A stretch of 58,174 bases of DNA, filler included, from Sphacelaria rigidula (taxonomy: Eukaryota), in NCBI GenBank assembly GCA_964200075.2. It is 9 parts of 9 records of this genome, joined end to end, with 100 filler letters (N's around TTAATTAATTAA, not from the genome) between each part and the next. Parts side by side here need not be neighbours in the genome. Positions count along the whole stretch, not along the records: positions 1 to 6,376 come from CAXNAA020020451.1; 8 more parts are not named here. One strand, written 5' to 3'. The position numbers were made by a program, and so were the translations under genes. Below the pieces are notes generated by a model, which worked only from the letters and a program-made list of their open reading frames with translations, was not told where the DNA came from and made no database searches. Shown here piece by piece: positions 1 through 58,174 of this stretch. Position 1 is the stretch's first letter. Every line of letters begins with the position of its first letter.

Positions 1-84
1 AAGTGTTTCGCGTCTTCTCTGCAAACGAGAAATGTCATTTTAACCCCATATTTTGTATGAACCTCATTTTCTAGGATCCACTGT

Positions 85-490
85 CACTTCGTGATTTTTC
101 ACGCCGGGGATGGTAACATATGTGATCCCCTGGGGTTTTTTTTTTACATGATTGCGATCATATGTGGAAAACCTGTTTTTTTTTTCCTCGCACTTTGAAT
201 CCCTTCCCTTCCTTGGGATGAGTCCGTGGTCTCAAGGGATCAACCCATCTCTCCCCCGGTACGTGCCTTTCATTTTAGTCTCGCGGATTGGGTCAGCACT
301 CCCGCACCGCGTCACCTCACGTCACACAACCCGAGTCAAGTACTTTGTTTACTCACGTTTTTCTCACGCTTTCCACGGTGGTGGTGGGAATCATACATTA
401 AGAAGAAAAATCCCAACGCATCGGGAATCGAACCCCCGTTCTCTCCGCCCTATTGGCGACAGTCGGACCGTTACACCACCGGGGCGCGGC
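85..490 (-). mobile_element. tRNA-derived SINE, family A, copy 1
   Basis: Minus-strand head GCCGCGCCCCGGTGGTGTAACGG (A box) ... GGTTCGATTCC (B box), then a ~330-bp body repeated at 520-922, 15937-16160 and more divergently 20658-21045. Confidence 0.8.
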
Positions 491-519
491 GGCGCTGTTA
501 CATAACTACATGATAAGCC

Positions 520-922
520 CACTTGGTGATTTTTTCACGCCGGGGATGGTGACATATGTGATCCCCTGGGGGGGGGTTTTTACATGATTGCGATCATATG
601 TGGAAAACCTGTTTTTTTGTTGATCCTCACACTTTGAATCCCTTCCCTTCCTCGGGATGAGTCCGTGGTCTAAGAGATCAACCCATCCATCTCTCCCCCG
701 GTACATGCCTTTCATTTTGGTCCCGCGGATTGGGTCAGCACTCGCGCACCGCGTCAACTCACGTCACACAAACCCAGTCAACTACTTTGTTTACTCACGT
801 TCTCACGCTTTCCACGGTGGAAATCATACATTGCGAAGAAAAAACCCAACGCATCAGGAATCGAACCCCGTTCTCTCCACCCTAATGGCGATGGTCAGAC
901 CCTTTTACCACCGGCGTGCGGC
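520..922 (-). mobile_element. tRNA-derived SINE, family A, copy 2 (tandem with copy 1)
   Basis: Highly similar direct repeat of 85-490; B box GGTTCGATTCC on the minus strand. Confidence 0.8.
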
Positions 923-2354
923 GGAGCTGTTGGAGGTACGTATGTCGAAAACAACTGTATTGGGTACATTATCGCAATATTTCACCACGAGCTTATCCAA
1001 TGAGATTTTCCAAACGGGCTCATCTTGTGGGACAGAGGGAGTGGCGAACAATGAATCAAACAGTTTTAGGCATCACCAACGGGACGTAGTGCGCCCGTTT
1101 CAACCTGGTGTGAGTTCCCGTAGTGCACCGTGTGGTGAACTACGCCGTACATGTATTCAATGTGCAGCAATCACAGTTGGTGGTTTCTCTACTCTGCCTA
1201 GCCCCAACATGTTACATGCAATGCATTGTCGTGTTGGATACAACTTGTCTTCAAAGTTCCCGCGATTACACGCTAAATCTCTTCGCTGCACGACGTTCTT
1301 GCCTCATCAACAACCTGCTGGGTCACGACCGCAGCGGCTTCGGAGATGCGAGTGTCATACCTTGCATCAAGGTGAAGATGGGGATACTGGATACTGGTGT
1401 TGCGTACTGTACTGTACACTATAGTCTACTTTACTGCCGCTGTGTACATCACGATAGACGTTAATGGCTCGCAATGGAAGTAATCCTGGTCTTTCAGGCA
1501 TCGGTTGCTCTCGACACGGCGCCTCTTGTGTGTGCCAAGAAGAACCAGTGTTGGTGGCACTGAACAGTTGCAGCGTTTTGCTAGGGTGACGGGTATAACA
1601 CCCCTGTCCGATATTTTTGTCATGCCTCCGCAATTCACCCCTCTTCAATAATATTGTCGGGACATATCATTGATTCGGTGTCTTCGTGTACAATATCGAT
1701 GAATTGGTCTCTGATCAGTGCAAAGTACTGTTGCCTTCCCGGGCATATCAAGCAGTATTGTCGCCCGGGGGTGTTATACCCCGTGTAGTGTCGTTTTGTT
1801 GCACAATCCAGCACACCCACCCTGCCGTACCGCACGAGTGCACAAAGCATTTCCTGTGCTGTTATGCTCGACACGTGTCTCGTAAGCACTTGATTTGTCT
1901 TCGCATCGTTACCCCCAACAAAAGGGGGTAGTTGCTCTACAAAACGACCCTTTTTCCGCGCTGGGCCCAGAAAAAAGTGCATCTCAGACACATGGCCCAG
2001 AATATCGTACACCACGATGCAGCACAAGAGCGGCTAAATTGAGTCCAAAATCGTTGTATCTTTGGTTCCGTCTGTGACTCACGGAGACACATGCGTGTAC
2101 GTCTTAGGTAGGAAAATCAACGACGTCGCCACCAACACACGGATAGATTTTCGACGGCATCTCTCCGGGTTGGCAGGAGAAGCAGAGGAGAGCAGCGTAT
2201 CTCGCAGCGGAAGGACTTATCTAGAGCATTGGGCGGGTATACGCGGCGGAAGGGGTGGGTCACGATCGGATTCCTCCGGATCAGGTGCGCTGGGTCATCA
2301 CGCTGAATAAGACCCTCTCAGCCCCTTGCGCGCGTGCTTTCCGTTTTCCTTCAA

Positions 2355-2716
2355 TGTGTGTGTGTGTTGCCATCCCATCTATCCTGGACGCCAGGTGAAG
2401 CCTTTCAGTATCTGTGGGCGCATAAGCCGAAGTCACACAGGAAGAAGACGAACCCAGGAGTTTTTTCATGTACTTCTCGTTTTAGTACAGTACTGCACCT
2501 TCCTTCTGCGGTGCTTACCTTATTTTTCATCGCGAGAGGGGATCAGCAGTCCCTTTCCCTTGTCGACCGTGAAGTCGAAAGTCTGTGTGCCCACGACATA
2601 TTCGCTCCCCACTGTTGGGCATAGTGTAAGGGGAAAAGCCCAGATGGTGTGACTTCACCGAGATTCGAACCCACGACCGCCAAAAGATTTCAAGGATATC
2701 AGCTGAGCCACCGGAG
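2355..2716 (-). mobile_element. tRNA-derived SINE, family B
   Basis: Minus strand CCGGTGGCTCAGCTG (A box), GGTTCGAATCTC (B box) and (CA)n tail; homologous to 14477-14850, 25169-25710, 48384-48690 and 6170-6300. Confidence 0.8.
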
Positions 2717-5150
2717 CTTCAATGCACCGTGTTATGCATGTTTCGTTGGTCCAGTATCGTGCAACGCTGTTTTGCGCGCGCACAGTGGGTTTGAGAATAC
2801 CGTTAATCGGGGAGGGGGCATACGCGTTTTTGTTTTTCTATTGGTTAATTGTCGCATATTAACTGGTCTCCCAGGGATACAGCTGTAGTCACAAGATAGA
2901 CATACATTACCCGAAATGAACAAAACGGAAACAGTCCCTGAAGAACAGCGAAGAAAACAGGACGGTGCAACAGACAGAGTAAGCTGAAAAAAAGGGGGAG
3001 AAAGAAAAATGGAAATGGCCGGCCTCTGCAACATGGCTTCAAGTGGAAAAGGTCTCGCACAAAAAGCGCACGCACTCAGACCCAGACGAAATCAAAGAAA
3101 GCTGTGGAAACAGATTGCGGCTCAGCTATTTCGACCACGCCATTTTGGGTACGAGCTTTCACCCACAAAATCTACAGAAGAGAGGTACAAAGCTGCGGCT
3201 TGCATACACCGGGAGGGGAGAAACATATCGAGAGGAAGTGAAAACAGAAGAATTTGCGGAAGTGACGGAACCCAAGGGCAGAATACAGTAGAGCAGCTAC
3301 AAACAGACAATCAGGGGACACCGCAAGACCACCGACCAAGGGCAAAAGGACAACATCAACAACTGATAAGACAAGATAGGGGTACTATACCTCATTATTT
3401 TCTCGCTTATCGCTGAGAATCCGTCGCAATCCCATAATCCATACGCCCATCATATGAGCACGGCTGGATCCCTGGGGGAACAGCGAAAGTACGACAATCA
3501 TCACTCTTACAGGTTGAAGAAAAATGTTTTGACCGATGAACGGGAATATATGCGGCACCATGGCGGTTTTGTTTCCACCAAGTAGTGGTAGTGCGGCTAT
3601 GAGCATTGAGAAACCAGGGCGCACCCAGCACTCAGCACTACTACAGCAATGCCATGCGAGTATATATTGCTCTCGATGCATCATCACGCGCACCGAAATG
3701 AAATTAGCTCTTGGTTGGCTTGAGTGCAGTCAGAGTCAAGTACTTTTGGGGGGGTTGGGTTCAGGGACGACTGAATGAAAACCGAGGTGTTCAGCAGCCG
3801 TGACACAGTAATAACAATCCAATCGGTATACAAATACGCTCTCTTCCATTGTAGATTCCGCACGCCTTGATGTTGCTCGTCTTCTCCTGAATTGAGTCCC
3901 GTGAACCAAAGCGTATTTTGTATAGCTGAGAAAAGCGGTATCGGCAAATCGAGTGCTCTTAGGCTTGGGCACTCCACATGTGCTGGCAAGCGTGGCTCTA
4001 CAGAGAGAATTTTCACATTTGCGCGAGGCCGTAGCGCTTGAAAATTAATCCTTCTGCTGCATGAGCTAGGTAGGTCCGTCCTGTAGTAGAACGTGGTCGG
4101 CCAAGCCGCCGTTCGTTTCTTCGCTCATTTTTCTGTTTGGACCCGCACCTGCCCGATTTGAAAAAACGAAAACGAGTTGACTCGACTCAGAAATCATTTC
4201 CCCAGAAATTTGTTCAAGGCAGGACCTCTTACAACTAGTAGTATTTTATTTTCCCCAAAAATCTGGTTCCCGTGGTCCGTCTTTCGAAGGGTAGTGGTGT
4301 GAGTGTTGAAGTAAAACCTTCGCCGAACGTTGGCGGTCAGCAGCAGTGCTGGTTCAAGGCTTGATGGTACATATTGAGACAGGTACCAGGGGGAAATATA
4401 TCGGTTCATCAAAATCTAGACCCGTCCAGGGGAGAAGGGGCGCTCAAAAGTTTCAACAAGGATGGCAACTGTGTAACTTATATAACACCCTTCCACGCGC
4501 GCGCGATTGGTTCGAGAACGACGTTGGGGACATGTGGGACCATGATATGAGCTGGTTGGTATTGTAGAAGCAGCCGGTTGAGCGTCGCACCTCGTCTGAG
4601 GGGTATGCATTCATGCTTTGATGTTGCTGCCCGCCGCGCTCTCAGTCACGGGATAGGGGGGAAGTAAGAGACTCGTGAAGCGAACCGTGGCCCCATTTAC
4701 CGTATGTCGCGTGGAAAGGGGACAGGGGGGACGTTGATATAATCTGGAACAGTACAGTGCTGTGCCTTCCTTACGGCGGCTTTTTTTTTCAAGGCGGGGA
4801 GGGGGGAAGGGCATTACACGACCCTAGAAATCGGCTTGCACTATTGCTCCTCCGGTCGCTAGGTACAGCCCAATTCACCTCAAGAATGAGTCCCACTAGG
4901 AGGCGATCAATTATTCTTGCGCTATATCGCATGATCTAAGTAGGGTCCGCACTGTGGGTATGTATATATGTAGACATATACACTTACATGGCAAGTGTGA
5001 CTGTCCTCGTGTTTCTAGTTCAAGATATGCTTAAACGTTCCCTGGAGAAGAACATCAAGAGCACCTCAGCGACGCAAGCGTCGTGCGGCATGCTGCCGAT
5101 ACATGACTCCGCCCCCCCCCCCCCCCCCCCCGTTCCCCTGCTCCTGTCAG

Positions 5151-5503
5151 ACCCACCCAGAGGCGCAACACCGCGCGAACGGGGACAAGAACAACACCGA
5201 CAACAACAGCAGCCGATCACAACATTTTTCGGTCGCACATATCTAGTTCCCACGATAAGGATGCCTCCTTTTCCTCCGCAGCCGTCTGCAGCGCGACACG
5301 GAGGAAGCGCAGGCACAAAAGCTGATAGGGCAGGCAGGAAAGCGGCGGGCGCGGAGGAGGGGGGGCTGGAGGACGAGGATGAACGGGTTTTCGAGTGGAT
5401 GAGCGGCATGTTGCTGCAGGGAAACGGGGGGGTCGCGGGAACGTCCGGTATTTTGCCTGCAGCCGGCTCTCCCGTTGTGCTGGATCTTGGGGCTGTTTCG
5501 CAG
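5151..5503 (+). CDS. minC: Internal exon, probable septum site-determining protein MinC N-terminal domain
   Basis: Poly-C tract + CTGTCAG acceptor, CAG|GTGTGT donor; open frame encodes FFGRTYLVPTIRMP...RVFEWMSGMLLQ...AGSPVVLDLGAVSQ, resembling alphaproteobacterial MinC (GRSY..., W-L, GRPVVLDLSAV). Confidence 0.5.
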
Positions 5504-5632
5504 GTGTGTGTTGACCTCATATTCAGATTGATTGACTGCACGGGAAATTGTTCTCGATAGCTTTTGGAATCTAACTGCTGGAGCTTAAGAATAGGACCCC
5601 CCGCCCTACTCCTACCCCTCCTGCGTTGTACA

Positions 5633-5710
5633 AGTAGGAATGATGATCCGTCTCGAAAGGGATGCGTGGTCAAATGATCAAACGACTGAGGCAAGCAACA
5701 AAGGAGTGTC
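5633..5710 (+). mobile_element. 3' fragment of the APE-RT LINE family seen at 54592-57203
   Basis: Shares TCTCGAAAGGGATGCGTGGT...CAAACGACT..GGCAAGCAACAAA with 57150-57200. Confidence 0.75.
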
Positions 5711-6169
5711 AACCCCCTGCGCGCGCAGCCGAGGCAGTGTTGTTCGTAACACGTTTAACCCATCCCCTTCCTCTGAAGGAGTCCTTGATTTCAAGGGATG
5801 AAACAACCCTTCTCTCCTCCAGTACGACACACGACTTGCATTCTGGTACACTTCAAAATCGTGGATTGGATCATGACTATCAAGCTATCAGCACTCCGGC
5901 GTGGCGTCGACTCTCCTGAAAACGAACTATTTTTTTTACGGTCACTTTCTCGGGTCTTCGTCGATGGAAAGTAGATACTTGAATGAAGGGAAAAACCCAG
6001 GTGCCTCTGTGCCGGAAATCGAAACCCGCGTCCGTCCGACCTATCTCGTCCTGCGGCAAGGTTTATTGGCACATTCACCCGCGTAAAGTGTTTTTTACGT
6101 CTGATCGTACGCCTCTTGCGACCTTACCATTCATTATCAACGGTCCGCAGCCCAAACGCCAGGCAGGTA

Positions 6170-6300
6170 TGTGTGTGTGTGTGCTGTCGTCCGATCTATT
6201 CCGGACGCCGGTCTACACCTTTCGGTATATGTGGGCGCACCAGCCGGGGTTACACAGAAGGAAGGTCAACACGGGATTTTATTCTATTTTATTTGTTCTT
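6170..6300 (-). mobile_element. SINE family B 3' fragment
   Basis: (GT)n followed by GGACGCCGGTCTA..CTTTCGGTATATGTGGGCGCA..GGAAGGTCAACAC as in the other copies. Confidence 0.7.
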
Positions 6301-6303
6301 AGC

Positions 6304-6335
<32 letters not shown>

Positions 6336-6376
6336 ACCCCCCCCACCGGCGGCTTCGCTGGCAGGGGTAAATGGCA

Positions 6377-6476
6377 NNNNNNNNNNNNNNNNNNNNNNNN
6401 NNNNNNNNNNNNNNNNNNNNTTAATTAATTAANNNNNNNNNNNNNNNNNNNNNNNNNNNNNNNNNNNNNNNNNNNN
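6377..6476. other. Artificial contig spacer N44-TTAATTAATTAA-N44
   Basis: Exactly 100 bp with stops in all six frames; recurs every ~6475 bp. Confidence 0.99.
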
Positions 6477-6564
6477 GTTTGGGGGGAGTTGTATGGGCGT
6501 GTCGTTCTGTGTGTTGGGTTTCTTGTTCGCTTGCATGGGGGGTGGGGGGGGGGGGGGGGGGGGG

Positions 6565-6855
6565 GGCATACTCATTTGCTGCCTGCCTTACCAATTTGAC
6601 CATTGACCACACATCCCCTTTCGAGATGGACATCGCTTCTACTCCTAAATAGAGACACCTCCAACATTTGAGCGCTCACCACGCTTTCCCATACTCTTAT
6701 GAGAATATTTTACATATATTTCGCCCTTGCTGTCTCGCCATGCGTGGGCATCATTTATCTCCCAGTGCAGCGATCATCTTCTCGCTACTTTCTAAAGCAC
6801 CTTACTTTCCCTTGTCACATTAGTTTATTTTCCCTCGTCTCCTCCTCCAACACTG
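6565..6855 (-). mobile_element. 5'-truncated copy of the APE-RT LINE family
   Basis: Reverse complement matches the 3' ~300 bp of the LINE in the last contig (AAATGTTGGAGG..AGGAGTA..TCTCGAAAGGG..GTGGTCAATGGTCAAA); G runs on both sides. Confidence 0.75.
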
Positions 6856-7094
6856 CTAATGAGGGGGGGGGGGGGATTCCGCACACATCAGATCCAAAAA
6901 TCAAGACATCACCCAAGCACACTCCGCACGCGCCGCCTACACCATGGACACCCCAATCCGGGGTAGATATGGGGTAGATAGATCCTTGAGACTAGCGACT
7001 CGTCCCAAGGAAAGAAAAGGGCCCGAGAAGATGATATACGGGTGTGTACTCATGATCTTGCCTGCCGAAGTCATATAAAGACCATTGACCTCGT

Positions 7095-7353
7095 ATCCCT
7101 AGAAAGCCGGGACGGAGCACGCCGGGTTTTCGCCGGACCAAGCTCGCAATCGATTACCGAGCGCGAAGCGCCGTGGTGTCTTCGGCGAGTCGGATGAAGG
7201 GTGAGCTGCATCCTGCTAAGATTGTTCGGCCCCAAGCGTACTGATTTATCTTGCGTTTGGATGACAGCCTCCAATGAGTTACTTCATTTTCTGGTATCGC
7301 CACTTCCAGAGACACCCACGGCTTTTACACTACCTCATGGGTGTTTCACCATT
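7095..7353 (+). repeat. Dispersed repeat family C (probable non-LTR retroelement 3' end)
   Basis: Homologous to 26285-26540 (-), 25727-25801 (-) and 25902-25960 (+); all end at CTCATGGGTGTYTCACCAT. Confidence 0.7.
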
Positions 7354-7894
7354 CAAACACTACTTAGTACGCGATCATCCCCTTCGCGCGGAGTTGAGGT
7401 TTTTCTCCCACCCCGCGCAACATTATCTAGGTCGACCACCATCATGGTTGCCGCAAAAAAACGCAAGCGCTCGAAAAATCGCGGTCATTTGGCTACCTGG
7501 CTTACGTAGTGAGTGATGTGTTTTATAGCGTCATCGCCAACCGACGGCAACCCCACAGGGGATCCGTCTATACCAAGCCAGGACAGACCACGCCGGTTTT
7601 GTGCCGGACCAGGCTAAAATGATGGAGGGGCAGAAACGACAAAAAATATCGGCAGCACCGACACTACAGTCAACACTTGGTCCGTGCAGACAAGACAGTG
7701 TAGCAGGGAGCAACAAGGGTGTGTGGAGCTCCTCGCGGCGAACACGAACAACAATAGTTCCCGGTCATCATGCGCCAATTGTTTCATGTGTCCTATTGTT
7801 GTGTGTGTGTGTGTGCGCGCGCGCGGTGCTGCCCTGTCTTTTCAAAAACATTGCTAAGTTGTGTTCTGTACGGTATACCGGCGGAAATTGCAAA

Positions 7895-8018
7895 CCCTTT
7901 GGGAACCCATTGGCGTATTTTTTTTTTGTGAATCGGCATCATTTTTTTAGTCATTTTCAAGTCAAGATGATGCCAATTCACAAAAACAAAAAGCGTCAAT
8001 GGGTTCGTTCCCAAAGGG
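7895..8018. mobile_element. Palindromic MITE with CCCTTT...AAAGGG ends (piggyBac-like)
   Basis: CCCTTTGGGAACCCATTG..TTTTGTGAATCGGCATCAT pairs with ATGATGCCAATTCACAAAA..CAATGGGTTC..CCCAAAGGG; flanks CAAA/TCAA only resemble TTAA. Confidence 0.55.
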
Positions 8019-9395
8019 TCAATACGAGCTGGGCTGGGCCAGCTGACAGTGACTTTTGAACGAAGAGTGGAGATGCCATTGGTAATTCGAAGAGTTGGGC
8101 GCTGAAATTTTGACACGATACTCTTGTCATCGACCCGCGCAATCCTATCGGAGGCGCAGAGGAAAAACAAAATAAGGCAGGAAGTTAGCGCGAGTTAAAG
8201 TTTCAGCAAATATAGAAAAATGCTACAACTTCCTAAAAAATTGATGAAAACGACGACAACGCTCCAACACATACGGGCGCTCGCGTCAACGAAATTCTGG
8301 TGAAATTTCGCTCAAACATACCTCAAATTGGGCGCAGCATCGCACTTTTCGTGTGACACGGCCGCGCCCCTTTAATTCAAGTGATACAGAAGACCTGCAA
8401 TTATGGAGGTCATGACTTCGAATCCCGACAAATTCTTTCTCTTGTTTCGCCTGTCGTTAAGGTCATATGCTATGCAGTACATATTTTAAAAATATTGTTC
8501 TTCATTCAGCGGCGATGCCGTGTGTTACCAGGTTGGTCTGTACTTCACAGCGATATGCTCAAGTCGTGTTGATTTGGAAAACTTGAGAAGTTGTGGTGTG
8601 GAAAGCGAGTGCGGGATTTCCTGCTGGCCCAGCTCGTAGGGTATTTTTTTAAATATAAAAAAAAGGCATTTCATCGGTGAATACCACACCCTGGACAAAA
8701 TATTATCTTGCAAAAAAAATGTACTACGTACAGTATGGAATTTATTGTCTGTTGCAATAGGCGCAATAGTCAATACTGTACGTAGTACATTCTTCTACTG
8801 TGTATTCTATTGTCACCATCCAGGGCATGGTGAATACCCTTCCGAACGATACCGGAATATTCTGTACACATTTGACAATGTTTTCGTGAGATTGACAGTA
8901 GAGCGCGGATTGAGAGTGGCTTCGATCGTTCGCTTTAACTTGACCTTTTTTTCATTTCGTGCGTGCTTTTCTTTGCCTGTATCACTGCCGTGCGCTTACA
9001 GCTACTCGTCGATATCCTACTCAGGGATAGCAAGGGCCTCAGTGGCTGGCGAGCTACTACACAAAGAATATCGGACCTCGTGGAGGGGCATTTCGGAACT
9101 GAAACGGTTCACATTAATTGATCGCTTGTCACTCTCAATCGTATCCTCTACTCTCAATCTCACGAAAACATTGTTATTTCGGTACTACATGGTGTTAGTA
9201 TACGAACCAAAAACTCCCCCACTTCCGGGTATACCCCCTACCTTCGCGTACAGAGCACAAGCTTGTTTGAATTAATCTTCCTGTACGTGACTGCGTGCGA
9301 CAAAACACTCCGCAACATAACGTTTTGCAACCGCAAAATCAGTACGCACGTAGAATAGTTGACGAGACTTGGGTCGTCGTATCGTCACAGTTGTT

Positions 9396-9654
9396 CTCAC
9401 GTCGGACAGATCATGATCCGTCCGAAAATTACTTATTCTCAGCATACTGATCCGGATCATGATCCGGATCATTTGGCCCCCCTTACATGTGTTTGCTCCT
9501 TACAGCGCCGGACGCTGAGCACGCCGAGTAGCGCAAGGGTTACTCTTTGGCTTTTCTGACTCCACGGTCACATATTTTGTGTTTTTGGACCCACGGATTC
9601 GAGAGTTTCTCCTGGTAAGTCATTTCAGACAGATCATAATGTGTCCGACCTGTG
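9396..9654. mobile_element. hAT-like MITE
   Basis: ~40-bp imperfect TIRs (CTCACGTCGGACAGATCATGATC / GATCATAATGTGTCCGACCTGTG); 8-bp TSD CAGTTGTT / CAGTTGTA. Confidence 0.75.
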
Positions 9655-10452
9655 CAGTTGTATGAACACACGAGTTTGACACTTTGCTACTGTAGTGAAA
9701 GCGTCGGTGACGTACGTGACCCCCATAGAATGCGTGTATATGTATATATATATATACATATATATGCCAGATGGTTTCGTATGGGAGCGGATGTTGATGC
9801 TACGTGTGACCGAATGCGTGCGACCTTTTGCTGCTAAAATTTTCTCCAACATTAGGACAGTACGACACAACTAAAAACTCAACAATATATAATTTTAGAA
9901 GTCATACCACACAGTGACATTACACAGAAGTTCGACGCGACTTCAACACAGCCTACACCTCTCTGAGAGAATTTACCCAAGTGAAAATCAGGGCCTGGAC
10001 TCTTACCCACAACGACACCTGTACCCTTAAAACGAGGGGGGAGAGGTGGTACATTTTTCAGTTCCGGCATCGTACCCCCCCGCGGCATTCTAAAACATTG
10101 AACAGGTTCAAACTATAACCAAGTAAAAATCTAAATTACACCAAAACTATCCCCAGATCAAGGCTTTCATTTCACGCGGCTGGTGGGCACAAAAGTAGAT
10201 ATATGTTGGGCATGCTCCGCTCGATAGTTTTGTTATTATAGTCCGAATTCCCGCTGTTGTACTGTGATCGGGTGCGGAATTTTCGCATTGCCGTCACCGC
10301 CGGGGATGACTCGCTGGGTGTCATCCCCAGCGACAGCCGGACAAAAGGAACGTTTGAGGCACTGCAAACACTGCACACGCTCCGTACACTACGCGCAAAC
10401 CATCGTGGAATCTTCCCCATCGTTGTTCCTCGAATAACGGCAGGGCACTTAC

Positions 10453-10495
10453 CTCAAGGCTTTCGTACAGTACTCGTACTAGTGAGCGAAATGTA
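10453..10495 (-). CDS. Possible 43-bp next exon of the CLC gene (STFRSLVRVLYESLE)
   Basis: CCCCCCAG acceptor and GAG|GTAAGT donor; phase fits the phase-2 end of exon 11112-11278. Confidence 0.4.
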
Positions 10496-11111
10496 CTGGG
10501 GGGGCACGGGTTCAGTCGGTGCTTCCGCGGAAGGCGAAAAATGAAAATAGAGAAGGAAACGGGAGCTCGAACCTCCAACTTACGCTGTTGTACTTTTGTA
10601 GGGTCCAATCAAGTGCAACATGAATAAAAATCCGCATTTGAGTAAATTCCGCGATAGTCCCCCCTCCCTACAGGTCAGTGGTCTGATGACTATGGCATGC
10701 ATGATCATGGGTACACCCCCCTCCCTACACCCCCCTGTTATACGGGCCAAAAAAACTGTCGCAAATAAACAGCCATACAGCGCATCGACATGATGGACTG
10801 TTTCCAGGAACCAGGTCTAAACACCTCACATCTAGATTTTTCCTCGGTCCCCATTACACTGTTCTACGGGATTGCTATTATACCGCGGGTTGCTACCGCG
10901 GCACCACGTAATTTTGTTTTTCCGCTGCTGCCAACGATGACGACAGCGCTCATTTACAGCACCCATGTAGGCAGAAACGCAAAGGCGTGCAAAACGCTGA
11001 GACATGCCCAGAAACGAGCTCTGTCCCGCCTGTTCCGGCGAAGGGGTTGGGGGGTTGAGGGGTCGGGAAGGCTCCACGCACTCCACGGCTACCGTGCTAT
11101 GTCTCTCTCAC

Positions 11112-11278
11112 CTCATGCACTCGTCCATGGGCGTGACCTCGCGCGAACCCATGAACCTCCTTAGACTGTCGCGTGTGACCACGCCCACCAGGCGGCCAGC
11201 GTTGCAAACGTAGGCGTTGTCCAGCCTTAGCAGTCGGAAGGCCATGTCAACCTTTGACAGTTCGGTGGTGTGGGTCAC
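11112..11278 (-). CDS. Exon encoding the C-terminal CBS domain of a CLC chloride channel/transporter
   Basis: VTHTTELSKVDMAFRLLRLDNAYVCNAGRLVGVVTRDSLRRF resembles CLC CBS2 (L.KV..LF..L.L..AYV...GRLVGVV); pyrimidine tract + AAAG acceptor, AG|GTGAGA donor. Confidence 0.75.
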
Positions 11279-12851
11279 CTTTTGGTCGTTTGTTTGAAAA
11301 GAGAAGAGGGAAGGGGCGCGGGGGGAGGGAGGGGGGAGGGAGGGGGGAGGGGGGGGGAACGTATGCGAACACGAAGCATACTGATATTTCGTGGAGGTGG
11401 GATAGGGCGTTTGTGGTAGTTGCGGACCGGAGGAAACCACGGTGCAAACGGTTGATTGATTGATTGTCGCACTTTAACTGACCCCCGTGGTCTCATGATG
11501 GACGTACTCAAGAAAAACAAAACTGACACGCTCTGAGGGAAAGGAGGAACCGGAAAAAAAAAAAAAGTTGAGCAGGACGACACAGCAGACTAAGTCGTAA
11601 CAAAAAACAAGTAATAGACAGTCAACAAAGCAAAGCACAGAAAGAAATGGCCGACCTAAAACCACAACAACAAAAAGAAAACGAAGAGGAAAGGAAAGAG
11701 CGAATAAAATAAAATACAAAAACGGTACACAAGTTATTCGATCAGGGAGGCAGTCACTCGGCCCTTGTTGATAAAAAAAACTTCCTTCATAGACAGTACT
11801 CGCAGATATCTAGTTGGAGAGCATCCTAACGAACGGCATAGAGAAGGAAAGCCCTGCTACCACAGCAGTGATGAAAATGACGGAATACTCAACATCAAAG
11901 CTTGATTTCCTCTATTTAGGCAAGATTCCGCACTACAAGAAGATATCACCCTCTTGACCCACACTGCGATGAGATATCATGTTCTTGACCAACGACGAAG
12001 CTTCCAGCAAGCGGCTTGGTCTACCTGATATCTTGGTGTGATATATCTCATTATTTGGGAGTACGGTAAGGTGGTTCGTTCGTCTGACGGGAAAACAAGC
12101 AGCTTCGTGGTTTCCTTCCGCCGTCATGGTCTCATGACCATGGCATGTACGATCATGAGTAACCCCCATTGTGGTCACACATCAGGGGGGGTAATGAGTA
12201 AAATGATGGATAGCCACAGCACCGGTGTCGAATCCAGATCTCCGGTCGAAAAGGGCTCGTGTAAGATACATATCATCGTATTATGCTTTTTTCTCTCGTA
12301 CGAGTGATATTTTTTTTAACTTCACCCCTTCCTCGGAGTTGATCCATAGCCTGACAATATCAACATATTTTTTCCCGTGGTACGTATATGCCTGATACTA
12401 TGGGTAACACTTACTGGCTCACCGCTCCCGCACACCTTCGACTATTCTCAACTTCGATCGTTGAACGGATATACACAAGGACACACTAATATATATATAT
12501 ATATGTATATATTCTCTCTCTATACATATATATGAATGCATCGTCAAATCTTTGTCTCCAATTGAGAGCTGGTGGGGATGTTTCACTAGCTGTACCAAAC
12601 GAACGTCAATGTACACAGAAAAGCCACAAAACTCGCACATCACTTTTAAAATGAAAAGAAGAAAAGAGAGCATGTCTGCATCAACATTAATTCATCACCA
12701 TGAAATACTAGGTGGCAGTATGAAAATGAAATTCAATGTCCAAATGTTTCACACCCTGGAGAACAGACAACAAAAGTGAAGAAAAAAGAAGAGTCATCCT
12801 ACGATAGCGGGGGGGGTATTTTGGGCCATTTGTTGCTCGAAATTTCGAGTC

Positions 12852-12951
12852 NNNNNNNNNNNNNNNNNNNNNNNNNNNNNNNNNNNNNNNNNNNNTTAAT
12901 TAATTAANNNNNNNNNNNNNNNNNNNNNNNNNNNNNNNNNNNNNNNNNNNN
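12852..12951. other. Artificial contig spacer
   Basis: N44-TTAATTAATTAA-N44. Confidence 0.99.
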
Positions 12952-13072
12952 GGGCTGCGGGTCCGGTGTGGTAAGGGCTCTTGCATGCACTGTCCTGATT
13001 CCCCCCCCCCCCCGCCCTCCCCCCGCTCCTGCCCGCACTCCCTGATTGTGCATGGCGTATTGTATCAACCAG

Positions 13073-13291
13073 GTGCGAAGCAACGAACGGGTGGACGAAA
13101 CAACTGCTCACTGGTATTGGCGGGGGGATAGTCTCTCGGGAGACGACACGACGCCGATCTTCCCCATGAGTGCCGAGATCAGTGCCCACTTGGATGCGGC
13201 ATACCTCATGTTCCTGTCCAATGGCTTGCCGTTCGGTTCGTACAACGTCAACGGCGTGCCGTACCAGGTGGACTTCACGCTCATGCTTCAG
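13073..13291 (+). CDS. Exon encoding a WWE domain
   Basis: CCAG acceptor, CAG|GTGAAT donor, 73 codons; HWYWRGD...SAEISAHLDAAY...NGVPYQVDFTLMLQ matches the WWE pattern (W.W, LE.AY, Y.IDF..M.Q). Confidence 0.75.
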
Positions 13292-14476
13292 GTGAATAAT
13301 GCAGAATGACAGAAGTACATGAATGTTTGACGGGGATTACGGAGTACTATGTTCGAAGACAGTAGCGGAAACGAAAACGAAAACCACAGCAAGAGCGACG
13401 ACGATGACGGCGAAAAAATGTCGAAGACCCGAACCGGGGCATGCCACGAATTTTCCGTCCGACGACGTTTTTCGGACGACGGCTCACGCTGAAAATAAAG
13501 TTGTTTTGGGTGGAATTTTTTTTCCGTCCACACAAAGGCCTCCCTCGACTTTGTCCTCCTCGACAGCGAGTTCTGTCGCGCGCGATAGCAATGGTCCGAA
13601 TAGCCCGGGCTGCCTGAAGACCCCGTATGGTTTTTACTGGTGTGCCGGATGTGTGTCTTCCTGTGCTACTGACTTGTCGGGGTCTTGTGTGCTGTACTGG
13701 TACTACTCCGCAGTGTGCCGCACCATATGAGTACATGTCCTGTACTGTTGTGCTATGGTACCATACTGTAATGCATTTGCTGTATGTACGCCGTGCTCAT
13801 AGTACAAGCCGTACTGCACACCATTGGCGGATCCTAAAGGCAGTGATATGCAGCGTCCTATGCGATGGACATCCTACCACCAGCTGGGGGGGTGTACTCA
13901 TGATCATGCCAGCTGGGGGGGGGGGTTTCTGCATGTAGCACTCTACTATGCTGGGCACACGTGCAGCAAAACAGAGCGAGTTCTGCCCGTTTCAGATATT
14001 TTATGCTAGAATATATATCATGTTCTAGATCCGCATGAATGTGGTGGGTGTTTTGCCAAACGTGTAATTTTGGAAAATTGTTCTGAATTGACGGAGTACC
14101 TGACGAACACTATAGGAAAAAGTTTTTTCTCGTCTACTGTGTTTTGTAGCACAACACCTGCCAATACGCTTGAGGGACCCACTTTCGACAATTGTACTGG
14201 TATAGTAGAATAAATATGAAAACTTGCACAAGTTTGAGAAAAGTCCTTCTGAACTCGCAGACAGCTGACAACGTTTCGAACTCTACATCCGTTCGAATTC
14301 CGTTCTATTCGACCCCTGGAAAATCAACAGGAGCGCCCTGTGTCCTGGTCATGGGTTCGCGCGACTGTTGAAAGCCAGCTTTTGGAATATATATTTTCGT
14401 GCCGAACCTGATGTGTACATGCTCAGGAAGAAGAGATATTTGCCGAATCGAAATCTCCACACGCACATATGACCCG

Positions 14477-14850
14477 GTCGCCCCGGTGGCTCAGTTGGTA
14501 GCCTCGAATCCTTCTGATGGTTGAGTTGTGGGTTCGAATCTCGGTGCAGTCACACGATGTGGGATTTTTTCTCGCGTCGTGTCCATCAGGGGAGAACGAC
14601 TATGTCGTGAGTACACGGCATTCGACTTCACGGTCGACGAGAGAAAGGAACCGCTGAGCCCTTCTCGCGATAAAAGAAAGGCAAACACCGCAAAAAGAAG
14701 GTATAGGACTAAAACGAGAAAAAATGAAAGGAAACGCCTGTGTTCACCTTCCTCCCGAGTGACCCCGGCGGATGCGCCCACGTGTACGGAAAGCTGCAGA
14801 CTGGCGTCCAGAATAGACAGGATGACTACACGCTCATAACACCCACACGT
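14477..14850 (+). mobile_element. tRNA-derived SINE, family B, full length
   Basis: A box TGGCTCAGTTGG, B box GGTTCGAATC, body homologous to 2355-2716, CA-rich tail. Confidence 0.85.
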
Positions 14851-14881
14851 ATGTCGCCCTGTATGCATATGTATGTGTATA

Positions 14882-15505
14882 CTTCCTTCGTCTCATGAGT
14901 TAGGATACCTATGGGCAAGACGCTGTCTGGGTATAACCGTGTGTTAGTGAGGATAGTATAGTTGGGTTTGTTAGAGAGATGAAACAAAGACAAAGCTAGA
15001 GGAAAAAAAAAACGGGGTTCTATTCCTTCACCTAAAATGGGTTCAAATATACCCAATTTTGGCCCATTTTGGCCTATTTTGGGAATATTTTCGATAATGT
15101 TTTTTGAGAACGCTTTTTTGAGAATTCTAAAAAAATTCCCCAAGACATCCACATTTAGTACCCTACCTGCCCACTACACCATTCTAATGATGGACTCGCC
15201 CCCCAGCACACCCCGACCTCGCAAACGGGGCGCCGAGATATCGGTTGATGGCCGCTACGCAATGGCGGTATAGATTGCGAATATCGTGCAGCCAGAGTTA
15301 TGCCGTGGGAAAGGCGTGAGATACGGCCATTTTTGGGCCGACTTTTTCGGTCGTTCCGCCGCATGGTTCAAGCACTGGCTGAAAAAAAGCATGCTTTTTA
15401 TTTGAAAAACACCGAAGATTTCAACATAAAAATATCGAAAAACAGATCAGACACGGTTAAGGGCCCGTACAATTTTAGGTACCCTAACCTATGAGACAGA
15501 GGAAG
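14882..15505. mobile_element. Stowaway-like (Tc1/mariner) non-autonomous element
   Basis: TIRs CTTCCTTCGTCTCATGAGTTAGGATACCTA / TAGGTACCCTAACCTATGAGACAGAGGAAG, TA on both sides; ends resemble CTCCCTCCGT. Confidence 0.75.
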
Positions 15506-15742
15506 TATACACACACACACCTTTCGTTTCTCTGTCATTCGTGTGTACGTATATATATATATATATATTATATTCGAGAAACACACCCCTGATACGTCGC
15601 ACCAATTGGCGTTGTTGTCTGAAACTGCAGTAGTTTGTTGGCGCTCAATTTGCAAGTTAGAGTGGTGGTGACGTGCGACCGGTTATCCCGAGGAGTTAGG
15701 GTCATCTATTATTTGGTTTTACGTGAACATAGTGCGGAAAAA

Positions 15743-15868
<126 letters not shown>

Positions 15869-15936
15869 TATATGTATCTTGGATCTCCTGGCTCGTATCG
15901 TGTCTACGTGTGCATATCTTACATGTTGCAAGTTTC

Positions 15937-16160
15937 GCCGCCCCCCCGGTGGTGTATATTGAAATGGTTCGACTGTCGCTATTAGGGTGAAGAGAGCGTG
16001 GGTTCGATTCCCGATGCGTCGTTTTTTTTCTTCGAAGTATCTCTTCAACACCGTCGAAAGCGTGAGTACGTGAGGAGACAAGCAATAGTTGACTGAGTTT
16101 GTTTGACGAGACTTGACGCGGTGCGGGAGTGTTGACTGACATAGCGAGAACAAATTCCGA
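15937..16160 (+). mobile_element. SINE family A, 3'-truncated copy
   Basis: GCCGCCCCCCCGGTGGTGTA..GACTGTCGC..GGGTTCGATTCCCGATGCG matches the head of 85-490. Confidence 0.75.
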
Positions 16161-18074
16161 GGTGTGCATCATACTTCGTACGTACGTAGGGCATCAAGAG
16201 GTGGTGGCGCGATAGACCGGAACAACCGGTCCCGGCCTCATAAGTACGATCCCCCCCGCTGCCAGGCAAGCTTTTCGTGAACCGCTGCGCCAATCTAGTC
16301 ACGATTACAGCGGTTCCGAAAGCCTTGACCTTCGCGACGATGGTGATTTTGTTCCTTGGTCCGACTCTGCCCCCACCCTTTTAATCCCGCTAAAGAGAGG
16401 CATTCCTTGCTGCAAGTCAAGGCCGAACCGACAGCTGCCAACAAAAATTGTTTTCCCCTCACCAACTGAGCTAGCCGATCGTTCTCCTACAAACCCCCGT
16501 CCCTGACACCAAACGCGTACGTTTTGCTTCACCCGTCCCACCTCCTCGATCCGTGCTTTCTGCACGCGGCACAACCTGAGCCCGTCGTGCCTACCTTCAA
16601 CTGGACTTTCGAAATGTAGGCAAGGACAAACCTGATCTGCCGTTCCCTTTTTAGGCGGACGTCAGTGTTTGGTGTAGCCGATTACGGGAATCTCTCGCAG
16701 CTAAACTGATCGATATCCTACAAATTTGCCGTGAGGGCTTTGTCGGTATGAAATCCAGTGAGAGGAGAGAAGGGTCGGCTCTATCCCTCTCCCTGGGAGG
16801 GGCTCTTGAGGATGCTATCGCCCTCGAGTCTCCCCACTCCGCTGCAATCGATGATCGCCATGTGGCGACGATTATCTTTCACAGGCTGCACGTGCGATAT
16901 CGATTGGATCTTCCGGAAGCGAAGCTGTCGCTCTCCTCCCCCTCCGCTTGCTTCGCTCAGTTCTCGACAGCAGTTACGACAGTTAATCGATCGCACGAGT
17001 GATTGTTCACGTACACGGTGCTCATAAACACCCAATTCGTTCAGTATCTGACGAAGGGTTTCGTGCTTTTGCTTGCGGTAACGGTTGGTGAGCGTGGGTT
17101 GGGCTCGACTCTTGAAGTAGTCATGAGTCACTTTCGTTCCAGCTTGGGACGCCAGTACCCTAGCTCGATGCAAGGTGCAGTTGTGGGCGAAGCGTCTACT
17201 GCGTCGGTTCCGTGTTCCGACACAGGTGCTATGTGGAGTAAGCTAGGCCGGCTGCAGGCTAACCGCATGCCGGCAACTGATTGGGATGCTCGAGGCACCT
17301 TGCAGGGCATGACGGTCCTCCCACCGGCAGTGTTCGGCCCACCGTTGCATTTGCTGATCAAGAGCCTATGACGTTTTACGACTTTTCAGTGCCATGCGCG
17401 CATGTGTCCCGGAAAAAATCCAGTCACTCCTCGTGGGACATATGCACATGTACCCCGATTCCATCACCACCTCTGAGGGGGTCATGCTTACCGCGACAGT
17501 ACAGGCTCTTGACGACAGAGAAGAGAAGGCTTGAAAAGCCTGTTGTGCAGGTTTTATTCTTTCATACCATAAAAGTTGGCTGCTGTTGCTGGAGAGAGGG
17601 TTGGATAAATAGTGAGAGACAGAGGCCCACCACAGGCAGAGATTCTAGACCCGTAGTTTCCATGTCATAGCTCAGAACATGTCTCGTCGCGACCAACCAT
17701 ATGGATTCCCCCGGCCTCGATGAACTATGCTGGCTACAAACCCCAATGGGTCACTCTCAACCACAAACGCCGACAAGGATAATAACTATAGTCACGGCAT
17801 CGTACGTTGAATTAGTAGGATCTTCAACCCCAATAACGGCCAAATGCTGAGGACCAGATTGTCATCTGCCCAGTAGAAGCCGTTGAACAATTTCATCAAT
17901 CATATGCATATGTAAGTCTTTGCGTTCTGCAAGATCCGGATCCTATATGCAACCGCTCGGCAACAGGCTCACATCCCTTTTGTGAAAGCTACGATATCTC
18001 TTGTGTGGACAACGTCCAATGATTGTATAATTTATTCTGGCGCCACAATCCTATCACATTTATCCACCCCTGGC

Positions 18075-18536
18075 ATGGAGCAGCTGCAGTTTCTTTTCAG
18101 GAAGAACGAAGGTGCTTCGTTCCACATCCACTCCCGCACCACAAAAGAAAAAGAGACACTAAACGTTCGAACATCCAAACAAGACCTCTGGTTCGAAGAA
18201 AAGGGTGTTGAGTACACCGAACGCGTTTGTGAATGGTCCCTCACAGTTGCCGATGGGATGGTAAGCGATGCAACCATCCGCGGAATACCCCGTCCGTTCT
18301 TCGAGCTGGATGGCACAGTTGAGACATCGGTCTTTACGCTTACGAAGCAGATCATTGCGAACATTGAGATCGACGCCACGTGCCCGAAGAGGCGAGTTGT
18401 TGTTGTTCACGGGCGTTGGCGTCAGGTTCACGCGCGTGTTTACGAGAACATCCGACGAACCCTCGAACCCGAAAAAGACACACGCACAGCTAGCGCCTTG
18501 CAGCGAGCTAGGCGCATTCACGAAGCCGCTGCGTGA
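18075..18536 (+). CDS. Intronless orphan ORF (153 aa), function unknown; 3' part may be frameshifted
   Basis: ATG at 18075, globular beta-rich-looking composition, no low complexity; no recognisable motif. Confidence 0.35.
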   Translation: MEQLQFLFRKNEGASFHIHSRTTKEKETLNVRTSKQDLWFEEKGVEYTERVCEWSLTVADGMVSDATIRGIPRPFFELDGTVETSVFTLTKQIIANIEIDATCPKRRVVVVHGRWRQVHARVYENIRRTLEPEKDTRTASALQRARRIHEAAA

Positions 18537-18879
18537 CAGCCCACATACACCCATCTACTTCACACTTCGAGCTCGAGAACTAAATGAGGGAATTGCGGTT
18601 GGTCATTGATGGAGAACCAAATGAAGGAACTCCGGTTGGTCATCAAATCAAGGACCAACCGGAGGTTCTCTCTTTTGGTTCTCCATCAATGACCGACCAA
18701 AGCTCATTCATTTGCCGAGCTCGAAGCGTGAAGTAGACGGGTGCATGTGGACGGATGCGAAGCGGCGTGGTGACTACGCCCAGCTCGCTGCGAAGCGATA
18801 GCTGTGCGCGTAAGTCTATTTAGGGTTGGAGGGTGTGTCGGTTTGTCCTCTCCCAAATAAGCGCGCGTGAATCTGACGC
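18419..18879. repeat. Long imperfect inverted repeat (~225-bp arms, 11-nt loop)
   Basis: 18419-18641 pairs with 18653-18879; for example GGTCATTGATGGAGAACCAAA / TTTGGTTCTCCATCAATGACC is perfect. Confidence 0.9.
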
Positions 18880-19078
18880 TGTTCGTTTACGTGGTGTATC
18901 AGTTCGATAGACTGATGCTGCGATCTACCCCTCCCACACCAGCCCCGAAACTGCCGCGAAGAAGACGACCGCATGGCGCATGATGGCTGGTTTCAGGATG
19001 CATGAAGCGTGACATGGGCACCGTGGGAGTTCTCGGCTGCTCGGTGTGCCAGACTTTTGTCATTTTGAACATATATAC

Positions 19079-19326
19079 CAAGGGTCGGACAAATAATGAT
19101 TCGTCTGGAAATTACTTGTTTTTAGCATAATTGATTTCACTCGTACGAATCAACCCTCAGGGTCAGTTTTCAGCGTTGCAACCCAGGTACACGCAGCCCG
19201 GACACGTGGAATGGCGCAAAAGTTGCGTGGATACCCCCAACCCTCAGGCTTAGTTTTCAGCGTTACAACCCAGGTACAAGTAGCCCGGACACGTGGAATG
19301 GCGCAAAAGTTGCGTGGATACCCCTT
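19079..19326 (+). mobile_element. hAT-like MITE, truncated by contig end, with ~87-bp internal tandem duplication
   Basis: Starts CAAGGGTCGGACAAATAATGATTC like 45777; the CAACCCTCAGG...GCGTGGATACCCC segment occurs twice. Confidence 0.75.
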
Positions 19327-19426
19327 NNNNNNNNNNNNNNNNNNNNNNNNNNNNNNNNNNNNNNNNNNNNTTAATTAATTAANNNNNNNNNNNNNNNNNN
19401 NNNNNNNNNNNNNNNNNNNNNNNNNN
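19327..19426. other. Artificial contig spacer
   Basis: N44-TTAATTAATTAA-N44. Confidence 0.99.
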
Positions 19427-20078
19427 GGTGAGAAGTAGCTCCCCCGAGTTCAACGGGGAGAGAAAAGAAAGAAAGAAAAACAAACAAAACAGTACCCACA
19501 ATAAAAACAAAAGTGTGGAATTAATCAACGTCCGGGACTTGAGTTGTACGATATACTGCACTCTCTCCGCATGAACCGACGACCATCCGATCGAACTCCT
19601 GGGAGCAAAATCATGATAGCGGTACGATTGACCTGTCTGTCCCTCTCGAAGATGTTGCATCACAAGCGTCTTTCTTCCGCCTGTGTGCCACACACCACAA
19701 ACGTTCACGAGTCGTTTCAAGCCCTTACTTCAGAGTCGCGTTATAAGGCACGATGCTGAAGAAACGAACTTCCGGCTAGCATGTGAAGAAGCAGTACTGC
19801 TTCGTGGCAGCTGATCTGCGCCTGCTATCCCTTGTTCGCCTGGTTAGTAGTTTTAACGCGCGTTTGACGCTGCAGTCAAACGAGCGACATGGGTGTGACG
19901 AGAGCGGAAGACACCCGTAGTTTTTGATGGCGCGATTGTCGGGAGGATGTGCATGTATCAGCGACAAAGAATGATTCCGAAATCAACCTCTTCAACAAGT
20001 CCGGGTTTTATTCCTTTCGGCCCAACCATAGCTCTCTTGTTTATGGATATGTGTACCTGCCCCTCCTGCGTGTCACAG

Positions 20079-20177
20079 ACGGATCTACCACCATTTGTGA
20101 AGATTCAGAATGTTCCGGAGGAAGAAACAGTGACAGCAGAAACCTTCACAAGGTCCACCGAGTGGTTCAACTCCAAG
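20079..20177 (+). CDS. Alpha/beta hydrolase, exon a (…FTRSTEWFNSK)
   Basis: CACAG acceptor, AAG|GTGTGT donor, 33 codons; joins in frame to GVRCHAWLYLP. Confidence 0.65.
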
Positions 20178-20657
20178 GTGTGTCGCAGGGTCTGTTATCG
20201 GGGTTTAGCCTCAGATTGAGGACCTAGAATCATAGACTGAGGCCCACAAGTGTGTTGAAATTCGAGGCCTCCTTATGATCGGGTGATCAGGTAAGGGCTT
20301 AGGGGATTACATGGTTGGGGGCTGCAAGCTTGGGAGTACTGCTGGGGTATGCGTTTTTTTTTTTTTTTTCGTACATCCCGTTATTCTCGTTTGTCTCGCA
20401 GCTGACGACTCGAGGTTCCGTCCCTGTTAAAAAGCTTCATGTAGGGTTCATGCTATCACGCTGACGACATATATATATATATATATATATATCACAACAG
20501 AAGAGGACAGAACAAAAATTACCGTCGTAGGTGTATATAAACCACACACGTTGTACATCGATTTGTGCTTCTTCTGTGTCCATTCAGTCGGCACGAGGGA
20601 GCTTCCCCTCTTGCTGCTGGTGTTGTCGCCGCTGCTGCCCTGTTTCTTTCGGGAACA

Positions 20658-21045
20658 GCCGCGCCCCGGTGGTGTAATTAGTACAACTGAAACCTGACAC
20701 GAACGAAGATCTGGAGGTCGGAATTCGGCACATGTCCAGGTTTTTTCCTGACAAGTATCTGATTCCCCTCGTTCATAGTGTGAGGACGTGAGTAGCAACG
20801 AAAATGTATCTGGCGAGAGTCAACGCGGTGTGGGAGTACTGATCATGATCCACTCCGAGATACGAAGTGCAAGGTGTGTACCATGGGAGAGAGAAAGATG
20901 GCTTTATACCTTGCAGGTATGAAGATACGAACTCGCCCCGTGAAAAAGAAACGGTTATTAGGGTTAGTTATTACTATAATGAGGAAAAAAATGTCGGTGT
21001 TTTCCTTGGAATTAGTTCTGTCAATTACAGCGTGAGAAACCACAT
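20658..21045 (+). mobile_element. SINE related to family A (intronic)
   Basis: Head GCCGCGCCCCGGTGGTGTAA; body shares GACGTGAGTA..GAGTCAACGCGGTGTGGGAGTACTGA; B box degenerate. Confidence 0.6.
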
Positions 21046-21049
21046 AATG

Positions 21050-21850
21050 CGTTCTGTGTCGTGCATGAAATGCCGAAAATTCTACTTCTTTGCAGAAGTT
21101 GATAACGTCGAGTGTATCGTCAAGTGTTCGTGTTGTACGATGTGGCGATATCCTGCTTGTGCTTTCTGTTCGATGTTAGAGGCGCTTATCTTGAAATTCG
21201 TGCAAGAGTATATTTTGTAATATTGGCGGCAAACATGATACAGGCGTAAGTAAGCACGGGCCTGGTTTCGCGTCGAAGCGGCCGTAGGTACGACCGGTAC
21301 AGTTCCGACCCGTGAAGTCGGAACTGGATGTACGGTCGAACGGACATTTTCTGCTTGATTGTATGGGCGTCCGAGTGTGTGGTCATCATGTGAGCGGTCG
21401 TCGTTGTCACTGCCTACCTGCTCTACAGCACCTGCTTCGAGCCGATGTTATATTTGTGTTTTTGAGCAGCAATTTCTCCTTTTCTGTTCCGGTAGAATCC
21501 ACAAATTGGCCTCCTGACCCTGGGCGGTTCATGGATTTGTGTCATAAAGCGTACATCTTCTGTTTAATGCGGAGGTACAGTTTCAGGGAATGCTGTGCAT
21601 GGGGATCAGAAGTCCGTGCCACAATATATACTGCTGACGAACCTGTGGTCGGTTGACGTTATTAGTCTGTTGTCCGTGTAGATGCCTTCCTTCCCGATTT
21701 TACGACTTGAAATGATATTCAACTCCAGCTTACAACACGAGGGAGCCTTGCATTAATGTATGGTATGCGGTTCCACGAGATACTTGATATCTAGAGGATA
21801 TCAACAAACCGCCCACCGAATACGCAATTGATTTTTAATCCGAGCACATG
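21050..21850 (-). mobile_element. Degenerate LINE reverse-transcriptase remnant
   Basis: ELYRSYLRP...RPVLTYAC resembles the post-RT LY....RPVL.YA motif of non-LTR elements; many stops; boundaries approximate. Confidence 0.4.
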
Positions 21851-22057
21851 GCTGCAGTGTTTTGATCTGGATGCACAAGGGAAGTGCTCTCTTGAACGGT
21901 GCTATATAGAATGAAACAATGCTTCGGCATGCTCATTTTTGCGGAATGCTTATTGGTATCCTCTCACAGATTTGTAAGCCTTGCTGCGCTGGCGCTATTT
22001 CATCGGCTATCTATCTAACACGTACGTGCCCGTCGAACCTGCCCATGTGCGCGCAAG

Positions 22058-22165
22058 GGCGTGAGATGCCACGCCTGGTTGTACCTGCCGATCCCTCCCT
22101 CAAGCGGCGTAAGCGTTCCACGTCCGCCGGTAGTCATCATGGCGCACGGCTTGGGAGGCCAAAAG
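22058..22165 (+). CDS. Alpha/beta hydrolase, exon b (GVRCHAWLYLP...PVVIMAHGLGGQK)
   Basis: AAG acceptor, AAG|GTGAGA donor, 36 codons; oxyanion-region HG motif. Confidence 0.85.
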
Positions 22166-23606
22166 GTGAGAACCAATTAGAATGTACGATACACTACTAG
22201 GCATGACACGTGCTCTCTGTCTAGGTGTCCGTCGCTAGATGTAGTAGGTCGTGCTCGCTAGTAGTATGGCCATACTCCATACTCGGGGCAGACTACAGTG
22301 ACGTGCCTGCTCGACGTCTTATGTTATGTTTTTTTTACAACCGTGGGAATGTTCGTCCAGTTCACAAAGTATATGTTCGTTTCGAACGCAAGGTCTTGGA
22401 CACACATCACGTGATGCGCAATCACATTGCCACGGGAGTATTTTCACCTCCAAACATCCTCGGCAGGGCAATCTAGTCTCCGTCCGATTCGGGTTGCGAG
22501 CCACGTGCTATGCCGCAAACATCGTCTGGAACGCAGATGACGTGGAAGAGGTCGGTTGAATCGATGAGACTAATAAGTCGTCCCCAAAGAGCAAGGGAGA
22601 AACGAGGGGAACGGATACTGGAGGGAGAGGGGGAAGGGGAGGGGGGGTTGAAAGTTTAACAGCGGCCAGCACACAAACGAAGCTTACGAGAGTCTACATG
22701 CTTTCTGTCCGCGAAGACTGGTACCTTTGGAAATATCTTGGCAATTTCGTTTCGATTGACGTACACGAACTCACACCCTCCGAGATGACTCAGAAACGGA
22801 GGAGTCAAGATGTAGCGTGTTGTTTTGCACAGCATGGGCACGCACTCCCTCTCTCCGACCCGCCCCCTCCCCAATCCTTTGTGCGTCTTCAAGGGGGGGA
22901 GGGGGAAGCGTACCCATTACTCCAAGGGGGGGGGGGGTCTCAATAATGTTCGGTGGAGGCACTCCTGTCGCTCTTGTTGCCGCTTTTTTGCAAGAATTTC
23001 GAATATTGCCTCATGTATTCAGTCGCTCCTTGCCATCGTGCTCTAGAAGCAGTGTGCTTCCGGGGCGTACTTCCATCTGCTTCGTATGTAGAAGAGCATG
23101 TCATTGACAGGACGTGCCGGGCGTGCAGGATAGACCAAAGGTTGGTTTGGTTTGCCTTTTAGTACAAGGAGCAACACGTATGCATGGACGAGTTGGACCA
23201 CAGCCACAGGCACGGCTGCTGCGGCAGATCGATCTCTCCAGTGACACAGTACTCCGCTGGAAGCCACAAGTGGCGCAGGCAAGAATTACATGCCACGCGT
23301 CTGTCCTTATTTGTTACCCTTTTTTCTTCATGCGTCGAGCCCCGTCTCCTTCTCGGGACAAATCCATGCTCTCGCTTTCAAGGGATGAACCTGTCTCTCC
23401 CAATGCATGTGGCCGGCACGTTACTGTCCAGGGTTGGATCAGCACCATCGACTTCCGTCGAATTTGTCATTTCTCATCGACCTATGTCCTCTCACGTTTG
23501 CTTGACAACCAAACACTGATACACTACACTAATGCACTACACTAGCGCGGCGATAAACGTGTTTAGCGAAGTGTTTTTTGTACGATTGCCTTGGAAAATG
23601 ACGCAG

Positions 23607-23728
23607 GATATGGGCCTTGCTAAGTACGCCGAATATTTCGCTTCTCGGGTAATGGCGGCGTTTGTGTTCGACTACAGGACCTTCGGAGCATCGGATGGCA
23701 TGCCTCGGCACATCGTGGACCCCTGGCG
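23607..23728 (+). CDS. Alpha/beta hydrolase, exon c (DMGLAKYAEYF...FDYRTFGASDGMPRH)
   Basis: GCAG acceptor, CG|GTACGG donor; FDYR.FG.S.G.PR motif of the S15/S33-like hydrolase group. Confidence 0.85.
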
Positions 23729-25168
23729 GTACGGTGGTAGTCGTTTTCCATTTTCAGTTGGTACATTTTCCTTCAAATATTGTTTCATTCTCCCTTGTGT
23801 GCATTTTCTTTTTCGAGTAAACCGCTTTCGATACTGATCAATTACTTCACATCATTTCGGAGGGCGGGCTTTCTGTGAGCACACACGCGAGAAGCTGCCT
23901 ATTTTCACCGAGCATGTCATCACCTGCGGGCAGGTACAGGAATATCTCCTCCCCTTTGTAGCGAATATGTATAGGGCTTAAGCAGTTACCATCTGTGACT
24001 TGCAACAGTACAATATAACACCCGCGGGCGACGTATTCGTGGGATGTTAAACACCGTATTACGTATATAGCCGGGAATCTAGTACCCGGGGCTTCGTATT
24101 CAGGGGCTGGTATTTACCGCACGGGTGTTGTACTGGGTCGCGCGCGGTGTGTTGCGTGTGATGATGTGACAACAACCAAACAAACTCAGAGAGAAATAAT
24201 CAGAGGGCACGAATATTTCCCGTTCTAGTGCGCAACCGTGCACTTGAAAGACTGCAACGGCGCACCGGTGTCATTGCCTAGATGGTCGGTGTGCTGACCT
24301 TGGGCCTATCCGATAGCAGACTGTATTTCACCGACAAGCTCGTTGTTTCGCAGTATTTGCAGCCGATTCGTCTATCGCAAGCAAACGAAGGGTAGGACGA
24401 TATCAGTGACACATGGTACATTCTAAATACCTATAGCTTTCATGAGCGGTAGACACTAGAAACAGATCAGGATCCTAATATGAGAGGTCGACATCACAGG
24501 CTATCAGTTAAGGTTTACGAAAAGGTTCCTGTGTATAATTTCAATCTCATTTATTCAGATAAAAAAAGCTTCGCAAGAATTTCGGAGTATTTCCTCACTA
24601 GATGATGGCGTTTTGTTATGGCCATTGTGAACCATTTTATTGCACATGTCTGCAGTATACTACGTGGCACTGTCGCAACCCCACCTCGTGGAATGCAAAC
24701 GATATAACAAAAGTGCCGAGCGCTGAGCAGGCCGCAAAAATTGTGGGGGACATAAAATCGCTTCCGTATGGTACAGTCGTATAATGTACCCTTTGATGAA
24801 TGTCTAGGAGTGACTCCAGCCTTCTCACCCAGAACCATGTCTACGTACAATATGCTATCATACTGGTGCTCATGCTGTGATCAGCCTCAAAGCTACGCGG
24901 TCGAAGAAGTTACCATGACTGTATCCCTCGGTCCCTGAATATTTGAGGGCGTGTCGGAGACTACGCGGCCGCCCTGGCGTCGTGACCGCTGAAGCCGTCT
25001 GGGGGAATGGATGCAGAAAGACCAGCCGAACGTGAAGTTCTTCTTGCGTAGTCTGACACCGTTCCCTTGTGAATGGTATAAGATCCCGATCTCGAAGGGA
25101 TGAAAAGGCTGATTTTGTCGTGTGGTACTGTCTACTTGGCAAGCACACTGTTGTAAAAGAAAACCGAA

Positions 25169-25710
25169 CTGTGCGTGTTTCCTGTCATCCCGTTTGCTCT
25201 GGACACCAGTCTATGCTTTCTGGTCCACGCGCGGCATTTGGCTACCCCCAAAATTCCTCCAAGGCGGTCAAAATTTTCGAGCCTCCAGAGGAATTAAATG
25301 CCTCCGGAGAGGTGCGCGGCCCTACAGAGGAGTATTATTTGGTTTCCTCCAGAGGGATTAAACGCCTCCGGGGTCTTGTTTTTGCCTCTGCAGGGCCGCA
25401 CATCCCTCCGGAGGCATTTTGGGGGGTAGCCAAATATGGCCGCGTGTGTATGTGTGGGCGCATCAACCGGGGTCACACAGGAGAAAGGTCAACACAAGAG
25501 TTATATTTTTTGTCTTGTGGTAGTGATCCGCCTTAATTGTGCGGTGCTTGCCTACATTATTACTTCGAGAAGAGTCCAGTGGTTCCTTTCCCTCGTCGAC
25601 CGTGAAGCCGAACTGTGTACCCAAGACATGGTCGCTCTCCGCTGTTGGGCATAATGTGAGAAAAAACAACAGATAGTGTGACTTTACCGAGGTTCGACCT
25701 CGTGCTCAGA
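25169..25710 (-). mobile_element. SINE family B interrupted by a MITE
   Basis: SINE body at 25169-25225 resumes at 25447; B-box remnant near 25690. Confidence 0.7.
25226..25446. mobile_element. MITE with ~35-bp TIRs nested in a SINE
   Basis: CACGCGCGGCATTTGGCTACCCCCAAAATTCCTCC / GGAGGCATTTTGGGGGGTAGCCAAATATGGCCGCGTG. Confidence 0.8.
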
Positions 25711-25801
25711 ACGGATGCGTAGTCCCAAATGGTGAGACACCCATGAGGCAGTGTATAAGCTGTGGCTGTCTCTGGAAGTGGCGATACCAGAAAGTGAAGC
25801 A

Positions 25802-25901
25802 NNNNNNNNNNNNNNNNNNNNNNNNNNNNNNNNNNNNNNNNNNNNTTAATTAATTAANNNNNNNNNNNNNNNNNNNNNNNNNNNNNNNNNNNNNNNNNNN
25901 N
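25802..25901. other. Artificial contig spacer
   Basis: N44-TTAATTAATTAA-N44. Confidence 0.99.
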
Positions 25902-26284
25902 TATCGCCACTTCCCGAGACAGCCACAGCTTATACACTGCCTCATGGGTGTCTCACCATTTCGCGGGGGGAGAGACGGGACCTGCGATCGAGCACACAGC
26001 CCCACAATTCCTCCATATTTCCTTCACGCTCGCGAACATTTCCGTTTTCGGTCGAGTTTCGCTCAAGCAAAGATAGCTAGCCTCCCCAAACCCTATACTC
26101 GTAAGAGTGAGCATTCCCACATGTTTTCACGCTCATTTCCCTTCTCCATTTTTTCGCGGAACGTCCGCATATACCGTCATAACCCCTTTTGTTCAATTTT
26201 CCCCCCCTGATCCGAATCGTCTTGGACGAAGTGGGAAAACCTCAGGCCCGCGCAGAGGAAGTTATCACCATACGTAGTATTTAT

Positions 26285-26540
26285 ATGGTGAGACACCCAT
26301 GAGGCAGTGTATAAGCCGCGGCTGTCTCTGGAAGTGGCGATGCCAGAAAATGAAGCAATGCGTTGTAGGCGGGCATTCAAATGCAGCATCATCAGTACGC
26401 TTCTGGCCGGACAATGTAGCAGGAGGTAGCTGTCCTTCATGCGACTCGCCGAACACAGCACGGCACATTGCGTTAGGTGACTGATTGCGAGGCTGGTCTG
26501 GCAAAAACCCGGTGTGCTCCGTCCTAGCTTCGCGGGAATA
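26285..26540 (-). repeat. Dispersed repeat family C
   Basis: Reverse complement aligns with 7095-7353. Confidence 0.7.
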
Positions 26541-26626
26541 CTAGAACAATGGTATTATGACTACAGCGTGCAAGAGCAGAGTACAAAGATGGGTCTGGGT
26601 TTCCAATGTGGAACGCCTGTACTAAC

Positions 26627-26700
26627 CTAATGCCCATGGGGCAGCATCCGCGGTAGCAGTTCGTCGTTGCCGGGAAGTAGGATTCGTCGGATCCGCATGA
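26627..26700 (-). CDS. YHYH-family protein, exon e (SCGSDESYFPATTNCYRGCCPMGI)
   Basis: Pyrimidine tract + TAAG acceptor, AG|GTTAGT donor; YFP....CYRG motif typical of the YHYH domain end. Confidence 0.75.
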
Positions 26701-27334
26701 CTTAAGACACGAGCGGGCGAGAACAGCAAAGGGGCAAGGGGTATAGGAGGGGTGTTCATCAGGATAGAAAGAGAAAGTGGCAGCAGAAAAAAGGCATGAA
26801 CACACATGGAGGGCACAAAGAACATGTTGCATGACTCAAAGAGGGCACTGCACATCAAAAGGACTGCGCATTCCACTCCTTGAGCGCAACTACCACAACA
26901 TGTCAAGACAGCCAATATATGGATATTGTACAAGCCGCACGGGACCCGGGGCTGCGCCCCGGTCCCGTCCGTCTTTTTCGAGGGTCTCGATATTCTTGCC
27001 TTGCCACCTCTCGTGAGAGTAGATCCTCTCTCGAAATAATATTCATGCCGGCCGCAAACATTGCAGGACCACCGCGATCGCGCGTCCGTTCGAACGGTCG
27101 CGAACTTATGTGTACCTCCGCACGAAGTAAGGTACGAATCCACTAACCGGGCCCCTAGCATTGACATTTACCCGAACAGTCATCTCCTGAGACGGGTGCG
27201 GAGGAACTTGCACACTAAAATCAGCAATGAATTTCGTGGACGCCTCGTTACAAAGTATGCTTCACGCTCATGAGTTCGAAGTATTCCAAATAGATACACT
27301 ATATATGATCGAAAGTTAATATGCCGGAACAGTT

Positions 27335-27584
27335 CACGGTTGGGACAGGTCACGACGACTCAACATCACCAAATTCACGATTTCTTCGGACTGATTGCCC
27401 AAAAAGGAGAAGAAAGTTGATCGCTGGTCCAAGGAGTATCCACGCAACTTTCGCGTCATTCCACGTGCCTCGGCTGCATGTACCTGGGTTGCCACGCATT
27501 GCCTAGGGATTGATTCGTCACGAGTCGACTCATTATACCAGAACCAAGTAGATTTCAGACGAATCATTAGTTGTCCGACCCTTG
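27335..27584 (-). mobile_element. hAT-like MITE (intronic)
   Basis: TIRs CACGGTTGGGACA / TGTCCGACCCTTG; perfect 8-bp TSD GAACAGTT; inverted homologue of 45777-46032. Confidence 0.9.
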
Positions 27585-28219
27585 GAACAGTTTACACGAG
27601 CTCAAACAGGCGATCAACTACAAAATGCAGCTCGTGTCCTCAATTCTCGACTGTTGCTCGCCAATGAAAAGCGGTTGCTTAGATTGAGCGGCGGATTGCC
27701 GACTCCGGAGCTCGAGGTGGGTTCGTCCCCATTGTTGTATCCAAATTGTTCATGGTTGACAAATCGTTGACACAGCCTCAGCTCCAACCCAAGGCGCACA
27801 GAGCACCGTCGCGCAAGGAAAGTGGAAAGGGTTCTCCGGGTGAGGTGTTGCATTGGCGGACGTCGCATGGGCGCCGCGCGAGCCCATTGGGACAAACTGC
27901 TCTCCCTCAGGTAGGAGCACTCGGGAATGCCAGTCCCGCTGAAGATCCGAATATCGGTGCTCATAATCAAATCAAGTAATATCCAACACGAACATTTCGG
28001 AGGCGAACTGGATCGAGTAATAGCTGTGAAGGTCGGCCGAGAATATTGTTTCGAATTAATGGCACGTACACCAAACGCCCATCATGAAGGTTGTTAGTCG
28101 TATGAATTTGCTGCGAGTTGAGGTCGTCGGGCATTACCGACCTATACGGTGAAGGTGAAGCGTGCATATTGTCATGGTACCGACACACACAATGAGGGGA
28201 CCCCCCACTTTGGGCTCAC

Positions 28220-28324
28220 CATGTAGTATCGGTAGGTGAAATCGTCGACCCCTTCAAGCGTCCCCTCGTACCCAGAGCACGAATCTAGGCAGTACGTGTC
28301 ATGCGCGCCGTGCGCGCCACACAT
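28220..28324 (-). CDS. YHYH-family protein, exon d (MCGAHGAHDTYCLDSCSGYEGTLEGVDDFTYRYYM)
   Basis: TTGCAG acceptor, ATG|GTGAGC donor, 35 codons; LD.C.G...Y.YY motif. Confidence 0.85.
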
Positions 28325-29025
28325 CTGCAAGACAGAGGGGGGGAAAATCGATCATCAGCCACCGCCACCGGCGGAAACAAGGAGGAACAACGGCTTGACG
28401 AAAGACAAATTGGTGTCAAAATGATCTGTTTTGTAAAGTGATGGACTCGGTACGATACGACTCGGTCCTCGGTATTTGCATTCAGCGTTGCACCCGAGGT
28501 ACTATACGCACACACCCACAGGCACGCGGAATAGCGCAAAAATGCGTTGAGACTTTGTGATTTGGTGCAGGTGAGCAATAGAGCCAGCTTGTCCAGAGCG
28601 TGTTTCGGTCCAAAATTGGCGCCTGCGGCGTCGATTTGAGCACTGGCAGAGCGTATTTTGCTCAGGAGACACTCGGCACCCCCCCGTTGGGTCAGCGATG
28701 GGGTTGGCGCCATTTTCATGGTATCAACCATTATTTACAGAGATTTCTTCGACGTGGCTTCGACCACGCATTCCTTTTGTCTGCATGCAGTCGTTGCATT
28801 AGGTATACACTTCATGCAGTACACTTTTCGTATATTGCATTTATTAACTATATGTTGTCCAGGCTGCGGAATATTTTCGCTGGAACAGGGACACCCATGT
28901 CGCAACCATCGTCACCCAGCAACAAAACATATCTCATCAACACCATGCTGGTGAAGTGCTTGCTGGCCGGTAGATCCGGTATTGTACACACTCGGCACTA
29001 GCCAGCCAGAGCGTAACTCTCGCAC

Positions 29026-29076
29026 CTTCATTTGCACTCCGTTCGGGCCGAGCTGCCCATAGATCGGGAATCCATC
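29026..29076 (-). CDS. YHYH-family protein, exon c (DGFPIYGQLGPNGVQMK)
   Basis: TTCCAG acceptor, AAG|GTGCGA donor; DGFPIYG motif. Confidence 0.9.
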
Positions 29077-29562
29077 CTGGAAACAGCAGCAACATTTTGA
29101 GGGTGCGGGCATGATAAACTCAACCGACCATAGCGGCAGAGCGTCAGGATAAAAAGTCAGGACTTGGCGCTACGCGACCGGCTTCTTGCATCGCTGTCCC
29201 AACAAGCGCTACAGGGTTGTCAGCGCACCCACTTGAGCTCACCATTACGCTCAAGACCCGTTTTTATGGAGGGAAGTCTGTGTACAAATCCTGGTATCAC
29301 AGCCTCCGTTACCGCGACTTCAAAATCGCGGATCGAGTTTTCGGACGCCAGTGCCTTGTTCAATACATCTCTGCCATCTTCGAGGGACTCGGGTCAACTC
29401 TCTTACCCCCTACACCTCCAACACGCGTGCGCTCGGGAACATTAGGGCCGCGAATCTGTTGTGAACCTTTTCATCCTGGCTGTGAGAGATAGAGATTGAG
29501 GAACTTCCAGGGAAAAGGCTGTAGGAGAAAAAAACTCCACAGGAGTACGCGACAGAACTCAC

Positions 29563-29764
29563 GTATGACCAACCGAGCTGCGGCGTGTGTTCGGCCGCCG
29601 TTGTGCCTGCCGCGACCATGGCTTGCTCCTGCAAACACCCCGGGGCGTTGTGGTGGTGGTATATACCCGTGGCGGTCGAGTGCCCACCGCAGAGATCGAG
29701 AGTGTCTCCCTCGATCGCTAGCGCAGAAGTCTTGTAGTCTACGGCATCTTCAGAAGACCACGAG
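29563..29764 (-). CDS. YHYH-family protein, exon b (…DLCGGHSTATGIYHHHNAPGCL…HTPQLGWSY)
   Basis: TTCAG acceptor, TAC|GTGAGT donor; D.CGGH....G.YHxH..P.CL and H.P..G motifs; phases fit both neighbours. Confidence 0.9.
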
Positions 29765-30463
29765 CTGAAGAAAAAGGCACACGGGTACACGATCGATTGC
29801 TTGATTAATCGACTGTCACGCACTTGATGAAATAACTGAGGTACGCCATGACCAATAAAGGAAACTCAAACCGAGGAAGCGGGCAGGAGAAGAGAAAATA
29901 ACACAAGGACATGAAATATAAATACCTGTATATAAACTGGCGAAATATACCGGTCAAGAGACGAGAGACGAAACAAAACAAAACAACAAAGAACAGTATA
30001 CAACCTATATAAAATCAGTCCAGCAGCTTGCTTCCACAGAACAGTACTTGTGTACTGCTTTTGTACGACATGTGTATCAAGGACGGAAAAATAATGAGTG
30101 GGCAAACAAGGAAGAAGTAGAGAAGGAAGGGAGGGACGGCGGGCTATAATCGCTTCTTCGACCACTTCGTGAGGGAAACAACGTTTGGGTCACATCATCC
30201 CCCCTGGCGCCTCCCACCCTGCTGCGACTTTCTCCCGCCAATCTTTCCGAGAAGTAAATCGGCAGATGGGATTGCCGCGAAATCGTTCCGGGGCCGGACC
30301 GTCCTGTCGGAGTCTTCCTCGTCCAGGACGTCGTCAGTGTCCACGGGGGAAGCGCAGCGGGTCGCGGGCGCTACAAGCCTTCGTAGTACTGAATATTGCC
30401 GCCATCATGGCAAAAAAATCGTTTTTTACAGTACAGTACCAACAAACCCGGTACATCCAATAC

Positions 30464-30588
30464 CTGAAAACAGCAACACCATTGAGGAGCATTCCCACGG
30501 CACCGGCAGATTCGGAGGTGCTGAGATCCGTTACGTCTTCTTTCATCAGGCGAGGGTACGCCGGGATGATCATGTCCGTTTGGGTTTC
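30464..30588 (-). CDS. YHYH-family protein, exon a (ETQTDMIIPAYP...GAVGMLLNGVAVF)
   Basis: GGCAG acceptor, AG|GTATTG donor; IP..P and G.IG...NGV..F motifs. Confidence 0.85.
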
Positions 30589-32087
30589 CTGCCAGGCGTG
30601 TGTATCATAAAACCAGCGAATGTTTGGTCAACTGTGGACATGTGTATTTTCTAGCACATAACGTCATGTCATTACTTCAAACCGGTGAATCACTACCGTA
30701 AAAAACATGATTGAACAAATGTAAGTACATGAATATTTGAGGAAAGGGAAGGGGAGGGGGGGGGGGGGGGAGCAGACCATTTCTGGTGCCCACGCGCGTG
30801 CGCCAGATTTATCTTCGCTCAAATCTGTGCCGTGTTCGTTTCTGTTCACTGTGCAGACCAATCAAATATTCAGCCGAGCCCGCCTCAGTATGCCTTGGAT
30901 GGAGGTCAGGGTCAGGGATACGGTTCACGGATAGCGTTTGACATTAAAATACCGTGTGTTCAACCATGTAAACTCCACACCAATACGCGCCAACGCACTA
31001 TGATCAGTGCATCGCATTCCTCGTAGGTTGTACATGTAGTAGGTACACCACCATCCAGGGGGCTCAACTACACGAGAGCCAAAAGAGAGGCAGGTCCACC
31101 AGGCGGGCAGATTGAATACGTTGATTGTCTTCCAGAGCATCTTCAAAAAACAGAGTTGCTCAGCGGCCCGAGGAGCCTGACTCAGCCCCGGAATACACGT
31201 CGCGGGCCAAGCTCTTGCTCAAGTACTCGCGTATAGACTGAAGTTCACGACCCGAGACTGGTGGAGAAAAGGTCGATACTCAAAGCGAACACTGACCAGC
31301 GCCACGCGGGTTTGAAAAAAACACACCTACGGAACAGTTGAATCATCAGTATTTGACACCTACTCGTTTAGTCAGCATGATTGAATATCCATGCCATTGT
31401 TTGACGACATTTTGATCACTTCATAGCCTGCACCAGGACCTGTCTCATACGGGTAATGCTCACACCATGGAGGGGAAAAAAACACTCTCAAGCTAAATCA
31501 TGTCTGGATATTTCGCTGCACCAAACTGAACAACAAAGCTCCTGTAATGGATCTTCGCCCTAATGGGACATGCGATGGACTGTAGCCTTGCGTTGCCACC
31601 GATCAACCCACTTCAACGAAAATAAAACGTTGACGTGAGCACACGCTCGGAGGTACTTGAAAAATTTCTATCATTTCATACAACGGGATGACCTATCAGC
31701 TACAAAATAAAAATGCCGCAGTCGTCGAGAAAAAAATGGGGCTTGTGTTACCAACTTTTTCGAGTACCAATACATCCAGATGACAAAACAGATATGGAAC
31801 ACGGAAAACGAGAATAGGTGGCGGAGGAGAACGGTGGGACGTCTGCTCGACAATTCGACCGCCATCCCTCACCAGGTGCATACCCTGGACAAGAGATTAC
31901 ATCACGGAGTTTCGGGGGGAAAAAATGACGCGTTTTAGAGTCGGCGGTACAGGCTGGGCCAGCCTACAAGCGAATTTGTACTTTGCAGGCGAATCTGCAA
32001 TTTTTTTTCTTGGAGTTGGGAAGAAAAAGACTGGCATGGACAATCAACAGGGCATGAAGAAAAGCTGTCTGTGAGGTCCCAATGATT

Positions 32088-32276
32088 CACGGTTAGGACA
32101 AATCAACTCGTGAGTCAACTCAAAGTCGTCATCTCAATGAATAAATCATGCGGTTCGTACATCAGTTGTGATCCACGCAGTCAACCATTCTTCATGACTC
32201 GAGGCGTGATGTAATCCACGCAGTCAACCCTTCTTCACGACTCAAGGCGTGAATGGCTCGTACATGCACGCCATGT
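32088..32276. mobile_element. hAT-like MITE end, truncated by contig end
   Basis: Begins CACGGTTAGGACAAATCA, matching the TIR of the 27335 and 46032 ends. Confidence 0.55.
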
Positions 32277-32376
32277 NNNNNNNNNNNNNNNNNNNNNNNN
32301 NNNNNNNNNNNNNNNNNNNNTTAATTAATTAANNNNNNNNNNNNNNNNNNNNNNNNNNNNNNNNNNNNNNNNNNNN
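32277..32376. other. Artificial contig spacer
   Basis: N44-TTAATTAATTAA-N44. Confidence 0.99.
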
Positions 32377-33383
32377 AAGTGTGGGGAAAGCACTGTTTTA
32401 GGCTTGAGCCTCATCTCGAAGTTAAACCTCAATTCTCACAATTTGTTGTTTGATGATCTCGGTATGTGACCGGCGTTGAGGCCCTTTTCTACAGGGACAT
32501 ACCAATCTCGACGTCAGGTATTACACTAAACCATTTCCCTTTCATGTACAGGTAGATGTTCTCTGACTTGCTTGGTTAATAGGCAGGTATTTTGATTGCA
32601 TAGGAAATAATTGCACGATCGGCCCTCCCTCGAAGTGCAGGGTAAATGTTCCAGACTTGTTACGGTTGATGACGAAGTGTATTTTCGGTACGTGTTTATC
32701 TGCGGATAAAGGCATATTTGTTTTGGGGGCTGAGGTCATGTTTACATGAAGAGCCGACACATCCCCATGTACTCCATTTTTTTCGTCATCTGTGGGGTGT
32801 GGGCTCGGGGCACTGTTCCCAACCAGCAGAGTGTCGACAGGATGATGAAGATCATCTCAATAGGCGCAATAGGGTTGGACGCTATACCACTGGCTTGGTT
32901 GTACAGATGATATCGGCATTTAGTCGCCTTAGTGACGTGCAGAAGTACACACGTGAGTTATGGCGATCAGTTGAATCCCGAGACATATACTCCGTAGAGT
33001 CAACCTTGGTTTGATGATACTGCTTGGTCCTTCATTTTTCAAGAGTAGAGAGGGGCACTTCTCCTCGTGAATTTGCTTGGACTGCCCCTTGATCTCGATT
33101 CCCAAAAGGAGGTGGAAACACGAGAGGTGTCAAAGTGCGTTTGGTCGACGACTTAGGGCATTGACGGTTGATGGAACTAGGGGGGGGCTGTTGAAAAAAA
33201 AAACAGTTATAACCGGTGCCCTGCGGGGTACAGACTGAGTACAAATCACGCATGCTGTATGGGGTAGGTACGAACAAAAGACATGTTACACATGACATGA
33301 AAAATAAGAAATGCTACCTTGAACTCGTTTTGAGTGTAGTTTTGAGGCTGTAAACTGGCACAACTAGTACCATGGGGTGAAGA

Positions 33384-33838
33384 ACAGGTGTTATTGCATG
33401 ACACGATGAAAGAAGAAGTGCTCATTTTCCCCACTGCGTGATTGATGGTCGAGATATATGTTGATGGCACTGGACTCGTGTACGGTGGGAGCATGCTGGC
33501 ACATCATGCCAAAACAAGAGTGTAGTGCGCAAATTGTTATCGATTGACCGGAGTTGAAACCTGATTTGGCGCAGGCATGTTGACACATCATGGATAAACA
33601 AATGTGTAACAGGTGTTATTGCATGACACGATAAAAGAAGAAATACTAATTTTCCCCCCTACGTGATTGGTGGTCGAGATTCATGTGGATGGCACTGGAA
33701 TCGTGTACGGTGGGAGCATGCTGGCACGCCATGCCAAAACAAGAGTGTAGTGCGCAAATTGTTATCGGTTGACCGGACTTGAAACCTGATTTGGCGCGGG
33801 CATGTTGACACATCATGGATGAACAAGTAGTGTGTAAC
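33384..33838. repeat. 225-bp tandem duplication (2 units)
   Basis: ACAGGTGTTATTGCATGACACGAT recurs at ~33384 and ~33609; units highly similar. Confidence 0.9.
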
Positions 33839-35710
33839 CGGAAGCAAAGATGCGAAAGATACAGTTGACTGTTGAGATGTGAATCTTTGCGGAACGATTT
33901 TTTTTCCGTATGATTATAACGTTTGGTGGAGTACATATAACTATATCGATGAGGTGTGGAAACTGATATAATTTTGGATATTTCCCCATATTTTTACTGT
34001 GTCGTGTCAAGCCTCAATTCTCGGTGAGGCTCGATACTTGAAATTGTTCCGTGATAGGTGCGAGCCGAAGTTGGATGCGAACCGGCAACGAGCACAACCC
34101 CCCGCTGCATGGACCTCTCGGTGGACATCAGTGGAAAGAGAAAACAATGCTCCACGATGCCGACGCCCCCCCATGGCCGTAGCCCGAAACGAGGGGGGCA
34201 GGAGGGAGACGCAGACCGTTTAAAAGCAAAACAATGAGGGGGGGATGCAGGATGTGATGTCATGTTGTGCTTTTGATTGCGCGTTTTACAAACAGTTGAG
34301 CAAAATTCTGCTCTGCCGGTTCGCTGTTCGCTAAGTAGAAGTCTGGTTGATTGACAGTAGTATCGAGAATTATTGCTACGCCGGATCGCGGTGTAAGAGT
34401 TGCACGGTGTTTGGCTGACATACATTCCTTGTTTTTCTGTTCGCAAGATTGATGTTTCAAAGATTGGAAAATAGGGCATGTGCACCTGGTGATGTTCACG
34501 CTGTGCTTCGACAGAGGAGCGTGAGGGTTTCTCTGTTTTCCTGTTTGGAAGGTTGATATGTTGGGGTTTCAAAAATAGGGCATGTGCACTTGACGATACG
34601 CACGCTGTACTGAAAGATATGCGTGAGGGCCTTGACTCTGTACTGTGCTGCAGGTTTGGATATATGCCTGAACCGATACTTGGTGTGCACTGCATTGATT
34701 GCACCTTAGGGAAGCGCAGAACATGAGAGTTTGTTTGCAAATTTTCAAGTACGGATATAATTATTATTCTAGTTCTGAGAGAGCTTAGTTTTTGGATCTT
34801 GGAACGGTGATTGGGATCTTTGAGCGCAAGAATTTGAATGAGGTATAGAGAGTTTTGAAGTACTGTAACTTTTCGAAAGAAGGGGCGCACATTTGATTCT
34901 GATATATATCGTCTAATGGGGGGCAGGTGCGATTTTTCTCCGACAGTACCTGTTCAATGACGTGAGTGGTCTTGAGAGACATCCCCGCTCATAGGATGAA
35001 TCGTTGTCTTGATTTATTTCCCGTGAGCCTACTACTGAAACAACTGCCCAAGGGGGGTGATGAGGTGAACAGCCCTTTCAGTGTAGTCTACAGTACTCAT
35101 CAGCCACGGTACAGAGGTATCCATGTTTACGGGTTGTGACAGTTACATGCGGTGGGATTTGATACCGTTGTAGGCGTATGCCTTGTACCTACGTACGCAA
35201 TCTTTGCTTGCCATGGTGTTGGGGTAGCCACACCCAGTCACTTCGTTCTCTTCCTTTTTTTCCTTCCTTGACTTGCTTAGTCAAGCTATGTAATACTACT
35301 CTTCTACAACAACATGATCAGCTCAGCCATGTCCTTTGATCGACTTCATCAGTCGTGTCCAGCTGTCCCTGTTTACGGATCACGTATCAGGGAACAGTAT
35401 GAAGTTTCTCTCAGATACACAGCAAGAGGCGCTGGAAAACTCGATGACTAGTCCAGAGAAGTATGTTTTCAGTATGCTTTGTTACGTGTTCCGCAGCGCT
35501 TAGACGCAAGGGTTGCTCGATAGATGCGGCACAATGAATGGGGGCGGCTTTTCGGTTGGACTGCACACCATCACGCTTAAGCTCCAGTGCAGAATTTTCT
35601 GGGTTAGGGGCACATGGTCGAAACCGCTTGCGACTCCAGAGCCTTTTGAACAAAGTAAATGAAATTTCGATGGTTCATTAAACCTCATAAAAATGTTGCA
35701 CCTCAATAAA

Positions 35711-36150
35711 CACGGGATCTTTCAAATTGGGGATGGATCTTCTATTATTGGGCATGAGAACCCGGAGGATTAAAATCTTCGTATCTACACCAAATCTTCG
35801 AAATATGGTTCGATTTCTTCACCTACTGATAGCCATCGACAACTGCTACAAGCCATAAAAATTTGGATTTCGGTCACCGAAATGTTGGGGTTCTGGGTGA
35901 AAACCAATTTTGGGGAATTCCGGGTGTCCGAACGGACGCCAAAATGGCCCCGAAATTCGTTTTTCACCTACGACCCCAACATTTCGGTGATCTAGATCTA
36001 AATTGCTTGGCGTGTGGCAGTTATCAACAGCTATCAGTAGGTGAAGAAATGGAACCGTATTTCGAAGATTCGGTGTGAATATGAAGATTTTATTTCTCTG
36101 GGTTTCTCACCCCCCATAAAAGATCCATCCCCAATTTGTAAGATCCCGTG
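35711..36150. mobile_element. Foldback element / long palindromic MITE
   Basis: CACGGGATCTT.CAAATTGGGGATGGATCTT pairs with AAGATCCATCCCCAATTTG.AAGATCCCGTG; pairing continues inward to GGTGTCCG-AA-CGGACGCC. Confidence 0.8.
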
Positions 36151-36754
36151 TTCATCGCGATTCCAGGTTGTTTTTGGTAAATCTGTCCGTGTTGCAGCGA
36201 GGCGCAATCGCCGAAATATTCACCTGCAAACTCTCCTCCAGTGCTCTGTAAGTTGACATCGCTAGAGGACACTATCATAAGCACCTTGCCGGCTGCCAGA
36301 CGGTCACAGACTCTCAGGACGTAGGATCCACCAGCATTGCTACTGTCTGTACGGGGGTGTTGCCCCCTTGTCAGGTACGTATTGGAGCATGATACTAGAT
36401 AGATGAAGATCACCCTTCCTTGTACATGAGCACCAAACGCTGGGGGTTCTCACTCAAGCTTCGATTTGGATAATCATACTACGTAGACAGAGGCAACTGC
36501 TATGTGTCCAGGTGCCCCTTGGAGCAGGATGCGTTTGGTGTCCGTTTGACGAAGTTATACCCCAAAAATCGAAATCGATAAGGGTTTCGACTGGAAAAAT
36601 CTAGCAAAAAAACTATCGCAAGGATCCGATCGCAAGAATCACGATTATAAAACGGAGTCGCAAAAAACCTCTTCGTCAAATTTTTACTCGCAGCAGAAAC
36701 CGCCTTCACTTTGTGAAAGTGGAATGTATATACGATCCTCGTGCAAGCGCCAAG

Positions 36755-36768
36755 CGTGTGTGTGTGTA

Positions 36769-36808
<40 letters not shown>
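36755..36808. repeat. (GT)n microsatellite
   Basis: Direct reading. Confidence 0.95.
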
Positions 36809-36809
<1 letters not shown>

Positions 36810-37166
36810 AATGAAGGTTGTCACACACGGGGTTGTCACACAAACTGAGGGGGTACAGACGACCTACCATCTCAGTGAAACTCAGAAGTCAGACCACAAA
36901 AGCGAGTGGTGTGGCCGTGTCATGAGTTAATGGGTAAATATTAGCTCTCTGAGAACTTCGAACACAAAATTGCTCAGAACTCAGAACACAAAACAGAGTG
37001 ACATGGCTATGTTACATGAGTCCGAGGGTCAAGGTGAGCTATTTCAAAACTCAGAACTCAAAAGTAAGAGGTACATCTCTGTGTACAGAATTAGTTGTTT
37101 TATACCTCAGAACACATAACTGAGCTCCACATCACTCTTTTTATTCTCTGGTTTATATTCTACATC

Positions 37167-37468
37167 TCACTTGGCCAGAATGCGCACCGCTGATTTATGC
37201 TGTACAACTCACCTGGCCAAGATATGCATTGATGATTTATCTTCTATATCTCACCCGGCCAGAATGTGCACCACTGAGTTACTCTGTATAACTCACTCGA
37301 CCAAGATATTTATCGATGAGTTACAGGCTATAACTCACCTGACCAGATTTCGCATCGCTAAGTTATAGTTTATACTTCACCCGGCCGGAACGTGCACCGC
37401 TGAGTTTTAGTTTATAGCTCACCGGGCCAGATTTTGCATCGCTGAGTTCTGCTGCAAACACTCACTGG
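37167..37468. repeat. 42-bp minisatellite (~7 units)
   Basis: Units begin CTCACYYGRCC and contain TGAKTTA at a 42-bp period. Confidence 0.85.
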
Positions 37469-38405
37469 TGAGTTATGCGAAAAAGAGTTAACTCGTGTTA
37501 ACCTGAGCTGAGTTGTCCAATGTGTGCAGAAATAAATGTCAACTGCCTCCCGATGATATTGACGCTGTGATTTTAGCATGAAATCAAAATACGTTTTGGG
37601 TCTGATTTGATTTCAACCTGGAATTTAAGCAAACAAATCCATGGTCTCCTCCGATCCCCATTGTTGAGTGCGCGAACCCACAAAAAGCAAGCACACCAAC
37701 GAATAGAGCAGGTGAAGAGACCTCAGAGCGAATCGGCAAGATGCCGAGACCGATTGTCGCGGCAACGGCAGAATCCATCCCTCTCGCGTACCTCGATGAG
37801 TCGACGGTGACACCATAATCGAGGGCAACGTCAGCGATATTCACCACAGCCAGTTTGTGCAAGCCGCCAAGAGCTTCACGGTATTTTATGCACTAGGAAT
37901 GTGTCGGACTGACAAATGAGTGGGCGCATTTCATTACAAGTGCACCATTGACTTCAATGATATGTGCCGAGGGTCAACCAATAGCATGAACAACCCCCAC
38001 TTTGGCCGTTCGTGAGCTCTAGGCCTTGATGAACTTGATGGACTGCTCGCGGAGGTTGGTCAAAGATACATGCGAATTGTGTGGGGGATAAAAGAGGATC
38101 ACCGAACTCCAGGGTTATCTAATTCGTCGCCAACACGTAGTCGTATACATCCAATCGAGGTACACGTCTGGTGGGAACTCGACCCCCCTGACCTCTGACG
38201 ACCACGGTCCACGCCATGCCCCAAAACTTCGCGGCGAAGTAAGGCCGACATACTACGTCGATCGCGCCGCCATGAGGCGGACCGGCCTGGTTTTCGTTCG
38301 GTTTCCGAAAATGAAGAATGAAGACAAAAATAAGATGCATACACCAACGCAGAACAAATGGGGCACAAGAGGCGTTCTCGTTTCGTTTCAAGCGGGGATA
38401 CAGTA

Positions 38406-38569
38406 TCAACAAACAATGCTCCTGCTCGTGGCGTCCATGGCATTGAATGATGGACGGAACCCGTGGTCCATCCCCGTGCCACCGCCCGTCGCCAACGAAG
38501 ACAGTCTCGGCGGTACGACTCTGATAGGCACTTCCCAGCGGAGTATGCTCGTCTTCGGAGCCGCAGATC
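38406..38569 (-). CDS. Possible terminal exon (…KTSILRWEVPIRVVPP…), weakly Rgp1-like
   Basis: CCTCAG acceptor after a pyrimidine tract, open to TGA; W.(L/V)PI.V.P resembles the Rgp1 C-terminal strand. Confidence 0.35.
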
Positions 38570-38674
38570 CTGAGGACGGGGGAACATATGCGAAACGCAG
38601 CACAGGAGGAAAAACGAAAATAACTTTTGGTGACATCGGTACCCCGCGTTTAGCTGCTCATGATTTTCCCCCCT

Positions 38675-38751
38675 CAAATGTTGGAGGTGTCTCTATTAGG
38701 AGTAGGAACGGTGCTCCGTCTCGAAAGGGATGCGTGGTCAATGGTCAAATG
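38675..38751 (+). mobile_element. 3' fragment of the APE-RT LINE family
   Basis: AAATGTTGGAGGTGTCTCTATTAGGAGTAGGAACGGTGCTCCGTCTCGAAAGGGATGCGTGGTCAATGGTCAAA. Confidence 0.8.
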
Positions 38752-38851
38752 NNNNNNNNNNNNNNNNNNNNNNNNNNNNNNNNNNNNNNNNNNNNTTAAT
38801 TAATTAANNNNNNNNNNNNNNNNNNNNNNNNNNNNNNNNNNNNNNNNNNNN
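38752..38851. other. Artificial contig spacer
   Basis: N44-TTAATTAATTAA-N44. Confidence 0.99.
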
Positions 38852-39129
38852 ATGATGCATGGTTTGTGCAACACGGGTTGCATTGCAGGTCCTGAGTCAA
38901 ATATTGGCATGCATGTACGAATTTTCGTATGCTGAGTGGGATCTTGGCATGCATGTGTGGAATTTTCGCTCGAATGCTGCTGATGTGCATGGTGTCTGAT
39001 GATCGTCAGGGTGGGGCAGCTAACAAACTACTGCTGAATGATGAATGAAATGAAGCTCGTACTGACTGTAGGAAACGGTGACTACTGCTGATGACGTGAA
39101 AATGAGCTGAAACTACGAAACGCGTAGGC

Positions 39130-39900
39130 TCGTTGTCTGTGGGCAGAGATCACACGAGTTTTCGTGTGTTTGAGGATCAAATAAATTGTGTACGTATGAA
39201 AAATGATCCTTGCCCGTGGCACGTTTTTGGTGATACTATTCAAGGTATTGCGCCAGGTGAGGTTGTTCAATTTGATTTTTGTACGTCGGAAGTAGCGAAC
39301 TTGACGGTACTAACTGCCTGATGGTTTACTGTATGTTTGTTATCCCGAATGATTTGTCGAATTTCGTTTGGTTGAACCGAGACTTGCACTGCCGAGGTTA
39401 CGGCCAAGTATTTGTTGCAATGATGCGAGACTTTGGGGGTGCGGCGTGCGTGGGTTAGTGATACCGTCACGCACTGCAAGAACCAAGAACAAGAATCGCG
39501 CAGCAAAGCGATACGCTGGAGGTGCAACACTCATTTGATGTTGCGTATACCCATTGGTCGAATGGCTTGAAGCAATGGTCATGTTATTGTTTTGGTCGAT
39601 TGAGATGGGTTCGGTGCTGAAGAAAGTACGTAGAATTCTCTTCGGGAGATAATTGTTTCTGCGTCTGCATTTGTTGCGCAGGAATTGCGTAAACTGACGC
39701 TGACTCGGGCGCTGACATGTGAATTAGCGTCGGAGTATGGCATTTCTTTGTGATTTGGAGCATGCGATTTCGCGTTGGTTTTTTGTTGGTTGTCAAGCTT
39801 GTTCGTTTGTCTTGGACTCGCTTTGGAGGTGCTGCAGCATGTAGGATCCTGGATGATGACCCGGGAACAAGGGCATATTGTGGATGATGACCCTTGCTGT
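39130..39900 (+). mobile_element. Degenerate Gypsy integrase core
   Basis: Frameshifted motifs PGEVVQFDF, LGVRRAWVSDTVTHCKN and HSFDVAYTHWSNG correspond to the DDE core (P.E..HFDF, GVP..WVSD.GTHFKN, H.F..AY.PWSNG). Confidence 0.65.
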
Positions 39901-40262
39901 GTGGCCCATGCCTGATGGGGCGGGCCGCAGCTGTTTACTCCATGATAATAACAAGTGAGAAGAAAGGACTTGTTGATCACGAGGCCAGTGCTACTGGAGG
40001 AGTTCCTCGTGGATGGTCCTCTTGTCCAGATCGTCTGGCAGAGGCTATAGCCTGTAGGAATTGCATGAGTTCTGCGGCCGTCTCCGAGCGCCGCATGTCA
40101 GACAAGCCTTGCAATCTGACAGGGTCATGAGATACGCATCCGTGTGAGTGCACTTTCCCACACCACACGAGTTCACAAGCAAAGAAAGTACAGCTGTGCG
40201 CCGCCACAAACAAACAAACATTCTCTAAACGGGCCGAGATAGCATCAATCGTGCCTAAACGT

Positions 40263-41276
40263 TCATCTTCCGTATCCGCGAAAAAATAATACATCATCCA
40301 CCCAAATCTTGCATTTCAAGCCGACAAGCAGTTCTGTCATGATACCTTGAAAATATGCCGTGGCATTCAACACGCCTTGCGGTACTCGCTTCGGGGTAAA
40401 CAAGCCTAACGGGGTCGTGATTGTGAAAATTTCCTGTGCCTCCTCCGCCAACGGCATCTGCCAATACCCTTGGAGGGGATCCAACTTACCAACAAAACGA
40501 GCACTCAACAGATCACGCATGTCCGACTCTTGATTGGGCATCACACCCGGCGACTTCTCAACCTGATCATTTACGGCCTTGTAGTCGCTTACCAGGCAAA
40601 ACGAGACTTTCTTGGGAACCGCCATCGCCGGACTGGACCATACCGCCTGCAGGTTCCGGACTACTAACCCAAGCACCATAAGAGCCGCCATGCACGACCG
40701 CAACCAGCTCGACTTCACCGGATCGTACCGCCGCGGCTTCGCCTTCACCACGTATGCCCCAGGTTTCAGCTGAACACGCATGGGCTCCACGCGCGCAGGG
40801 GGATCATCCCGCAGCGCACGACGAAACGCGTTGACGCAGCGATGCAAGATGTCGCGCAGGCGTTCCGCGTTGGGGACGCTGAGGCCTTTCGCCACAGCAC
40901 CCGTCACGCTCTCCTCCAGCGCGACCTTCCGAGCGGACTCCTCTTCCGCCGGATCCATGAACATATCCGGACCGCGCTCTACTAAGCGTTCCACCGTCGC
41001 ATCCCGCTCCTCGGTCACCTGACCCCCAGCCTCCTGAAAAGCATCCACCGACAAGCTCACGCGACAACTGCCTGAAAAGGCAGGCGTCTCCACGTGCGGA
41101 CCAGGCGGAGACATCCGCGTGTTGATGGAGTCCTTCAACCGCTCATACGGGTCGACTCTTAGATCCTGTAGCGTCGGCAGCCCCAGAAGAACAACGCCAT
41201 CCGACCCTGGCATACTCGCACACGAGATCGGAGGTAACGGCGCTAGCCCCCAAGCAATCTTGAAGGCTAGCTGCAA
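40263..41276 (-). pseudogene. pol: Gypsy pol (reverse transcriptase) fragment
   Basis: ORF with KLDPLQGYWQMPL, TPLGLFTPKRVPQG and KIWVDDVLFF; continues after a frameshift (HDPVRLQGL...ELMQFL). Confidence 0.9.
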
Positions 41277-42442
41277 CGGAACAGTACGCTCCGTGACTGA
41301 AACATGCTGATCTGACGCGGTGACTGCCTGCCGCGCAGCGAGAGAAAAAGGATGCGCAGCGACACACCCGGGAGTTGTCGCTCCAGCATCTCAACCATTT
41401 GCACCGGAAGACTAGTGAAATGGGCGCTAGAATCCAACACAGACCGAACCACAATGGCTCCACGCTGCCCTTGATTTGGAAGACACAACTCCGCCGGAAT
41501 GTATCTGTCGGCAAGCTCCACGGGCACTTCTTCCGCTGACCTATGCACCGCTGATTCCACTCGACGCCACGGCTGCGCAAGCTGTGCAGGCTGCCCAGGC
41601 GAAGACGCCCCGGCAGGTTCAAACGGCACCGCCGGCGGGTACGTCCCCCAGTCAGCAGGCGCCGGACCCAGAGCCAGGTCCATGCTGACGCCGCTGCCCC
41701 TGCTGCTGCTGGTTCTACTGCTGCTGCGGCTGCTGCTGCTGAGGGCTTGCCTGTGACCCTCCATCGCCGGAGGATCGGCCACCGCCACCACGATTACCTC
41801 GTCTTTTCCCCTTGTGCTGACGATGCTGGTGGCGCGCGGCACTAGACTGCCCAGACTCTCCATCGAAGACTTTGGGCAATCGGGCGCGTAATGGCCGACC
41901 TGGCCACAGCGGTGGCAAGTAATAATCGCGGCGCGACCAGCCGATTTCGAGCCATGGTTGCGCAAAGATTTCGACGAAGAGGTGGACGACTGGCCAAACA
42001 CCTCTACTTTCCGCCACTCCTTTGCCTCGGCCACGACGGTGCTCATCCCCAGGTACGGGCCGTCCTTCCAACCTGATTGGTGCTGCAGCTTGACAGGCAT
42101 GGCTTGCTTGAAATGTTCCGGTGCCAACCCCTCCACTAAAGCCTTTGTGATTACTGCTGCCGGGCCGGGAATGAACTCACCATCGGGGGAACGATATACT
42201 AGTTCTACGCCCGGCTTTTCCGAGAAGTACTTCTCCAAATTAGCCAAGATGAGCTCGACACGCTCCAACATCGTTTTCCCCGAGAATCCATTGCGGCAGC
42301 TTTCGCCACGGCCGCGGACGCTTGGATCAGATCTACGTGGCGCCTGCGGCATGTCCAGCATGCTTTTTGATCGCCGCAATTGGTTGCGGCGAAGTGATGG
42401 TGCTCTCGTCATGTTCCAAACGAGCGAATACTCTCTGTACAT
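41267..42442 (-). pseudogene. gag: Gypsy gag / aspartic protease fragment
   Basis: Zinc knuckle and LDSSA in one ORF; frameshift inside the Gly/Arg-rich gag tail. Confidence 0.8.
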
Positions 42443-43212
42443 GAGCCGGCACTTGTTGTGTCACAGTTACCACCTGATGGCGCACGGCACCCCCTGCATT
42501 AGCGTACTCTACACGCCTCTTGTACACTTAGTATTTTGTATAAATAGTGCGAGATGCACTCTCTGAGTACCTCTGTCCCCGTGTTGGGGAGGTCGCAATT
42601 CTTCTCGCATGACCACAGGTGTCACGGTGGACGTACCTCGTGAGCCGGTAGCCATAGCTGTAGCTGTAACCGACTACCTGCGAACCTCTGCAGGCCAGTG
42701 GACCTTCGCGAATTGCACTTTCCTTGCTTCGTCGCCGCACCACACAGTCGTAGGAGCCTTCAAACTCCCGCTGCACGCAGCTTGAGCAAGTCTCCAGTCT
42801 GAATCAATCACAGGCCAGCCGCCTTTCTGCTGCCACCTCAGCTGGAGCCCTCTCCACGCGTCCGTGGTGTATCAGGTTTCCACAACTCCCAGACTCCCAC
42901 CGAAATCCTATTCAGCAGGTATCTAGCACTACACTAGCACTAGCACTAATATCGATATTGTGACTCCAGCCAGTGGAAGCACTATTGAATCCCTGCTGTT
43001 GAGGGGCTCCCCAGTCTCACTGACCTTAGTTTCAGCTGTCAGCCTTTACAATATTCTCATTATTCAGGGGTAACCTTCCAGGGCACCAGCTAGACCCGCA
43101 GATACCATCTCCTTGTCCCCGGTCATTATCCAGAACCCTCCAGAATCTCCGTGCCCTCATTCATATCCATATCATCACCACCAACTCAACGTAACGGCGT
43201 ATTTTCGTCACA

Positions 43213-43800
43213 AGCTCTACGACAAGGAGCGAACGAGCAAGGAGACAAAAACAAAATTGAAACCGTTCCCAGTGTTCAAACTGGGTCAAAAGGTACTCTT
43301 GAACCCCATACCAGGACTCAGAAGGGCCGAACCCGAAACTCCAATTACCGTGGAGAGGACCTTTCATGATAACCGAGAGATGATCGCCGGTTGAGTACAA
43401 AATCAAAATAGGCGACGACTCTGAAGAAATGTCAGTACATCCCGCTCACTTGAAGAAATAGTGTCCGCGGGAAACGCCACCCGCATCAGATGTCTATAAA
43501 TCGAGCGATGTTTTCCTAGACAATCGGATACCTCTACAAAGAGACCAACCAGACGAAAATTTGCCCACAATAAAATGTTACACTGTCGAAAAAGTGGTAG
43601 TCTACGCTCCCGGACCAGGTCGGGGAAGTCTTCATAACCATAAGTATAGGTTAAGACTCAAAAGCTACGGCCCAGCAGCTGACCCAACCTATCGAGTTGA
43701 TAAAACACCACAAGGTAGACACCTCATCGATATATACCGTCATTACAGCGGGTTAGCAAAGCGCTCACATCCGGAGTCGAAATCCGAAAATACTAGGTAA
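43213..43800 (+). mobile_element. Gypsy integrase C-terminus with GPY/F motif and chromodomain-like tail
   Basis: FKLGQKVLL, KLQLPWRGPFMI*..EYKI..VHPAHLK, then YTVEKVV...YRLRLKSYGPAAD...LIDIYR. Confidence 0.7.
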
Positions 43801-44029
43801 CGGAATCGAATGTGACTGTTCAACAGACTGTTCGAGCGTCCTAGCAAAACGCTCAAGGGTTGAGCAGTAGCCCGGGGTCACAATTCGGGTGATCAATGAG
43901 AGTCACAAAAGAAGAAAACAAAAAAACGACGTTAGAACAATGCAGCCATGAACGGGAAAATATATAACATGTCAACGGTGACTGGGATGCAACTTCCCAA
44001 GGAAGATAACCTCTCAGCAATCGGGGCAG

Positions 44030-44900
44030 TGCTGACAAGAAGCAAGAATCATTTCGATGAGGTTTAACTAAAGAGCACACGGCTCGCATGATGAACATCA
44101 TACCCACCGCTTTGTTACTAACACGAGGGCGTTGTCCTATTCCGGTGTCAGCGGAACCGAAGGCATCCCAGGACCCGTACATGAATAACCCACACGCCCG
44201 TGGACCGATCATTGTTCCAGTGCCCAGGCATGTAGAAACAGTAGATTCATCTAGCACCAACGTGCAAAGGCATCTCGTGGAAATAGGTCACATGTGACAC
44301 ACTTTCATGCCACAAAATTATAAGAAGCGAAGAACATGTCGATGTTTCACCAAAGAGCACAATGCTCGCAAGATAAACATCAACCATCGCCTTGGTACTA
44401 ACACGAGGGCTTTGTCCTTTCCCGGTTTCAGTGGAACCGATAGCATCCCAGAACCCGGGCAGGAATACCTCAAGCGCCCGTGGATCGGTCGGTGTCCCAG
44501 TGCCTAGTCATATATACCTGACTGATGCGGCCTGCACCAAAGTAAAAAACCTCCCGTAAAAAATGTGTAAAACATGATGCAGTTATTTGACACAAAAAAA
44601 CGAGAAGCAAGGGTCATTTTGACGTTGTTCAGCCAGAAGAGCACAGTGTTCACAGGTTAATATATACATATATATATCTTCAACACCGCCTTGTTACTAA
44701 CCCGAGAACTTAGCCGTACTCCGGTGTCCGCGGAACCGAAGGCATCTTAGCACCCAGGCAGGAATAACCCAGGCGCCCGTGAACCGATCAATGTCCCAGT
44801 GCCCCGTCATGCATGCTACCCGATGCAACCAGCACCCTAGTGCAAATACATCTGATATATCATATCACATATGACAGCTACATGACAGAGAAAAGCAAAA
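44030..44900. repeat. ~280-300-bp diverged tandem repeat (3 units)
   Basis: CGCYTTGKTACTAACMCGAG..GGAACCGA.GCATC..CCCAGTGCC recurs at ~44108, ~44388 and ~44687. Confidence 0.8.
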
Positions 44901-45226
44901 TTACAGGGTTTGGAATACACGCACTGTTACTGACCACAGGTAGCTAAAATTCACCGGGGATGTTTACTCAATACCACAGTATAGAGAAGGGCTACCTTTG
45001 CGATAGTGGTGGCGTGACTCAATCGATGATTTACACTCAAAGACGCTTCCACGATAATATCATCAGCGAAGCTGATGATCGCCTCGTCCCACCAGCCATA
45101 GTCCCGATGGGCTTCAGGCGCATGAATGGGGGGGGGGGGGGGGGGGGGGGGGCCTCTTTTGGAGGGCAAAAAGGAAAAGGAACACCGACACGATTAAAAA
45201 AAAAAGAAAAGGGGGAGAAAGGGGGG

Positions 45227-45326
45227 NNNNNNNNNNNNNNNNNNNNNNNNNNNNNNNNNNNNNNNNNNNNTTAATTAATTAANNNNNNNNNNNNNNNNNN
45301 NNNNNNNNNNNNNNNNNNNNNNNNNN
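45227..45326. other. Artificial contig spacer
   Basis: N44-TTAATTAATTAA-N44. Confidence 0.99.
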
Positions 45327-45776
45327 CGAGTAACATGTTTTGTTCCCGTTTGTTTTTCGAGGCCCGGGTACCAAGAGCCCTCCCCGACTGATGTGCGTGA
45401 AGACGGTCTGAGTGGCGTATTGTGCTGTTTTCGCGTTTCTGGCCATTTTTCGTAGCTTTCTTGAGCAGAAAACGAGAAGGTATACCGTATCTGGGACATT
45501 GTCATTTTGAGTTCGGTGCAGCGGTTTGCAGAGTGCTGCGGCCTCTGCGGCACGCGTTGCGGAATTCCGTTGCCACACTGACTAGTTCTGGTGTGTGGGA
45601 AGCGCACGCATCAAACCGCAGTCCAATCCTCTGCTTCGTTGCCGAGAATACTGCGTTGAAAGATAGGCACAGCAACATACTGCAACAGGAGGGGCACAAA
45701 AACACGAGCAGCAGCTTCTATCCTCCTGTTGTTGTAACCCTGTGTACAGGTGTGCAGCAATGTCCGTCAAAGGTTT

Positions 45777-46032
45777 CAAGGGTCGGACAAATAATGATTC
45801 ATCTGAAAATTACTTGGTTTTAGTATGATGAGTCGACTCGTGACGAATCGATCCCTAGGCTTTATTGCTGCGTTGCAGCTCAGGTACACGCAGCCCAGAC
45901 TCGTGGAATGGCGCAAAAGTTACGTGGACGCCCCTTTGACCAGCGATCAATTTTTTTCTCCCTTTCGGGCAGTCAGGCCGAAGAAATCGTGAATTCGGTG
46001 ATATTGAGTCGTGATGATTTGTCCTAACCATG
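45777..46032 (+). mobile_element. hAT-like MITE
   Basis: TIRs CAAGGGTCGGACAAAT / ATTTGTCCTAACCATG; perfect 8-bp TSD AAAGGTTT. Confidence 0.9.
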
Positions 46033-47620
46033 AAAGGTTTGCTGTATAATGCACTAGTGTATAGTAATACGAGTAGTACATTTTGTATGAGCATCATCGT
46101 CATTTCGAGTGACACGTATACTTGTGATTGGTTCTGATTGGCTCACTTAGGTTTTATTTTTTCCGCAGTCAACTCTATCTGTAGTTGGTCGGTCCATTTT
46201 CTCGGTATATAGTGCCCAAAATCGGGCCCCATTCACGGGCATAATAGTCCAGTATGACTGAATAACGATGTTACGGTCTTCCATGCAAGAAGACAGAAAA
46301 TGTGAAGTATCATTGAATGAAGCCCCTACGCCGCCCACGAGGGTAGACAGTCCGAACACGATAGTACCAGCCGGATTTATAAACCTCGCGCAGCACAAAG
46401 TACAGCTGTGCAACGTTCAGGCATGATAAACCTGCAGTATAGAGGTGGCGTCGTGGAAACGTATAGCACAAAGCGCAGGATGAGATGTGCCGATAAACCA
46501 TAGCCAAAGTGACGGCACCCGCCTACGGTGCACCAGGGGTTTGTATGACGGCGAGGCACATGGCATCCATATCGCCGTTATGGAATGATCAAACCACAGT
46601 ATGGTGTCGTATAAACGCGCACGACAGAATACAGTAGCGTACATGGCGTGAGTTGAAACTTGACAGAAGCTGAATTAATCATGATCGCACGCAGTACAGA
46701 GGAGAGCGTGAACTATCCCCACAGGGTCTCAAGGTGACCGTCTCCGAATACAGGCAGTATACGCGGGCATAGCTGAGGTAAATGTGCCGTCGGCGTCGCG
46801 TTGGTCATCGCAACTTAAGCGCAGGCTTGCTATGATGCGGAACAAAGCATCAATTGAAAGGGGAGGGGCGTGCAGGTGCAGCGTGAAGATTGCTTCACGG
46901 AGGCTTGCCATGCCCTCTCGCCGGGGTTGGAAAATACCGACGGGTCGAACAATTCGTCATAACCGTAAGACAGGGAGCCTTCTTTTCTTCCACGTTCCAT
47001 TCGCACGGGTCTGAGAAACACGCTTTGGGCAAATAGTTTGCTTACAGGCTGTAGAAAACAATCAGTTTTTCGATTTTCTGCCAGAAAAAACGTCAAATGT
47101 AAATCGTCAATTTTTCATCGAGGGTTCCAAAAGGGTTGACGGCTGGATGCGTGGCACATCAGTGAACGACAATCAATCAATGGATATACTATCAATCATT
47201 TGGTGAAAAAAAACGACGGCATACCCGCAGTTGCGAACTCTTTTCCGACCCGACTTTTTTATGTACTATGCCATTTTCCATTTGCCGCAGGCACGGAACA
47301 TGTCGGGCGAGATGTGAGCGCCACACCTTCTTTTTCGCCCGCGCCGCGACCAGGGATAGCGGTCGTCGACAGAGATGCAATAGAACAGTAATGCGTTTGG
47401 GAGAAGAACCGTCTGTACCCCACTCCAATAACGCGCGAACGTTCAGGAGTTGGTGCTGTATGGATCGTGCTTCTAGCTGCACAGGGCAAAACAGTACAAC
47501 AGACAGTTTCAGTACCGTGCGTGGAGCATTGTACACTAAAGAGGGACATGCCTCCATATCATATTTCAAACTCGCTGTGTCGATATCGTCGGCAACGTGA
47601 GGCCAACCCAGTTGCTTAGA

Positions 47621-48256
47621 CCGTTTTTTATGGCAACGAATCCGTATTTGTACAAATATGAGGATTTCAGCCCGTCTACAGGCGATTTTCTCCCGTGGGA
47701 GTCTCTTGGGTAATGTTTTACAGCTATGATAGCTGTAAGGAAACCAAATCAATTTTCCGATTCTCTGGACTTTGACCTTGGCTGATCTCCTTTCCACTCA
47801 GATCGGGAAACTCCCACATCTCGCCCAAATCGGGGGGGGGGGGGGGGGGGGGGGGGAAAGCGGGGAGAGAGGGGGAGGTGTCAGGGGCGGAGGGAAAGAG
47901 GAAAAAACAAAAAAAGAAGAAGAAGAGAAAGGAANNNNNNNNNNAGCCCTTCGCGCCTCCTGCGTCCGCGACGCCGGCGGCGCGGGGGCGGGGGGGGGGG
48001 GGCGGTGCGGGGGCGCCGGGCGTGGCAAATCGGGAGAGATGCGAGAGTGTACTGATCTGAGCAGAAAGGTGATCAACCAAAATTCAAAGTCCAGAGAATC
48101 GGAAAATTGATCTAGTATCCTCACAGCTATCATGGCCGAAAAACGTTGCTCAACGGACTGGGATCCACAAAAACAATCCACGGGAGAAAATCGCCGGTTG
48201 ACGGGCCGAAATCCTGAAATTTGTACAAATACGGATTGGTTGCCATAAAAAGATGG
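47621..48256. mobile_element. Non-autonomous DNA transposon with ~210-bp inverted arms (Tc1/mariner/pogo-like)
   Basis: CCGTTTTTTATGGCAACGAATCCGTATTTGTACAAAT / ATTTGTACAAATACGGATTGGTTGCCATAAAAAGATGG, followed by TA; G-rich centre with a scaffold gap. Confidence 0.7.
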
Positions 48257-48383
48257 TATTCACGATGTATCGTTGGAGAGGTCGAAGATCGCGGAAAGAG
48301 CTGTCGGTAGGGCCGCTTCGACAAGGCAGACCCTTGTGTCTCGATAAAATCTGGTCTACATGCAAAATATTATACAGTAGGGG

Positions 48384-48690
48384 TGTGTGTGTTGTCGTCC
48401 CTTCTCTTCTGGACGCCGGTCTATATCTTTCGGTATATGTGGGCGCATCAGCTGGGGTCACAGAGGAGGAAGGTCAACACGTGAGCTTCTTTTTTTTTTA
48501 GTACCCCACCTTCCTTCTGCGGTACTTGCCTTTNNNNNNNNNNTTGCTGTATTTGCTTTTTTTTTTTTTATCGCGTTAGGGTTTTTGCATTTCTTTTTCT
48601 TCGTCGTTTGTTTAGTCGAATTTTGTGTACCCACGACATAGTCGCTCTCCACAGTTGGGCATGTTGTGAGAAAAAATCCCAGTGTGATGA
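48384..48690 (-). mobile_element. SINE family B lacking the tRNA head
   Basis: Body matches 2355-2640; contains a 10-N gap. Confidence 0.7.
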
Positions 48691-49253
48691 TAACATTGGA
48701 TGTTGTGGTGCTGTGACAAGCGGAGGAAATCCGAGAAAAAAAATCCCAAGATCCATCTTCGATGACGCTGTTATAACGTTCAATGGTGGCCGGGATATGT
48801 CTCACGGCTGGCTCAAACTTTCACTCTTAGACCGCGATGCGGGTAGTCCAACTGGATCAAGCATACTTTTTCAAGTGAACTTGATGCCGATTCAGCAGGT
48901 GACCCACCCTTGCGGTCAAAGGGTTAATACTTTTGACAGGTGCACCATTTAGAACGAAAAATCCTTCACCACCGAGCATTTTACACGGACCCGTCTGTAA
49001 TTGGAAAACCGTTTCAAGCCGCATACACTAACAAGGTTGACATTCGCAGTACAGTACCCTCTCTGCCGCGAGGACAACGCTTAGAATCACATGGAAAGGT
49101 TACCGTACTGACTGCACTTCGATTTTTTTTAGTTCATGTAATGAAGGTGTTCTGCAACCTTTGATACCCCCGAAGTAAATTTCTGTCTGTAGTACTGATG
49201 ATCAACACTCTTTGTGTAGTCCTGTGCCGTGAAATCTGCATGCCGCGTCTCAC

Positions 49254-49847
49254 CTGTTTCTCCAGCTGAACATACGCTTGCATCGCGACGCCTGACTCTT
49301 GTCCAGACACCACTTGCTCTTCCTTTGCCCCCGCCGCGGCTACCACTTTCAGGCCGTCTACAAATTGATACCCAAATGGATTAAGGTTGCTGTTGTCGTT
49401 CGCTGCAGCACCTTGTGCTGTATCGACCTCGCTAGGAGCATCACCGCCAGCATCGGATTTTGGTGCTGAAGCGTCTGCTCTTCGGTCCCTCCTTTTGACC
49501 GTCGTGTCTCCGGGTTCGTCGCCATAATTACTATCGTGGAATACAAAGAAGATGCCCACGTCGTAGTAACCCCCGTCGTACGCCCGCATGCCATAGCAAC
49601 ACCTAACGTCATCATCACAGTATCGTTGCTCGTGTTGTTGCTGTGGAGCGTTTACCCCTTGTACTGCTTGTAAATCTCCAGGTGCTTCTTGAGCGACGGT
49701 AGATGTACTCGAAGCGGGTGACAGAGGCGGCGCGGCTGGCTTTGGGGAAGGAGGAGATTTACCTGTAGAGGATTCGGAGGTGGATCTTGCCGTTGTCATT
49801 GCTGCTGGTGGTGGCGATGCCGATGATTTAGGCGGTGGATCATCCAT
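49254..49847 (-). CDS. Probable first coding exon of an unknown gene (MDDPPPK…YVQLEKQ)
   Basis: 198 open codons from ATG to CAG|GTGAGA donor; Ser/Pro-rich N-terminus then an ordered-looking segment YGMRAYDGGYYDVGIFFVFHD. Confidence 0.6.
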
Positions 49848-51631
49848 CCTTGCTTGTTGTCGCGCTTGAGCGTACGGTGTTAACGTGCACACGGAGCTTC
49901 TAGCTCTTGCTTTTCGCACAACGTACCAGAATGTACCGCGTACAAAAGAGTTCATATTTTATCACCACAGATCCCCAGTTTGTGAAAATTACTTGAATAT
50001 AGTAAGACTTCCACGCAGAAGGTATATGGAATGATCAGACATCGACGACTCGTGACTCATATAATCTAGTAGATAACCTGGTGATGGGATCAATTCGAGA
50101 GAAACAAAGTAAAACAAACGAAAAATTCCTTTTTAAATTACAGTTATTACTCTATTTACTACATTAAATAACTGTTTCTCCATCCGAAATATAGTATACT
50201 GTACTTGTATTATCTCTGTACTTGGTAGCTTATGCGGACGCCTTCCTCGGTCACAGGCGAATAAACACCTTAAATAAGATATAAAAAATAAAATAATGAT
50301 GATAATAATTATTTGATCTCATCAGAAAGAATAAAACATACGCGACAGAAATTTGAATTTGTAAAAATAGATATTGCTATCCTCTGGTAAATAATGACCG
50401 AATTGTAGGTGTACGATCCCGGGTTACCCGCTCTCGAGGTACAGGAGAGGGCTGATAGCTGATAGCGAGGGGGGCAAATGACCGCATTCGAGCGGTACAG
50501 TATGACAATGGAACCAAGGCCGGACGATGGATGTCACCTCATATCGGAAAATTATGCATACGCCTTGCAGCTCATTCTGGGTTTCGCTGCGCTCGCAGGA
50601 CTCGTGGTGAGTAGATCAGACGCACACCTGGTTTTGAGCTCTCGGTGTAAAGTATGATCTTAAACATAAACCACACTCCATATGGTTGTTCACGTGAAAT
50701 GTGTCTTATATTTAGAACCATAATGAAGCTTTTTCACTGAGAACTTTCGCTACATCCGCCCACCCAGACAACCGTGACCCCAGTCAGCGAATCGGCACAA
50801 ATTATAGCAGTGTGCTGTACTGCACGTCCCAGGAGACCACATGCTTTTTTATAACCCCCTCATATGTGTCACCAACTCTCCTCTCTCGTTCGCGAGGAAG
50901 GTTTGTTGCGCAACTTGTATCCATGCAGTATGGTTTTTGCGCAATTGCCTCGCGATTGCATACATAATTTGCCTCGCGATTGCATACAGACAACAGTACA
51001 AAGTACTCAAGTATGGTATATTGCGTCCCCACCGGAATACGTGTTGCATGTGAAGCTGTTCGGGCACCCAGTGTGGTGAAAACTCCGTCCGTGACTACGT
51101 GCTGTCGCGTTCGATATGTGCCCGCTAGAAAACTATGAGTTTATGTTCCATGTGCAAATCGACACTTGTGTTTGCCGTTACTGTTTCTGCTGTTTCCTCT
51201 GCCGTTTGGTGTGGAAACGCCACGCAAAGTACAGTGCTGGGAAGGGGGAGGGTGGAAAGGCGTTACAGAAAACATCGGTTGATTTGATCTCATCGATTGT
51301 TGTATTTCACTGAAGTCGTTCCACCAGGGATCCAGCCGTGGCTGTATGATGGACGTACCCTTAGGGTATGACAAAAAGTGCTAGGGGTGGATAGGTTTTT
51401 GGCTGTCTTTATATAGGAGGAAATCGGTTGGGGTTGGGATAGGCTGGGATAGGCTGATTTGTTGATTTTGACAAACGGGTCTGATGGAAGGGTTGGGATG
51501 ACATTGGGTTGATTATTGGGCGTTTTTGGTTGTTTGAGAGGTTTCGGCCAAAGACAAGAGGAAGAAAATACGGGTTGAGTGGTGTTTGGTTTTTGGTTGG
51601 AGTGGATGAGCTGGGATGGGTTTTCGGTTGT

Positions 51632-51632
51632 C

Positions 51633-51698
<66 letters not shown>
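51632..51698. repeat. (ATT)n microsatellite at contig end
   Basis: Direct reading. Confidence 0.95.
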
Positions 51699-51700
51699 CA

Positions 51701-51800
51701 NNNNNNNNNNNNNNNNNNNNNNNNNNNNNNNNNNNNNNNNNNNNTTAATTAATTAANNNNNNNNNNNNNNNNNNNNNNNNNNNNNNNNNNNNNNNNNNNN
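51701..51800. other. Artificial contig spacer
   Basis: N44-TTAATTAATTAA-N44. Confidence 0.99.
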
Positions 51801-52357
51801 CCCCCCCTTCTCCCTCCCTCTCCCCCTCTCCCCGCCACTGCCGTGCCTCCTCGCTGTTTCTGCGAACAAACTCAAAATATACCCCCGTGTCTCCTTCCTT
51901 ATGCCCTTCCTGTCGAGGACGCGTGATGAACAGTGTGACAGCCTAAGTGTGCAGGACATGACCGCACCTTCCCCCTCCCCTCCCCTCTAGACTTGTGGGT
52001 TGTCGTCTAGTGGCAACGGCGGTGTAAAACAAGCCACCAGAACCTGAACATATAAAAGGTGTACAGTCACCGTATATGTACCAGAGACCGCTACTAGTCA
52101 AATATAATTTCCCGGACCAGCAGATACACTCGAGATGCAACAGCCCAAAGAACTAATTTTGTTTCTCCACAGTAAGACACACACTGGATATGCACATGAG
52201 ATGACGGATCTTACCATTTTTTTGTAGTTATTTATTTTTTTCTATTATTTTACTTCCTCCTTCTCGTTCTCTCTTCCCCTTGTTTTTCTATTTATGTGCG
52301 TTTCTTTTTTCCTTTCTGCACCATTTTTTGTTCACCGTACTACTGTTGTTTTTCACC

Positions 52358-52930
52358 GTTACCAAAGCACAGCCTGGACATCGACAGGAAATAACGAAGC
52401 TGATCCTTTTCTTTAACCTACCGTAACACAGCCTGGACGTGAATACAGAAAGTCGAAGCCAACCTGTTTTCTTTCACCTCCCAGAACACAGCTCGGACAA
52501 AGACATGAAGTAAAGAGGCTGACCATCCTTTTTCTTTAAACCAACCAGAACACAGCCCGGATATAGACATTGAATAACGAAGCTCACCACTTTTTTTCAA
52601 GCTACCAGAACACAGTCCGGACATGAACATGAAGTAACGAATCTAATTATTTTTATTTCGTTAACCTACCATAACACAGCCCGGATGTAGACATGGAATA
52701 ACAAAACTAACCATCATTTTGTTGTCCTTCTATGAAGCAACCCCGACATAGACATGAAACGACGAAGTTGACAATTTCCTTGAACCTCAACGCAGCCCGG
52801 ACATAGACATGAAACAGCGACCACTTTCTTCGTTAACCTACCAGAACACAGCCCGGAAATATGCAAGGAGCAAATAATCTAACTATCCTTTTCTTTGAAT
52901 TAACCGCAACACAGACCGGATAGAAATGCG
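52358..52930. repeat. ~60-bp minisatellite (~10 units)
   Basis: ACCAGAACACAGCCCGGACATAGACATGAA..AACGAAGCT..T-rich unit repeated. Confidence 0.85.
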
Positions 52931-52998
52931 ATATAGCAGACAGATAATATTTCTCTTTCCCCATATCAAAACGGAGGAAAATCGAACTTGTTCCCCCT

Positions 52999-53253
52999 AT
53001 ATGACACTTTCTACGATAGCCCGCCCCCCAAAAATGCATGGGTTTCGGAGGCAAAATCTTCACGTAAATCGAAATGGGAAAAGCCGAGGACAACGAGAAG
53101 CTGGGCATTCCCACGCTTGGGTTCGTTCTAGCCAATGTCGCCAAGATGAGGCGCTTCATGCAGCCTGAACCCGAACATTAGGCGCTGTATGGTCAACTTT
53201 TTCGTGGCACTTTGAGCTGGCTTTGGGGGGGGCTATCGTAGAAAGTGTCATAT
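52999..53253. mobile_element. MITE with 24-bp perfect inverted ends
   Basis: ATATGACACTTTCTACGATAGCCC / GGGCTATCGTAGAAAGTGTCATAT. Confidence 0.75.
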
Positions 53254-54591
53254 CGTAACAAAGGTAAGGCGTATAACGACACCAAACCCAAACTTGCAAA
53301 TCGGTAGTACAAAAGATATAACGATACAGATATAATAGGGCCAACCCCACAAGTGAAATTCACATGAAGGTTGGGCCTCATGGTGAGATACCCGGGAGAC
53401 TGTACCGATTTCCAGTGGGCGGTGGAAATCTGGTAAGTCATTCCCCTGAAATTTCGGACAATAGGTGCACGGGCGTCAAATGAAGGAGAGGGGTGGATAA
53501 GACATAACGCATACGTCAAGACTTCCCGCATCTATGAGACAAACACATGGACAGCGAGAAGGAGCACCAAGCGGTACGTGACCATCTTGAGATCTCGAAC
53601 GATAGAAGCCCGTTCAAAGGGTGGGGGAATCGTTGGCCAAGCTTTCGGAAGATCTACTCGGGAGCATTAGTGGAGTAGCGACCCATGGTGAACCGTACAC
53701 GGAGTGGGAGGTAGTGATGATGTACTGGGCATCTCAATGTGTTGGTAAGGCCTTGTGTTTTGCAGCCGCTCTTGAACCTTACACGGTGAAAATGATTCCC
53801 CGGGAGGAAAGCAAGCAGTATAGCAGTAGCGCAAAAAGTTAGAAGATACGATCGTGGGACGCCTGGATGGTTCACCATGCAGATCGCCTGGCACAAACGT
53901 GGGGTACTTGTGTCCATGGTGTGGAACTTGGCTTTAGGCTAGTGGAGGCATTATTTACTGTTGGTGAGTCAGCAAATGAAAGACACCAGACCCCCAACAA
54001 GTACTACGATGGGGATATCCCATTACATTGACGGGATCTCACCGTAATAACCAAAACGAGCGAGCTGGAGACACCCTCGAAGGAGATCGAGAGAAAGACG
54101 GTAAGGAACGTTGGATAGAAAAGTAAAAGGCGGGAGGGTAAAGTACTAGTAGTGCTGGTATTTGGAGTCCGTAGCGACATGACGAGAATGGAGGTTTGAA
54201 GGAAATACGATGGCGTAGGACTACACTGTTTCACAATAGGAAAAGTAGAAAGGGAGGGAGGACACTTCCGAGTCACGCTAAACCAGAGCGCCGGTAAGGA
54301 GTGGGAAACTATAGGAACAAGTAAAGTGTCGGCATGGGTTAGAAAGGCAGGATGGAAAACACACATAGCCAATGCAACAGCGAATCTAAGACGTAGTCCG
54401 TAGGTGAACGAAGAAACAGAGAAGCAGCAACAAGTAAGAGCCCGAATCGGAAAGGGGAAGGCAATCGCGGCCCGAAGTAAATAGACGAAGAGCAAACCGG
54501 AAACGGGAAGAAAACTCGAGCAAAAGGGAAAAAATAAGTAATCACGACGGAGAGAACAACAGACGGAAGGGGAGTGAAAAACGATTCGAAA

Positions 54592-57203
54592 AGGAAGTTG
54601 AGAGTAGGATTGTGGAACGTGTGTGGATTGGTCACGGACAAATGTAAAATAATTGAGATAGCCGAACAAGCACAGTAGGGATCCAAGAGTCATGGGAGAA
54701 GGAGAAGGCGGAGATAGGATGCAGAGGTGGAGAGTACGCATGGATAGGGGAAAAGTAAAAGAGACAAAACCCCAAGAACGGGGAAGCAGGGGAAGTAGGA
54801 TTCTTGGTCAAGGAATATTTGTGTGACACCATAGAAGTGATCAAAGACACAAAAATCGACGAGATCATATCGATACGGGTATCCGGGGAACAGGGAACGA
54901 AATATGTTTTCGTAGGGAACATCTATATGCCCCCAGAATCAAAGAGTACGGTAAACGATATACAGAGGAGGTCTGAAGAGATAGTAGCAGATGTTCACAA
55001 GTATAAAAGGCAAGGAGGAGCAATGTTAGCAGGCGATTTTAATGCAAGGGTTGGAAAAGAGGTGAATACGCTGAGCAATAGAGCACAAGAGCAAGAGGTG
55101 CAGTGGACATGGTCAAGAAACTGTGAAGACAAGGAAAAACGCTCCATTCTTGACTATATTAGTAGAGTATGGAATAAGTGAGGGAATGGAGGTACATGTA
55201 TACGCAGAAGACGTGGGAGCTATGGATCATTGCCTAATATGGACAGAAAGTTAACAGACGAGAGCTAAAAAAAAAGGCGGGGCAGAAAGTCGTACAAACG
55301 AGGAATATTAGAACTAGAAATTCAAGAATTACAGCAAGAATTTCAAGAAGAGGTGACGAAAGATGCGGTCGATTTTTGTGAACCATTGAAAAGCGTAGGT
55401 ACAGTTGGTACCGAAGTAGAAATAGATCGGGCAGGAGCGGAGATTATAGAAGGATGGGAGCGGTTGTTCAAGGCCACAGCAAGTAAAGTCATGGGCGATA
55501 AACTAATCGTATGCAACAGAGCAGTAAAAGGGTGGGATGAGGAAGTAAAAGAGTCTGAGCGAATAAAGAGAGAGGATCACGCAAGATATACATCAAGTGA
55601 AGCTACGGTAAGATGGGAAGAGTATGGTAAAGCTCGACAGGAGATAAAAAATGCGGTAGAGAAGGGAAATAAGGGGACATGGAAAGAAGATTTAGTGCGT
55701 GAAGCAATGAAGATTTCGATGTCGGCATGAAACAAATGTGGGCAGGAATAAAAAGGACAAAAGGGGAGCAGGCAGGAGAGATAGACAAGGGGATAGTTAC
55801 GCTGGAGCACAAAACGGTAAAATGATTATAATAGTGGTACGAAGGGGAAAAGAGAAGTACTAGCAGAGGACGACAAAAAACTAGGGACACCAACAGCTCA
55901 CCAGAGGTTCGACGCGAAGTTCGAGAAACAAATCAACGTGTGGGCAGAGGCGATTTAATGTAAAGGCACAAAGCGTGAAGATAGCGGCCCAAAATAATTG
56001 CCGAAACATTTCACCAGAGATGAAGTATAGGAGTGTGTACCTAAAGTCAAGAACAGGAAGGCAGCAAGGGCAGACGAATAGTGAACGAATTTCGAAAGCG
56101 TGGGGGAGAGGGAATGGTCACCACGTCGGTTATGCTGTATCAACAGGTGTGGAAAAAGGGGTATACACCCCATTGGTGGAGAGAATGAGTAGTAGTAAAC
56201 TTTTTCAAGGAAGGAGACAAGGCTGGCCCAGGGAATCATCGAGGGATAACGCTACTGAGCACCACAGAACATACAACTTGTAAGACTCTGAAAGATAAAG
56301 TGGGAACAATGCTAGATGAAGGAGATAAAACAAGCAAGAGGCAAGCGTTTTTCGACCAGAACGTGGCTGCGTAGACCATGTGTACACACTAGATACGCTT
56401 ATTCAAGGTAGGAAAGGCGCCGGGCTAGCAACGTCCTGCTCCTGTCTAGACGTACTGGAGGCCTATGGCAGTATGGAGAATTGGGCTGTGGAAAAAGAAG
56501 ACGGAGACAGTACAGATCATATGACTGCAGCTAAGGAAATACTTGAATGCTCAAAAATGACGAGTAATACAGCATTGAGAGCAGGCTTTGGAATGGATCT
56601 GCTTTGAACAAATGGAGATGAGAGATGAATGAAATGACAAGATATTGTAGTGTAAAGAACATGCAGAGGAGGAGATTGCCAGCCATAGTTGATAGGTCAA
56701 TATTGAAGGAAGTGTCGAAAGGGCAGGCTGAAACACGGTGGGTTAACGTAGTGGAGAAAGTACCGAAGGACATGAGAGGAAACCAAGACGAGGTCAGAAG
56801 AAAAGGCATACCAGTAGTTGAGTGGAGGAGGCAGAAGATGCACAAAATTGTCCCTGTGGCGAAGCAAGCGGGTAGAACTCAAATAGTGACAGAATGTGAA
56901 CTAAACAAGGAGGAACGGGACTGGTTAGAGCGGGAAATGTCGGAGGTAAACGAAGGTGGCATCGAATCGTTTGATGCATTAGACCGTAGCGAGAAAACGA
57001 TAGCTATACCAGGGACGTATATGGTAGCCACAGACGGCGAAACAGGACGGGATAAGATGTGTAGATGGGGTTTGTGTAGTGTACGGAAGAAACGTGATGC
57101 GCGCCGAAATGTTGGAGGGTTTTCCAGTAGGAGTAAGAATGGTTCTCGGTCTCGAAAGGGATGCGTGGTGAACGGTCAAACGACTACGGCAAGCAACAAA
57201 TGA
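54592..57203 (+). mobile_element. Degenerate LINE ORF2 (APE endonuclease + reverse transcriptase, internal RT deletion)
   Basis: APE motifs LRVGLWNVCGL, IQESW, NIYMPP, AGDFNARVG, ILDYI, DH; RT motifs PGNHRGITLLS, FRPERGCVDHVYTL, LDVLEAY; YADD region missing; many stops. The element may extend upstream to ~54000. Confidence 0.9.
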
Positions 57204-57286
57204 GAACGTCCCCGTTTCCCCCCACACACCCTTGCGCACGGCACTTCCTCCGTGCGTTTGCCCTCCGTCTTGTATCTCGATGACAG

Positions 57287-57676
57287 GGTACGAAAGCCAA
57301 TCAGGTCAAGTGTGAGATACACCCAGGCAGCATGAAGCTCACGGTGGAAGGAATCGGGGTGATCACAGAAGGAATTTTCGAGGGCAAAGTGAGTTTGGAC
57401 GGCTGCTACTGGATCATGACGGATCTATCTCTCGACCCGCCGCCCGCTGCAACGTCCCAGCAGCAGGGGTATGTCAACCGTCCGGCAACTACGGCAACGA
57501 CACAGGAAGAGGAAATGCGACGGGGCCCCGTTGCCCGGGGAGACACCTGTGTGCAGGTGTTCCTGGAAAAGCGGAAGCCGTTCGATACGCTTTGGTCAGA
57601 TGTGTTCGTCGAAAGCGAGAAGGACGCTGTAGTAGGTGCAGGAGACAGTGAACGCAGTAGTAGCGGGGTGCCGTAG
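57287..57676 (+). CDS. Terminal exon encoding a NudC-like CS (p23/HSP20-like) domain
   Basis: GACAG acceptor; GTKANQVKCEIHPGSMKLTVEG...EGIFEGKVSLDGCYWIM...VQVFLEK...LWSDVF matches the NudC CS pattern; ends at TAG. Confidence 0.75.
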   Translation, partial: GTKANQVKCEIHPGSMKLTVEGIGVITEGIFEGKVSLDGCYWIMTDLSLDPPPAATSQQQGYVNRPATTATTQEEEMRRGPVARGDTCVQVFLEKRKPFDTLWSDVFVESEKDAVVGAGDSERSSSGVP

Positions 57677-58174
57677 GAAGCGGAGTATGATACCTCACGG
57701 TTGATCATTTTTCCGATCGGAGTCTTCTCGGGAGGAACAATTCTGTTGCGAAAAGTACTGTTTTTTTTGTCAAGATAAATGTCGACGAATCGCCCATACT
57801 AGACAACGAAGCTTTGGTTGCTGTAGGTTTCGACAACATGGAGGTTTCAAAACATGTCCCCCCGGTCATCATGCGCTAGTAGTGTAAGTGCCGATTCGGG
57901 AAGAGAGGTGGGTGTACGGGACGCGGAGATGACTTTTGTCGAGGAAAAAAGAGGAAGAAGAACGAGAGACGACCATAATGAAGACACGCGATGGTCAAAT
58001 ACAACTCGATTTTTTGTTTTTTGTTGTCCCGTTCATGCAATCATTCAAGCACCCGAGAGATAGTTCCCCAGGAAGTCGTTTGTCCGTACCGTGAGTTTAG
58101 ACTACTACAATATCCCCCCCCCCCCCCCCCCCCCAACACAAACTTCACAACAACCGGGAAAGTTGCGCATCGCA

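What the first reader, a model, noticed from the sequence alone, without database searches (positions are those of the whole stretch)
5151..5503. Spliced exon resembling alphaproteobacterial MinC: a candidate mitochondrial Min division gene
Seen: a clean AG/GT-bounded exon encoding three ordered blocks (FFGRTYLVPTIRMP; VFEWMSGMLL; AGSPVVLDLGAVS) separated by low-complexity inserts. Known: the alphaproteobacterial MinC N-domain has this order of motifs (R.RGRS(F/Y)..., W-L, GRP(V/I)VLDLSAV), and nucleus-encoded mitochondrial MinC/D/E homologues have been reported in scattered eukaryotes including stramenopiles. Inference: this is the N-terminal domain of an insert-expanded organellar MinC that standard annotation would probably miss.
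Basis: partly seen in the sequence, partly recalled or inferred. Interest (0 to 1): 0.72.

Follow-up and report, generated by a model that had tools for sequence, protein, structure and literature searches.

The report
Brown algal mitochondrial MinC division gene
This is one exon of an ordinary, expressed nuclear gene of a seaweed for a bacterial-type division regulator that most likely works inside mitochondria, a gene already reported from a related seaweed.

Summary
5151-5503 is a real exon: transcript contigs of 3 of 3 presumed RNA runs splice it to two upstream exons (to 1371; 2108-2284) and, in one run, onward into the next conserved MinC block. Its best full-length relative is a 468-aa Ectocarpus protein with a MinC_C domain; that protein's matching region folds like E. 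coli MinC-N (Z 8.4). The RSGQ beta-helix exons lie on another contig (C10240). The N-terminus is basic, acid-free for 47 residues and has no signal peptide, as expected for a mitochondrial presequence. Trees place the protein with other eukaryotic MinCs beside proteobacteria and reject a cyanobacterial (plastid) origin; a specifically alphaproteobacterial origin is neither shown nor rejected. MinE is in the genome. MinD and a mitochondrial FtsZ were not found, but the assembly also lacks one proven MinC exon. Mitochondrial MinC in Ectocarpus and Nannochloropsis has been in print since 2012, so this is a new member of a known kind. Small extras: two eukaryote-only motifs (YLExWxG, DGSPH) and a brown-algal insert in the FtsZ-inhibiting domain.

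The parts
1209..1371 (+). Coding exon 1: inferred start ATG (1209; alternative 1221) and most of the presequence-like N-terminus
   Evidence: RNA contigs reach 1150, 1220 and 1279 and splice at 1371|2108; P0098, a spliced product, is identical to the exon 1-2-3 translation over 179 aa. Start codon inferred; an in-frame ATG at 942 lies upstream of the listed RNA pieces
1372..2107 (+). Intron 1, GT..AG, 736 nt
   Evidence: joint in 3 of 3 presumed RNA runs, not in the control run
2108..2284 (+).
   Evidence: tblastn of P0002 61-89, 55% identity; RNA contigs
2285..5150 (+). Intron 2, GT..AG, 2866 nt, with dispersed repeats
   Evidence: same RNA contig runs from 2280 to 5147 in 3 of 3 runs (table 8); phases match
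5151..5503 (+). Coding exon 3 (the finding): first half of the MinC N-terminal domain (beta1, brown-algal insert, helix, PVVLDL strand)
5225..5266 (+). Block 1, equivalent to the long beta1 strand of E. coli MinC-N (Gly10 kept, the preceding Lys not)
   Evidence: profile alignments
5387..5416 (+). Block 2, start of the helix after the low-complexity insert; conserved among brown-algal-type exons only
5462..5503 (+). Block 3, PVVLDL strand; spliced onward to DGSPHGRPAG
   Evidence: loose end at 5504 in run X1; hhalign
5504..6376 (+). Start of intron 3, to the contig end. The next exon is missing from the assembly; five further exons lie on G000:C10240 minus strand (7347-6784, 4330-4274, 2397-2314, 1366-1280, 177-85)
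   Evidence: the link between the contigs is inferred, not read directly

Best explanation
The exon belongs to the single nuclear minC gene of a brown alga, about 574 aa in at least nine coding exons. Shown: it is spliced and expressed, and it has the MinC architecture (N-domain, long disordered linker, beta-helical C-domain with RSGQ and GRALAG). Inferred: the basic N-terminus imports it into the mitochondrial matrix and is cleaved; the C-domain dimerises and is recruited to the inner membrane by MinD through RSGQ; MinE patterns MinD; the N-domain, half of which this exon encodes, blocks polymerisation of mitochondrial FtsZ away from the division site, as in bacteria.
For: Best long relative is Ectocarpus CAM9393861.1 with MinC_C at E 1e-26. 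Transcript continues into DGSPHGRPAG, identical to P0002 190-199. One MinC_C locus in the genome, C10240, whose exons continue P0002 237-467 in frame; the 1082 nt of transcript beyond the exon equal 885 nt of those exons plus about 147 nt for the missing exon plus 50 nt. Model folded from 17 eukaryotic-type rows only: residues 106-242 match E. coli MinC-N 4l1c at Z 8.4, rmsd 3.0, 90 of 98 residues, next N-domain match Z 5.4; C-domain Z 20.2 to 6riq. Eukaryote-only profile hits 4l1c at E 0.018; 2 of 17 members hit Pfam MinC_N. First acidic residue at 48, 6 R/K in the first 40, no hydrophobic stretch. Eukaryotes plus cyanobacteria rejected, p-AU 0.0002. MinE exon over Pfam cut-off. PMC3499364 predicts mitochondrial MinC/MinD in Nannochloropsis and similar genes in E. 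siliculosus. Bacterial mechanism from PMC6803595.
Against: No MinD exon found in two searches (only an Mrp-type ATPase and a plastid ChlL-like gene, names recalled). No mitochondrial FtsZ found in three searches; the three FtsZ loci found group with cyanobacteria. No targeting predictor could be run and no location was measured. The two contigs are not linked by a read I saw. The structure is of the Ectocarpus orthologue, not of this protein, Z 8.4 is only just above the tool's caution level, and the exon part has middling pLDDT (44-84 per block). The N-domain is remodelled (insert, loss of the Lys before Gly10), so FtsZ inhibition may have changed.
Confidence: 0.86

Rival explanations
1. Mitochondrial MinC that has outlived its partners: this alga has lost MinD and/or mitochondrial FtsZ, and MinC with MinE does another job or binds the membrane through its own eukaryote-specific helix.
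For: MinD and mitochondrial FtsZ not found in five searches; all three FtsZ loci are plastid-type; the N-domain is remodelled and carries a conserved extra helix.
Against: The searches score few candidates exon by exon, and the assembly (27,214 contigs) lacks even a MinC exon proven by RNA. RSGQ, the MinD-binding motif, is intact. PMC3499364 reports a MinD-like gene in E. siliculosus, and PMC4164004 lists brown algae among holders of mitochondrial FtsZ.
Confidence: 0.08
2. A proteobacterial-type MinC retargeted to, or shared with, the plastid, where it regulates the three plastid FtsZs.
For: Only plastid-type FtsZs were found. In a tree without an outgroup the eukaryotes and cyanobacteria form one side of a branch, support 92.
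Against: No hydrophobic signal peptide (best 11-residue hydropathy 0.32), which entry into a four-membrane plastid needs (PMC3499364). With Bacillota added, eukaryotes plus cyanobacteria are rejected.
Confidence: 0.04
3. The exon belongs to a different or broken gene and the MinC_C exons on C10240 to another gene; or bacterial contamination.
For: The contig link was not read directly; the exon alone has no Pfam hit and its profile matches bacterial MinC at only 22% probability over 15 columns.
Against: Spliceosomal introns, open frame through all exons, collinearity with the one Ectocarpus protein, a single MinC_C locus and the fit of transcript length.
Confidence: 0.02

Closest known systems
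Ectocarpus MinC (CAM9393861.1 = P0002, 468 aa; E. siliculosus 312-aa 'conserved unknown protein' = P0006)
   Same: Orthologue: sister in all three trees (SH-aLRT 97-98), same blocks in the same order, 46% identity over the exon, 61-87% over the MinC_C exons.
   Different: About 100 aa longer here (linker and N-terminus); the 312-aa Ectocarpus models lack the presequence and block 1.
Mitochondrial FtsZ-Min system of protists (Nannochloropsis, diatoms, jakobids; PMC3499364, PMC7050145, PMC4989108, bioRxiv 2020.11.23.393678; Leger et al. 2015 known only by citation)
   Same: Nucleus-encoded, presequence-bearing, proteobacterial-type MinC, with MinE in the genome.
   Different: MinD and mitochondrial FtsZ not found in this assembly; brown-algal insert between beta1 and the first helix.
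Proteobacterial MinC (E. coli 4l1c/5xdm, Pseudomonas 6riq; Pfam PF05209 and PF03775)
   Same: Two-domain fold, RSGQ and GRALAG, PVVLDL strand, Gly of beta1.
   Different: Presequence, YLExWxG helix and DGSPH loop (0 of 161 bacterial MinCs), a much longer linker, and no min operon.

Membership tests
MinC | C-terminal beta-helix domain (PF03775) | tested here: met
   C10240 exon over the cut-off, 39.2 bits; orthologue E 1e-26; Z 20.2 to 6riq. On a separate contig; link inferred
MinC | RSGQ MinD-binding motif | tested here: met
   VRSGQQV across the 6784|4330 joint of C10240; role from PMC6803595
MinC | N-terminal MinC_N domain | tested here: met
   Orthologue model vs 4l1c Z 8.4-8.7; Foldseek E 0.0018 (alignment held bacterial rows); profile-profile alignment spans the domain. 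The exon alone scores nothing in Pfam
MinC | Inhibits FtsZ polymerisation | not testable with these tools
   needs an assay
Mitochondrial FtsZ-Min system | Nuclear, spliced, expressed gene | tested here: met
Mitochondrial FtsZ-Min system | Mitochondrial presequence, no signal peptide | tested here: inconclusive
   Composition fits; no trained predictor available; start codon inferred
Mitochondrial FtsZ-Min system | Proteobacterial, not cyanobacterial, ancestry | tested here: met
   Eukaryotes plus proteobacteria support 100; eukaryotes plus cyanobacteria p-AU 0.0002; quick trees, long-branch warning, 2 Bacillota as outgroup
Mitochondrial FtsZ-Min system | Specifically alphaproteobacterial ancestry | tested here: inconclusive
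   Not in the best trees; p-AU 0.14 and 0.079
Mitochondrial FtsZ-Min system | MinE present | tested here: met
   C17536:5936-6049, 32.6 bits, cut-off 25; 3 relatives with PF03776; exon too short to type (best 36.6 vs 33.5 bits)
Mitochondrial FtsZ-Min system | MinD present | tested here: inconclusive
   not found; fragmented assembly, 2 and 1 candidates scored
Mitochondrial FtsZ-Min system | Mitochondrial FtsZ present | tested here: inconclusive
   not found; three plastid-type loci (only one alphaproteobacterial reference)
Plastid (cyanobacterial-type) MinC | Cyanobacterial ancestry and bipartite targeting signal | tested here: not met

The most novel reading that the evidence does not exclude
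Brown algae keep a mitochondrial MinC and MinE that no longer act through MinD on a mitochondrial FtsZ: the eukaryote-only YLExWxG helix, placed just after the presequence, would anchor MinC to the inner membrane or a new partner, and the remodelled N-domain would have another target. A weaker form: the system is complete, but that helix and the DGSPH loop are an undescribed eukaryotic addition that adapts MinC to the organelle.
Probability: 0.08. Interest if true: 0.7.

Novelty: new member of a known kind. Interest (0 to 1): 0.3.

Why it matters
It confirms that a multicellular seaweed still expresses a bacterial division-site regulator most likely aimed at its mitochondria, and it gives a correct 5' gene model where 3 of 5 Ectocarpus models seen are truncated. 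The papers I read infer the system's role from sequence and expression; I saw no loss-of-function test, but could not read the main paper. Brown algae offer a host for one. The gene itself is not a discovery.

Tried and rejected
Pfam scan of the exon and of P0098: no family. Profile of 10 brown-algal-type exons against bacterial MinC: 22% probability, only the PVVLDL block. Search for the exon after 5503 by protein and by two DNA patterns: not in the assembly; two weak hits (C12889, C482) have stops and lack the transcript letters. The frame open from 4940 into the exon is intron read-through: RNA contigs do not cover it. An acceptor at 2111 was considered and dropped; RNA shows 2107. The rest of the window is other contigs joined by linkers, so it says nothing on neighbours. 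BLAST scores to proteobacterial versus cyanobacterial MinC (median 99.8 vs 55.1 bits, 78 and 83 proteins) are not used as proof, since the proteobacterial set was picked by similarity. The careful tree did not finish; quick trees are reported. No run is on record as RNA. Earlier findings of the scan: none. Leger et al. 2015 is not held. No complex was predicted, since MinC dimers and MinCD are textbook pairs.

Full report
Setting. The window is a string of contigs joined by N-linkers; only 1-6376 is G000:C20451, in a 244-Mb assembly of 27,214 contigs. That the organism is a brown alga is inferred from its long introns and from Ectocarpus being the closest named relative.

Observation. The exon is as described: AG at 5149-5150, GT at 5504-5505, 353 nt, one open frame with the three blocks. 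It has no Pfam hit. A search among longer proteins gave 2 hits of 1146 candidates, one being Ectocarpus sp. 12 CAM9393861.1 (P0002, 468 aa, E 8e-13), which carries MinC_C. The pairwise score is 57.8 bits; 500 shuffles reach at most 23.1. A whole-library search gave 14 hits at E 0.001; the top 9 and one more are this exon type, and 4 look like low-complexity matches that I did not fetch.

Gene model. I laid 4 of the 8 listed runs. In 3 of 3 presumed RNA runs one contig crosses both introns; the fourth run covers the introns continuously. In X1 the contig goes on after 5503 with letters that read DGSPHGRPAG, as in P0002. That exon is absent from the assembly. The only MinC_C match in the genome is on C10240, where five GT-AG exons continue P0002 in frame to a stop, with RSGQ and GRALAG. 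Their boundaries rest on homology. The X1 contig has 1082 nt beyond the exon: 885 nt for these exons, about 147 nt for the missing one, 50 nt left for a 3' UTR. The link is therefore well supported but inferred. The model is about 574 aa.

Fold. AlphaFold models of P0002 were made from a mixed alignment (33 rows) and from 17 eukaryotic-type rows. Both give MinC-C at Z about 20 and match E. coli MinC-N (4l1c) over residues 99-242 or 106-242 at Z 8.7 and 8.4, rmsd 2.6 and 3.0; the next N-domain match in the second search is a STAS domain at Z 5.4. The eukaryote-only profile finds 4l1c at E 0.018 and 3ghf at E 0.1, and aligns block 1 to the long beta1 strand; 2 of 17 members hit Pfam MinC_N. The exon encodes the first half of that domain. 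In brown-algal-type exons a PPFP turn, a variable low-complexity insert and an acidic run precede the helix; the insert has pLDDT under 50 in the model. The profile of these exons alone matches bacteria only at the PVVLDL block.

Location and ancestry. From ATG 1209 the first acidic residue is at 48, with 6 R/K in the first 40 and no hydrophobic stretch: presequence-like, not a signal peptide. This is composition only. In a 64-row quick tree the 18 eukaryotic-type rows form one group (93), the model is sister to P0002 (98), and cyanobacteria plus Bacillota are split off at 100 (two chosen loci had no usable protein). In a 32-row tree without outgroup, eukaryotes and cyanobacteria are one side of a branch (92), because the proteobacteria group among themselves. 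With two Bacillota added (37 rows) that union is rejected, p-AU 0.0002, while eukaryotes plus alphaproteobacteria is not recovered and not rejected (0.079; 0.14). The trees carry long-branch warnings, the rows are subsets of 161 bacterial MinCs, and most eukaryotic-type rows are unnamed, assigned by presequence and motifs.

Partners. A MinE exon passes the Pfam cut-off on C17536 and has 3 relatives. MinD was not found. Three FtsZ loci were found and group with cyanobacteria at 95, against a single Rickettsiales reference; a pattern for the other type found nothing. Because the assembly lacks a proven MinC exon and the searches score few candidates, these blanks are inconclusive.

Mechanism. 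Shown: expression, splicing, architecture, RSGQ, proteobacterial-type ancestry, MinE. Inferred from the bacterial system as reviewed in PMC6803595 (passages): MinC-C dimerises and binds MinD through RSGQ, MinC-N shortens FtsZ filaments, MinE patterns MinD. Import into mitochondria and action on mitochondrial FtsZ are inferred.

Eukaryote-only features. A YLExWxG-type motif is in 23 of 31 eukaryotic-type proteins (several of the misses are 5'-truncated) and a DGSPH-type loop in 27 of 31; both are in 0 of 161 bacterial MinCs (the patterns were written after seeing the alignment). The first is modelled as a helix at pLDDT about 60. I did not search the literature for these motifs, and the paper most likely to show them could not be read.

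Literature. PMC3499364 (passages and 24 of 26 supplements searched; its tree figures are not readable) reports mitochondrion-predicted MinC and MinD in Nannochloropsis and similar sequences in E. siliculosus. PMC7050145 and PMC4989108 (passages) and bioRxiv 2020.11.23.393678 (section 11; supplements closed) report the system in jakobids and a diatom. PMC4164004 (passages) lists brown algae among holders of mitochondrial FtsZ. PMC3795569 (passages) describes MinC-N. PMC13650779, PMC5559719 and bioRxiv 2020.01.24.917146 (passages) added nothing specific. Leger et al. 2015 was seen only as a citation; its figures and supplements may already hold the Ectocarpus set and the motifs.

Verdict. A real, expressed exon of a brown-algal MinC, most likely mitochondrial; new member of a known kind; interest 0.3.

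Noticed in passing
P0004, P0005, P0006: Three Ectocarpus MinC models of 312 aa start at the middle block of this exon and so lack the presequence and beta1; probably truncated annotations.
   Followed up: partly
P0020, P0027, P0037: Three of 17 eukaryotic-type MinCs have a SAP-domain hit in the linker (best E 4e-5), a possible DNA-binding addition.
   Followed up: no
G000:C17536:5879-6052 (L014): MinE first exon; it starts with a short amphipathic-looking segment shared with three relatives rather than a long presequence.
   Followed up: partly
G000:C1169, C10884 with C20906, C5822: Three FtsZ genes, all grouping with cyanobacteria; C1169 is on a long branch. That C10884 and C20906 are one gene is assumed.
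   Followed up: partly
window 11111-11473 (-): Exon with a weak CBS-domain match (E 0.009), on another contig.
   Followed up: no
window 13055-13291 (+): Exon with a weak WWE-domain match (E 0.001), on another contig.
   Followed up: no
window 40266-42460 (-): Zinc knuckle and reverse transcriptase frames: a retrotransposon remnant.
   Followed up: no
window 54759-55178 (+): Endonuclease/exonuclease/phosphatase match in a purine-skewed stretch (54-57 kb), probably a LINE-type element.
   Followed up: no
window 2359-2717, 6176-6301, 14475-14831, 25448-25662, 48384-48682: Copies of a dispersed repeat of about 360 nt, also on C10240, very deep in all runs; two copies lie in this gene's introns.
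   Followed up: no
window 62-520 and 522-930: A tandem duplication of about 450 nt upstream of the gene, seen by eye.
   Followed up: no
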